From Octopus sinensis (lineage: Eukaryota): DNA of 64,000 nucleotides. A model generated the notes under the pieces. That model made no database searches, had not been told where the DNA came from, and saw nothing but the letters and a program-made list of their open reading frames with translations. The first letter of the stretch is position 1; every line of letters begins with the position of its first letter. This document shows, in pieces, positions 1 through 64,000 of the stretch. Where the stretch lies: positions 1,674,001 to 1,738,000 of the forward strand of contig NC_043023.1 of the NCBI RefSeq assembly GCF_006345805.1. The letters run 5' to 3'. The position numbers and the translations under genes were made by a program.

Positions 1-890
1 CAGTGCCGTAGTCAGTGTGGTGGGCACATGACAAACACCATCCGATCCGATCGTGGCCGTTCGCCAGCCTCATCTAGCACCTGTGTCGGTGGCACATAAA
101 AACACCATCCGAAGACCCGGCAAGACTAGTCAGGCCATAACCCATGGCCCCTACCTGGGACGTAGTCAGTCCACCTGTGCATACCTTCCTTCTTGTGACA
201 CTTGTGAAGACCTGTTGAGGCAAGTGAAAATCAAATCAAAACAAATCAAAATAGATGAACATCAATGGAATTTGTATCTTTGTGGTACCAGTGCCGGTGG
301 CACGTGGCACATAAGAAAACCATCCGAACGTGGCCGTAGCCAGTACCGCATCGACTGGCCTCCGTGCTGTGGGCACGTAACAAGCACCTGTGGGCACGTA
401 ACAAGCACCATCCGATCGTGGCCGTTTGCCAGCCTCATCTGGCACCTGTGTCGGTGGCACATAAAAACACCATCCGAGCGTGGCCGTCTGCCAGCCTCGT
501 CTGGCACCTGTGTTGGTGGCACATAAAAAACACCATCCGAGCGTGGCCGTCTGCCAGCCTCGTCTGGCACCTGTGTCGGTGGCACATAAAAACACCATCC
601 GAGCGTGGCCGCCTGCCAGCCTCGTCTGGCACCTGTGTCGGTGGCACATAAAAACACCATCCGAGCGTGGCCGTCTGCCAGCCTCGTCTGGCACCTGTGT
701 CGGTGGCACATAAAATCACCCACTACACTCTCGGAGTGGTTGGCGTTAGGAAGGGCATCCAGCTGTAGAAACACTGCCAGATCTGACTGGACTGGTGCAG
801 CTTTCGGGCTCCCCAGACCCCAGTTGAACCGTCCAACCCATGCTAGCATGGAAAGCGGACGTTAAATGAAAAAAAAAAAAAATGATGATG
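1..890 (+). mobile_element. Non-autonomous retroelement (family C, (GAT)n tail) with five internal 62-bp tandem units (~407-716)
   Basis: Motif gttggcgttaggaagggcatccagctgtagaaac...ccaacccatgctagcatggaaagcggacgttaaatga(tga)n, repeated >15 times in the window on both strands. Confidence 0.8.
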
Positions 891-1031
891 ATATACATAC
901 AGAAATTTCTGTCGATCTTTTTTCGAGTAGCGTGCATATTGTGAAAAAATCATATGGTAAATGGACAATATGTCCAATTTTTCGGCATATTTGGCATTAG
1001 AAATTTTTTCGATTGCCCTTATTTATGAATT

Positions 1032-1074
<43 letters not shown>

Positions 1075-1627
1075 ATATACATACATACATATATGTATGT
1101 GTGTGTATATATATATATATGTATATATATATTTGTATATATGTATGTGTGTATATATACATATATATGTGTATATAAACTTCATCTTTTACTTGTTTCA
1201 GTAATTAGACTGTGGCCATGCTGGAGCACTGCATTGCAGTTTTTATTCAAACAAATCAACCCCAGTACTTATTTTATTTTCTTAAACCTGTTACATTTTC
1301 TATCAATCTCTTCTGCTGAACTGCCAAGTCACAGGGACATAGACATACCGACACTGATTGCAAGTAGTGGTGGAGGAAAGACACAGACACAAAGACACAC
1401 ACACACACATAGATATAGATATATGACAGGCTTCTTTCAGTTTCCATCTACCAAATCCCCTTTTCTGCAAAGTATTCAGTTTTTATAACTTGACATAAAA
1501 ACAAGCATTGATGTATAAATACATACGTATATATTTTTATGGCTGTGTGGTAAGAGCCTTGCTTCCCAACCACATGGTTCTGGGTTCAATACTACTGCTT
1601 GTCATCCTTGAGCAAGTATCTTCTACT

Positions 1628-1782
1628 CACTAGCATAGCTAGGGGGAGGACAGTAGGGGCAGCACTTTTAAAGGGGCGGCACATTTGGGTCTGCTGTAGA
1701 TAATATGTGTTTTTTCTGTTGGGTCGAGCGGCAGCAAATGGAAGGGCCGCCCTGGGCAGCACACACTCTAGCTACGTTAGTG
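1628..1782. mobile_element. hAT-type MITE inserted in a family-A SINE
   Basis: 15-bp TIRs CACTAGCATAGCTAG/CTAGCTACGTTAGTG; exact 8-bp TSD cttctact at 1620-1627 and 1783-1790. Confidence 0.85.
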
Positions 1783-1960
1783 CTTCTACTATAGCCTTGG
1801 GGTGACCAAAGCCTTTTCACTAGATTTGGTAGATGGGAATTGAAGGAAGCCCATTTGATGTGTGTGTATACAAATGTATACGATGGGCTTCTTTCAGTCT
1901 CCATCTATCAAATCCACTCATAAGGCCTTAGTCAGCCCAAGGCTATACTCTCTCTCTTTA

Positions 1961-2358
1961 CTCTTTTACTTGTCTCAGTCATTTGACTGTAGCCATGCTG
2001 GAGCACTGCGATAGTCAAGCAAATCGACCCCAGGATTTATTCTTTGTAAGCCTAGTACTTATTCTATTGGTCTCTTTTGCCGAACCACTAAGTTATGGGG
2101 ATGTAACCACACCAGCATCGGTTGTCAAGCGATGTTCGAAGGACAAACACAGACACACAAACATACACATACATATATATATATATATATACATACATAT
2201 ATACGACGGGCTTCTTTCAGTTTCCGCCTACCAAATCCACTCACAAGGCTTTGGTCGAGCCTGAGGCTATAGTTGAAGACACTTTCCCAAGTTGCCATGC
2301 ATTGGGATTGAACCCAAAACCATGTGGTTAGGAAGCAAGCTTCTTATTACCCACGCCT
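1961..2358 (-). mobile_element. tRNA-derived SINE family A
   Basis: Reverse complement of the family-A consensus with internal (TA)n(TG)n tract and gactga[a/g]acaagtaaaaga tail. Confidence 0.8.
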
Positions 2359-3149
2359 GGTGATTATATAATAGATAAAAATGATATTATAAAAACGATA
2401 TTATCAAGTGTCTGCTTTCTTAAATTTCAAAGAAAAGTTAAAACATGCAAAAATCATGAATTGTGAATTGAAAAATTAACCAAAAATTTTCTTGAAAGAA
2501 CTTTTGAAAATGTCTAACAAAAATCAAAAGAGAAATAGAGAAATATCTTGAAGATATTACATAACTTTTATACATGCCAGGAAAATCAAAATTCATGAAA
2601 GTTTTATTGCGAAATTATCATAATAGGTTTTCGATGCCGAATGTGAAATCTTTTTCTCTGAATGTGAAAACTATTTCTTTAATTTCCTTGAAATTATAAT
2701 TGCTCTGAGAATGTAGTCATGAGAGTGGAAGTAATGACAACATGTGTCTACATTTAAAGAGACAGACAGGAAACCAGGAGAAAAGGTGGTTTGCAATGAA
2801 GGGGAGACGTCGAGAGCGAAAGCAGGTTTCTGGAGAATATGGTATTCGAAATGAACTATAAAAGCAATGTGTACATTAAAAAAATATATATATTGAATTT
2901 GGAATTTTTAACACTATAATATAATTTTACACTAATTCACAATGATTTTAGAGTTTTGGTTACATACATGTATATACTTGCATTAGCATCTTTTAAGTAC
3001 TAATTTTATAGGTACAGCTAGAGGAAAACAAAAGCCCTTCCTTTGCACTCCAGTTGGGTCGACCTTTGCATTTACCTCAAATGTGGGCAACCTAGATGCA
3101 TCATTTCTAAGTGCAGGGTCTGTTTGCACTGATACCATCATATTTTATA

Positions 3150-3522
3150 GGCACAGGTGTGGCCGTGCGGTAAGAAATTTGCTTCCCAACCACTTGGTGC
3201 CTGGTTCAGTCCTTTTGCATGGCACCTTGGGCAAGTGTCTTCTACTCCAATATAGCCTTATGTTGACCAAAACCTGGTAAATAGATTTGGTAGATGGAAA
3301 CTGAAAAGAAGCCCAGTTTGTGCGTTTGTGTGTATTTCTCCCTCTCGGCTTGATAACTGCTATTGAGGTGTTTATGTCCCTGTGACTTAGGGGTTCAGTG
3401 TAAGAGACTGATGGAATATATACCAGGTTAATATAAGTACTGGGGTAGATTCATTCAACTAAAAATACTTCAAGATGATGCACCAGCATGGCTGCTGTTT
3501 AATGACTGAAACAAGGAAAAGA
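3150..3522 (+). mobile_element. tRNA-derived SINE family A (diverged)
   Basis: A-box gtggccgtgcggt, B-box ggttcagtcc, ccttgggcaagtgtctt body, gactgaaacaag tail. Confidence 0.8.
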
Positions 3523-3574
3523 TATGTATATATATATATATATATATAGATAGATAGATAGATAGATATATATA

Positions 3575-3935
3575 TCATCATCATCGTTTAATGTCTGCTT
3601 TCTGTGCTGGCATGGGTTGGATGATTTGACTGAGGACTGGCAAACCAGATGGCTGCACCAGGCTCCAATCTGATCTCGCAGAGTTTCTACAGCTGGATGC
3701 CCTTCCTAATGCCAACCACTGTGAGTGTGTAGTGGGTGCTTTTTAATGGGCCACCGGCACAAGGGCCAGTCAGGCAGTACAGGCAACGGCCGTGCTCAAA
3801 CGGTGTTTTTTATGTGCCACATGTAAAGGAGCCACTCCAGCGGCACTGGTAATGACCTTGCTCGAATGTTGCTTTTTACGTGCCACCGGCACGGAAGCCA
3901 GTTAGCTGCTCTGGCAATGATTATGCTCAGATGGA
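3575..3935 (-). mobile_element. Family C (GAT)n-tailed retroelement
   Basis: catcatcatcgtttaa...ctggatgcccttcctaatgccaaccac. Confidence 0.75.
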
Positions 3936-3940
3936 GTTCT

Positions 3941-3994
<54 letters not shown>

Positions 3995-4601
3995 TGCACA
4001 CATTGATATGTGTTAGTGTGTGTATGTTTATGTCACTTTGCTCTGACATTGCAACATAGTTGTAAATGAGTGTCACTGTTAAACAAGCGGTGTCATTCAT
4101 TTCCAATCTTCCGCAAGAACGTCTGGTCAAGGGGAAATGTTATCTTGCTTAAAATTACGTGAAGGTTGGTGACAGGAAGGGCATCCAGCTGTAGAAAATC
4201 TACCTGAATGAAAATTTCGTCTGACTCATATAAGCACGAAAAAGTGAACATTAAAACAACGATCTTGTTGGTAATATCATCATCATCATCGTTATTATCA
4301 TTTAACATCCATTTTCTATGCTGGCATGGGTTGGATGGTTTAAACAGAGCTGGTAAGGCCAGGGGCTGCACCAGACTCCATTGTCTGTTCAGGCATGGTT
4401 TCTACAGCAGGATGCCCTTCCTTATGCCAACCACTTCACAGAATGTATTGGGTTTTTTTTATGCGGCACCAGCACCAGTGTCAATTCTGTTGTAATGAGC
4501 AAGTTTTCTTGATGGTCCTTAGTCATCTCCTTCATAAGGCCCAGAGATCAACCTTGAGTACTTTGTCCCATGTCTTCCTTACTCTTTACTCTACTCTATT
4601 A

Positions 4602-4780
4602 CTCTTTTACTTGTTTCAGTCATTCGACTGTGGCCATGCTGGAGCACTACCTTTAGTCAAGAAAATCAACCCAGGACTTATTCTATCGGTCTCTTTTGCC
4701 AAACCACTAAGTTACGGTGGACGTAAACACACCAATGTCGGTTGTCAAGCGATGTTGGGGGGACAAACACAGACACACCC

Positions 4781-4819
<39 letters not shown>

Positions 4820-4983
4820 CGATGGGCTTCTTTCAGTTTCCATGTACCAAATCCACTCACAAGGCTTTGGTCGGCCCGAGGCTATAGTAGAAGACACTTG
4901 CCCAAGGTGCCATGCAGTGGGACTGAACCTGGAACCATGTGGTTGATAAGCAAGCTACTTACCACACAGCCACTCCTACACCT
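4602..4983 (-). mobile_element. tRNA-derived SINE family A
   Basis: Near full-length match to the other copies. Confidence 0.85.
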
Positions 4984-5556
4984 ATTATAAAAACCTTCTA
5001 GTACTACTAGGCTCCGGAGAGATTCGAACACTCGGCCTCCAGTTTACTTATTAATAGGAATAAAATATTTTAGTATTGGTAAAATCCATAAGGTTAGCCA
5101 GAAGAAATGATGGAATTGTTCCTGAGTTTATTTATACACAGTTGCAGAAAGTCTCCATATTTCTCAAGAAAATAAAATGAAACAGAATAAAATCTAGCTT
5201 CTGTTACTAAAACATTCTTAAGTGCTGAACAAAAAAAGTTCTTAAATTTAATAAAGTAAATATTTATTTAATTTTATTTTATCTCATTGGAAAATTTGAA
5301 GAATTTCTGTACTTTTATATAAATGAAGTCTTTGCTGTGGCTGCGTGATAAGAAAGTTGTTTCCTGATTGCATGATTCTGGGTTTAGTTCTACTATGGGG
5401 CAACCGGGGCCATTACTTTTAATTATAGCCCTGGACTGACTAAAGCACTGCATTGTGATGGAAACTGAAAGAAGCCCATCATGTGTGTGTGTACAAATAT
5501 AAGTATATATATATATATATATTTGGTAGAAGGAAACTGAAAGAAATGCATTGTGT

Positions 5557-5627
<71 letters not shown>

Positions 5628-6780
5628 GGTGAGAAAGTTGGTGTGTGAAAGCACGTGGTTGGATGTATAAAAAATAGAAAAGAGTGAAAAAACTACAGAA
5701 GGCTTGTTTTATCAGGTTAAAGAATATATTTAAGTTGTTATGTTAGAAAAATGTTAGAAAATTTTGTATATAGTAGCATAGTTTGTATATAGTAACATAG
5801 TTATTTCTCCAAAAACTATGTTACTATATACATAGTATATAGTAACATATGACGGCAGAGGTGTCAAACATCGTTATAGAGAGAATGTGAAGGGAAGGGG
5901 GAAAGAGAGAGAGACGGAGGAAGACTGGCAGTTAGCCAAAGAAACGACAATCATACAGTGAGAGGGGTGGAGGAAGAAAGAGTAACAGAGGCTATCAAAC
6001 AACGTTATAGAGAGGAGTGAAAGGAAGGGAGGAAAGAGAGACAGAGGAAGAAAAGGTCATATATGAAAGAGAGAAGACTTGTCAAAGTGTGCGTTTTTTG
6101 CCCTAGCAATGACACCTTTTAAGATAGGGATTTCTAACCTAGCCCACTCGCATCCTCACCTCATTTTACATGTCCCTGTAAATTTTGGAGTCAATCCGAC
6201 AGGATCTAGTGGCCTTTAACCCGTTCCAATGCCAAAACCAGATAAACTTGTCCCCACAACATCGGTTGACAACCGATGCTGGTGTGTTTAGTCCCGTAAC
6301 TTAGCGGTTCGGCAAAAGAGACTGATAGAATAAGTACCAGGCTTACAAAGAATAAGACCTGGGGTCGATTTGCTCGACTAAAGGCGGTGCTCCAGCATGG
6401 CCACAATCAAATGACTGAAACAAGTAAAAGAGGGTTGATTTGTTTGACAAAATTCCTCAATGTGATGCCCCAGCATGGCCACAGTTTGAAGACTGAAACA
6501 AGTAAGAGATAATAACACAGAATGTACTGGATGTTCTCATCTTGTAATCGAGATGAATCTGCATTTTAGGGCTGTAGTTTGAAAAACTGAGGAATGATCT
6601 GTGTTGTGCTGCCCTTCACTGAGAAACCTTCCTCTGAGTTTTGCAAGGGGTAACATGTTCTCTTTGAGCTGTGTATATCTGTCACAAATGACGTAAATAC
6701 TAAGTTTCTTGGAATATAGTTATGTAAAAAGATCATGATTCTTCTTTCATTGAATTGGCTGCCAACAGAGACGTCTGTTT

Positions 6781-6808
6781 CCCTAAGCAGCACCGGGTAT
6801 CCTGCTAG
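6781..6808 (+). mobile_element. Helitron 3' terminus
   Basis: ccc..gcagcaccggg hairpin, then tatcctgCTAG followed by T; same architecture as the Helitron ends at 51379 and 53188. Confidence 0.55.
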
Positions 6809-7605
6809 TATGTATAAGTGTATATATACATACACATATATATATGCACATACATACATATATATATATGTATATACATACAAATATATGCATATACATA
6901 CATATATGTATATAAGTACATACATATATTTATATACATATATATATGTATATACGTACATATATTTATATACATACATGTATATATATACATACATATA
7001 TGTATATACGTACATATATATATGAATATACTTACATATAGTTATATAAATACATGTATATATATATATATATGTATATATTCATATATGTATATACATA
7101 CATATATATATGTATATATATATGTATGTATATGCATATATATATATGCATATACATACATATATATGTATATAACTATATATATATATATGTATATAAC
7201 TATATATATATATGTATATACCTACCTATATATATATATGTATATACCTACCTATATATATATATATATATATAATATATATATATATACATATATATAT
7301 ACACACACATATATGCATGTATGTGCGCATATATGTATATACACATATATATATATACATATATACACATATATACATACATGCATGTACATATAGATAT
7401 ACTTACTGTAGATCTATCAAACCATCTGCCCATCTTGCATGTATGTATACATGCGTACATACATATACTCATATATACACATGTGTACATGTGTGTGTGT
7501 ATGTATATATGTATATATATGGTCATGTACACACACACGCACATAAATATATATGTATATATATATATGCCTATGTATATATATATATATAAATATATAT
7601 ATATA
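6809..7605. repeat. Compound (TA)/(TATG)/(CATA) microsatellite
   Basis: Low-complexity tract; source of spurious YI-rich ORFs. Confidence 0.95.
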
Positions 7606-8040
7606 ATTCATATTACATTCTTGTGTGTGTCATTCACAATATTGTGGCTGTGTTTAGGTATATATACATGACTGTGTTTATATATACACACATACACATA
7701 TACATAGCAAAGTAATGACTGGGTGCATATAGGCATGTGGTGGGGTGGATAGCTTTTGTCTGAACAAATACTACAGTTGTCATGCATTTGACAAGTGCAT
7801 CTGCCAGCATCTCTTCGCTGCGAATGTGCACTGCTGCACATTTGTGTCTTGTGAAATCCAGCAGAAATACAGAGATAAGCTGAATGTAAGATGACGTGAT
7901 GTCCCTACAGAGTGGACAGGCAGCTGTGCCATTCTGAGAACCAAATAATTCCTAGGTCACCCTTATAGAACTGGTGATTACTGCACTAGGCCCTAAGGTG
8001 AGAAATGTGCTGTTGACCCTACAAATCTTCAGGATGTTGT

Positions 8041-8535
8041 GTCAATGACACAGTAGTGATGGTCGTGGTGGGATTTTTACTGAAGAATTAAAAGGGAAGG
8101 GATGGTGTTATATCAATGACAAAGTAGTGATGGCCATGGTGGGATTTTTACTGGGGAATTAAAAGGGAAGGAATATCGTTGTATCAATGACAAAGTTGTG
8201 ATGGCCATGGTGGGATTTGTACTGGAGAATTAAAGCAAAGGGATGTCGTTTTATCAGTGACAAAGTTGTGATGGCCATGGTAGGATTTTTACTGAAGAAT
8301 TAAAAGGGAAGGGATGGTGTTATATCAATGACAAAGTAGTGATGGCCATGGTGGGATTTGTACTGGAGAATTAAAAGTGAAGGAATGCCATTATTATATC
8401 AATGACAAAGTAGTGTTGGCCATGGTGGGATTTGTACAAGCGAGTTTAAAGGGAAGGGATGTCATTATATAACTGTCAGAGTAGTGATAGCCATGGTAGG
8501 ATTTGTACTGAAGAATTAAATGGGAAGGGATGTGA
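8041..8535. repeat. ~70-bp minisatellite, ~7 copies
   Basis: Unit tcaatgacaaagtagtgatggccatggtgggattt.tactg.agaattaaaagggaaggga. Confidence 0.9.
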
Positions 8536-10454
8536 TGAAATACATCAACGTATTTTAATGAGTACATGAGTACAGGTGCAAGCATGGCTATGTGGTAAGA
8601 AGTTTGCTTCCCAACCACATGGTTCCAGGTTCAGTCCCACTGCATGGCACCTTGGGCAAATGTATTTTACTATAGCCTCGGACTGACCAAAGGCATGTGA
8701 GTGGACTTGATAGACAGAAACTGAAAGAAGCCCATAGTATATATGTGTGTGTGTCTCACTGCATTTGTCCCCCACCGCCGCTTGACAACCAGTGTTGGTG
8801 TGTTTACATCCCCATATCTTAGTGGTAACCATCCCATGTTTTATTCAGTCATAACAATTCTAGAATTACTTTATCTGATGTACTTCAAATCATTTAAAAT
8901 GTGTGGTTATAACTGTTGCTGTTTAATCCCAGTTCAGACCGGATCTAGCAGACTTCCTATGATCAAAGATGTTCCAGATGTGACCATCCCATCCTATCTT
9001 TTATACAGACTTAACATATCTCAACCTACATTATCAATCATTTCTGCAGTCTCCTAAGAGGCGAGATTGTTCTCTGCGGGAGATTTGGCTTCTATTTCTA
9101 GCAAGCTGACTGACCATGAACAATCTTCCTTGCTCATATCTATGTTTGTGTTGTGATGCACAGCAATGAAAGGTCCCTGGGTACAAATTCCATTATTGTC
9201 CCGTCCCCTCCACACCAAACTGACCACCACTCCTTCATTCCAGCACTGGTCTAACCAGTCTGTGAGTTTAGAATCGGTGAGTCAGATTATTAGTCTTTTG
9301 TTTGAAAAACAACCGGACCCTTGTGTCTCGGAAATCCTATATCGTCATTGTTTAGTCAGAATTGGTATCAAGGGTTTAAGTAAACAAACCACCCCTTCTG
9401 CCCTCCTGGGACATCATAACTCATCCATGTATTGCATCACACAACTACTCATACACCCATATATAAACATATACACACACAAACATAGATGGAAGCATGG
9501 CTGTGTGGTAAGAAGCTTGCTTCCAAACCACATGGTTTTAGGTTCAGTCCCACTGTGTGGCACCTTGAGCAAGTGTCACCTACTGACCAAAGCCTTGTGA
9601 ATGAATTTGGTGGACGGAAACAGAGAGAAGCTTGTTATCTGTGTGTGTGTGTATGTATATATATATCTGTGTGTGTATATATATATATGTGTGTGTGTGT
9701 GCATATATATATGTGTGTGTGTGTGCATATATATATATATATATGCATGTGTGCATATATATATGTGTGTGTGTATATATATATGTATGTGTGTATATGT
9801 GTATATATATATGTGTGTATATATATATGTATGTATTTATATATGTGTGTGTGTGTATATATATATATATATGTATGTGTGTATATATGTGTATATATAT
9901 ATGTGTGTGTATATATATACGTGTATGTATATATATGTGTATATATATGTGTATATATGTGTGTGTGTGTGTGTGTATTTAAACAAAAGTATTGTAGACA
10001 GTGACTTTGAAGTTTTGGCTAGCTAAGCCATCAATGGATGATAGCTTAGCTGGCCGAGACTTTGCAGTCACTGTCAACAAAGTTCTTGTAAAAGAATAAT
10101 AACTTTGTACTCAACAAAAGTACAGAGTAACCCTTTAGATTAATATAAAATTTTTATTATAACACCCACAAAACAAACACTGGGGGGACATACAATCTGG
10201 GCGGATACCGTGGGGGCTCTCAGTGAAGTTCCAGGTTACAGCTAATGAGATTGATCAGTATTTAACATCTGTGACTGCAATTAGCTGTCAGTCACTCTGT
10301 GAATTCTTCCAATGGGTAATTCCATGTTGGCTTTGCGTAGATGGTTATATTGTCTGGAGGATATATTAGTAATAATCATAAGGATATAGAGCATGGGGAC
10401 TTGTTCATCCTCAAAATTTCTTTCTCCTGGTTTTACAATTTTAAACAACATAGA

Positions 10455-10845
10455 GGCACAGGAGTGGCTGTGTGGTAAGTAGCTTGTTTACCAACCACAT
10501 GGTTCCGGGTTCAGTCCCACTGCGTGGCACCTTGGGCAAGTGTCTTCTACTATAGCCTCAGGCCGACCAAAGCCTTGTGAGTGGATTTGGCAGACAGAAA
10601 CTGAAAGAAGCCCGTCGTATATATGTATGTATGTGTATATATGTATGTGTGTGTATATGTTTCTATTTGTCCCCCTAGCATTGCTTGACAACTGATGTTG
10701 GTGTGTTTATGTCTCCGTCACCTAGCGGTTCGGCAAAAGAGACCGATAGAATAAGTACTGAGCTTACAAAGAATAAGTCGAGTTGCTCAATTAAAGGCGG
10801 TGCTCCAGCATGGCCGCAGTCAAATGACTGAAACAAGTAAAAGAG
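10455..10845 (+). mobile_element. tRNA-derived SINE family A
   Basis: ggcacaggagtggctgtgtggtaag...ggttcagtccc...gactgaaacaagtaaaagag. Confidence 0.9.
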
Positions 10846-10887
10846 TATATATATATATTTGTAAATATATATTTATATACTTATATA

Positions 10888-11250
10888 TCATCATCATCAT
10901 CATCGTTTAACGTCCATTTTCCATGCTAGCATGGGTTGGACGGTTCAACTGGGGTCTGGGAAGCCAGGAGGCTGCGCCAGGCCCAGTCTGCTCTGGCAGT
11001 GTTTCTACAGCTGGATGCCCTTCCTAATGCCAACCCCTCTGAGAGTGTAGTGGGTGCTTTTTATGTGCCACCTACACAGGTGCCAGACGAGGCTGGCAAA
11101 TGGCCACGATCGGACGGTGCTTTTTACGTGCCACCAGCACGGAGGCCAGTCGGGGCGGTGCTGGCAACGGCCACGTTCGGCTGGTTCTCTTCCATTGATG
11201 TTGAAAGATTTCGATTTCGATTTTCACTTGCCTCAACAGGTCTTCACAAG
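10888..11250 (-). mobile_element. Family C retroelement
   Basis: Reverse complement of sequence in the copy at 1-890. Confidence 0.8.
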
Positions 11251-11472
11251 TAGGGTTTGTGTCACAATGAGAGGGACTGGTATCCAGAAGGCCCAAGGTG
11301 GCAGGTAGCACTATGCAAATGCTATGCAAGGACCATAGTCAAACACTCGGTTCAATAATGGTATGAGTGGGAGTCTAATGTGGGTCTTGTATGAGCATGA
11401 ATACATTAGATAAATGAGACAGCAAAGCCAAGGCTATTTGGAATTTTCAGGACATTTATAAAGAGAAAGTTA

Positions 11473-11520
11473 GTCTTACAGCTATTTCTGGGATACTAGG
11501 GATATCGCTTCATCAGAGAC
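11473..11520 (-). ncRNA. Minimal type-I hammerhead ribozyme motif
   Basis: gucu CUGAUGA a gcgaua-ucccuag-uauccc a GAAA uagcu GUA agac. Confidence 0.7.
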
Positions 11521-11642
11521 AAAGTGAAAAGGTTAAATAGAGGGAAATAGTAGAATTCAATATAAGGAGTTGTTTTGGACTCTGCTATTTTACTATAATT
11601 ATTGAACTCTACTATTTCCCACTATTTAACCATCTCACATCA

Positions 11643-11689
11643 TCTCTGATGAAGGGACATCCTTAATATCCCAGAAACAGCCATAAGAC
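11643..11689 (+). ncRNA. Minimal type-I hammerhead motif, degenerate
   Basis: ucu CUGAUGA agggacauccuuaauauccca GAAA cagcc AUA aga; helix III mismatched. Confidence 0.55.
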
Positions 11690-11779
11690 TAACTTTCTCT
11701 TTATAAATGTCCAAAAAATTCCACACAACCTTGGCTTTGTTGTCTCATTTTATTTAACATATAATTATTACTTATATAC

Positions 11780-12182
11780 TCTTTACTCTTTTACTTGTTT
11801 CAGTCATTTGACGGCAGCCATGCTGGAGCACCACCTTTAATCGAGGAACTCGACCCCGGGATTTATTCTTTGTAAGCCCAGTACTTATTCTATCGGTCTC
11901 TTTTTGCCGAACCGCTAAGTGACGGGGACATAAACACACCAGCATTGGTTGTCAAGCAATGCTAGGGGACAAACACAGACACACAAACACACACACGCAT
12001 ATATATATATACATATATACAACGGGCTTCTTTCAGTTTCCGTCTACCAAATCCACTCACAAGGTTTTGGTCGGCTCGAGGCTATAGTAGAAGACACTTG
12101 CCCAAGGTGCCACGCAGTGGGACTGAACCCGGAACCATGTGGTTGATAGACAAGCTACTTACCACACAGCCACTCCTGCGCC
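11780..12182 (-). mobile_element. tRNA-derived SINE family A, full length
   Basis: Full reverse-complement copy. Confidence 0.9.
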
Positions 12183-12480
12183 TATGTAAAATGTATTTGT
12201 AAAATGTAGGGGATTACTCCAAAACATTTACCAGTTCGCTCTCAGTTAGGTATTCAAAATAGGTTATTCAATAGTTAATATATAAATCCAATAAAGTTCT
12301 AATAATATATGAATTTAGAGGTATACTCTGTTGGATAATTCTGAATATATTACCTTAACAATACAGGTTTTCTGGAGTATATAATATCAACAATAATAAT
12401 AATAATAAGGATTATTACGAATGTGGATAGGAATACCTTTAATTCTTTTAATTTATATATATATATACACAGTTACAGTA

Positions 12481-12860
12481 GGCGCAGGAGTGGCTGTGTG
12501 GTAAGTGGCTTGCTTATCAACCACATGGTTCCGGGTTCAGTCCCGCTGCGTGGCATCTTGGGCAGGTGTCTTCTGCTATAACCCCGAGCCAACCAATGCC
12601 TTGTGGGTGGGTTTGGTAGACGGAAGCTGAAGGAGGCCTGTCGTATATATGTATATATATATATGTGTGTGTGTATATGTTTGTGTGTCTGTGTTTGTCC
12701 CCCTAGCATTGCTTGACAACCGATGCTGGTGTGTTTACGTCCCCGTCACTTAGCGGTTCGGCAAAAGAGACCCGGGGTCGATTTGCTCGACTAAAGGTGG
12801 TGCTCCAGCATGGCCGCAGTCAAATGACTGAAACAAGTAAAAGAGTAAAGCGTAAAGAGT
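12481..12860 (+). mobile_element. tRNA-derived SINE family A with apparent TSD
   Basis: (TA)n-cacagttaca occurs on both flanks. Confidence 0.9.
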
Positions 12861-12967
12861 ATATATATATATATACACACACAGTTACAAGTACAGCGTG
12901 GAAGGTGTTTATAAGCCATTTAAAAACACACAAAAAGCGTTAGATTTACTTCAACATTTAAATTTTG

Positions 12968-13018
12968 TTTGTTAAAATATTTTCGGCGCTTTGAAACTGT
13001 GACCTGTTCACTGACAAA
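12968..13018 (-). ncRNA. Hammerhead-like motif with swapped G3-C8 core (GUGAACA)
   Basis: uuuguca GUGAACA ggucacaguuucaaagcgcc GAAA auau UU uaacaaa; palindromic helix III AAUAUU; helix II weak in this copy. Confidence 0.5.
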
Positions 13019-13515
13019 ATTCTGTGCTGCATGGAATTTTGCCAGTATGGCCACACCACAATTCAACAATTCAATGATTGGAACCAGTGAAAATATTAAA
13101 GAATGTCAATATATGCGTGTGTGGGCATGCATGTAGTCTGAGTGTGTAAGGGTGTGTGTGTGTGTATATATATATATGTTTGTTTATACATACATTTCCT
13201 GACATTAAACATACACACACACCCACACACACACACATATATATATATATATGTAATAGAAATATGTTACGAAAAGAAAATATAAAATACACGTGGAAAT
13301 GTAATGGTAAAATATGAAAAATCAACGAAAATGCATATTGCAAATAAAAAAAGGCTATTTATGACAGGTAGTGACAAATATATACATTTAGATTGACTGA
13401 GGTAGTAAAACAAGTCCTAAAAGTCATTATTATGAGATGATTATAAGATGATAATAAAGTAAGAGAACAAAACGAACCAATGGTTTATATATATATATAT
13501 ATATTCTTTTACTTG

Positions 13516-13548
<33 letters not shown>

Positions 13549-13551
<3 letters not shown>

Positions 13552-14332
13552 TGCAAGAATGGCTGTGTGGTAAGTTTGCTTGCTTCCCAACCACATGGTT
13601 CTGGTTTCAGTCCCAGCCTCGAACCAACAAAAGCCTTGTGAGTGGATTTGGCAGACGGAAACTGAAAGAAAGCCATCAAATATATATGTATATATTTATG
13701 TGTGTGTGTGTGTGTATGTATTTGTTCCCCACTCCATCGCTTGACAACTGGTATTGGTTTGTTTACATTCCTGTAAATTAACAGTTCAGCAAAAGAGACT
13801 GATAGAATAAGTGCTAGGCTTACAAAAAATAAGTCTTGGGGTCGATTTCTTCAACTAAAAACCTTTTAAGGTAGTGCTCCAGCATGACCACAGTCAAATG
13901 ACTGAAACATCATCATCATCGTTTAACATCCGCTTTCCATGCTGGCATGGGTTGGACAGTGCAACTGGAGTCTGGGAAGCCCAAAGGCTGCACCAGGCCC
14001 AGTCTGCTCTGGCAGTGTTTCTACAGCTGGATGCCCTTTCTAACGCCAACCACTCTGAGAGTGTAGTGGGTGCTTTTTATGTGCCACCAACACAGGTGCC
14101 AGACGAGGCTGGCGAACGGCCATGCTCAGATGGTGCTTTTTACGTGCCACCGGCAAGGAGGCCAGGTGAGGCTGGCAATGGCCATGATCGGATGGTGTTT
14201 GTTACGTGCCACCGGCATGGAGGCCAGTCAATGCGGTCCTGGCTACAGCCACGTTCGCATGGCTCTCTTACGTGCCACCGGCACTGGTATCACAACTACA
14301 AATTCCATTGATGTTGATCAACAAGTAAAAGA
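13549..14332 (+). mobile_element. SINE family A whose tail is interrupted by a minus-strand family C element (~13910-14319)
   Basis: Tail split as gactgaaaca | insert | aacaagtaaaaga, with aaca duplicated. Confidence 0.8.
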
Positions 14333-14349
14333 ATGTATATATATATATA

Positions 14350-14514
14350 GGTGCAGGAGTGGCTGTGTGGTAAGTAGCTTGCTAACCAACCACATGGTTC
14401 CAGGTTCAGTCCCACTGCATAGCACCTTGGGCAAGTGTCTTCTGCTATAGCCCCGGGCCGACCAATGCCTTTTGAGTGGACTTGGTAGACGGAAACTGAA
14501 AGAAGCCTGTCGTA

Positions 14515-14565
<51 letters not shown>

Positions 14566-14766
14566 TTGTGTTTGTCCCCCTAGCATTGCTTGACAACCGA
14601 TGCTGGTGTGTTTACGTCTCCGTCACTTAGCGGTTCGGCAAAAGAGACCGATAGAATAAGTACTGGGCTTACAAAGAATAAGACCCGGGGTCGATTTGCT
14701 CGACAAAAGGCGGTGCTCCAGCATGGCCGCAGTCAGATGACTGAAACAAGTAAAAGAGTAAAGAGT
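14350..14766 (+). mobile_element. tRNA-derived SINE family A
   Basis: Full-length match. Confidence 0.9.
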
Positions 14767-15079
14767 ATACATATATATGTGCATGTTTAATGTCAGGAAA
14801 TGTATGTATAAACAAACAGAACACTTTGAGTAGCTCCAGCCCAGAATCACTGACCTCGTGCAAGTTGTTTGTATATACACTCTGTATGTTATTTCATCTG
14901 ATTATATACATCACATCCTGCTGCATCAGCTATGAGAACTTAGGTGTTTTATCTGCATACATACACAGATGTGCATGTGTGTGTGTGGATGTGTGCATGT
15001 TCACATCTCTTTACCCATATATCTTTTTACCTCTCTCTCTGGTTCTCTGTTTTACAAATCCATCTGTGTACCTATATAC

Positions 15080-15560
15080 TTATCTATCTATCTATCTATC
15101 TATCTATCAATCTGCCTGTCTGTCTGTCTATCATATCAGTCTATCTCTCTCTCTATCGATCTGTCTATCTATCTATCTGTCTATCTATCTCATCTATCTA
15201 TCTATCTCACCTATCTATCATATTTGTCTATCTATCTATCAATCATATTTGTCTATCTATCTATCTATATCTCTCTCTCTCTCTATCTATCTATCTATCA
15301 TTCTATCTGTCTATCTATCTATCTATCTATCATCTCTCTATCTATCTATCTATCTATCATTTCTCTATCTATCTCATCTATCTATCATATTTGTCTATCT
15401 ATCTATCTATCATATTTGTATATCTCTCTCTCTATCTATCTATTTATCAATCTGTATCTACATATCTATCCATTTGTCTGTCTCTATAACTATATCTATC
15501 TATCTATCTATCTATCTGTATGTCTGTCTGTCTATCTATCTGTCTCTATAACTATCTATC
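15080..15560. repeat. (TATC)n/(TGTC)n microsatellite
   Basis: Tetranucleotide tract. Confidence 0.95.
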
Positions 15561-15853
15561 TTATTTATTATTATCATTATTACTACTACCTCCTCCTCCA
15601 CCACCACTACATTTAATTTATACACTTACAAATGGTTGTGTCTATATGTGTAAATGAGAGTTCATCTCTATATGCAGAGATACACAGACACGTATTTTAC
15701 ATTAATAAACACTTTTAAAAGACCTTTACATTTTCAGATTCTTTTCCTTATATTTTTACTCATGCACTAACTCCCAACTTTACTTTACTTTACTTTGCTC
15801 TCCCTCCCTCCCTCTCTCTCTCTCTCTGTGTTTGTGTGTGAGAGAGAGAGAGA

Positions 15854-16271
15854 GAGCTGGCAGAAACATTATCACGCCGGGCGAAATGCTTAGCGGTATT
15901 TCGTCTGCCGCTACGTTCTGAGTTCAAATTCCGCCGAGGTCAACTTTACCTTTCATCCTTTCGGGGTCGATTAAATTAAATAAGTACCAGTTACGCACTG
16001 GGGTCGATATAATCGACTTAATCCGTTTGTCTGTCCTTGTTTGTCCCCTCTGTGTTTAGACCCTTGTGGGTAGTAAAAAAACAGGTATTTCGCCTGCCGT
16101 TACATTCTGAGTTCATATTCCGCCGAGGTCGACTTTGCCTTTCATCCTTTTGGGGTCAATTAAATAAGTACCAGTTACATACTGGGGTCGATGTAATCGA
16201 TTTAATCCGTTTGTTTGTCCTTGTTTGTCCATTCTGTGTTTAGCCCCTTGTGGGCAGTAAAGAAAGATAGG
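15854..16271 (+). mobile_element. tRNA-derived SINE family B (central domain resembling the Meta domain), internal tandem duplication
   Basis: gagctggcaga..gagttcaaatt B-box; gactttgcctttcatcctt(tc)ggggtc domain; second unit restarts at ggtatttcg (16084). Confidence 0.8.
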
Positions 16272-16379
16272 TGTGTGTGTGTGTGTTAATTATGCCAGGA
16301 CTGATACGAAATCCATCTGTACTGGCTGAAAATCAAAATCACATAAAATGACGTACTCCGAGGGGTACTGTATAAATGA

Positions 16380-17590
16380 AAGCTGGGATGGTCATAGCTG
16401 GAACATCTTTGATCATTGGTCTACTGGACCAGGACTGACCTGGGGTTCAACGGCAACAAGTATAGCCATTAATATTATACTATACATTCGATAACGTTGT
16501 TGTTGATACGCTCTGTGTGAATGAAAGATTAGATGGTCACAGATGGAACGTCTTTGATTATAGGAGGACTGCAGGGTCAGTAATGACCTGGGGTTAAAAA
16601 AAGATAACAACAACTATAGACTTTAATACTAACTACTATTAGATAATGTAGTCCTAGATACACTATGCCTGAATAAAAGGTTGGAAGGTCACAGGTGGAA
16701 CATCTCTGATCACAGGTCTGCTGGATCAGGACTGACTTGGGGCTAAACAGCAACTATAGTCACTAATACTAACTACTATAGTATACATTAGGTAAATTTA
16801 GTCCTAGATACATCTTCAGTAAAAAGGTGTAATGGTCACGTTTGGAATGTCTGATCATAAACCTGCTGGATGAAGACAGATTTGGGGCTGAAAAAAATAA
16901 ACAACCGTAGCCACTTATATAAACTACTATACTATACATTAGATACTGTAGTCCTAGATACACTATGTCTGAATAAAAGATGGGATTGTCAGAGCTGGAA
17001 CATCTTTGATCATAGATCTGCTGGATTAGGACTGACATGGGGCTAAGCAACAAGAACAACAACAACCATAACCACTAATACAGACTACAATACTATACAT
17101 TAGATAATGTAGTCCTAGATACACCATGCCTGAATAAAAGATGGGATGGTCACAGCTGGAACATCTTTGATCATAGGCAAACTGGATCAGGACTGACCTG
17201 GGGCTAAACAACGACAACCACAACAATCATAACCACTAATACAGACTACAATACTATACATTAGATAATGTAGTCCTAGATTCACTATGCCTGAATAAAA
17301 GATGGGATGGTCACAGCTGGAACATCTTTGATCATAGATCTGCTGGATCAGGATGGACCTAGGGTTAAACAACAATAACAACTATAACCAACTACTTTAC
17401 AGTACATTAGATAATGTAGTCCTAGATACACTATGTCTAAACAAGAGGTAAGACCTGTCTGATCATAGGATCTCTATAGGATCAGGATTGACCTGGGGCC
17501 AAAATAGCAACGACTGAAACCAATTATACGAACCACTATACTATGCCTGATTAAAAGACTGGATGGTCACAGCTGGATCCCACCTAGCCT
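16380..17590 (+). repeat. ~150-160-bp tandem array (~8 units) of a dispersed repeat
   Basis: Unit gtcctagatacactatgcctgaataaaagatgggatggtcacagctggaacatctttgatcatag..; the same motif is on the minus strand at ~8910-9030, 35010-35290, 35820-36210 and 36650-36795. Confidence 0.85.
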
Positions 17591-17943
17591 AGGGCTAATG
17601 AACAAGCACAAACAGTGATTGAATATAGGTGTTATTTACATGAAATTACCAAAATTCGTTAACGAAGCTAATTCGAGAAGAATATTTATGGCTAATTAAC
17701 ATTTTAATATAAAATTTAATGCTATTCGATCTCATCAATTGTTAATATTTGATTGAGGGCTTGACCTCCCTTGTCGTATACAGTTTCAGACACACACATT
17801 TTATACATACAGATGCATATATATACATACATACACACACATATATATATAAATATATATACTAGATATTCACATATATACATGTGTTTCTGTGTGTCTA
17901 TTATTTCTTGTATGTTTGTGAGTGTGTGTCTGTGTGTGTGTGT

Positions 17944-17978
<35 letters not shown>

Positions 17979-18481
17979 GCAGATATGTATGTATGTATAA
18001 ATATACAAATATACACTGGCAACAATATACGCACTTGTGCATACACATAACAGTTTATATTTAGGTGTGTGTCTGTGCATTTGTTTGCATATTTGTGCAC
18101 ATAGAGAGCGAGTATATATGCATGTGTGTGTGTGTATTTATATGTATAATATATATATGTATATATATGTATGTGTGCATAATATATATATATATCTATG
18201 TGTAAATAAGGTCTGTCTATGTGTATGTGTGTGTATGTAAACACACATTCATGCACACATATAGATAAGCATTATGCAAAATGTGCATGGAAAGCCTGCT
18301 TGTACTTTTCAGTATCGACCCCAAAGGCATGAAGGGCAAAGCTGACCTCAGTAGGATTTGAACTCACAAGTGCAGACAGCCAGAACGAACTTCCCAACCT
18401 CTTATGTCCTAGATTGTAATAAGTCTGCCACAAATAAATGGATTGGTGAGTGTGTAATTTCACAAAGAAAAGTAATCAATA

Positions 18482-18910
18482 GGTGCAGGAGTGGCTGTGT
18501 GGTAAGAAGCTTGCTTACCAACCGCATGGTTCCGGGTTCAGTCCCACTGTGTGGCACTTTCAGCAAGTGTCTTCTACTATTGCCTTGGGCCAACCAAAGC
18601 CTTGTGAGTGGATTGGTAAACGGAATACACCAGTACTATAATGGATACTTCTATCCCTTAGGCAGTTATTTTAACCTCTAATTCAGCTAACTTCATGTGT
18701 GTGTGTATTTGTGTGTCTGTGTTTGTCCCCCCACCATCACTTGACAACAGATGTTAGTGTGCTTACTTCCCAATGACTTAGTGGCCCGGCGAAAGAGACC
18801 GATAGAATACGTACTAGGCTCACAAAGAATGAGTCCTGAGGTCGATTAGTTCAACTGAAGGCAGTGCTCCAGCATGACTGCAGTTAAATGACTGAAACAA
18901 GTAAAAGAGT
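18482..18910 (+). mobile_element. tRNA-derived SINE family A
   Basis: Head and tail match; middle replaced. Confidence 0.8.
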
Positions 18911-18957
18911 AATATATGGAGTAGACATATGCAAACTTAAATGCATATTTGTGTATA

Positions 18958-18997
<40 letters not shown>

Positions 18998-19142
18998 TAT
19001 ACATACACACATCTATATATATACATATATATACCTCATATGTTCTTAAAATTTAAATCTACATCTTTGTCTGTATATCTACCTTCTCTATAATGTTGCT
19101 ACTTGATTTGAAACTTTTTGTATTAATGGAAAACCTCTATAA

Positions 19143-19228
19143 TTGGCTGATGAGTACTCAGCATCTTAAATCTGTTGTAATACTTACAACATTTAATAAA
19201 ATGATGTAGTACGAAACGATCGTACCAA
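19143..19228 (+). ncRNA. Type-I hammerhead ribozyme, intact core, extended helix II
   Basis: uugg CUGAUGA guacu...(long stem-loop)...aguac GAAA cgauc GUA ccaa; palindromic helix III ACGAUCGU. Confidence 0.8.
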
Positions 19229-19319
19229 ATTACCGGAGTCATTCTTGTTGCTTATTTTGATTATATATATATATATATACACATACACACACACATATAT
19301 ACATGTGTGTGTGTGTGTG

Positions 19320-19595
19320 GTGTGTGATACACCGTGCATTTGAAGACCCATTGAGCCAAGTGAGACTGTAGTCATGGCCGATGCCAGTGCCGTCTGATTG
19401 GCATCTCTGCCAGTGGCACGTAAAAAACACCCACTACATTCTCGGAGTGATTGGCATCAGGAAAGGCATTCAGCCATAAAGACCTTTGCCAAATTAGATC
19501 AGGACCTGGTGCAGTTCCCCAGCTTACCAGTTTTCAGTCAAACTATCCAACCAATGCCAGCATGGAAAACAGACAAATGATGATGACGATGACAA
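19320..19595 (+). mobile_element. Family C retroelement
   Basis: ggcatcaggaaaggcattcagcc..ccaaccaatgccagcatggaaaa..(gat)n. Confidence 0.7.
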
Positions 19596-19608
19596 AGATG
19601 ATGTGTAC

Positions 19609-19654
<46 letters not shown>

Positions 19655-19666
<12 letters not shown>

Positions 19667-19830
19667 AAATCCATTCTGTCTGTCTGTGTGTGTGTCTTCT
19701 AGGATCTCGGGCATCCTCCATCCGATTGCGCTCAAATTTTATATGTAGATACTGACTGTATCAGGGCGTGTATAGGTCTTGAAAAAATTACAAAAATCGA
19801 TTCCAGGTGAGAATGCAATCGATAAAGCCA
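19655..19830 (+). mobile_element. Helitron-like 5' fragment
   Basis: tatataaaa..ctgtctgtctgtgtg..ccgattgcgctcaaattt, the same 5' architecture as the Helitrons at 51-57 kb. Confidence 0.5.
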
Positions 19831-19869
19831 TTCTCCCAGTCAACAGCCTTATCATTACTGGTACTTTAA

Positions 19870-20089
19870 CCCTTTAGTGTTTAAACCGGCCAAATCTGGC
19901 CCAGATATTCTACATATTTTATATTCAAACTGGTAATATCTAGCCCCTCACACCTACCCGACAATGTCATTCTAAATATAAACAATCACATCATTGAAAC
20001 CTCAAAGCTATAAGATAATGCATGATTAATTCAAAACAATTTGAGTGGAAAAGCATTACATTTAACAGAGTAATCTGAACACTAAAGGG
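19870..20089. mobile_element. piggyBac-like MITE
   Basis: TTAA|CCCTTTAGTGTT...AACACTAAAGGG|TTAA. Confidence 0.85.
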
Positions 20090-20518
20090 TTAAACTCTTT
20101 GGTTGCATATTTGCGTGAATAAAATCGCTTTTCTTTGGAATAGAAAAAAAGTCTATCTTTATTTCTTCTTTTGCTGGTGTCTCAAATCAGTGTTTCTCAA
20201 AGGGGAGGCCTATGGGATGGTCGGACAAGTTGTTTTGAGAAAATTTGGTTTAGATGTTTGACAACACAGAACCATCCATTGGACGGAGGATGTTTTGCTC
20301 ATATATATATAAACAAGGATACGATATAAATTTATATATTTATTTCACCATTATATTCACTGAGGTGGTATTCTGACCATATCACACGAGGAGTTTTAGG
20401 CAAGCAATTTAAACTGGTCATGTGCATACGTGCTTATATATGTATGTATACATTTGTATATGTAAGTATATTATATGTTGTATACATATATATTTGTATT
20501 TATGTGCTATCTGAATAT

Positions 20519-20577
20519 ATTCCACTGATGAAGGCAAAGCATTTCTTATGCAGATCCAGAAATCTGGGATCTGGAAT
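20519..20577 (+). ncRNA. Minimal type-I hammerhead motif
   Basis: auucca CUGAUGA aggcaaagcauuucuuaugcagaucca GAAA ucugggA UC uggaau; 6-bp helix I. Confidence 0.65.
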
Positions 20578-20623
20578 TATCCAGTAATTTTTTTGCTAGT
20601 TTATTTTATCTCTTTGTCTTCTC

Positions 20624-20723
20624 NNNNNNNNNNNNNNNNNNNNNNNNNNNNNNNNNNNNNNNNNNNNNNNNNNNNNNNNNNNNNNNNNNNNNNNNNNNNN
20701 NNNNNNNNNNNNNNNNNNNNNNN
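20624..20723. other. Assembly gap (100 N)
   Basis: Run of N. Confidence 1.
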
Positions 20724-20852
20724 TACATTATATATATACATACATACATAGATACATACATATACATACATACATACATACATACATACATACATACATA
20801 CATACATACATACATACATACATACATACATACATACATACATACATACGTA

Positions 20853-21254
20853 GGCGCAGGAGTGGCTGTGTGGTAAGTAGCTTGTTTACCAACCACATTG
20901 TTCCGGGTTCAGTCCCACTGCGTCGCACCTTGGGCAAGTGTCTTCTACTATAGCCTCGGGCCGACCAAAGCCTTGTAAGTGGATTTGGTAGACGGAAACT
21001 GAAAGAAGCCCGTCGTATATATGTATATATATGCGTGTGTGTGTTTGTGTGTCTGTGTTTGTTCCCCTAGCATTGCTTGACAACCGATGCTGGTGTGTTT
21101 ATGTCCCCGTTACTTAGCGGTTCAGCAAAAGAGACTGATAGAATAAGTACTGGGCTTACAAAAGAATAAGTCCCGGGATCGAGCTGCTTGATTAAAGGCG
21201 GTGCTCCAGCATGGCCGCAGTCAAATGACTGAAACAAGTAAAAGAGTAAAGAGT
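20853..21254 (+). mobile_element. tRNA-derived SINE family A
   Basis: Full-length match. Confidence 0.9.
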
Positions 21255-21705
21255 AATATATATATATATACACATACATACACAATGGGCTTCTTTCAGT
21301 TTCCATCTTCCAAATCCACTCACAAGGTTTTGGTCTGCCGAAGCCAAAGAAGGCACTTACTCAAGGTGCTACGCAGGGGGGACAGCCATGCTGGAGCACC
21401 ACCTTGAAGGATTTTAGTCAAACAAATTGGCCTGAGGAATTATTTTTTAAAGCCAAGTACTTATTCTATCAGTCTCTTTAGCTGAACTGCTAAGTTATGG
21501 GGGCCCTAGACACAACAGCATAACTTATCAAGAAATGGGGGGTGGGACAAACACAGACAAAAAGACACGTAGATACATGCACAGACACATAAATATGTGT
21601 GTGTGTGTGCATGTGTGTATTTTTGTGATGATTTAAAATGGTTGGATAATTAAGCATCTCTTTGCAGCATATTGGCTAGATAATTATATATGCATGTGTG
21701 TGTGG

Positions 21706-21738
<33 letters not shown>

Positions 21739-21892
21739 AAGTGAGATAGGGATTGTGAGTGTAACCCACTATGGGATATCATTTATCCAATATACTATAT
21801 ATATGTGTGTATGTATGTGTGTGAGTGTATGTGTATATATGTATGCATATATATATGTGCATATATGTAGATATATATATTATATATATATA

Positions 21893-21925
<33 letters not shown>

Positions 21926-22037
21926 GTATATAATATATGTATATATATATATGTATATATGTGTTTATATATATAATATATATATGTGCATATATATATA
22001 TAATCAAAATAAACAACGAGGATATCCAAAGGTATTG

Positions 22038-22121
22038 TAGTACAATCATTTCATGCTACTTCATTTAATTAAACAATGTAAGTATTACATCAGTTTTAAA
22101 ATGTAGAGCACTCTTCAGCCT
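22038..22121 (-). ncRNA. Hammerhead motif of the 19.1-kb family, decayed
   Basis: agg CUGAAGA gugcu..gauguaauacuuacauu..agcau GAAA ugauu GUA cua; shares the loop and 3' flank with 19143-19260. Confidence 0.55.
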
Positions 22122-22239
22122 TATTGCTTATTTTGATTATAATCACCCCATCTGATTTATATGGATAATACCATACCAAATTCTGGTGCCTTTAACTTAA
22201 GTACCATATTAAAATCAAAAACAGAAAACAAAGGACATC

Positions 22240-22330
22240 GCGGTTCACGTGTTTCAAGCTTTATAAATGACCTGTTCTTACATGAGTGTATAATAGATAT
22301 AAAAGATGGTTTAAAGCTCTCTTCAGCCGC
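22240..22330 (-). ncRNA. Hammerhead motif with large loop II and U16.1 mutated
   Basis: gcgg CUGAAGA gagcuuu...aaagcuu GAAA cacgug AA ccgc. Confidence 0.55.
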
Positions 22331-22478
22331 ATACATTGTCATTCCAAAGAGTTACACCATATTATAAAAAATATGAAAAGTACATGAAGTATTACCCATT
22401 ATAATAGGTATATTATATCTCCCTGAGAAAGTGTATTTGTAAAATTTTGTGACTGTATAACTGAAATTTTACAAATAC

Positions 22479-22550
22479 AGGAAACTAGGGATAGATGAGT
22501 GGTTGGTGAGAGCAGTACAAACCATGTACAGGGATGGTGTCAGTAAGGTG
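22479..22550 (+). pseudogene. RTE-like LINE reverse-transcriptase fragment
   Basis: Translates RKLGIDEWLVRAVQTMYRDGVSKV, typical of RTE-clade RT. Confidence 0.7.
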
Positions 22551-22558
22551 AATTCCAG

Positions 22559-23280
22559 GTCTGTGGAATACTCAACCACCAACATGTTAATTTTACGAGC
22601 AGGCTATTCTGTTGATCGGATCACCTGGAGCCCTCATTAGTGGAAGCAGGTGACTCAGTCACCAGGTTGTCACACTTAGGATCATAAGATTGTAGTTTCA
22701 ATTCCTGAACCAGGGGATGCATTGTGGCCTTGAGCAAGACACTTTACTTCACATTGCTCCAGTCCACTCACCTGGCAAAAATGAGTTGTACCTGTCTTTC
22801 AAGAGGGCCAGCCTTGTCATATTCTGTGTTACTCTGAATGTCCCTGAGAACTACATTAAGGGTACGTGTGTCTGTGGAATACTCAGCCACTTGCATGTTA
22901 ATTTTACGAGCAGGCTGTTCTGTTGATCGGATCACCTGGAACCCTCATTAGTGGAAGCAGGTGACTCAGTCACCAGGGTGTCACACTTATGATTATAAGA
23001 TTGTAGTTTCAATTCCTGAACCAGGGGATGCATTGTGGCCTTGAGCAAGACACTTTACTTCACGTTGCTCCAGTATACTCAGCTTTCAAAATGAGTTGTA
23101 TCAGTAATTGAAAAGGGCCAGCCTTGTCATATTTTGTGTTATTCTCAATCTCCCTGAGGACTACGTAAGGGTACACATGTCTGTGGAGTACTCAACCACT
23201 TGCATGTTAATTTCATAAGCAGGCTGTTCCATTGATCAAATCAACTGGAACCCGCATCATCGTAATCGATGGAGTGCCAC
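22559..23280 (+). mobile_element. CORE-type SINE, ~311-bp head-to-tail tandem (2.3 units)
   Basis: CORE-like ccttgagcaagacactttacttcacattgctccagtccactca..aaaaatgagt; unit restarts at 22640 and 22951. Confidence 0.75.
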
Positions 23281-23793
23281 CGTTTCAGTGTCTGTCTGAA
23301 AGCATGGAAGGAAACCACTTTTGTTGGCTCTCTACGTATATAATTTCAAAAGTATTATAGCAACTGTCTCTCTCAAAGAACATTGCGCTATTCTTGAATT
23401 TTTCAACAGTCTTCACTTCGAATATTCCGAGACAATATTAGTTAATTACTGTAATTCCAATATGGAACAATTCCACACAGAAAATATTCATTGAGTCTTG
23501 ACTTGGAAATGGAAAATTGAAAAATATCAAAACAACTAATTCAGAGAATTTTGTCAAAGGAATTGAAATAAATAAACAATTCTTTCCCTTTCTCTTGTTC
23601 TTTCACACTCACTCTCTCTCTCACTCTTTCATGCTCTCTCTCTTTCAACTCTCTATCTATCTATCTAGCTAACTAGGTATTTGTCTGGCTGTCTATATCT
23701 GTCTTTCTTTCTTCTCTCTCTATGCATTTTACTGTCTGTCTGCATCTCTTCCACTCACACCCTCTCTGTCGTTATTTTAATATATATATCTAG

Positions 23794-23822
<29 letters not shown>

Positions 23823-23825
<3 letters not shown>

Positions 23826-23881
23826 AAATGTCAGACGATGAAAATGAGTGCTCAACTCCACATTGGTAGATAGAGCATATA

Positions 23882-23923
<42 letters not shown>

Positions 23924-23975
23924 TCTATCTACCAATGTGGAGTTGAGCACTCATTTTCATCGTCTGACATTTACA
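23823..23975. repeat. Perfect 54-bp inverted repeat around a (TA)n spacer
   Basis: 23823-23876 is the exact reverse complement of 23922-23975. Confidence 0.95.
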
Positions 23976-24763
23976 TATATATGTATGCGTATATGTGTGT
24001 GTATGTGTGCGCGCGCGCACACATGCCACTCTCGCTTTCTTTTCTTCTCTCTGTCAATCTTTCTTTTTGCTTCTTTCTCTTACTATCTCTGTCTCCTTAT
24101 GTTGCTATTTTTTGTGTGTTCTCCCTCCCCACTCTTGATTTTGCTTTGTCTCTCCCTCCTGACTTTCTCTCTACCCCCACCACTTTCTCTCTACCCCCAC
24201 CATCTCTCTCTCTCACTCTCAATAGTTTTCGCTGCTTTGGATACTTTATATTCACATCTTTATTAATTCTTCATTACAATTATAATTATTATTAGGAACC
24301 GTTAGCATGCCAGGTGAAATACTCAACAGCATTTCATCTATTTTTACATTCTGAGTTCAAATTCTGCCAAGGTCAACTTTGCCTTTCATCCTTTCAGTAT
24401 CAATAAATTAAGTACCAATCAAGTACTGGTTCGATATAATCTACAAGCTCCTTCCCTGAAAAATTCAGGCCTTCAGCCTATAGTAGAAAGGATTATTATT
24501 ATTATTATTATTATTATCATTGTTGGGGGTGCATGGCCTAGTGGTTAAGGTGTTGCACTCACAATTTAGCAAGCAGGATTTCAATTCCTAGACTAGGTAT
24601 TGCGTTGTGTTCTTTGCTTCAACACAGCAAATGTCTTCTCCAACACAGCAAATTTCCAAGGTCTCCATCACTTGTCATTGCCTCCATGTGACTCAACATC
24701 CAAAGATCACGCTTCACTACCTCATGCCATGTCTGCCTCTTCCACATTCAGAGAACATTATAT

Positions 24764-24986
24764 ATTTCTTTATTGCCTACAACGGGCTAAACATAGAGGG
24801 GACAAACAAGGACAGACAAAGGGATTAAGTCGATTATATCAACCCCCAGTGCGTAACTGGTACTTTATTTATCGACCCTGAAAGGATGAAAGGCAAAGTC
24901 AACATCGGCGGAATTTGAACTCGGAACGTAACGACAGACGAAATACGGCTGCGCATTTCGCCCGACGTGCTAACGTTTCTGCCAGC
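24764..24986 (-). mobile_element. SINE family B, monomer
   Basis: Reverse complement of the 15854 unit. Confidence 0.85.
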
Positions 24987-25714
24987 ACAAAAATGAAAGA
25001 TGGCATCGGAGGGGCTATGCATACCGTGTGCAGATCAATTCTTTCGCAAGTTATAGTGTAGCTTACCAATGCTTTTTAACTGAACTGAATTAAGCTTTGT
25101 AAGTGTTTGACTAAAAGAGGATTAGAAACCTAAAAATGATGAAATTAAGAAATCAACTCATAAATAAATGAAACCCTCGAATCTATCACTGTACGCATGC
25201 ATACACATGTACGTACATACATACAAACACACATTGTCATACCTATGTATTTACTTATACATTAAAAAGGGACTCCCAGAGAACCCAAAATACTTGAAAA
25301 CACATGCCACTCTCTCTGGGAGTCCCTTTTTAAAGTAGAAGAAATAGCTACGGTTTTGGCTGCTATTTCTAAACTTCGGTATGTGGTAAAGCAAATCTTT
25401 GCTGAACCCTAATTATTAAGTATTACTTAAGTTTACCGTGAAATGGTCCTTTTTTCATGCCGAATTCTACTTGGTGAAATTATTGATTACGTCTTAATTA
25501 ATTAATTTTACCATTTGTTATTATTTACTAAAACATAATTGAAATCAATTAATAAATAGATCTAAATGAATGTCTACAGGCTGATGTTTGTCGATTGATT
25601 ATCCTCTCCATTTTCTTATTTGCCTTATAAATTCTTGGTTTACCCCCACTCACACCTAGTATTCAATTGCAATACTGCCCTGCAACCATAAGCACTTGGA
25701 TATAAATATATACG

Positions 25715-25980
25715 CTGTGACTGGCTTCTGCGCAAGTGGCATGTAAAAAGCACCATCCAATCGTGGTCAATGCCAGCTCCTCTGACCCGTGCCAGTGGCA
25801 CATAAAAGCACCCACTACACTCTCGGAGTGGTTGGCATTAGGAAGGGCATCCAGCAGTAGAAACACTGCCAGATCAGATTGAGGCCTGGTGCAGCCTTCT
25901 GGCTTCTCAGACCCCAGTAGAACCATCCAATCTATGCCAGTATGGAAAACAGACCTTAAACAATGATGATGATAATGATG
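25715..25980 (+). mobile_element. Family C retroelement
   Basis: gttggcattaggaagggcatccagc..(gat)n tail. Confidence 0.75.
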
Positions 25981-26059
25981 GTGACATTCAGTAGGATATT
26001 GGATATTTATTATCCCTTAAATGGTTGATTAACCTCTAACTCATACAGACATATGTATA

Positions 26060-26253
26060 ATCTCTATGTATTTATGCATGTTTGAAGATAATAAAACCAA
26101 ATTTTCATCATTTCGAGCCACTCACCCAAAGAGTATTTCTGCCAAATTTGGTGAAAATCCATTCAGCCGTTTTCTAGTAATTTTGCAAACACACAGACAG
26201 ACAAAGACAAGTGATTACAATACCCTGCTTTCACTTACGCACACAGGGTAATA
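26060..26253 (+). mobile_element. Helentron/DINE-like 3' fragment
   Basis: gccaaatttggtgaaaatcc..acagacagac..caa taccctg-loop-cagggta at. Confidence 0.45.
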
Positions 26254-26570
26254 ATGATAATAACAGTTTCAAATTTTGGTAGAAGGACAGTCATTTTAGG
26301 AAAGGAGAAAAGATGATTACATCGATCCCCCAGTATTCCACTGGTACCTATTTTATCAACAGTGAGAGGATGAAAGGCAAAGTCAATCTCAGTGGAATTT
26401 AAGATCTGAAAATAGAGAGAGAAAGCCATTCAGCATGGCATGCTAACAATTCTGCCAGCTTGCCACCTCATCAATGATATTCCTTCATACTACAGGCACA
26501 AGGCCTGACAATTTGCTGAAGGGGGCTAGGCAATTACATCGACCCCAATGTCCAGCTGGTACTGCTTTAA

Positions 26571-28476
26571 CCCTTTCATTACTGTATTTATTTTGAGATG
26601 CTCTATATTTCTTTCAATTACTTTAAATATGACAAAGAATTTAGAAAAATAACTTAGTTATCATTCAGCTAGTGTTAGGAACATAAATTGTGACTAAGGT
26701 TTGGTGGGAGATTTTAATTCAGAACTTATGAAAACAGGACATTTGTACTACAGAGCCAGAGGTGGTTTCAGCCAGGTTGGTATCAAAAGGGTTAAATATA
26801 ATAAAGGATCTAGTAAAATAACTTAGTTATCATTAAGCTAGTGTTAGGAACATAAATTGTGACTAAGGTTTGGTGGAAGATTTTAATTCAGAACTTATGA
26901 AAACAGGACATTTGTACTACAGAGCCAGTTTCAGCCAGGTTGGTATCAAAAGGGTTAAATATAATAAAGGATTTAGTAAAATAACCTAGTTGTCATTCAG
27001 CTAGTATTAGGAACATAAATTGTGACTAAGGTTTGGTGGAAGATTTTAATTCAAAATTTATGAAAACAGGACATTTGTACTACAGACCAGGGGTGGTTTC
27101 AGCCGGGTTGGTAACAAAAGGGTTAAATATAATAAAGGATTTAGTAAAATAACCTAATTGTCATTCAGCTAGTATTAGGAACATAAATTGTGACTAAGGT
27201 TTGGTGGAAGATTTTAATTCAAAATTTATGAAAACAGGACATTTGTACTACAGAGCCAGGGGTGGTTTCAGCCGGGTTGGTAACAAAAGGGTTAAATATA
27301 ATAAAGGATTTAGTAAAATAACTTAGTTATCATTAAGCTAGTGTTAGGAACATAAATTGTGACTAAGGTTTGGTGGAAGATTTTAATTCAAAATTTATGA
27401 AAACAGGACATTTGTACTATAGAGCCAGGGGTGGTTTCAGCCGGGTTGGTAACAAAAGGGTTAAATATAATAAAGGATTTAGTAAAATAACTTAGTTATC
27501 ATTAAGCTAGTGTTAGGAACATAAATTGTGACTAAGGTTTGGTGGAAGATTTTAATTCAGAACTTATGAAAACGAAGACATTTGTACTACAGAGCCAGAG
27601 CCGGTTTCAGCCAGGTTGGTATCAAAAGGGTTAAATATAATAAAGGACTTAGTAAAATAACTTAGTTATCATTCAGCTAGTGTTAGGAACATAAATTGTG
27701 ACTAAGGTTTGGTGGAAGATTTTAATTCAGAACTTATGAAAACAGGACATTTGTACTACAGAGCCAGAGCCAGTTTCAGCCAGGTTGGTATCAAAAGGGT
27801 TAAATATAATAAAGAATTTAGTAAAATAACTTAGTTATCATTAAGCTAGTATTAGAAACATAAATTGTAACTAAGGTTTGGTGGAAGATTTTAATTCAGA
27901 ACTTATGAAAACGAAGACATTTGTACTACAGAGCCAGAGCCGGTTTCAGCCAGGTTGGTATCAAAAGGGTTAAATATAATAAAGAATTTAGTAAAATAAC
28001 TTAGTTATCATTAAGCTAGTGTTAGAAACATAAATTGTAACTAAGGTTTGGTGGAAGATTTTAATTCAAAACTTATGGAAACAAGACATTTGTATTACAG
28101 AGCCAGAGGCGGTTTCAGCTGGGTTGGTATCAAAAGGGTTAAATATAATAAAGGATTTAGTAAAATAACTTAGTTATCATTCAGCTAGTGTTAGGAACAT
28201 AAATTGTGACTTAGGTTTGGTGGAAGATTTTAATTCAAAACTTATGAAAACAGGACATTTGTACTACAGAGCCAGAGCTGGTTTCAGCCAGGTTGGTATC
28301 AAAAGGGTTAAATATAACAAAGAATTTAGTAAAATAACTTTGTTATCATTTAGCTAGTGTTAGGAACATAAATTGTGACTAAGGTTTGGTGGGAGATTTT
28401 AATTCAAAACTTATGAAAACAAGACATTTGTACTACAGAGCCAGAGCCAGTTTCAGCTGGGTTTGTATCAAAAGGG
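26571..28476. mobile_element. piggyBac-like MITE whose 3' ~169 bp is amplified to 11 tandem units, nested in a family-B SINE
   Basis: TTAA|CCCTTT left end; units end aaaaggg|ttaa (last one ttca) and restart at the internal ttaa of 26623; SINE sequence resumes after 28480. Confidence 0.85.
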
Positions 28477-28997
28477 TTCATCAATGTAAGAAGATAAATG
28501 ACAAAGTCGACCAGAGTTTGAGCTTAGAAATCTGAAGACAGATGGAATGCTGGTAAGCATTTTGTCCAGCGTGTCGGCAATTCTCCCAGCTCATTGCTAT
28601 AATAACAAATAACGATGATGATGATGATGATGCTGATAATAATAATAATAATGAAATTACCTACATTCTACAAGTGCAACAGATAATGGGAAGATTTACA
28701 AAAACACTGTATAATAAAAATAATAAATATTCCTAGTTATTCAGTGCATCTCTATGCAAGTTTGTGTATGTACATAAATCCATGTGTGTGTATGTGTGCA
28801 ATATATATATATATAGAGAGAGAGAGACGTGCAATATGTACATACATAATGGCAATAAGACAGATAGATAACTAGGTTTGAGTATGTATGTGAGTGTATG
28901 CATATAATTGCTTGTGTGTGTGTGTATACATATATATATGCTTAAATCTGCACATATACCCACTCACATATATTTATATAAACATACATACACATAC

Positions 28998-29127
28998 TCA
29001 GATAGATAGATAGATAGATAGATAGACAGATACACAGACAGATAGCTAGATAGATGAATAGATAGATAAACTAACAGACAGACAGACAGATATATAGATA
29101 GAGAAATAATTAGATTGATAGGTAGGT

Positions 29128-29170
<43 letters not shown>

Positions 29171-29260
29171 TAGATAGATAGATAGATAGATAGAGACAGA
29201 TAGATAGATAGATAGATAGATGATAGATAGATAGATAGATAGATAGATATATAGATAGAC

Positions 29261-29324
<64 letters not shown>

Positions 29325-29381
29325 GATAGATGATAGATAGACAGACAGATAGACAGACAGATAGACAGACAGACTGATAGG

Positions 29382-29412
<31 letters not shown>

Positions 29413-29605
29413 ATAGATCCACAGACAGACAGATAGATGAATAGATAGATAGACCAACAGACAGCCAGATAGATAGGCAGACAGATAGGTAAACAGACAG
29501 ACAGATAGATAAACAAAGATAGATACATAGAGAGATAGAGACAGACAGATAGATAGATAATAGATAGATAGATAGATAGATAGATATATAGATAGATAGA
29601 GAGAT
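28998..29605. repeat. (GATA)n/(GACA)n microsatellite
   Basis: Tetranucleotide tract. Confidence 0.95.
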
Positions 29606-29645
29606 AAGCTTAAGTATACACGTGAATATGTATGTATATATATAT

Positions 29646-29676
<31 letters not shown>

Positions 29677-29782
29677 CTTAAATATATTTGTACATACAAC
29701 ATATATATGTATATATCTTAAATATATATGCATGCAACACATATATATATATATTTACATATCTATAAGCAATTGTATAAAC

Positions 29783-29821
<39 letters not shown>

Positions 29822-29991
29822 TGTGTGTAAACAGAGGGAAAAATGCGTGTTGAAATAATTATAGAAATGATATCTAAATAAATATTTGGTTCTGTTGAAA
29901 GTCTTGGAGAAAGTGTCATATGATTTCTTCAGAGATGGGTTTGTAGGCTTCCATCAGAATGCAATGTTTACATAAATACACTCAAACAATA

Positions 29992-30028
<37 letters not shown>

Positions 30029-30089
30029 ATGTATATCTATATATATGTGTGTATGTATGTTTATATATATATATATATATGTGTGTGTG

Positions 30090-30135
<46 letters not shown>

Positions 30136-30478
30136 ATACACACATATAGATATAGATATACACACACACACACAAATGCACACACACACATATACACACT
30201 ATATGTGTGTGCATATATATATACAAATATATACATATATGCTTACACATGCACATATATGTGTACGTGGATGAATATACATATATATATTTACATACAT
30301 ACATTCATTTTTTAATACAGATACATAGAGATATAAAATATACATACATACATATATATATATGCATATATACATACACACACACACATATATATACATA
30401 CAAACATACACACATAATATATACATATATAAAAACACATCCAAAACATACAAATACATGCATATATACATTCATATA

Positions 30479-30538
<60 letters not shown>

Positions 30539-31010
30539 ATAGGCATATACATATATGTACACAAATATATACCATGATGGCTATGACAATTCACTACTTC
30601 AATAATTTGTTTGTGTATATGTGTATATATATGTTTGTGTGTGTGTATGTGTGTGTTTTCGCAGGAGAGTGGAGAAGATTGACACTGCTTGCACACTGGT
30701 GACATTCAAAACCGTCAAACAATGTCAAGATAATGAGTGGGAAATCCCTGAAGGAAGGTGCACAGTGGAATATTGCAGGTTGCACACGCAGCTGCACATA
30801 CTCTGTGTGGCAGAATCACATCATCATCATCACTGTCATCATCATTTGTCGCCATCTTCATTTAATGTCCATTTTCCATTCCGGTATGGGTTGGATGGTT
30901 TGGCCACAGCTGGTCAGGTCTGGGACCACACTAGGCTCCATTCTCTGTTCTGGCATGGGTTTCTATGGCTGGATGCCTTTTCCATTGAGTATACTGGGTG
31001 CTTGTAACAT

Positions 31011-32778
31011 GGCACCAGCACCAGTGCTTTTTATGTGGCACCAGCACAATTGCATTTTATGTGACACCAGCACAATTGCTTTTTATGTGGCACCAGCACA
31101 ATTGCATTTTATGTGACACCAGCACAATTGCATTTTATGTGACACCAGCACAATTGCTTCTTATGTGGCACCAGCACAATTGCATTTTATGTGACACCAG
31201 CACAATTGCTTCTTATGTGACACCAGCACAATTGCATTTTATGTGACACCAGCACAATTGCTTCTTATGTGACACCAGCACAATTGCTTTTTATGTGGCA
31301 CCAGCACAATTGCATTTTATGTGACACCAGCACAATTGCTTTTTATGTGGCACCAGCACAATTGCATTTTATGTGACACCAGCACAATTGCATTTTATGT
31401 GACACCAGCACAATTGCTTCTTATGTGGCACCAGCACAATTGCATTTTATGTGACACCAGCACAATTGCTTTTTATGTGGCACCAGCACAATTGCATTTT
31501 ATGTGACACCAGCACAATTGCTTCTTATGTGACACCAGCACAATTGCTTTTTATGTGGCACCAGCACAATTGCATTTTATGTGACACCAGCACAATTGCT
31601 TTTTATGTGGCACCAGCACAATTGCATTTTATGTGACACCAGCACAATTGCTTTTTATGTGGCACCAGCACAATTGCTTTTTATGTGGCACCAGCACAAT
31701 TGCATTTTATGTGACACCAGCACAATTGCTTTTTATGTGACACCAGCACCAGTGCTTTTTATGTGACACCAGCACAATTGCATTTTATGTGACACCAGCA
31801 CAATTGCTTTTTATGTGGCACCAGCACAATTGCATTTTATGTGACACCAGCACAATTGCTTATGTGACACCAGCACCAGTGCTTTTTATGTGACACCAGC
31901 ACAATTGCTTATGTGACACCAGCACCAGTGCTTTTTGTGACACCAGCACAATTGCTTATGTAACACCAGCACCAGTGCTTTTTGTGACACCAGCACAATT
32001 GCTTATGTGACACCAGCACCAGTGCTTTTTGTGACACCAGCACAATTGCTTATGTAACACCAGCACCAGTGCTTTTTGTGACACCAGCACAATTGCTTAT
32101 GTGACACCAGCACCAGTGCTTTTTGTGACACCAGCACAATTGCTTATGTAACACCAGCACCAGTGCTTTTTGTGACACCAGCACAATTGCTTATGTGACA
32201 CCAGCACCAGTGCTTTTTGTGACACCAGCACAATTGCTTATGTGACACCAGCACCAGTGCTTTTTGTGACACCAGCACAATTGCTTATGTGACACCAGCA
32301 CCAGTGCTTTTTGTGACACCAGCACAATGCTTATGTAACACCAGCACCAGTGCTTTTTGTGACACCAGCACAATTGCTTATGTGACACCAGCACCAGTGC
32401 TTTTTGTGACACCAGCACAATTGCTTATGTAACACCAGCACCAGTGCTTTTTGTGACACCAGCACAATTGCTTATGTGACACCAGCACCAGTGCTTTTTG
32501 TGACACCAGCACAATTGCTTATGTACACCAGCACCAGTGTTTTTGTGACACCAGCACAATTGCTTATGTGACACCAGCACCAGTGCTTTTTGTGACACCA
32601 GCACAATGCTTATGTGACACCAGCACCAGTGCTTTTTGTGACACCAGCACAATTGCTTATGTGACACCAGCACCAGTGCTTTTTGTGACACCAGCACAAT
32701 TGCTTATGTGACACCAGCACCAGTGCTTTTTGTGACACCAGCACAATTGCTTATGTGACACCAGCACCAGTGCATTTT
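31011..32778. repeat. Minisatellite: 26-bp units, then 47-bp (23+24) dimers, grown from a family C element
   Basis: tgtgacaccagcacaattgcatttta repeats; period switches near 31860; continuous with the family C copy at 30855-31030. Confidence 0.95.
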
Positions 32779-33162
32779 AAAGGGTATCAGTTGAGCAAAT
32801 CAACCCCAGGACCTATTCTTTGTAAGCCTAGTACTCATTCTATTGGTCCCTTTTGCTAAACTGCTAAGTTACAGGGACATAGACACATCAGCATCTGTCA
32901 TAAAGTGATGGCATAGAGAGGTGGGGTACAAACAAACACATATAAATACATACATATGTGTGTGTGTGTGTGTGTGTGTGTGTATGATTGGCTTCTTTCA
33001 GTTTCCGTCTACCAAATCCACTCACAAGGCTTTGGTCAGCCTGAGACTATAATAGAAGACACTTTCCCAAGGTGCCATGCAGTCGGATTGATCCTGGATC
33101 CGTGTGGCTGGGAAGCCAGCTTCTTACCACACAGCCATACCTGCACCTACATGTGTATATAT

Positions 33163-33420
33163 ATCATCATCATCGTTTAGCGTCTGCTTTCCATGCTGGC
33201 ATGGGTTGGACAGTTTGACTGGGGTCTGGGAAACCAGAAGGCTGCACCAGGCCCAGTCTGATCTGGCAATGTTTCTATGGCTGGATGCCCTTCCTAATGC
33301 CAACCACTCCATGGGTGTAGTGGGTGCTTTTTACGTGCCACTGGCATGGAGGCCAGGCAAGGCTGGCAACGGCCACGATCGGATGGTGCTTTTTACGTGC
33401 CACCGGCACGGAAGCCAAAG
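33163..33420 (-). mobile_element. Family C retroelement
   Basis: Match to other copies. Confidence 0.8.
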
Positions 33421-33569
33421 TCAGTATTACTTGGAACTGCACGCATATTGCTTAAAGTACTGTCAGTCTGAGGTCCTTGTTGTGACTTGACAGACAGCAC
33501 AAAACCCTGGCAGACAAAAGATCTTTAATCAAGAACCTCAAGATATTGTATACTGTGCAATGTCTATAA

Positions 33570-34060
33570 TAATAATAATTATTATTAATTCTGGTTTTAT
33601 TGGCCACAAGGGCCAATATAAATCAAAAACATTTAAGGACAAACACAGGACGAAAAGTACAAAGGGTTTTGCAAAAAAGAAAGGTTCGTGTAAATATGTG
33701 ATAACAAGAGAAATTTAACAAGTAAAACTCCCAACAGGAGGAGGCATTTTGAAAGGTTACTTGTGGAAAAACCCATAAAAGCCATGGGAGCCAGGTCAAA
33801 CGGGGAGAGAGCATTTTCTTTTATATTCCTTTTTTACAGGTGTAACCTCAGAATCGGTCCATTCATACTGACCATTTTACTGATATTTACCCACCTTTCA
33901 ATAAATCTGCTACAAGCCAACTGTTCACTCTCTACTTTCACCTTCCTTTTCAAGTAGAAGTTGGAAAAGTTGGAGGCCTTGGCCAAAGAGGAAAGTGTCT
34001 GACTTTAGCCCTTTCAAATGGGTCCACCATACCACCTCTTTCACTACAGCCACCAGACAC
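33570..34060 (-). pseudogene. L1/Tx1-like LINE 3' end (ORF2 C-terminus plus 3' UTR)
   Basis: Minus strand CLVAVVKEVVWWTHLKG../..FYLKRKVKVESEQLACSRFIERWVNISKMV..HL*, with a frameshift; AATAAA and a (TTA)n-like tail follow. Confidence 0.6.
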
Positions 34061-34236
34061 TTGCACCAATGTCATAGAAACAGCACCCAGTACACTCTAT
34101 AAAGTGGTTGGTATTAGGAAGGGCATCCAGCTGTAAAAACCATGCCTAAACAGACTGGAATCCGGTGAAGCTCTGCAGCTTACCTGCTCTGGTCAAACTG
34201 TCCAACCCATGCTAGCATGGATAATGAACATTAAAG

Positions 34237-34680
34237 GATGATGATGATGATGATAGTGGTGATGGTGACACCGATGACAACAGCAATGATGATAATGATG
34301 AAGACATGATGACGACAATGATGATGATGGTGGTGGTGATGACACCAATGACGATGGCAATGATGATGATGATGATGAAGACAGCAATGATGAAGACGGC
34401 AATGACGACAATGATGATGATGATGATAGCGGTGGTGATGATACCGATAACAAAGGCAATGGTGATGATGAAGACGGCGATGATGATGATGACAATGATG
34501 ATGATAATGGTAGTGGTGACGATGGCAATGATGATGATGATGAAGACAGCAATGACGATGACAATGATGATGACAACAATGATGATGATGATGGTGGTGA
34601 TGACACCGATGACGACGGCAATGGTGATGATAAAGACGGCGATGATGATGATGATGGCAATGATGATGATGATGACAAAT
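34237..34680. repeat. Degenerate (GAT)n repeat extending a family C tail
   Basis: Follows acattaaag of the family C copy at ~34070-34236. Confidence 0.9.
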
Positions 34681-34763
34681 GCTGTATGAAGTTGGCCGCT
34701 ATGGTCAGTACTGATTTCATTTGTGCAAAACAAAGGCTTTTGACCAAATGTAATTTAATACTC

Positions 34764-34834
34764 TTCTGATGTTTCGGGTGAAAAGTTCAGAGCAGAGTTT
34801 CACTGGCAGTATGGAGATTTCCTTCATCAAAGAA
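34764..34834 (-). ncRNA. Degenerate hammerhead motif with long domain II
   Basis: uucu UUGAUGA agg...ccc GAAAC AUC agaa. Confidence 0.4.
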
Positions 34835-35639
34835 ACTACAAGCTTTTCCTCTGCATCCCTTTGGTTGCAAGCTATGTCTGCACATTATGCAATGAAGGAA
34901 TTGCTCAACAATTGAAGGGCAAGGCGCTAAAACATAGCATGGTTATTACTGGTTAAGTATTAGTGTCTAAGGGTTTTGTTGCTGATTAACACAAATCAGC
35001 ACCAATGAAATAAATCTCTGATCAAGGACGTTCCAGCTGTGACCACCCCATCTTACATTCGTACATAGTCTATCTAGGACTACCTTATATAATGTATAGT
35101 ATAGTAGTTGGTATTAGTGGCTATAATTGTTGTTGTTGCTGTTGTTGTTGTTGTCGTTTAGCCCCAGGTAGGTCCTGATCCAGCAGACCTATGATCAAAG
35201 ATGTTCCAGCTGTGACTATCCCATCTTTTATTCAGACACAATGTATCTAGGACTGCATTATCTAATGTACAGTATAGAAGTTAGTGATAATAGATAATGC
35301 TGCTGTTGTTGTTGTTGTTCTTCTTCTTCCAATCAGGACTCACGTCATTAACTACAAAGAATAATCTCTAATTTGAGCCTACTCTAAGCTACTAAGAATG
35401 CATGTGGCAAATCGAAGATCCACCCACCACACGTGATAGACTGGTGGTTACATGAGCGCGAAAGCTACGTTGTTATTCTCATTCTGTAAACGGTGGCTTT
35501 TAACGGGTGGGGAGCTGAACCATCCTGGGGTACAGAGGATTCGCAATCTAGACTAGGGTCTGAAAGTTTACCACACTATAGTGGGTTACACCATGGTTCC
35601 TCTGCTTTGTGGCAGAAGTAGGAAGAAAGAGTGAGAGAA

Positions 35640-35812
35640 AGTTGTGGTGAAAGAGTACAGCAGGGTTCAACACCCCACCCCCAGCCCACCGAAGCCTCGT
35701 GGAGCTTAGGTGTTTTTGCTCAATAAACACTCACAATGCCCGGTCTGGGAATCGAAACCACGTTCTTATGACTGTGAGTCCACTGCCCTAACCACTGGGC
35801 CAGTGCGCCTCC
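35640..35812 (-). mobile_element. tRNA-derived SINE family D
   Basis: RC ggaggcgcactggcccagtggttaggg..ggtttcgattcccagaccggg; second copy at 60877-61038. Confidence 0.8.
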
Positions 35813-36221
35813 TCTGATGCTGTTGTTGTTGCTTAACCCCCAGGTCATTCCTGATCCAGCAGATCATTAATCAAGATGTTCCAACTGTGACCATCCCATC
35901 TTTTATTCAGACATAGTGTATCTAGGATTACATTATCTAATGTATCATATACAAATATGGGTCTTGTGTGGAAGGAATGTTCTCATTGCTCTCTTCTGCT
36001 TAGTGATTGCCAATGTGGGTACATGCTTCTTGACCCTACGGGGTCAGCAAGTCAAAACAGCAGTGCCCCAGCATGGTCGCAGCTTTCAGCTGGAACCGAT
36101 AAAAGAATATACTAGTTAGTATTTGCAGCTATTTTTGTTTAGCCCCAGGTCAGTCATGATCCAGAAGATCTATGATCAAAGATGTTCCAACTGTGAACAT
36201 CCCATCTATTTACTTTTTTAC

Positions 36222-36416
36222 ACTTTTACTTGATTCAGTCATTTGACTGCAGCCATGCTGGAGCACCGCCTTTACTCGAGCAAATCGACTCCAGGACTTA
36301 TTCTTTGTAAGCCTAGTACTTATTCTATCGGTCTCTTCTGCCGAACTGCTAAGTTACGGGGATGTAAACACACCAGCTTCGGTTGTCAAGCGATGTTGGG
36401 GGAGGGACAAACACAG

Positions 36417-36452
<36 letters not shown>

Positions 36453-36641
36453 TATATATATATACATATACATATATACGACGGGCTTCTTTCAGTTTCC
36501 GTCTACCAAATCCACTCACAAGGCTTTGGTCAGCCCGAGGCTATAGTAGAAGATACTTGCCCAAGGTGCCATGCAGTGGGACTGAACCCGGAACCATGTG
36601 GTTTGTAAGCAACCTACTTACCACACAGCCACTCCTGCACC
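36222..36641 (-). mobile_element. tRNA-derived SINE family A
   Basis: Full-length match. Confidence 0.9.
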
Positions 36642-36795
36642 TATTATTCAAACACAGTGTATCAAGGACTACATTAAAGCATAGTACACTTAGTAAAAGT
36701 GGCTATGGCAGTTGTTTTTTAGCCCCAGGACAATCCTGATCCAGCAGACAGACCTATGATCAAAGATACCCAAGACATGGCCATCCAATCTTATA

Positions 36796-37211
36796 TTTCT
36801 TTATTACCCACAAGGGGCTAAACATAGAGGGGACAAACAAGGACAGACAAACGGATTAAGTCAATTACATTGACCCCAGTGCGTAACTGGTACCTAATTT
36901 ATCGACCCTGAAAGGATGAAAGGCAAAGTCAACCTCGGTGGAATTTGAACTCAGAACGTAACGGCAGACAAAATACTTATTTCTTTATTACCCACAAGGG
37001 GCTAAACATAGAGGGGACAAACAAGGACAGACAAACGGATTAAGTCGATTACATCGACCCCAGTGCGTAACTGGTACTTAATTTATCGACCCCGAAAGGA
37101 TGAAAGGCAAAGTCAACCTCGGTGGAATTTGAACTCAGAACGTAACGGCAGACGAAATACAGCTACGCATTTCACCCGGCGTGCTAACATTTCTGCCAGC
37201 CCGCTGCCTTA
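36796..37211 (-). mobile_element. SINE family B with internal tandem duplication
   Basis: Two ~181-bp units; junction near 36975. Confidence 0.85.
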
Positions 37212-37758
37212 AGCATGTGGTAAGCACAAAGCCATGTGGTAAGAAGCAAGCTTGTTACCACATGGCCATGCCTGTAATTATTTACACACACACCCACACG
37301 ATGGGCTTCTTTTAGTTTCCATCTACCAAATATACAATGTTTCTGCCAGCTCAGAAAGACATTATATCTAGTAACGTACCTTACCTAATGTGACCTTCAT
37401 TGTTTTAACACACTAAAGTTCAAGTGACACATAGCAGCTATTTCTAGCATGTCTAACAAAACAGGACTTCTTCCTCCCCGCCACTGCCTTGTTTGTTAAT
37501 CCAATGCTATGATAAATTGCTACTGAATGCTATCATGTGACATGCACTAATCCATCAAACGGGGAGAGCATTGTGGGATACAGTGTAGGGAGAAAAGTGT
37601 GGTCCCTACCTTCACCCCCACCCACCCCTGCTGCTTCATGCCAATGTACCCCCCACCCTGGCACACTCTGCAGCCCTTTCTGCTACAAGATTATCAACTG
37701 GCACTAACATCAACCATATGTATACTACAAACACACACAGCATCACACATATACAAAC

Positions 37759-37790
<32 letters not shown>

Positions 37791-37983
37791 TGTATGTATG
37801 TGTGTATGTGTGTATGTATGTATGTATGTATGTATGTATGTATGTATGTATGTATGTATGTATGCATGTATGTATGTGTGTATGAATGATGTATGTATGT
37901 ATGTACGTACATATATACATATATATATTTAGTGAGGTATTTCTGTGTTATCTATATATCTGTGTGTGTGGTGTATGTATGTG

Positions 37984-38022
<39 letters not shown>

Positions 38023-38197
38023 GTAAAACCACACATGCATGCATATACACAAATATATATATATGGATATGTATATATGTGTATGTATGTGTTTAAATCT
38101 ATAGATACACACATAGATATTTGTATGTGTACACACATACACATATACATACAACCATTACATACCATTAATTCTCTCTATATACATATATATATAT

Positions 38198-38715
38198 ATG
38201 CACACATCTACATACATATACATATATGCACACATCTACATACATATATGCACACATCTACATACATATACATATATGCACACATCTACATACATATACA
38301 TATATGCACACATCTACATACATATATGCACACATCTACATACATATACATATATGCACACATCTACATACATATATGCACACATCTACATACATATACA
38401 TATATGCACACATCTACATACATATATGCACACATCTACATACATATACATATATGCACACATCTACATACATATATGCACACATCTACATACATATACA
38501 TATATGCACACATCTACATACATATACATATATGCACACATCTACATACATATATGCACACATCTACATACATATACATATATGCACACATCTACATACA
38601 TATATGCACACATCTACATACATATACATATATGCACACATCTACATACATATATGCACACATCTACATACATATACATATATGCACACATCTACATACA
38701 TATACATATATACTA
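38198..38715. repeat. 22/28-bp minisatellite atatgcacacatctacatacat(atacat)
   Basis: Near-perfect tandem. Confidence 0.95.
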
Positions 38716-39284
38716 CATTTTTAATATAAACACACATACAGACATAACAATACATACACACACACACACATAAAGCATACGCACACACATATACATGAGC
38801 ATACACCCACACACACACACTTAAACACATGATCACATGCACATACACGCACACACACACACACATGCTGGGTTGAGGTACTATTACTTCTGGTTAGTAA
38901 CATTTGATGACGGATCAGAAGGGTACTCGGGGTGGGTTGGACTTTGGGGGGTTAAAGTTTAAAAGTTTTCATCTCCATTAAAGCAAGCATTTATCCCAAA
39001 TCCCCCCCATCTCCTCCCCACCCCCCACAAGACATATATACATACATGTGTATATGTGATGGTGGTGGTGGTGGTGGTGGTGGTGGGATGAGGGGGTGGA
39101 CACAAGTAGACACAACAAATTGATCGTGGTCGACTTCATAAACCATCTCATTTTACTCGGAAAGTAATCATTCTCTCCTTGTTTGTTTAATAATATTGTT
39201 GCCGCTGTTGTTCTAGTTGCTATTGTTGTTATTGTTGTTGTTGTTGTTATGATGATGGAGCTGCTGCTACTGTTCTTGTTAGTT

Positions 39285-39504
39285 GACGATGATGATGATG
39301 ATTATGATGATGATGATGGTGATTATGATGATGATGATGATGGTGATGATGATTATGATGATGAAGATGATGATGATGATGATGATGATGATTATGATGA
39401 TGAAGATGATGATGGTGATGATGATTATGAAGATGATGATGATGATGATGGTGACGATGATGATTATGAAGATGACTATGATGATGACAATGATGACGAT
39501 GATG

Positions 39505-39537
<33 letters not shown>

Positions 39538-39927
39538 ATGAAGATGACTATGATGATGACGATGATGACGATGATGACTATGATGATGATGATGATGATG
39601 ATGATGATGGTGACGATGATGATTATGAAGATGACTATGATGATGACAATGATGATGATGATGATGACTATGATGATAATGATGATGATGATGATGATTA
39701 TGAAGATGATGATTATGATGTTGATGATGGTGATGATGATTATGATGATGATGACGATGATGATGATTATGATGATGATGATTATGATGATGATGACCAT
39801 GATTATGAAAATGACTATGATGATGACGATGATGATGATGGTGATGATGATGATTATGAAGATGACTATGATGATGATGATGATGATGATGATGACGATG
39901 ATGATGACGATGATGATGATGATGATG
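39285..39927. repeat. (GAT)n microsatellite
   Basis: Trinucleotide tract; gives a spurious poly-Asp ORF. Confidence 0.95.
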
Positions 39928-40099
39928 CTGTGGGCGCAGTTGTTGTTGTTGTAGTTGTTGCTGTTGCTACGGTTCTGGCTGTCATTCTTTTCAGAATTGT
40001 TGTTTCTGCTGTGGTTGTTGTTGTTATTGCTGTCAGTGTCCTGTTGATATTCTTTCAGCTTCCCAGGTTAAACCGTAAGCATTTCTATATTTGTTTGAT

Positions 40100-40640
40100 T
40101 GATTAGCAGCATTGCGCTCATAACCAGAAGATCCCCGGTTCAATTCCTGGCCCTGGAACGGCACAATGAATCCTTAAGCAAGACACTCTATTTCACATTG
40201 CTCCAGCCTGCCCAGTCACCCAAGTGCTACTCCAGTCCTCTCTCCTTCCACATTCTGAATGAGCAAAAACCTGGCACCAACATTGTGTCCTTCAGCAAGA
40301 CACTCCATTTCACATTACTCCAGTCTGCTCAGCTGTAAACGTGTACCACCCAGGTGCTACTCAAGTCCTCTCTCCTTCCACTCGTCACATTCTGAATGAG
40401 CAAAAACCTGGCACCAACATTGTGTCCTTCAGCAAGACACTCCATTTCACATTACTCCAATCTGCTCAGCTGTAAACGTGTACCACCCAGGTGCTACTCA
40501 AGTCCTCTCTCCTTCCACTTGTCACATTCTGAATGAGCAAAAACCTGGCACCAACATTGTGTTCTTAAGCAAGACACTCCATTTCACATTACTCCAGTCT
40601 GCTCAGCTGTAAATGTGTACCACCCAAGTGCTACTACAAC
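40100..40640 (+). repeat. CORE-SINE-derived 137-bp tandem (3 units)
   Basis: cacattctgaatgagc at 40249, 40386 and 40523; each unit carries the CORE-like motif. Confidence 0.85.
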
Positions 40641-40855
40641 CCTCTTTCTCTCTTCTTTCAGTTGTCACATCCTGAGTATTCTTCTGCAACAAGCTGTGAG
40701 TCACCCAAGGGGCAGGGGAATGGTCTACACCTGCTCATGATAATAAAGGCACCTAAAGCTTTTAGCAAAAGTATTGAACATGCTTCCAAGTAATACTTCT
40801 TTGTAGGTGGTGGCCATGGTTTTTGGTGAGTACTGAACAAGATATAATGTCTATA

Positions 40856-41375
40856 AGGCGGTGAGCTGGCAGAATCGTTAGCATGCCAGGTGAAATGCTT
40901 AGTGGTATTTTGTTTGCCGCTACATTCTGAGTTCAAATTCTGCTGAGGTCGACTTTGCCTTTTATCCTTTCGGGGTCGATTAAATAAGTACCAGTTATGC
41001 ACTGGAGTCGATGTAATCGACTTAATACCTATGTCTGTCCTTGTTTGTCCCCTCTGTGTTTAGCCCCTTGTGGGTAATAAAGAAATAGGTATTTTGTTTG
41101 CCGCTACATTCTGAGTTCAAATTCTGCTGAGGTCGACTTTGCCTTTTATCCTTTCGGGGTCGATAACTTAAGTACCAGTTATTCACTGGGGTCAATGTAA
41201 TCAACTTAATCCCTTTGTCCTTGTTTGTCCCCTCTATGTTTAGCCCCTTGAGGGCAATAAAGAAATAAGAATCTTTAGCACTCCGAATGAAATGCTTAGC
41301 TGTATTTCATCTGCAGTTACGTCCTGAGTTCAAATTCCGCCGAGATCAACTTGTGGACAATAAAGAAATAAGAAA
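40856..41375 (+). mobile_element. SINE family B, tandem multimer
   Basis: Second unit restarts at ggtattt (41088); partial third unit from ~41270. Confidence 0.85.
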
Positions 41376-41690
41376 TAATGTCCATGCCTTTTGTAGTTCT
41401 TTCTGAAAAAAAAAATTGTGAAATTGATGCCATTAATGTTCCACTTAGTGGCAAGCTGGCAGAATCCTTACCAATGATTCTTTCAACTCTTTAGGTTCTG
41501 AGTTCAAATTCCAGGAAGGTCAACTTTGCATTTTGTCCTTTGTGAGATCAATGAAGTAAGGTATCAAACAAGAACTGGTCTTGAAGGAATCAACTGGACC
41601 CCTCCTCTCAAAATTGCTAGCTTTGTGCAAAAATGAGAAAGAATTAATGTTCAGCTTAAAGTGTGGTCCAAAAAGGGAAAAAAGAAGAGT

Positions 41691-42080
41691 AGGAGTGGCT
41701 GTGTGGTAAGTAGCTTGCTAACCAACCACATGGTTCCGGGTTCAGTCCCACTGCGTGGCATCTTGGGCAAGTGTCTTCTACTATAGCCCCGGGCCGACCA
41801 ATGCCTTGTGAGTGGATTTGGTAGACTGAAACTGAAAGAAGCCTGTCGTATATATGTATGTGTGTATGTTTGTGTGTGTGTGTTTGTCCCCCTAGCATTG
41901 CTTGACAACCGATGCTGGTGTGTTTACGTCCCCGTCACTTAGCGGTTCGACAAAAGAGACCAATAGAATAAGTACTGGGCTTACAAAGAATAAGTCCTGG
42001 GGTCGATTTGCTCGACTAAAGGCGGTGCTCCAGCATGGCTGCAGTCAAATGACTGAAACAAGTAAAAGAGTAAAGAGAGT
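41691..42080 (+). mobile_element. tRNA-derived SINE family A
   Basis: Full-length match. Confidence 0.9.
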
Positions 42081-42679
42081 CAGATTGCTCAATCGGTTGC
42101 TTGGTTGGATGCTGGTAGAGTAGCTATGCTGGTAATAATGGCAGAGGTTGAGTAACAAAGGGAGTTAAAGCAAACATGCAAGAGAAAGAGCACAACAAGG
42201 AAAGTTAGGAAAATGAAGATGGTATGGATTCCAAGGTAGAGAAGGAAAACATTTATGATTGCAGCTGAGTTTATGACATCACTGCATCTTTGGTTACCTC
42301 ATTCTCTCATTCCTCACACTCTTTCTCTGAAGAAGTTTTCAAGAAGGTTCTAGTATATAAAATAATAACAGCATAACTAACTATAGGCGCAGGAGTGGCT
42401 GTGTGGTAAGTAGCTTGTTTACCAACCACATGGTTCCGGGTTCAGTTCCCCAGGAATAATACCAATGTTTTCTTCGAAACATATGTCGGAAGTATAAAGA
42501 TTTGAATAACATAAAGATTTGAATAACACATGCATTTAACTCCATTTCTTAATTTATCTATGCCATATAAAAACATTTCACTAAACCCTGGAATTTCTAC
42601 CTTTATAAGTAGGTTGTCACATTTCTGGAACTTAAGTGAATTTTTGCTACCCTTCTCCAGCTGACTATTAACACTCTAA

Positions 42680-42860
42680 CAGCATCCTCAATTGATATTA
42701 TGTTAAACAGTCTTATGTCCAAATGCGTTTTTTTTCAATATTCACTTTTGCTTGCAATAGCCAGTTCTTTTGGTTAAACTATTGTATCTCCAGCTGATAC
42801 AGATGCCAAGATATCAAAAATTGTCAAAGTCTGGGACAATGGTTTTCTTTGGAACAATGA
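42680..42860 (-). pseudogene. Possible decayed hAT transposase C-terminal fragment
   Basis: Broken frames give ASVSAG and LFNIISIED, reminiscent of the hAT dimerisation domain. Confidence 0.3.
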
Positions 42861-43057
42861 AACTATTTTTCCGTTTTCTGAAAAAGCAGCATTTTGGACT
42901 TACAACACTTTAGCAAAATAGCAACAGTATACATATTTATGTAGATACATATGTGTGTGTGTATATATGTATGTATATATGTATGTATGTATACATATAT
43001 ATAGATATGTATATATGTATATATATATTTATAGATAAGTATATATATATATACGTG

Positions 43058-43089
<32 letters not shown>

Positions 43090-43325
43090 TATGTATGTGT
43101 GTGTAAATACATGTATACACATGTGCGTGTGTACATATATGTTTATGTACGTACAATTGTAGGAATAATTGAATATATACAAACACACACATTCATAAAC
43201 ACTTATACACATATACGTATTAATAGATAACTTTATACATATATATATACACACACACACAATTGTATATATATCTATATTTGCATGAGTATATTCATAC
43301 ACATATACATACACACTCAGTCTCA

Positions 43326-43359
<34 letters not shown>

Positions 43360-44010
43360 ACACATTTTAATTCAATTTCTTTAAAAATCTTTTGTACATT
43401 CTTTTCCCATAATTTTCTCATCAATATTTCCATCATTATTTGCCTCTGTTGTTTACAACACAACCTGATCCCATCTTACCTACACTTCCCTCCAGCCCTG
43501 CCCACCCTGTCTGACTATCTGTACAACAACCCCACAGTCCTTTCTCTACTGGCTCCCCACCCCTGTCAATACCTCAACACCCACCCCAGTCTGTCTGTAG
43601 CGTAATTGTTTTATAATTGTCTGCGGAAAGTGAGGGAGGGCAGGGTTGGGTTGGAAGTTGCGTTGGCGGTGGCGGTGGTGTGTTTGAGACGAAGGGGCTG
43701 GATGAGGGGGTATAGACATATAGCGAGTGAGGTAGGTGGGTGGGATGAGACAGTGAGGGTGTGGCACTGGTGTTAGGGTAGGTGTTGGTTTTCCAATAAA
43801 CAAGGTGGGACAAACGGGGGGGGAGAGGGGGGAAGGCCTCAAGAAGACAGAGAAGTAATGACACAATCAGACACACACACACATACATACGCATACATAA
43901 ACATACACAAACAGACTCACACATATGCACACGTAAACAAACCCATACACACACACAACACATAGACAAGCACATACGCAAACATAAACACATAAATATA
44001 TATATGTATA

Positions 44011-44081
<71 letters not shown>

Positions 44082-44162
44082 GTGCATATATATATATATA
44101 TACATATATATATACATATACATATACATATACATATGTATGTATGTATATATGTATATATA

Positions 44163-44377
44163 TATTGTACGATAGAAACAGGAAAGTGATATTTTTTTCA
44201 AACACAGTACTGCCATTAGAGCAGCAGAAATAATGGGTAATATTACCCTTACAAAGTAGAAAAAGTTGTCAACAAACACCCATGGGAATTGAACCTACAT
44301 TCCCCCACTATTTCTCCTGCTCTAATGGCAATGCTGCATTCGAAAAAATATCACCTTTTTGTTTGTATCGTACAGTA
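44163..44377. mobile_element. MITE with ~75-bp imperfect TIRs, TA-flanked
   Basis: ta ttgtacgatagaaac..aatggg / cccacta..gtttgtatcgtacag ta. Confidence 0.75.
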
Positions 44378-44517
44378 GTTAGATATATATATATATATAT
44401 GTAAAAGTTAAAAAATATACAAACGGGACAAGAACGTGAAACATTTAGAAGACGACACAAAAAACACGGACGGGACATTCGAAGCCCTCAATCATCAGTC
44501 AAGAACCGGATCATCTT

Positions 44518-44556
<39 letters not shown>

Positions 44557-44568
44557 TATATATATATA

Positions 44569-44974
44569 GGCGCAGGAGTGGCTGTGTGTTAAGTAGCTTG
44601 TTTACCAGCCACATGGTTCCGGGTTCAGTCCCACTGCGTGGCACCTTGGGCAAGTGTCTTCTACTATAGCCTCGGGCCGACCAAAGCCTTGTGAGTGGAT
44701 TTGGTAGACGGAAACTGAAAGAAGCCTGTCGTATATATGTATGTACATATATATATATGTGTGTGTGTGTTTTGTGTGTCTGTGTCTGTCCTCCTAGCAT
44801 TGCTTGACAACCGATGCTGGTGTGTTTATGTCCCCGTTACTTAGCGGTTCGGCAAAAGAGACCGATAGAATAAGTACTGGGCTTACAAAAGAATAAGTCC
44901 CGGGGTCGAGTTGCTCGATTAAAGGTGGTGCTCCAGCATTGCCGCAGTCAAATGACTGAAACAAGTAAAAGAGT
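44569..44974 (+). mobile_element. tRNA-derived SINE family A
   Basis: Full-length match. Confidence 0.9.
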
Positions 44975-45467
44975 AATATATATATATACATACACACACA
45001 CACAAACACACACACATATATGTATTTAAATACATATATCATCATCATCTTCTTCATTGTTTAACATCCGCTTTCCATGCCGGCATGGGTTGGACAGTTT
45101 AACTGAGAACTGGCAAGCTGAGAGGCTGCACCAGCCTCCAATCTGCTTTGGCAAGGTTTTTACAGCTGGATGTCCTTCCTAATATGCCAGCCACTCCAAG
45201 AGTGTAGTGGCTGCTTTTATGTGCCAGTGAAACTGGCATCAGACACACTCAAATGATACTTATTATGTGCCACTGGCATAGGTGCTAGTCAGGCGGCACT
45301 GGCATTGGCCACACTTGAATGGTGCTTTTTACATTCCATTGGCAGAGGTGCCAGTCAGTCTAGCTCTTCAGATCAACTGAATATCATGGTTATATTCATC
45401 ATTTCATTAAACTTTCTACTTTTCCCTCTCTATTAATACTTCTAGGTTATTAATGGTAAACTATCAG

Positions 45468-45500
<33 letters not shown>

Positions 45501-47332
45501 TGTTATGTGTAATCTTCATTTCCACCACCCCTCACTGTTTCTTTTTAATATCCTACTAAATCTCTTGCCCTCCCCTCTATAGTAAGCAGTTTTATTAATT
45601 ATTGTCTTCCACATAGAGGTGCAGGAGTGGTTGTGTGGTAAGTAGCTTGCTTCCCAACTACATGGTTCCAGGTTCAGTCCCACTGCATGGCACTTTGGGC
45701 AAGTGTCATCTACTGAAGCCTTGTGAATGGATTTCGCAGATGGAAACTGAAAGAATCCTATAGTATCCTCATCATCATTGTCTATCATCCATCTTCCAAG
45801 CATGCATGGGTAGGACAGTTGACAGGTGCTGGCCAGGTGGAAGACTACTCTAGCCTGCTGTGTCTGTTTTGGCAGGGTTTTTACGGCTGGATGCCCTTTC
45901 CTATCATCAAACTCTCTGCAGAGAAGACTCAATGCTTCTCATGTGGCACTAGCACAGGCAAAGTCAGTTTTGGTATGATTTTTTTACAACTGGATGCCCT
46001 TCCAAATGCTAACCACTTTACAGTATGGACTGGATGCTTTTTCATGGCAGCAAGTAGCTTGCAAGACAAAGAATTAAAAGAGGGGCAGGGGCATTTGAGG
46101 AACGGAACTTGTGTCTGAGGATGAAAGGTTAGAGTTTGACAGAGAGACAGAGAGGCAGAAACAGGTGTGTTGCTATAACAGAGGGGGTACTGGAGGAGGT
46201 GACCTAGTATCAAATGATGAAAGGTTATAGTGTTACAGAGAAATAAAGAGGCAGAAATAGGTGTCTTGCTCTAATGGAGATATATGGTTACCCAGTGAGA
46301 GAGAGAGAGAAAAGAAAGACAGAGAGAAGAGAGGGAGAGGAAGTGAGAGAGGGGAGATACAAGAAAGAGGACACACACACACATGTATGTATGTATGTAT
46401 GTATGCGTGTCTGTGTCTGTATTTGTCCCCCATGGTCATTCATGACCAAAGGGGGTCTTTAACCTTCACCCTATGCACATATAATAGCATGGAGTGAGGA
46501 GACTTGTATGCATGGGTGACTGCTGGTCTTCCATAAACAACCTTGCCTAGATTTGTGCCTCCAAGGGGAACTTTCAAGATGCAATCCCATGTTCATTCAT
46601 AACCAAAGGGGTTCTTCACCCTTTCTTCTACTCCCTCACTCCATCACACCATCTTCTTTCTCACCCCTCTCCCTCTCTACTACTCGGGTACCCGTAAATC
46701 TGCTTTACTGCATGACATTTATCTCTGTCCCACTATTCATACTCTGACCTCTCCTCTCAAGGCACAAAGCCACTGCTATCGATACTGTTCCCTCCGCACT
46801 CAGCTGAAGGGTCTTGTTTGGCAAGTTACCTGGTGACCTCACTGGTGTTGGTGCCACATGAACAAATCCCTGTACACTCTGTAAAGTGGTTGATGTTAGG
46901 AATGGCATCCTGATGTACAAAGCATTGTCAAGTCAGACAGTGGAGCTTGATATGGTCCTCTAACTCATCAAACCCTGTCAAACCATTCAACCGGTGCCAG
47001 CATGGAAAATGGATGTCAAATGATGATGATGAAGAGTTTCAATCTACTAAATTCACCCAGAAGCCATTGGTCATCTTGGGGCTTTTGTGGAAGATACTCA
47101 TCTGATTTATGCTGTTATAGAAAGACATTAAATGATGATGATGATCACTTCTGAACAGTTTCCATCTACTATTGATTAATATATATATATACGACAGGCT
47201 TTTTTCAGTTTCCGTCTACCAAATCCACTCACAAGGCTTGGTTGGCCCGAGGCTATAGTAGAAGACACTTGCCCCCCAAGGTGCCACGCAGTGGGACTGA
47301 ACCCGGAACCATGTGGTTTGTAAGCACTCCAA

Positions 47333-47371
<39 letters not shown>

Positions 47372-47801
47372 CTGCTGCTCGGTAATTTAACTTCCAACTT
47401 TTACCAAACTCTAAAATTGTGGAATATCAATGCAGAATAAGAAAAAAAAATATTTCTGAGATAAAATAAAATAAAATAAAATAAAAAAGAAAACAGAAAG
47501 AAAGCATAAACTAGAATAAAATTAAGAAACATTTTCAGTTGTTACCAAGTTAAATTTAACCAAAAAATACGCAATACTGAATGTTTAACAGAAACCTGAA
47601 AAACACAACTTATCTGAATTAAAATGGAAAATATATGTGCATATATTTACATAAATTTGCATACAAAATAATGACATAGTCCTATATAGTAAGTAAAATG
47701 TCCTATTGTTGTTTGTTGCTGTTGTAGTCTGTGCACATTATGCTACTTGGGTTTTGGTGTACTCTGGTGCACAGGCGACCCCTTGAACCCATATAAATTT
47801 T

Positions 47802-49530
47802 ATCATCATCATCATTGTTTAAAGTCTTTTTCCATGCTGGCATGGGTTGGATGGTTTGACAAGAATTGGCTAAGCAGAAGACAGCACTAGGCCTCAGTGT
47901 CTGTTTTGGCATGGGTTTTACTGCTGGGGGCCCTTCCTAACACCAACTGCCCTGTAGAGTGGACTGAGCACTTTATACATGACACGAGTACAGGCGAGGT
48001 CAGTTTTGGCATGGTTTTTATGGCTGGATACCCTTCCTAACACCAACTGCCCCGTGCGTAAGTGACTGAGTGCTTTTTACAACGTCACCAGTACAGGTGA
48101 GGTCCGTTTTGGCATGGTTTTTATGGCTGGATGCCCTTCTCACAACACCACCACTGCCCCGTAGAGTGGACTGAGTGCTTTTTACACGTCACCAGTACAG
48201 GTGAGGTCCGTTTTGGCATGGTTTTTATGGCTGGATGCCCTTCCGAACACCACTGCCCCGTAGAGTGGACTGAGTGCTTTTTACACGTCACCAGTACAGG
48301 TGAGTCCGTTTTGGCATGGTTTTTATGGCTGGATGCCCTTCCTAACACCAACTTGCCCCTAGTGGACTGAGTGCTTTTTACACGTCACCAGTACAGGTGA
48401 GGTCCGTTTTGGCATGGTTTTTATGGCTGATGCCCTTCCTAACACCAACTGCCCCGTAGAGTGGACTGAGTGCTTTTTACACGTCACCAGTACAGGCGAG
48501 GTCAGTTTTGGCATGGTTTTTATGGCTGGATGCCCTTCCTAACACCAACTGCCCTGTAGAGTGGACTGAGCACTTTATACATGACACGAGTACAGGCGAG
48601 GTCAGTTTTGGCATGGTTTTTATGGCTGGATACCCTTCCTAACACCAACTGCCCCGTAGAGTGGACTGAGTGCTTTTTACACGTCACCAGTACAGGTGAG
48701 GTCCGTTTTGGCATGGTTTTTATGGCTGGATGCCCTTCCTAACACCAACTGCCCCGTAGAGTGGACTGAGTGCTTTTTACACGTCACCAGTACAGGTGAG
48801 GTCCGTTTTGGCATGGTTTTTATGGCTGGATGCCCTTCCTAACACCAACTGCCCCGTAGAGTGGACTGAGTGCTTTTTACACGTCACCAGTACAGGTGAG
48901 GTCCGTTTTGGCATGGTTTTTATGGCTGGATGCCCTTCCTAACACCAACTGCCCCGTAGAGTGGACTGAGTGCTTTTTACACGTCACCAGTACAGGTGAG
49001 GTCCGTTTTGCATGGTTTTTTATGGCTGGATGCCCTTCCTAACACCAACTGCCCCGTAGAGTGGACTGAGTGCTTTTTACACGTCACCAGTACAGGTGAG
49101 GTCCGTTTTGGCATGGTTTTTATGGCTGGATGCCCTTCCTAACACCAACTGCCCTGTAGAGTGGACTGAGTGCTTTTTACACGTCACCAGTACAGGTGAG
49201 GTCCGTTTTGGCATGGTTTTTATGGCTGGATGCCCTTCCTAACACCAACTGCCCTGTAGAGTGGACTGAGTGCTTTTTACACGTCACCAGTACAGGTGAG
49301 GTCCGTTTTGGCATGGTTTTTATGGCTGGATGCCCTTCCTAACACCAACTGCCCTGTAGAGTGGACTGAGTGCTTTGTACATGTCACCAACACAGGTGAG
49401 GTCAGTTTTGGTATGGTTTTCACAGCTGGATGCCCTTCCAAATGCCAACCACTTTGCAGTGTGGACTGGATGCTATTTACGTGGCACCAGCACTGGCAGG
49501 GTCTCCAAGTAACTTACAAGACAAAGATCC
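47802..49530 (-). repeat. Family C element with a 90-bp internal segment amplified ~17 times
   Basis: Unit gttttggcatggtttttatggctggatgcccttcctaacaccaactgccccgtagagtggactgagtgctttttacacgtcaccagtacaggtgaggtcc. Confidence 0.95.
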
Positions 49531-50380
49531 TTTGAGAGGGGATGTGACATTGAAGGAGGTGATATTGTGCCAGATGATGAAAGGCTATATTGAGACAGAG
49601 AGGCAGAAACAGGTGTCTATGTTTAGAGGAGATACATGTTCACCTGGCCAGGGAGAGAGAGAGACTGATCGAGAATGAGGACAGAAACAGCTGTGCTACT
49701 GTAAAGGATATACATGGTTACCGAGCCTGAGGGAAAAGCAAGAGAAAGAGTGAGAGACTGGGACACAGTAAGAAGGAGCAGGATAGAGATGGTGGTGAAA
49801 TGCTGGGCATACTCATAAGAGATGGGGATCAAAATATAAATCGGATGGTAGAACAGAAAAATAAAAAGAAAATGGTGACATGTGTGAGGGCATGCCCTTG
49901 TGCTATAGAGGTCATAATATAAGTGGCTGGGCATTGCTAATGAAGCATGAGTAAAGAGTGGGGACGTAAACACACCAACATTGGTTGTCAAGCAATGGTG
50001 GGTGGGGGACAAACACAGACACAAAGACACACATATAAATATAAATATACATATATACAATGGGCTTCTTTCAGTTTCCACCCACCATACCAAATTCAGC
50101 AGACCAAGAATGCCTTAGTTACATGATGGTTCAGTTGTCTTTTGGGATTTACAAGTAAACTCTCTGCAGATCTGAGTTGTAATGAGTGATGAAGCCAGAA
50201 GCACAATAAAAAAGCCCCAAATGTTTCAAGAAATAAAATGGTCAAGTAAGAAAAAGAAAGGATGCGGTCAAATATTTGGGAGTGAGAATCATATAAGGTT
50301 GTATGGAATGAAGAAAAGGAGAGGGAATGAAAGAGGAAGAGATAGGAGTAAATAGTTGCTGTCTTTAAGAGGAAAGAATG

Positions 50381-50602
50381 TATTTCTTTACTGCCCACAA
50401 GGGGCTAAAAATAGAGGTGACAAACAAGGACAGACAAAGAGATTAAGTCGATTACATCGACCCCAGTTGGAAACTGGTACTTTATTTATCGAGCCCGAAA
50501 GGATGAAAAGCAAAGTCGACCTCGGCGGAATTTGAACTCAGAACGTAACGACAGATGAAATACGGCTACACATTTCGCCTGGCGGGCTAACGTTTCTGCC
50601 AG
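50381..50602 (-). mobile_element. SINE family B, monomer
   Basis: Match to other copies. Confidence 0.85.
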
Positions 50603-50902
50603 AAGAATGGTTGTTATATTAAGCTAGGATGGGTAAAAATAGTAGTGGATAGTGAATAGCACTGGTACTGATGGCCACTTGACTACATCAAAGTAAACAT
50701 ACACATTCAGGCACCTGTGCATGCACACATACACACACTTCACACCCGTAGTATCAACCTAAGAATATACAGATATATGAGCATACTTGCACACACAGAT
50801 ACACAAACAAATGTGTTTTTATGCGTGTGAGTGTGTGTGTGTATATATATGTGTGTGTGTGTGTGTGTAAAAATAATATGTGACAATTATTCGGCAGCCA
50901 TG

Positions 50903-50961
50903 ATAAAACTCCAAGTTTTGGATGTCGGGGTGGAAACCCACGCGGCCATCTCTTCAGTTAT
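50903..50961 (-). ncRNA. Hammerhead motif with G12->A
   Basis: auaa CUGAAGA gaug...cauc c AAAA cuugga GUU uuau. Confidence 0.5.
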
Positions 50962-51378
50962 ACGGCCATCAAAACAAATGCTATGAAAATGACCATTAAA
51001 ACAAAGGGAAATTACTGTGTGATTGACCGTTATTAAGACAAAAGAGCTATTAGAATAAGGGCTAAGTACGGGTAGGGAGTAAAGATAAGGGATTAAAAAT
51101 GTTCATAGTATTCGCATAAGTGCACATGTCCATACCTGCACATACGCATCTGCACACCCACATACATGTGCCTATAAGTATATACTCATCCACCCTCACT
51201 TGAAACACACACATACTCACCCACACATTCGCCAAAAAATATATACATACCCGCATACATGCTCACGCACACACACACGTGCACAAAAAAGGTTCATACA
51301 CATGTCTATATATGCACATGCACAAGAAAAAACAGGAAAATCATGTTTGTTTCACCATTTCTATATATATATATATAA

Positions 51379-51749
51379 CTAGCAGTATCGCCCGGCGTTG
51401 CTCGGGTTTGTAAGGGAAATAACTATAAAGCATTTTTAGAGAGTTATAGCCAAAAAATAGCAAAAAAATGGAAAAAGAAAGATGGTAAATTTTTTTGAGA
51501 GTTAAAAAGGTCGAGTTGCGTCCCCTAGACAGTCTGTGGTTTGTGTTTCTGATTACGAATTTATCGATTTTTTTCAGAACTGGGGGAACTTTTCAAAATT
51601 TTCGCTGCGTTAGTTTTGAATTATGACATTGGGCTATGTGTGTGTCAAGTTTCATCAGAATCAGTTGAAAGCCATGGTCAGGGTGAGGGTACAACCTAAC
51701 AGACACACAGAAACACACACAGACAAACTGCCATTTATATATAGAGAGA
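51379..51749 (-). mobile_element. Non-autonomous Helitron, complete
   Basis: Minus strand A|TCTCTCTATATATAAA ... cccgagcaacgccggg hairpin, cgatactgCTAG|T; no TSD. Confidence 0.85.
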
Positions 51750-52126
51750 TGTATTGTTCTGTGATAGAAAATTCAACAAAAAAAAGTACTCCATCTCAAA
51801 GAGTACAGATTCCGTTCAGATCTAAGATCCGTAACTCTCTACCGAACTCTAGGTCTGAAATTTTCAGCAGTTGCAAGCATATGTATAAATATATTTTGAA
51901 AAATTAGAAAATTCCACATATTCCTGATTAATTTGTTGATCTCTTTCCAACCTTACAATTTAAGAGCTAAGGAGGATAACTCTTTTACCTTTTATATTTT
52001 TTCACTTTTTATATTTTAGTTTTCGTGTTTGCATTTCCAATTTTTTTTTGCTTCTGTGTGATTTCTGTATGTTGCCTTTTCAGTTTTCTTTTATTTCTTC
52101 ACTTATTCAATTTTTTTTTTTACTTT

Positions 52127-52181
52127 GTGCCTGATGAATATGCTTGAGATATTTCTCAACATATGAAACTATCAGTAACAC
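52127..52181 (+). ncRNA. Type-I hammerhead motif, intact core
   Basis: gugc CUGAUGA auaugcuugaga-uauu-ucucaacauau GAAA cuauca GUA acac; 11-bp helix II. Confidence 0.7.
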
Positions 52182-52219
52182 TTGAAGACATGTATTGTAT
52201 CCTTTAAATAAATTATATA

Positions 52220-52622
52220 GGATCTTTCCACTTTGACCAGCAGATTTAAAAAATAATTTCTAGGTAACTAAACACTTTTAAACTTCATATACTGGCAGAA
52301 TGTGTCACATAAAACATCTTTTTCTCTTGGCATTCTTGAGAAAATTCTGTAAACATTGACAAACGAAATATACACCGCCAGAACTTCTTGTTGACAAACA
52401 GCAATAGTAATTGTATTCACCTCAATAGACGTCATTGATTGGTTGAAATTGCCAAAATATGAGAAATTTAACAACAAATAGCTTACAAACTACAGAATTT
52501 TCTCAAGAAAGCCAAGAGAAAAAGATGTTTTACGTGACACATTCTACCAGTATACAAAGTTCAAAAGTGCTTAGTTACCTAGAAATTATTTTTTAAATCT
52601 GCCGGTCAAAGTGAAAAGATCC
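52220..52622. mobile_element. MITE with ~130-bp TIRs (possibly PIF/Harbinger-like)
   Basis: ggatctttccactttgacc..ttctgta / tacagaa..ggtcaaagtgaaaagatcc. Confidence 0.8.
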
Positions 52623-52752
52623 ATTATACATATGTGTGTGTTTATACATAAGAGCATTGTAGTTTGCTTGAAGCATTATAGTACTGAAGTAGAAAATGAC
52701 AGAAAAAAGAAATATGGAAAACTTCTAGCAATGCAGAAAATTTTACTGAAAA

Positions 52753-52790
52753 CCTTTATATTTCAGACAGAAAGGCACATCTTCAGGAGG
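52753..52790 (-). ncRNA. Degenerate minimal hammerhead motif
   Basis: ccuc CUGAAGA ugugccuuucugucu GAAA ua UA aagg; helix II not formed. Confidence 0.35.
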
Positions 52791-52861
52791 AAGCAGTTAA
52801 AGATATGTGTATTCACAGATATTGTTAGAAGCTTTAATTATTTCTTTTTTGTTTCATTTTC

Positions 52862-52898
<37 letters not shown>

Positions 52899-53187
52899 AT
52901 GTACAATATATGGATTTATATAATCCAGCAATAATCCCCCAAAAGCTCCTTTAATGGATCAGGCTACAAACCACATAGTAAACCAATACATAGGAGTAAT
53001 GTAGAGTCCCTTAGCAGCTGAAACCCTGTAAACCAAACCAGTGAAGAGTATTTCATAAGGAGTATACAGAATGGAAATTAAGTCAGGAGGTATGAGATGA
53101 ATACATTTATTTCACCTGTTGGTATCCATAGGATGTTGACTGTTTTGCAGCTAACATCAAGGTAAAGGAATTTATTTTAGTGTATGA

Positions 53188-53579
53188 TTAGCAGTATCAC
53201 CCGGCGTTGCTGGGGTTTGTTTCAACCCTTTAGAATTGGAATTTTTGAAAAGTAAAAATTTTGCATTATGTAGCTTGTTATTCTCTTTAAGTGAACATTT
53301 TTTCAGGTTGAAATACACCGAAAAATGACGACACAGCAGTCAAAAAATCGTAAAAAAATAGGGATTTTCATAGAAAAAAAGCACCTTTTTGATGTAAATA
53401 ATTTTTGGTGTTAACATGGTCTGATTTGAAAGTTTTTCTTCTACGGAAGGAAGAGCAAGCCTTCTTCTATCATACTGTCAATTTTGGTCAACTTGACCGC
53501 AGGTTCTCGGAGGAGATAGTGTTAGTTGAAGGCTACCAAACCTGCCATACACAGACAACTTCAGCTTTATATATATAGA
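53188..53579 (-). mobile_element. Non-autonomous Helitron
   Basis: A|TCTATATATATAAA 5' end; 3' hairpin ccccagcaacgccggg, then tgatactgCTAA|T. Confidence 0.8.
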
Positions 53580-53836
53580 TAAATTATTTTACATGTTTGT
53601 ATTAGTGTATAGTACTATTGTACATATTACAAGTTAATACAGGTACATGAGGCTAGCTCATCAGATCAACACAGCATCATGGTTACATCAATTTGGCTAT
53701 CAACTGGTGAAATAAATATATTCATCTCATGCCTCTTGATTTCTTTACACCCACCCACCCCACACACACACACATGCAAATGAAAAGGCAAGAACACCAA
53801 CAAACTTCAATATGATGAATTCCAAAAGAAAAATAC

Positions 53837-53945
53837 CTGGTTTCTGAGAGAACCTACGCTGTTTGACATCGTAGGTACCTGGTCCGACATGGCTTGGAGT
53901 GCTACCAATAACAATGCTGTAGTCACGTGCTGATTTGTCATACAT
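53837..53945 (-). CDS. STPG2: First coding exon of a sperm-tail PG-rich repeat protein 2-like gene
   Basis: MYDKSARDYSIVIGSTPSHVGPGTYDVKQRRFSQKP-G resembles the recalled vertebrate STPG2 N-terminus (MYDRAPR..GSTEEHVGPGTY); 109 nt ending CCAG|gtattt (phase 1); polypyrimidine tract and AG acceptors just upstream of the ATG. Confidence 0.8.
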
Positions 53946-54539
53946 GCTGTTGAGAGAAGCTACAGGTGCCGGCAGGGGAGGAAAAGACAGAAGAAAAGAA
54001 AGGAAGTTTTAGCCAATAGACATCATAATGGAGAATCTTCAGCTACATAATCACTAAACTAGTTTCATCTTCTCATCATCCACATACAACACACCCACTT
54101 TTCCATGCTTGTGTAGGTCGGATGGAGTTTATTGAGGCAGATTTTCTATGGCTGGGATGCACTTCTTGTCATCTATTTCCAAGCAAGGTGATAATTCCCC
54201 AGGACCAGATACAGAATTGTGAAATATTGGAAATGACAAGGCAACACGAAAACATACAACTCTGATCATGAATAAATTGTACTTTATCTCCGGTCTTTAT
54301 CATATTCATTTAATACAGAAGTATCTCAGTTTACAAACACCCCTGATCATGAATAAATTGTGCTTTATATATATATACATAAAGCACGATTTATTCGCAA
54401 TCAAAGTTGTTCAAGAACTGACGTACTACTGTGTATATTATATATATATATATAAGTTCAGCAAAAATTTAGATTCAAGTGAATCTAAATTACTGGAGTC
54501 ATTCTTGTTGCTTATTTTGATATGTTACATGTATGCATG

Positions 54540-54610
<71 letters not shown>

Positions 54611-54770
54611 GTGTGGTTATGAAACCTAGCTGTTCTTTCTAGTATGATGAATCCCACGAGTGGATTCCTTACGTGGAAACAGCTGTAAGCCAAATTTGCT
54701 CCAATAAAGGAAAATATATGTAATAAACACTATTTAAACTTGTTTCTTATACATATGTATATATTCATAT

Positions 54771-54802
<32 letters not shown>

Positions 54803-54894
54803 AAGTTAATCCAAACAAGAAAACACAAAGAGAAAACACAACACAAGGACGTGGAACAAATATAGTATTATTGGACGCTCAGGAAAGAAGGAGG

Positions 54895-54930
54895 GATTAA
54901 CATTTCGAGCGGAGCTCTTCGTCGGAAACA
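54895..54930 (-). ncRNA. Degenerate minimal hammerhead motif
   Basis: guuu CCGACGA a gagc-ucc-gcuc GAAA u GUU aauc; U4 mutated. Confidence 0.4.
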
Positions 54931-55405
54931 TAGGAGAAGGAAAGATACAGAGAAGGGAAGACAGAGGAATATATACATATGTATAAGCAACAAGTTTAAA
55001 TAGTGTTTATTACATATATTTTCCTTTATTGGAACAAATTTGTCTTACAGCTGTTTCCAGTAGTCATTATAAGAATAATTATACCTATAACTACCACTTG
55101 AAATAGCTGTAAGGCAAATTTGCTCCAATAAAGGAAAATATATGTAATAAACATTATTTAAACTTTGTCTTATATATCACACTGTGTAAAAACCAGTTTG
55201 TGTGGAGCCCATATACAGATTTACAATATAGAATTATGGTGAACTGTAGCCTTGGAACCTTCCAAAAGATTACCTAGAGTTCTTCACTAATCTAAACGAT
55301 ATTCTTAGCCTGGTGTGTGCCAACAGAGAGCTTATGAAGTATTTTGACCGGATTGATAATCTCTGACTATTTGTTATGCTTTAAACACACACACACACAT
55401 ATGTA

Positions 55406-55457
<52 letters not shown>

Positions 55458-55861
55458 CATATCAAAGGGAAATGGAAATTAATAGAAATTTTCACTTCCA
55501 GTGGCCTAGTATGTAAAAATTTAGTCCAAAGACTATGTATTACTCATAAAACACAGTGTACATTTAAACACATAAGGAATCCACTCGTGGGATTCATCAT
55601 GCTAGAAAGAGCAGTTAGGTTCCATAACCACATATATATATATATATATATATATATGAAAAAACAAGTCAAGATAGAAAATGCTAAAATAATTTTATAA
55701 AGAACATTTCAGAACTTGTGGGTTCGAGGTCGTTGTGTAAACAAGAGAGACAGAGAAAGGCAGAAACAAGGAAAATGCCACTTGTAGTTGAACACTATAC
55801 AAATATTCTTTTAAAAAAACCTTTTCTTTTAATTTTTCTAAATTTAATTATTTAATCGTTA

Positions 55862-55898
55862 CAGTTGAAAAGGTCTCAAATGACTGAAACTGGTACTG
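55862..55898 (+). ncRNA. Minimal hammerhead motif with U3-A8 core (UUGAAAA)
   Basis: cag UUGAAAA gguc-ucaaau-gacu GAAA cug GUA cug; adjoins the right arm of the inverted repeat 55651-55712/55896-55958. Confidence 0.6.
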
Positions 55899-55980
55899 AA
55901 ATGTTCTTTATAGAATTATTTTAGCATTTTCTATCTTGACTTGTTTTTTCATATATATCAACTCGTGTGTTCCTTTTCAC

Positions 55981-56024
<44 letters not shown>

Positions 56025-56035
56025 CATGCATACAT

Positions 56036-56340
56036 GTAACATGCTGCCTAAATACCAATCTAGAGAAATTAGGTTTCTCAAAACCAGAAAGGAAAAAGCT
56101 GATTTGAAGACTACAGATCCAATGCATCACCGGAATTGTAAAAATCATTTAAGTATATATGCGCATGTGTAGGCATGCAACTACATGCATAATAATACAT
56201 ACATAAAACAAAACACAAATTTTCCCATACGAAAACACCCTTTTGATATTGTTGAAATGCTAAGGAAGGGGCCTTGGATCTAGGTTAGAAACCAGCTTTT
56301 TCTCCATTGGCAAGAAATCTTGAAATAAAACTGAATAATG
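56036..56340 (+). pseudogene. LINE 3' end (R4/Dong-like C-terminus plus UTR)
   Basis: LNTNLEKLGFSKPERKKLI*RLQIQCITGIVKII*, followed by a UTR ending aataaaactgaataat. Confidence 0.4.
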
Positions 56341-56500
56341 ACATATATACATACATCATGTAATCAAAGAGGGACTGGAGCAATGTGAAATAAAGTGTTT
56401 TGCACAGAAAGCGCAGCCCAGTCAGGGAATCGAACACACAATCTAGTGATTATGAGTGCAACAGCCTAACCACTAGGCCACATGCTTTCACATGCACACG

Positions 56501-56532
<32 letters not shown>

Positions 56533-56788
56533 ATTAATTAATAAGGGTGAGAGAATTAGATACCAATTTAATAGTATATCTATTCAACACCAAGTGGCCC
56601 AGTGCTCCGAGAAACCTGGATTATTATAATATTTTATAATATATTATAATATTTTTACATAAATAAATATAAGAGTAAATATAACAATCGTACTGACTTT
56701 CATGGGAAACATGTATTTTTGTGGTTGAAACCTTTTGGATTAACTAGTGCTAGAGTGAGCCATATAGTGACCACTCTCTTATATTTAT

Positions 56789-56819
<31 letters not shown>

Positions 56820-57191
56820 CTGGCACTATGACCCAGCAACGCCAGGTCATAGTGCTAGTGCATGCATATACAGCTGCGTGCGTGCGCACATAGACGCGAG
56901 TACTGTCCAAATCTCCGACCAATCACATACAGCTAGCTGGCATTCAATTAACGTATCAAGTTTCGGGCATTTTGATTGGGTTTTGGATAGAAAATTCACA
57001 AAAAAGTCACTTCTATTCATTTTTTAATGGCTTTGCAGGGTGACTGAGGAAATGTAACGATGTGCACAACCACCCTTGGACGCTTTTGAATGACCATAGA
57101 AAGTGCGAGCGCTCTAATTGAAAAATTGTGGATTTGTATAAAGGACATGCACGCACGCACACACACATTTTGCCATTTATATATATAGAGA
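56820..57191 (-). mobile_element. Non-autonomous Helitron with an extended palindromic 3' end
   Basis: A|TCTCTATATATATAAATGGC 5' end; 3' palindrome ctggcactatgacc-cagcaacgcca-ggtcatagtgctag. Confidence 0.75.
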
Positions 57192-57199
57192 TATATACA

Positions 57200-57430
57200 C
57201 AGAGGGTTGGCCAAAAGTGACTTGAAAGTAAATCAAAATTTCATAAATACTGTTATTCTGTATTGACTCGAATGGAAAAATGTGTCACCCACGAAGGACT
57301 TCAGCTTCAACAATTTTTATGAGGTTTCCTACTTAGATGCTGTATATTAAATGCATTCAATTGTTAAACATAAATAAATGTTGGAGTTGAATGGTTTTAA
57401 TTTACTGTCGGGTGAATTTGGCCAACCTTG
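57200..57430. mobile_element. Tc1/mariner-type MITE
   Basis: ~30-bp TIRs cagagggttggccaaaagtgac..agtaaa / tttactgtcgggtgaatttggccaaccttg|ta. Confidence 0.7.
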
Positions 57431-57441
57431 TATATACATAC

Positions 57442-57487
<46 letters not shown>

Positions 57488-57870
57488 GTATAGAATAAAA
57501 CTTTATATATAAAGAACGTGAAATACACGAACTGCCGAACACGGAAAACAGACAGTCATTCAGAGCCTTCATTCTTCAGTCAGAAACCGATTCATCATGG
57601 CAAATTTCGGCTGTTTAATTCTGAGATTTGCTCCAAAACGGCCAGATATATAAATGGAGTTAAGCCCAGGTGTTATTCCGTTTCTTTTAAGTGTGCATTT
57701 AACTCCATTTATTTATTTATATATATTATACAAAATATTTTATGTAAACCCGAAGTTTCTACCTTTAAAAACAAGGAGTTACAACCTTTTTACTCGTATG
57801 ATTTTTTGCTACCTGGTAACTATTTATATATTTTTTCCATGTTAATTGTTAACAAGGGAAAAATACCCAC

Positions 57871-57922
<52 letters not shown>

Positions 57923-58199
57923 TAATATACATATATATATACCGGAGTAAACACATAAATGTGAAACAAGGTAGAAAAAAGAGTACTCAAATACCAGGGG
58001 TAGAGTAATATGCTTTATTTAAAAGCAGAAGAAATTCAACAAATTTCTGCTGCTTTTAAGTATATATATTTATATATATATGCTTGTCCAGAATAGGACT
58101 ACACAGCCACAGCAGGAAATGTATCAGGACATGAAATATAAAAGCCGGACTAGATTATTTTATGCGCAACTCCATTGTCTCCCGAGACAAAAAGGATGC

Positions 58200-58249
<50 letters not shown>

Positions 58250-58343
58250 TCTGTTGTGTTTGGGGAGAATCATTTTCTTTTTGTGCCTTATAATTTAATA
58301 CACTCACCGGTAAAATTTCCACTTATTTCTTATTTTTATTTTC

Positions 58344-58380
58344 CTAAAATTTTCTTTGCATCTTGCAACCTTTTCAATAG
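58344..58380 (-). ncRNA. Minimal hammerhead motif with U3-A8 core, second family
   Basis: cua UUGAAAA gg uugca-aga-ugcaa a GAAA au UU uag; palindromic helix III AAUU. Confidence 0.5.
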
Positions 58381-58409
58381 TCTTGACTCTGTCCGAACAT
58401 GCTTTAAAA

Positions 58410-58570
58410 TGATCTCCGTAAAAATCTTCCCATTAATATTACATGTTGAATTATGTTTGAAACACCAGCTTAATAAGGGCAAAGTTATTTTAGTAAATTC
58501 TTCAATATTTTCAAAATTAATTGAAAAACAGCAATGTATTTCAAGAAAAATATGGTAACAAAAGTATTAA
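58410..58570 (-). mobile_element. Diverged relative of the 26.6-kb piggyBac-like MITE
   Basis: aaaatcttcc..aacaccagcttaata..aagttattttagtaaattctt matches the reverse complement of the array unit. Confidence 0.55.
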
Positions 58571-58611
58571 AGTGATCTAAATTTCATAATGCTTCTTATT
58601 CCAGTCATAAT

Positions 58612-59007
58612 CTTTTACTTGTTTCAGTTATTTGACTGCGGCCATGCTGGAGCACCGCCTTTAGTCGATCAAATCGACCCCGGGACTTATTCTTTGTAAG
58701 CCTAGTACTTATTCTATCGGTCTATTTTTTGCCGAACCGTTAAGTTACGGGGACGTAAACACACCAGCATCGGTTGTTAAGCGATGTTGGTGGGACAAAC
58801 AGACACACAAACATGCACACACACATACATATATATATATATACGACGGGCTTCTTTCAGTTTCCGTCAACCAAATCCACTCACAAGGCTTTGGTCAGCC
58901 CGAGGCTATAGTAGAAGACACTTACCCAAGGTGCCACGAAGTGGGACTGAACCCGGAACCATGTGGTTCGTAAGCAAGCTACTTACCACACAGCCACTCC
59001 TATGCCT
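58612..59007 (-). mobile_element. tRNA-derived SINE family A
   Basis: Full-length match. Confidence 0.9.
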
Positions 59008-59555
59008 ATATGATGAAATTAATTTACTAAATTTTTCATTGTTTTTAAAATCAACTGAAAAAAAGGCAGCGTATTTCAACAGCAATCATCATCATCATTT
59101 AACATCCATTTTCCATGTTGGCATGCGTTGGACAGTTTGACTGGAGGTGGCCACCTGAAGAGCTGCCAGGGCTTCATTTTGTCTGTTTTGGCATGGTTTC
59201 TATGGCAGGATGCGCTTCCTAATGCCAACCACTTTACAGAATGTACTAGGTCCTTTTTACACAGCACTGGCATTGTTGCATTTAAAGGGCATTGATGTGT
59301 CTTTTACTCTTAATTGTTTCAGTCATTTGACTGCGGCCATGCTGGAGCACTACCTTTTAGTCAAACAAATCGACCTTAGGACTTATTCTATCGGTCTCTT
59401 TTGCCAAACCACTAAGTTACAGAGATGTAAATACACCAGCATCGGTTGTCAAGCGATATTAGGGGAACAAACACAGACACATATATATATATATTCCAAG
59501 AAAGTTAGAGGTTGTGAATCCAACCAACTAAGGGATAATATCTACCCAATATACT

Positions 59556-59960
59556 TATTTCTTTACTACCCACAAGGGGCTAAACACAGAGGGGACAGAC
59601 AAACAGATTAAGTCGATTATATCGACCCCAGTGCATAACTGGTACTTATCTAATCGACCCCGAAAGGATGAAAGGCAAAGTTGACCTCAGTGTAATTTGA
59701 ACTCAAAATGTAATGGCAGACGAAATACCTATTTCTTTACTACCCACAAGGGGCTAAACACAGAGAGGACAAACAAGGACAGACAAACAGATTAAGCTGA
59801 TTATATCAACCCCAGTATATAACTGGTACTTATTTAATCGACCCCGAAAGGATGAAAGGCAAAGTCGACCTCGGCGGAATTTGAACTCAGAAAGTAGGGG
59901 CAGATGAAATACCGCTAAGCATTTCGCCCGACATGCTAACGTTTCTGGCAGCTCGCCACG
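59556..59960 (-). mobile_element. SINE family B with internal tandem duplication
   Basis: Junction cgaaatacc|tatttcttt near 59729. Confidence 0.85.
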
Positions 59961-60214
59961 TTAGTATATCTACACAATATACTGCTGGTAGAATACCCAA
60001 TTATTAATACACAAGTGTTATGTCATATATTTTAATAATTACTGGTATCTTTATATATTATATATGTAAAGCATAAAATGTTATACATGTATGCATATTA
60101 TTGTAATTGTCATTTTTGTAAATAAATAAATAAATTGACATAATGTAATATCTAAAAGTTGATAAATACCACCTATTGATACCCTCCATTTTCTTATTGC
60201 TTTCTTCTCTCTCT

Positions 60215-60276
<62 letters not shown>

Positions 60277-60363
60277 TTAGAGACAAAACCACTATTTTGC
60301 AAATCAAACAAGGAAAGACTTAATCAATACATAAAAAAATTTTAATATAAAGTAAATAAATCG

Positions 60364-60407
60364 CCACTACAATTGTTTCCTGTCTTCAAATGACATTCAT
60401 CAGGTGG
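60364..60407 (-). ncRNA. Minimal type-I hammerhead motif, intact core
   Basis: ccac CUGAUGA a uguc-auuugaa-gaca g GAAA caauu GUA gugg; palindromic helix III ACAAUUGU. Confidence 0.75.
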
Positions 60408-60876
60408 ATTTCATATCTAAAAATATATATATATATATATATATTTTAAAATTTGAGTAGTCCTGTCCTCTCTCTACAACACCAAAACCATTCTTCTCCA
60501 GCCCTTTTCTCTCATACTTTACTCCATTCTACCCCTTTTTCTCAATAAGCTTTCCTTTTAAGGTTATTCTATGAATCTGCCTTCAGCTTTGATGACCGAT
60601 TCAATGCAGGACCAGAATCATTGAAATGCTTGCCTTGTGAGTGAATATAGTTGATGGAAACTGAAAGAAGACTGGAGTCTGGCACAGCCCCTCAGCTCAC
60701 GGGCCGTAATCAAACCATCCAACCCATGCCAGCATGGACAACAGATGTTAAATGATGATGACGACGATGATGATGTGTGTGTTTGTCCCTCCCCGCTGGA
60801 AGGATGAAGTATTTTTTTTTTTTTGTACTTGTTTCAGTCATTTGACTGCGGCCATGCTGGAGCACCGCCTTTAGAG

Positions 60877-61038
60877 TGGTGAAAGAGTACAGCAGGGATC
60901 ACCACCTCCTGCTGGAGCCTCGTGGAGCTTTTAGGTGTTTTCGCTCAATAAACACACACAACGCCCGGTCTGGGAATCGAAACCGCGATCCTCCGACCGC
61001 AAGTCCGCTGCCCTAACCACTAGGCCATTGCGCCTCCA
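60877..61038 (-). mobile_element. tRNA-derived SINE family D
   Basis: Match to 35640-35812. Confidence 0.8.
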
Positions 61039-61098
61039 CAATGCTGTGGATCCTAAATGTTTTAATAAGGTTCAGTACCTTCCCCCAAACCTATATAA

Positions 61099-61350
61099 GC
61101 CTTATTCATTTCAGACATCACCTGGATGGTGGCTGCCTTCAACGGAGCTACAATACAGTAAAGATGTCAATTAGTTTTTTTCTAAATTGCTCCTAATTAA
61201 GTAGTAGTCCATGGGCTTTGCATTTGGCAAGTTTAGAGGTCTCAAATCTGGAGGTCACAAGTTTGGTGCTACATGGTCATAAATATTGACTGACATCCAT
61301 TCTTGAGTTATGTAGGTTTAGGGTAAGCTACTGAATCTTACTGAAACATG
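61099..61350 (-). pseudogene. Tc1/mariner-superfamily (DD37D/maT-like) transposase relic
   Basis: Broken frames MFQ*DS..ITQEWMSVNIYDHVAPNL*PP..KPMDYY..LKAATIQVMSEMNK, matching the FQQD..TQEW..WPP.SPDLNPLDY pattern. Confidence 0.7.
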
Positions 61351-61514
61351 TGTAGCTTTCTATAGCAGAGTTAATCCATCAAGTGGTGAGAGAAAAACAC
61401 AACACAAAGAGACACAAACCCACACTCTAACCTTTCCTCAACTGACACAAGATAATCTCCTCCAATGATCCCTCCTATCTCAAAGGATCTTAGTGACCCT
61501 GCCAGTGCTGGTGC

Positions 61515-61900
61515 TCTTCTACTCGTTTCAGCCATTTGAATGCGGCCATGCTGGAGCACCACCTTTAGTCGAGCAAATCAACCCCAGGACTTATTTTTTG
61601 GAAGCCTAGTACTTATTCTTTCAGTCTCTTTTGCCAAACTGCAAAGTTACGGGGACGTAAACACACCAGCATCGGTTGTTAAGCAATGTTGGAGGGACAC
61701 ACAAACATACACAAACACACACATATATACATATATACGACAGGCTTCTTTCAGTTTCCGTCTAACAAATCCACTCACAAGGCTTTGGTCGGCCCAAGGC
61801 TATAGTAGAAGACACTTAACCAAGGTGCCACGAAGTGGGAATGAACCCGGAACTATGTGGTTGGTAAGCAAGCTACTTACCACACAGCCACTCCAGCGCC
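61515..61900 (-). mobile_element. tRNA-derived SINE family A
   Basis: Near full-length match. Confidence 0.85.
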
Positions 61901-62557
61901 TGCGGTGTATAAAACACCGAGTCCACACTGTAACATGTCTGGAATTTGGAAGGGTATCCAGCTGTAAAACAACATGCCAAAACTAACCTCAACTGTGCTG
62001 GTGCCATGTAAAAAGGACTCAGCCCACTCTGCTGGTTGTTTGATGTTAGGAAGGGCATCCAGCCGTAAAAACCCTGCCAAAACTGACACAGAAATATGGT
62101 GCCTGGCTGGCTCCTGTCAAACCATTCAACCCATGCCAGAATGAAAGGTGGAAGTTAAACAATGATGATGATATCCTTCACAGGCTTCTTTCAGTTTCCT
62201 TCAACCAAATTCACTCACAAGGCTTTAGTAGAAGATACTTGGCCAAGGTGCCATGCAGTGGGATTGGACACAAGACCACATGGTTGGGAAACAAGCTTCT
62301 CAACCACACAGCCATGCCAGTGTGTATACGTACATATTTATACTTAACTATTTTTCTTTTATCTTTTGTTTCAGTTATTAGACAGCGGCCATCCTGGGGT
62401 ACAGCCCTAAAGAACTTCAGTTGAATGCATCAACCCCACTACTTATTTTTAAGCCTGGTACTCATTCCATCAGTCTCTTCTGCTGAACTGCTAAGTCAAG
62501 GAGAGATAAACACACCAACACTAGTTCTCGTGTGGTGGTGGTGGGACAAACACAAAG

Positions 62558-62626
<69 letters not shown>

Positions 62627-62633
62627 ATACACG

Positions 62634-62968
62634 TGCAAGAGTGGCTGTATAGTAAGAAGCTTGCTTCCCAACCACATGGTTCTCAGTTCAGTCCCACTGC
62701 GTAGCACCTTGGGCAAGTGTCTTCTGCTATAGCTTCGGACCGACCTAAGCCTTTGTGAGTGGATTTAGTAGATGGAAACTGAAAGTAGTCTGTCATATAC
62801 ACACACACACATGTGTGTGTGTGTGTATGTCTGTGTTTGTGTGTCTGTGTTTGTCATCCCACTATCGCTTGACAACAAATGTTGGTGTATTTATGATCCC
62901 GTAACTTAGTGATTCAGCAAATAAGACTGATAGAATAAGTACTAGGCTTACAAAGACTAAGTCCTGGA
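62634..62968 (+). mobile_element. tRNA-derived SINE family A (3'-truncated)
   Basis: Head and body match. Confidence 0.8.
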
Positions 62969-63645
62969 AGACAGTTGCTCAAGGTGCCAAGCAGTGGGAC
63001 TGAACCTAATAGCTTGTGCATGGGAAGCACACTTCCTACCACAAACACACACACCCATGTCAACATCACCATCGTTTAACATCTGCCTTCCATGCAGGCA
63101 GGAGTTGGAGGGTTTGACAGGAGCTGGCCAAGCAGATGATTGCACCAGATATCTGTGTCTGTTTTCATATGGTTTTTATGGCTGGATGCCCTTCCTAACA
63201 CCAAACATCTTGCAGAGCGAGCTGAGCACTTCTTATGTGGTACCAGCACAGGCAAGGTCAGTTTGGCAAAGATTTTACAGCTGGAAGATCGTCCTAGCAA
63301 GAACCATGCAACAAAAACAGAAATGGAAACATGGCATACAAAGTTCACTATTCAGATGTTAAATTGGCTTGCAACAGTCACAGGATCACAGGGAGTAACT
63401 ATGCTAAAACTGATAATTTCAACTCTCATAAAGCATTATTTCCCTCGGCAGTTTGTAGGCTTGAGAAAGGTATGATGTTTTTTTCCAATTAACATAATAG
63501 ATACAGAGGATGAGAAAAGAGAATTGGGTATTTTGGGAATGAATGACAATATTTATGGCACAGAGCAAAGATGATTATTGGATAGGAACAAACGAACGGT
63601 GAGAGGATCTTCATTGTAGACAAACAGAATATGTAGAAAGATACA

Positions 63646-64000
63646 TTGTGTAGATGTTGAGTGGACAGAGAGAGTAGATGTTGAGTGGACAGATGGACAC
63701 AGTGTGTGGATGTTGAGTGGACATAGATAGACACAGTGTGTAGATGTTGAGTGGACAGAGATAGACACAATGTGTAGATGTTGAGTGGACAGAGATAGAC
63801 ACAGTGTGTAGATGTTGAGTGGACAGATAGACACAGTGTGTAGATATTTAGTGGAGAGAGAGACACAGTGTGTAGATGTTGAGTGGACAGAGATAGATAC
63901 ATTGTGTAGATGTTGAGTGGACAGATGGACACAGTGTGTGGATGTTGAGTGGACAGAGAGACACAGTGTGTAGATGTTGAGTGGACAGATGGACACAGTG
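63646..64000. repeat. 30-34-bp minisatellite running off the window end
   Basis: gtgtagatgttgagtggacagagatagacaca units. Confidence 0.95.

Follow-up and report, generated by a model that had tools for sequence, protein, structure and literature searches.

The question raised by this locus is whether a natural hammerhead ribozyme can carry the pair between its core positions 3 and 8 in flipped orientation, as G3-C8. The initial annotation of the window (the whole stretch of 64,000 nucleotides of Octopus sinensis DNA that was analysed) had described such a motif at 13018-12968 on the minus strand, with GUGAACA in the place of CUGANGA. Direct reading of that strand confirmed the description: behind a 7-nt arm of helix I come the core GUGAACA and the additional G, a weak helix II leads on to GAAA and AAUAUU, and U17 precedes the other arm of helix I. 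The finer details of the annotation also held, namely six of seven pairs in helix I, a palindromic helix III and a helix II weakened in this copy.

The window copy and its surroundings

The features identified at the locus are listed below.

13005-13011, minus strand: hammerhead core box 1, GUGAACA (G3 at 13011, C8 at 13006, A9 at 13005), from direct reading and the family consensus
13012-13018, minus strand: helix I 5' arm, pairing with 12968-12974 (6/7 pairs in this copy)
12985-13004, minus strand: additional G, unpaired (13004), followed by helix II and its loop, decayed in this copy
13003-12999 and 12989-12985, minus strand: helix II arms, 3/5 pairs in this copy
12975-12984, minus strand: GAAA box (12984-12981), helix III palindrome AAUAUU (12981-12976) and U17 (12975), with numbering and layout after PMC4209133
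12968-12974, minus strand: helix I 3' arm, read from the sequence, with one G-to-A change relative to the consensus
12887-13032, minus strand: 5'-truncated stub from the pseudo-LTR (3' end) of a Penelope-like element (PLE), with 87% identity across 147 nt to the terminus of long copy L107
13025-13046, plus strand: short stretch of the element's own 5' end in inverted orientation, matching that end in reverse at a head-to-head junction and forming a fold-back
12887-12919, minus strand: ATG and first codons (MAYKHLP...), the likely start of the element's ORF inside the pseudo-LTR, as judged from a similar peptide in relatives
12860-12875, no strand: (TA)n tract at the insertion site, many 3' ends of the family adjoining (TA)n

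The window copy is thus a decayed, 5'-truncated stub of a Penelope-type element with thousands of kin in the genome of Octopus sinensis, and it terminates at the shorter of the two 3' termini found for the family. The fold-back at 13010-13046, which the initial annotation had likened to an inverted pseudo-LTR junction, can be described more closely as an inverted 5' stub of the kind that PLE insertions typically show; the inverted arm itself spans 13025-13046. When the motif was folded together with the 30 nt upstream of it, a long hairpin was predicted that absorbs a helix I arm and G3, with pair probabilities of 0.0 for helix I. A cut site is predicted between 12975 and 12974. The window copy is mutated in both helices and is predicted to be inactive, its core predicted to be locked in the fold-back.

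An abundant 400-bp repeat, which we take to be an octopus SINE, lies beside the stub (12451-12883) and recurs in at least a dozen other places in the window. The window also contains three tandem arrays of 1.6-1.9 kb (26623-28478, 30999-32779 and 47899-49496), the first with a period near 169 and the last with a period near 100, and an assembly gap of 100 Ns (20624-20723).

The family and its host element

A genome-wide search with a pattern that accepted any letter at positions 3, 7 and 8 gave 7,911 matches, with three for the reversed control pattern. The argument against chance rests more on this comparison than on resampling of the window, where a loosened descriptor, relaxed post hoc to suit the decayed copy, matched in 2 of 100 first-order Markov resamples (mean 0.02 per window). 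G3 together with C8 was found in 7,135 of the 7,911 matches and C3 together with G8 in three, which lie in family context at loci L258-L260. GUGAACA was present in 90 of the first 100 matches listed. A similarity search of the same genome returned 2,448 candidates; among the 40 that were scored, overlapping pairs with one member on each strand were common.

Copies were also sampled by an anchor, a word located approximately 65 nt downstream of the cut site, which gave 9,457 matches; the first 100 of these were used, and 72 were parsable under a parse that tolerated mismatches, the counts given here covering these 72 copies. G3 and A9 were present in all 72 and C8 in 68, so that G3-C8 was found in 68/72, while UGA was present in 67, GAAA in 62 and UU at positions 16.1 and 17 in 70. 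Helix I was complete (7/7 pairs) in 53 copies and helix II (5/5 pairs) in 52, and the inner four letters of the helix III sequence AAUAUU were intact in 67. Two subfamilies were distinguished by a loop II of 8 or 9 nt, with helix II and the core common to both, and the family motif possesses G10.1-C11.1 and an extra nucleotide following A9. The expectation of the initial annotation that GUGAACA and a paired helix II would prove to be the consensus is therefore borne out, as is its proposal that a flipped-core family is naturally present. The literal CUGANGA core is absent from the family consensus (GUGAACA), and the Watson-Crick 3-8 pair that characterizes the minimal PLE hammerhead is present in it.

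Contigs of four sequencing runs under four organism labels, which are close kin sharing the family and not independent origins, showed no alternative letter at a frequency of at least 5% at positions 3 and 8. Four runs guessed to be RNA contain the family motif in contigs that carry no information on strand, ends or expression.

Rfam returned no gathering-level hit in five loci, a result that is uninformative since relatives with a canonical core (L243 and L246) were included among the five and likewise gave no hit; for the window itself, hammerhead families were absent among the 150 listed of 471 weak matches. For L193, an intact natural copy, the hammerhead layout was the minimum-energy predicted structure. 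In two-strand folding the predicted minimum was a different fold from the dimeric hammerhead, such programs not modelling the core.

Short copies of the family have two alternative 3' ends approximately 60 nt apart, many of them abutting (TA)n; an inverted 5' copy, which can be of any length, is often present as well. A first search for GIY-YIG proteins led to Neptune-type elements with a U3-A8 motif, which were rejected as the parent, and an upstream walk from long copies of the family reached a GIY-YIG-like frame, the parent ORF. Among 30 loci chosen by the endonuclease protein and not by the motif, with 1.5 kb downstream of the ORF inspected, the motif was found 0.8-1.4 kb behind the ORF in 24; of the 21 motifs parsed, 20 had G3-C8 and one G3-G8. 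The ORF of L193 (L193:3952-7077, minus strand) is a stop-free frame of 1,042 amino acids in whose translation a reverse transcriptase (RT) with DKSG and YVDD, a CX3CX2C linker and a GIY-YIG domain (VY...YIGETSR) can be read. Its position is 915 nt upstream of G3, with both on one strand, and motif and ORF likewise share a strand throughout L193-L198. No pseudo-LTR 3' end running into the ORF was seen among the copies inspected by eye. A peptide similar to the MAYKHLP... N terminus follows the hammerhead in the relatives L243 and L245.

Searches with Pfam, using pieces of the family ORF and the whole ORF, gave nothing over the cut-off, and the sister ORF (L181:1210-4341, plus strand) gave a weak match to RVT_1 (E 0.0022) under it. 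Database homologs of the RT-endonuclease proteins number 76 at E 1.5e-16 or lower, almost all of them without a name, and the weakest of these homologs carry PF00078 and PF26215. By eye, the stretch between RT motifs 3 and 4 is much longer than in the representatives of PMC8557442, and local identity between the family RT and the Neptune-type ORF of this genome is 24-29%. These proteins fit no clade representative in comparison by eye with supplementary alignments of PMC8557442 (Neptune, Nematis, Poseidon, Hydra and Naiad), the tree described below containing no reference members of these clades, and they may represent an unassigned PLE lineage.

Other elements were encountered in the same genome. 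Neptune-type elements (L038, L047, L051, L052 and L053) carry a U3-A8 hammerhead-like motif behind their ORF (e.g. L038:2355-2405, plus strand), another such motif with U3-A8 occurs in a separate repeat at L184 and L229, and a 662-amino acid frame resembling Hydra-clade PLEs by eye (L138:7297-9282, plus strand) lies beside a decayed copy of the family.

Relatives and the 3-8 pair

A sister family with 54% amino acid identity (loci L181-L191 and L201-L236) has a homologous motif 0.4-0.8 kb behind the ORF in most loci (e.g. L181:4864-4911, plus strand). Its core was C3-G8 in 39 of the 40 parsed motifs, with C at position 9 also in 39, and helices I and II of the two families differ by compensatory changes. 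A scan of metagenome contigs added 17 loci, 12 of them with no readable motif (many lacking the 3' flank) and five with one: L241 with U3-A8 and C9, and L243, L245 (U4G), L246 and L256 with C3-G8, the motifs of L245 and L256 having been located by eye.

Across the family and these relatives the 3-8 pair was Watson-Crick in seven of seven lineages, with three pair types, a result equalled by 1 of 42 permutations. Pairs were counted by a scripted structural parse because MAFFT alignments of the motif across lineages were out of register. In this parse pairing was present in 55 of the 56 helix and core cells, the mean in shuffles being 31, and none of 20,000 shuffles reached 55; these counts are partly circular, since the motifs were found by a pairing scan or by eye, and they treat seven lineages with a readable motif that are related to each other as if kinship could be ignored.

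In a quick tree of 36 rows, 21 of which have no motif label, the G3-C8 and C3-G8 octopus families join (SH-aLRT 96) among C3-G8 and U3-A8 relatives, and a protein named Octopus vulgaris nests inside the sister family. The family branch is long (0.31 changes per column). By parsimony on these sequences, G3-C8 is a derived state that arose once. A second core variant that recurs naturally in the clade appears to be A9C, as it is found in the sister family and L241; together with U4G in one copy, it suggests that the core is relaxed in this clade.

Possible cleavage and the alternatives to it

The genomic 5' ends of the 100 anchored copies, some of which are duplicates or two arms of one insertion, were compared with the position of the cut site. 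In 84 copies the sequence reaches G3 or continues past it, and in one, an ambiguous case, it begins at the cut site, which points to uncut RNA as the source of inserted copies. In 48 copies the 5' end falls 15-27 nt upstream of G3. Where copies start at AGAUGC without upstream template, an extra G is present in 19 of 28, at a place where the template has C or U (for example in L079, L283, L320 and L332, and at 13032-13034 of the window), suggesting a copied cap and a transcription start at this site, although some of the extra Gs may derive from the inverted arm. The same site also resembles a branch point and 3' splice site (CTAAC...CAG), making an intron a possible reading; a capped start fits better, since the letters upstream of the extra G vary between copies.

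In Anolis, cleavage by the hammerhead of the Poseidon element needs protein, uncut RNA is the insertion template, reverse transcription begins at two internal sites that define the tail, and hammerhead mutants left insertion in vitro unaffected (PMC11167929). The octopus observations agree with such a scheme. With this analogy, the 5'-end pattern and the copies of uncut RNA suggest a slow and conditional ribozyme near the 5' end of the pseudo-LTR transcript. Transcription would start approximately 22 nt upstream of G3, helices I and II would fold, and two RNAs would pair through the AAUAUU palindrome to make helix III. G3 and C8 would then form the tertiary pair by which the ribose of nucleotide 8 is positioned. 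A minority of the RNAs would be cut after U17, while the RT would copy uncut RNA from two internal start sites approximately 60 nt apart. This would leave, in (TA)n, thousands of short stubs whose 5' ends are inverted, the window copy being one of them.

At somewhat better than even confidence, we favour the view that the pseudo-LTR of this RT- and GIY-YIG-encoding PLE holds a minimal type I hammerhead with the 3-8 pair swapped from C-G to G-C, and that intact copies likely cut their own RNA slowly, as dimers or with the help of protein. What is observed here is the family consensus, the place of the motif behind the ORF and its covariation with relatives. That the motif is a true hammerhead descendant is very probable, and the best reading is that selection for the 3-8 pair has preserved it. 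Continued cutting by intact copies is somewhat more likely than not, and so a good deal less assured than the descent. The fullest form of this reading, a natural and catalytically active G3-C8 family fixed in a retroelement with more than 7,000 copies, in a clade that would use three of the four Watson-Crick pairs at 3-8 as well as A9C, stands for us at about an even chance.

The main competitor, less probable and still to be taken seriously, is a hammerhead-derived fold without a useful cutting rate that is kept as a structure for RNA folding or for binding of an element protein, the 3-8 pair serving the fold. The 5' ends show no cluster at the cut site, as this explanation would have it; similarly, RNA ends were absent at the site in Anolis, where insertion was independent of cleavage (PMC11167929). 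The canonical PLE hammerheads of that study likewise leave no footprint and yet cleave in vitro, which weakens the point. A wobble between G3 and U17 is predicted (probability 0.67 alone and 0.41 in context) and can be likened to the inhibitory C3-G17 trap of PMC3884650, counting against activity, as does A9C in the sister family and L241. Minimal hammerheads are moreover weak in vitro, with non-cleavage roles left open by PMC4209133. Against these points, the active conformation includes the 3-8 pair (PMC3884650), and U4, G5, A6, GAAA and U16.1 are all fixed in the family consensus.

Neutral decay, in which two independent transversions in a dead master hammerhead restored complementarity by luck before amplification, is improbable. 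Copy number is silent on this matter, since thousands of copies were amplified from few masters and so give no evidence of selection; only a single C-G to G-C event was observed, and the family branch is long. However, none of the seven lineages shows a single change, and L241, the other lineage to have changed, likewise has a Watson-Crick pair. Relative to the sister family, helices I and II have altered by compensation, and the core is constant where loop II varies. A double transversion in which a pair of the active fold is retained amounts to the classic rescue experiment performed in nature, and speaks for that fold having been selected. A chance likeness within a palindromic MITE-like DNA repeat is very improbable indeed. 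In its favour, many copies form almost perfect palindromes, a hammerhead hit is lacking in Rfam and the ORF has no Pfam family over the cut-off, but the arms are unequal and often single. A MITE identity was rejected since fixed terminal inverted repeats are absent, long copies continue upstream into the RT and GIY-YIG ORF, and homologous hammerheads with canonical cores are found at the same place in relatives.

Comparison with known hammerheads and elements

The reading of an active G3-C8 hammerhead touches on the question of whether PLE hammerheads need to cut at all, these being weak in vitro and dispensable for insertion in one reconstituted system (PMC11167929). If it is true, PLE hammerheads would be selected for their active conformation and motif searches would miss whole families, as descriptors fixed on C3-G8 or U3-A8 overlook abundant ones. 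The variant core of the family is new; the ribozyme class and the type of element that carries it were already known.

The element agrees with the endonuclease-containing (EN+) PLEs Neptune and Nematis (Craig 2021, PMC8557442) in its single ORF with an RT joined to a C-terminal GIY-YIG domain by a zinc-finger-like linker (CX2-5CxxC in those elements), its 5' truncation with inverted stubs, its tail at one end and its preference for (TA)n targets. The tail, at approximately 60 nt, is longer than the 30-40 bp described for EN+ PLEs in that source.

Minimal hammerheads in the pseudo-LTRs of metazoan PLEs have been described as having low activity and acting as dimers (Cervera and de la Pena 2014, PMC4209133), and the family shares with them the type I layout, an unpaired nucleotide between 9 and 10.1, G10.1-C11.1, a small palindromic helix III, the common occurrence of U17, the pseudo-LTR position and the thousands of single truncated copies. 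It differs in that the extra nucleotide is G where their consensus has H, and in its G3-C8 core, as only C3-G8 or U3-A8 is found among the representatives of Fig. S3 in PMC4209133. The descriptor given in Fig. S7 of that paper demands CUGANGA, so that the family is missed by such searches, as the initial annotation had anticipated.

Natural U3-A8 variants are known (Perreault 2011, PMC3088659), also from the Cercyon PLEs of Schistosoma (PMC4209133), and resemble the family in their covariation at 3-8 and in having been overlooked by CUGANGA descriptors. They differ from C3-G8 by two transitions that retain the pyrimidine-purine order, whereas G3-C8 requires two transversions that reverse it. 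In the literature searched as text, G3-C8 was found as an engineered construct and not as a natural core. The statement of the initial annotation that compensatory swaps at 3-8 restore activity was correct as to restoration, which is only partial: in the Anolis Poseidon hammerhead C3G or G8C singly eliminates cleavage, which returns in part in the double mutant (PMC11167929), with partial rescue by engineered C3G/G8C also given in the review PMC8495972. According to a data-not-shown remark in PMC3884650, G3-C8 works better with G17 than with C17. The engineered mutants therefore have the same flipped pair in laboratory constructs, whereas in the octopus family it has been fixed naturally, and amplified, together with U17.

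Follow-up and report, generated by a model that had tools for sequence, protein, structure and literature searches.

The window, i.e. the whole stretch of 64,000 nt analysed here (Octopus sinensis, NC_043023.1, positions 1,674,001 to 1,738,000), carries on its plus strand at 55862..55898 a minimal type I hammerhead with a U3-A8 core and a GUA triplet, assigned by descriptor match and family comparison and predicted to cut between 55895 and 55896. Helix I is formed by 55862-64 and 55896-98, followed by the core UUGAAAA (55865-71, with U3 at 55865 and A8 at 55870), helix II (55872-75/55882-85) and the GAAA stretch (55886-89); in the fold, CGUU/AAUG extend helix I past an A.A mismatch (55857..55903). 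The 37-nt sequence, its coordinates, core and triplet are as given in a preliminary description of this DNA. In the following, +1 denotes the first base after GUA (55896), and negative positions lie upstream of the predicted cut. The motif was the sole match of a minimal-hammerhead descriptor in the whole 64 kb, and an Rfam search returned no hammerhead family among its matches, the gathering threshold not being reached. A degenerate pattern of the motif produced 2,065 exact matches genome-wide and none for a reversed control; thus, the motif is not a chance occurrence. Taken by itself it is ordinary, and both motif and element belong to known kinds.

The motif resides in a 5′-truncated, inverted-arm copy of a Penelope-like retrotransposon, placed between (TA)n target tracts at 55632..55657 and 55985..56021; family copies sit in (TA)n as well. 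The tail-less left arm (55650..55712, minus strand), identified by its arm match, runs from the inner reverse-transcription start at about +63 back to +1, and one-arm tails are found in other copies too. It is followed by one extra A (55713), which on comparison with family copies is either a non-templated base or a later mutation, and by a 24-nt piece of the element in left-arm orientation (55714..55737, minus strand), which corresponds to about -183 to -160 from the cut and is present upstream in copies L024, L026 and L027. A 3-nt microhomology seen in the sequence (55735-55737) joins this piece to the right arm (55735..55987, plus strand), which is the 3′ part of a pseudo-LTR, 87-98% identical to family copies, and extends from -161 through the uncut ribozyme to a 29-nt tail (55959..55987, plus strand). 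This tail is present on one arm only and, judged by the family copies and by the mechanism described in PMC11167929, lies between two reverse-transcription start sites. Over 66 nt (55650-55715 versus 55893-55958) the arms are 97% complementary, and the match stays unbroken as far as 55712, which faces 55896. The preliminary description had the inverted left arm stop at the predicted cut; this applies to the unbroken match, but beyond the extra A another 24 nt of antisense element follow. In a pattern search this exact internal junction occurred a single time in the genome, and L005 contains a separate, similar jump from +1; a non-autonomous subfamily sharing the jump was therefore rejected. 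Splicing was likewise rejected as the source of the jump, since a spliced joint was looked for in four contig sets guessed to be RNA and none was seen there. An AG at 55863-55864, closing a pyrimidine tract (55845-55864) that ends at the 5′ strand of helix I, resembles a splice acceptor and is kept in both subfamilies; for the D. virilis Penelope, a splice acceptor or intron end was described at helix I (PMC4209133).

The stretch proved to be a high-copy repeat in the genome, and in the twenty motif pairs examined inverted arms flank an ORF. Full elements have one ORF with reverse transcriptase (RT) and GIY-YIG domains upstream of the pseudo-LTR part in which the hammerhead is located; the 5′-truncated window copy is devoid of it. 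In L062 and L072 the ORFs scored above the cut-off for PF00078 and just under it for PF01541 (21.6 bits, E 3e-4, cut-off 22.6), and a CX4CX2C linker connects RT and GIY-YIG endonuclease. The family is characterized by inverted arms, a 29-nt tail on one arm and a (TA)n target, and the ORF of L069 starts about 25 nt past the tail. A pseudo-LTR, an inverted 5′-truncated arm and a 30-40 bp tail at one end are hallmarks of Penelope-like elements (PMC8557442), and the tail has been accounted for by two internal start sites (PMC11167929). By its sequence the host is thus identified as an EN+ Penelope-like element with an ORF encoding RT plus, at the C-terminal end, a GIY-YIG domain, a pseudo-LTR, an inverted 5′-truncated arm and a one-end tail; the Cys linker and the microsatellite target point to the Neptune or Nematis type, two clades that they do not tell apart. 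A non-LTR retrozyme, in which non-coding units of 170-400 nt, each bearing a hammerhead, are repeated in tandem, was rejected, as the motif is part of an inverted-arm element that is coding and exceeds 4 kb. In an arm-length survey, which was poorly de-duplicated, many arms (L142, L165, L170, L051, L060, L153) ended in a zone that lies roughly 150-185 nt 5′ of the cut (55714-55745 in the window); this zone may be the transcription start of the pseudo-LTR promoter.

Core statistics were collected from the 103 parsable copies out of 114. U3-A8 was present in 95/103 copies, UUGAAAA in 92/103, GAAA in 94/103 and UA in 100/103, and in four runs of four organisms no variant of U3 or A8 reaching at least 5% was listed. 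The core is thus conserved across the family. The exchange of C3 and G8 for U and A with the pair kept, pointed out in the preliminary description, holds for the family at large, but it is an already published variant, known from the Cercyon Penelope elements of Schistosoma mansoni (Cervera and De la Pena 2014, PMC4209133). Helix III read CCGG in 87/103 copies and CTGG, as in the window copy, in 5/103. Pair 10.1-11.1 of helix II was G-C in 44, G.U in 27 and A-U in 21 of the 103 copies, a distribution that reflects subfamilies and not independent events. With its 3-8 pair, G5, A6, A9, G12-A13-A14 and an NUH triplet the family motif qualifies as a minimal type I hammerhead for which cutting is predicted.

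The window copy deviates from this consensus. Position 55891 is T, against C in the family, resulting in CTGG and loss of the ACCGGT palindrome, and pair 10.1-11.1 is a G.U; T at 55891 was also the minority state in the four runs of four organisms. The preliminary statement that all three helices form was too strong, as helix III of the window copy, consisting of 2 bp and a 2-nt loop, was scored impossible in the monomer by ViennaRNA and the lowest-energy fold was an alternative hairpin with CAGUU paired to AACUG. The ACCGGT palindrome is a signature of dimer-acting type I hammerheads, and two family copies paired via it in a cofold, a feature that the window copy with its CTGG lacks. Its own cutting is likely weakened by the loss of the palindrome.

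Arm ends were mapped by a break test with an anchor downstream of the cut and a demand for non-family letters upstream, for which a capture of 42% of breaks was assumed. From 1,396 anchors 81 matches were obtained and 76 loci were classified by script; small indels and deletions below about 30 nt (25 rows by script) were excluded, and arms of the same insertion as well as duplicates were merged by hand. The pile-up of truncations at GUA, for which the preliminary description had proposed to align family copies, was indeed observed: 8 of 43 distinct breaks, spread over 28 positions, fell at +1 (window copy included; 9 in the unmerged script tally), 5 at +2 and 3 at -1. The mean of the other positions was 1.3 breaks, placing +1 about 5-fold above its neighbours (Poisson P = 4e-4 for at least 7 breaks at +1, window copy left out). 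In a control window from -9 to -60 (1,464 anchors compared with 1,396 at the cut, 76 matches, 70 classified) at most 3-4 breaks per base were counted after aligning subfamily coordinates, and breaks clustered at -30 to -34. Arm ends at +1 are in real but modest excess and amount to about 1-2% of arms (8 junctions divided by the assumed capture of 0.42 and by 1,396 anchors), whereas about 98% read through the ribozyme. Breaks into (TA)n, classified partly by eye, peaked at +14 and +6, with 2 loci only at +1. In a second family of the window the same test, evaluated by eye on a small set, placed 1/15 breaks at +1, and a sister subfamily gave 8 matches only, one of them at +1 by eye and at -4 by script.

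With a wider anchor, 7-8 breaks were found at +1 and 7 at -11, and +2 was also raised (92 classified among the 100 matches listed, of 109; the set overlaps the first one). Judging from the -11 peak and the raised +2, local sequence or stalling at helix II therefore also makes hot spots. One explanation would do entirely without self-cleavage: arm ends would collect where the enzyme halts on reaching the foot of the folded motif or following A-runs, microhomology would set the junctions, and the window boundary would be one such stall. In line with this, the -11 peak lies at the foot of helix II in the same TTTCA context, breaks cluster at about -30 to -34, 12-nt deletions between TTTCAGT repeats recur among the matches listed, and about 98% of arms read through. 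However, among the matches listed no break fell at -12, which corresponds to +1 in the copy of the heptamer 12 nt upstream, and stalling accounts neither for U6 joins that are precise to the base in six families differing in their +1 sequence nor for a junction that coincides exactly with the cuts of two different hammerheads (see below). We regard stalling as improbable. Because 8 breaks at +1 stand against a background of 1.3, the left-arm boundary of the window copy probably marks a cut RNA end, which is not provable.

U6 snRNA was a recurrent partner at the cut. In L204 its 3′ half (Rfam RF00026, 56 bits against a threshold of 44) directly adjoins +1. A pattern open to other registers recovered 8 U6 arms at 6 loci, 8/8 at +1, and a ninth, mutated arm is present in L478; every arm in which U6 meets the window family thus joins exactly at the cut (9/9). 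Three of the 6 loci have the junction on both arms, and at most 5 independent events are represented, because L472 and L474 have an internal junction in common. A U6 3′-end pattern matched 281 times in the genome, and by eye none of these matches joins the window family away from the cut. Most dispersed U6 3′ ends are attached to a small number of SINE-like repeats, at positions that recur and with ragged extra bases (7 examples); template jumping onto U6 is thus common here without any ribozyme. About 30 U6 copies arranged in tandem with a common downstream flank (L448-L470, C1:141.83-141.96 Mb) probably represent true U6 genes.

When 20 non-SINE-looking U6 joins were inspected and intact copies of the partner families were looked up afterwards, five coincided exactly with the cuts predicted for other hammerhead families. 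These were a C3-G8 hammerhead with a GUU triplet (L481), three U3-A8 hammerheads (L479; L480, with GCAA for GAAA; L482, with a GUU triplet), and an A3-U8 hammerhead with a GUA triplet (L484); where the triplet ends in U, the register of the join could shift by 1-3 bases. L485 is a counter-case with the U6 join about 45 nt downstream of its hammerhead cut, and 14/20 joins had no hammerhead tied to them. Altogether, 16/17 U6 arms share one register, seven letters past the CCA of U6 and then +1 without added bases (15/17 were recovered by script), and the junction is present on both arms also in three loci of other families. The GCAA family (L511-L522) is a relative of the window family in which every copy shown has GCAA for GAAA and helix I is weak, and L480 joins U6 at its GUA on both arms. 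The A3-U8 family (L535-L546, L319), which includes G3 variants, has the U6 join at its GUA.

The catalytic fold is a poor match for some of the exactly joined families, in particular those of L480 (GCAA for GAAA, weak helix I) and L482 (almost no helix II). This would suit a host- or element-encoded protein endonuclease that recognizes a hammerhead-shaped fold or the ACCGGU palindrome and makes the 5′-OH end, as would the reports that minimal hammerheads cut poorly alone (PMC4209133) and that the anole one cuts only together with protein (PMC11167929). On the other hand, the 3-8 pair covaries between families (U-A, C-G, A-U), and in the anole element cleavage was abolished by core mutants but not by endonuclease mutants (PMC11167929), which makes an endonuclease very improbable.

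Besides U6, 5′ products of other hammerheads were found at +1. L175 (both arms) and L198 have, joined to +1, a sequence running up to the GUC cut of a different hammerhead family; of this donor family, 14 copies were seen intact, and these continue past GUC into their own helix I. The donor copies L548-L560 have the core CCGAUGA and a GUC triplet, are 93-96% alike to the query piece and include some inverted pairs. The partner in L287 ends in a hammerhead-like GAAAC..GUC, recognized by motif only. Rfam searches with the partners in L175, L287 and L184 returned sub-threshold hairpin matches or none. Further partners at +1 were a tRNA-type SINE cut internally (L200, both arms), short hairpins (L184, L082), the element itself (window copy, L005, L179, L189, L410) and (TA)n (L173, L350). 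The +1 excess together with the joins of U6 and of other hammerheads exactly at the cut supports, at the family level, the earlier suggestion that the arm boundary may record a cleaved RNA end. In L181, +1 is joined to sequence about 330 nt downstream, where the ORF of the element itself starts, which would fit self-closure of a cut fragment or a backward jump of the enzyme.

Since U6 and cut-to-cut joins sit at the cut, we favour self-cleavage in vivo followed either by ligation of cyclic-phosphate RNA, which we infer to be of the RtcB type, or by template jumping. Cleavage in vivo as such is very likely; that the U3-A8 hammerhead cuts a small share of the element RNA at GUA, with the 5′-OH end recorded in the genome, we consider likely with good confidence from the junction sequences. 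Only a minority of transcripts would be cut, most templates being uncut and copied through. Reverse transcription would start 63 or 92 nt downstream of the cut, giving rise to two arms with the tail on one. The 3′ cleavage product still contains these start sites, so it could be copied alone, yielding an arm end at +1, or after joining to another RNA. On cut RNA the enzyme would run off at +1, whereupon the cDNA end may join the other arm or target DNA, or jump to another template. In the window copy, the left cDNA likely ran off a cut RNA, gained one base and re-primed about 160 nt upstream, and the right cDNA was likely made on an uncut template. For cutting, dimerization of two RNAs and/or the protein of the element is likely required; that a dimeric enzyme unites two RNAs and so enables the dimer fold is speculation.

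Hammerhead cleavage yields a cyclic phosphate and a 5′-OH end. Some cut RNAs were likely first ligated, 2′,3′-cyclic phosphate to 5′-OH in an RtcB-type reaction, to U6 or another hammerhead's 5′ product, after which the chimera would have been copied from both primers. U6 ends in five U and a cyclic phosphate, which RtcB joins to 5′-OH (PMC6789731), and RtcB ligates hammerhead products in vitro (PMC7229834). Alternatively, the ribozyme cuts but the chimeras arise without RNA ligation, the enzyme running off the cut 5′ end and jumping to the 3′ terminus of either U6 or a second cut RNA. LINE-type enzymes in general jump onto U6 (PMC4476161), the genome contains hundreds of U6-SINE joins, and the window copy, L005 and L189 jump from +1 into other element parts. 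The uniform register of 16/17 U6 arms without added bases contrasts, however, with the raggedness of the 7 U6-SINE joins compared. Moreover, the same junction on both arms in three window-family and three other-family loci requires either two identical jumps or one pre-joined RNA, and a cyclic-phosphate end is expected for the RNAs that form the precise joins. Hence, jumping is the less likely source of the chimeras, and we moderately favour ligation.

In a broader version of the ligation scheme, Penelope minimal hammerheads, including those with cores long regarded as crippled (U3-A8, A3-U8, GCAA), would cut in the germ line. The host would ligate the 5′-OH product, in which the start site is kept, to any cyclic-phosphate RNA including the cut 5′ halves of other ribozymes; RNA parts would thereby be shuffled between unrelated elements, and U6 junctions would serve as a genome-only activity assay. 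Towards this generalization we lean only slightly.

The octopus element resembles the metazoan Penelope min-HHRs (PMC4209133) in its type I topology, pseudo-LTR location, short palindromic helix III, short helix I and U3-A8 covariation, and likewise in the opposite-strand pairs 100-700 bp apart and the mostly truncated copies. It differs in its helix II of 4-5 bp and in the absence of a bulge after A9. Only low in vitro activity was described for min-HHRs, and in vivo evidence is stated as absent in the accessible text of that study; the function of Penelope hammerheads has been called unclear (PMC8557442). With Poseidon PAc of Anolis carolinensis (Frangieh et al. 2024, PMC11167929) the octopus element shares two internal starts bounding the tail, extension of both target strands, an AT-rich target, a hammerhead just upstream of the start sites and uncut RNA as the main template. 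Unlike PAc, it has a Cys linker of the Neptune/Nematis type and an ORF start downstream of the tail. The anole Penelope enzyme starts inside its own RNA on both target strands and the hammerhead cuts only with protein (PMC11167929). As a counterpoint to our reading, ribozyme mutants of the anole element still inserted in vitro and, in the accessible text of the same study, RNA-seq reads starting at the cut are reported as missing, whereas in the octopus genomic junctions mark the cut.

The U6 joins are reminiscent of the U6/LINE-1 chimeras (Moldovan et al. 2019, PMC6789731) and of the U6/LINE and U6/SINE chimeras (Doucet et al. 2015, PMC4476161) with respect to the U6 3′ end with five U, the sense join to the 3′ part of a retroelement and the insertion as one unit. 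U6/LINE-1 chimeras have been attributed to RtcB ligation; in L1, however, the junction is variable and the nuclease is described as not known (PMC6789731), whereas the octopus junction is fixed at a predicted ribozyme cut. Furthermore, compared with the L1 chimeras, the carrier is a Penelope element, the join is present on both arms and hammerhead products of other families also act as donors. The accessible text of Doucet et al. (PMC4476161) has 0 mentions of Penelope or ribozymes. As in metazoan non-LTR retrozymes (Cervera and De la Pena 2020, PMC7229834), where a host ligase (RtcB) joins hammerhead products, ends made by hammerheads would be joined here; in retrozymes the join circularises one RNA, whereas in the octopus unrelated RNAs are joined, as known from DNA alone.

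Searches of a paper library returned no report of an in vivo cutting footprint, of U6 joins at Penelope cuts or of cut-to-cut joins. Base-exact junctions in six families would constitute a record of germ-line cutting, to be set against the low in vitro activity and the lack of RNA ends at the anole cut. The junctions also name the cut bond for hammerhead variants that descriptors miss, and they offer a cheap test for any genome, namely to gather U6 retrocopies and read the adjoining sequence. If true, cut-to-cut joining of two ribozyme families would give new non-autonomous elements and retrozymes a direct way to arise.

Further minimal hammerhead families, several of them U3-A8, were noticed in the flanks of L043, L046, L188, L005, L018, L277, L096 and L029. 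Within the window, nested inverted-arm repeats in (TA)n occupy 54604-55640 (54604-54675 with 55569-55640; 54674-54766 with 54967-55059; a perfect fold-back at 55078/55079) and are probably the ends of other Penelope-like elements. The minimal-hammerhead descriptor detected no hammerhead in these neighbouring inverted elements; one half of a hammerhead may be present at about 54676-54687 as a GAAA-palindrome-UA motif. On the minus strand at 54895-54929 lies a worn minimal hammerhead with a C3-G8 core carrying U4C and a GUU triplet, part of a non-coding repeat of about 200 nt (element at about 54801-54966), and it is at the cut of this family that U6 is joined in L481.
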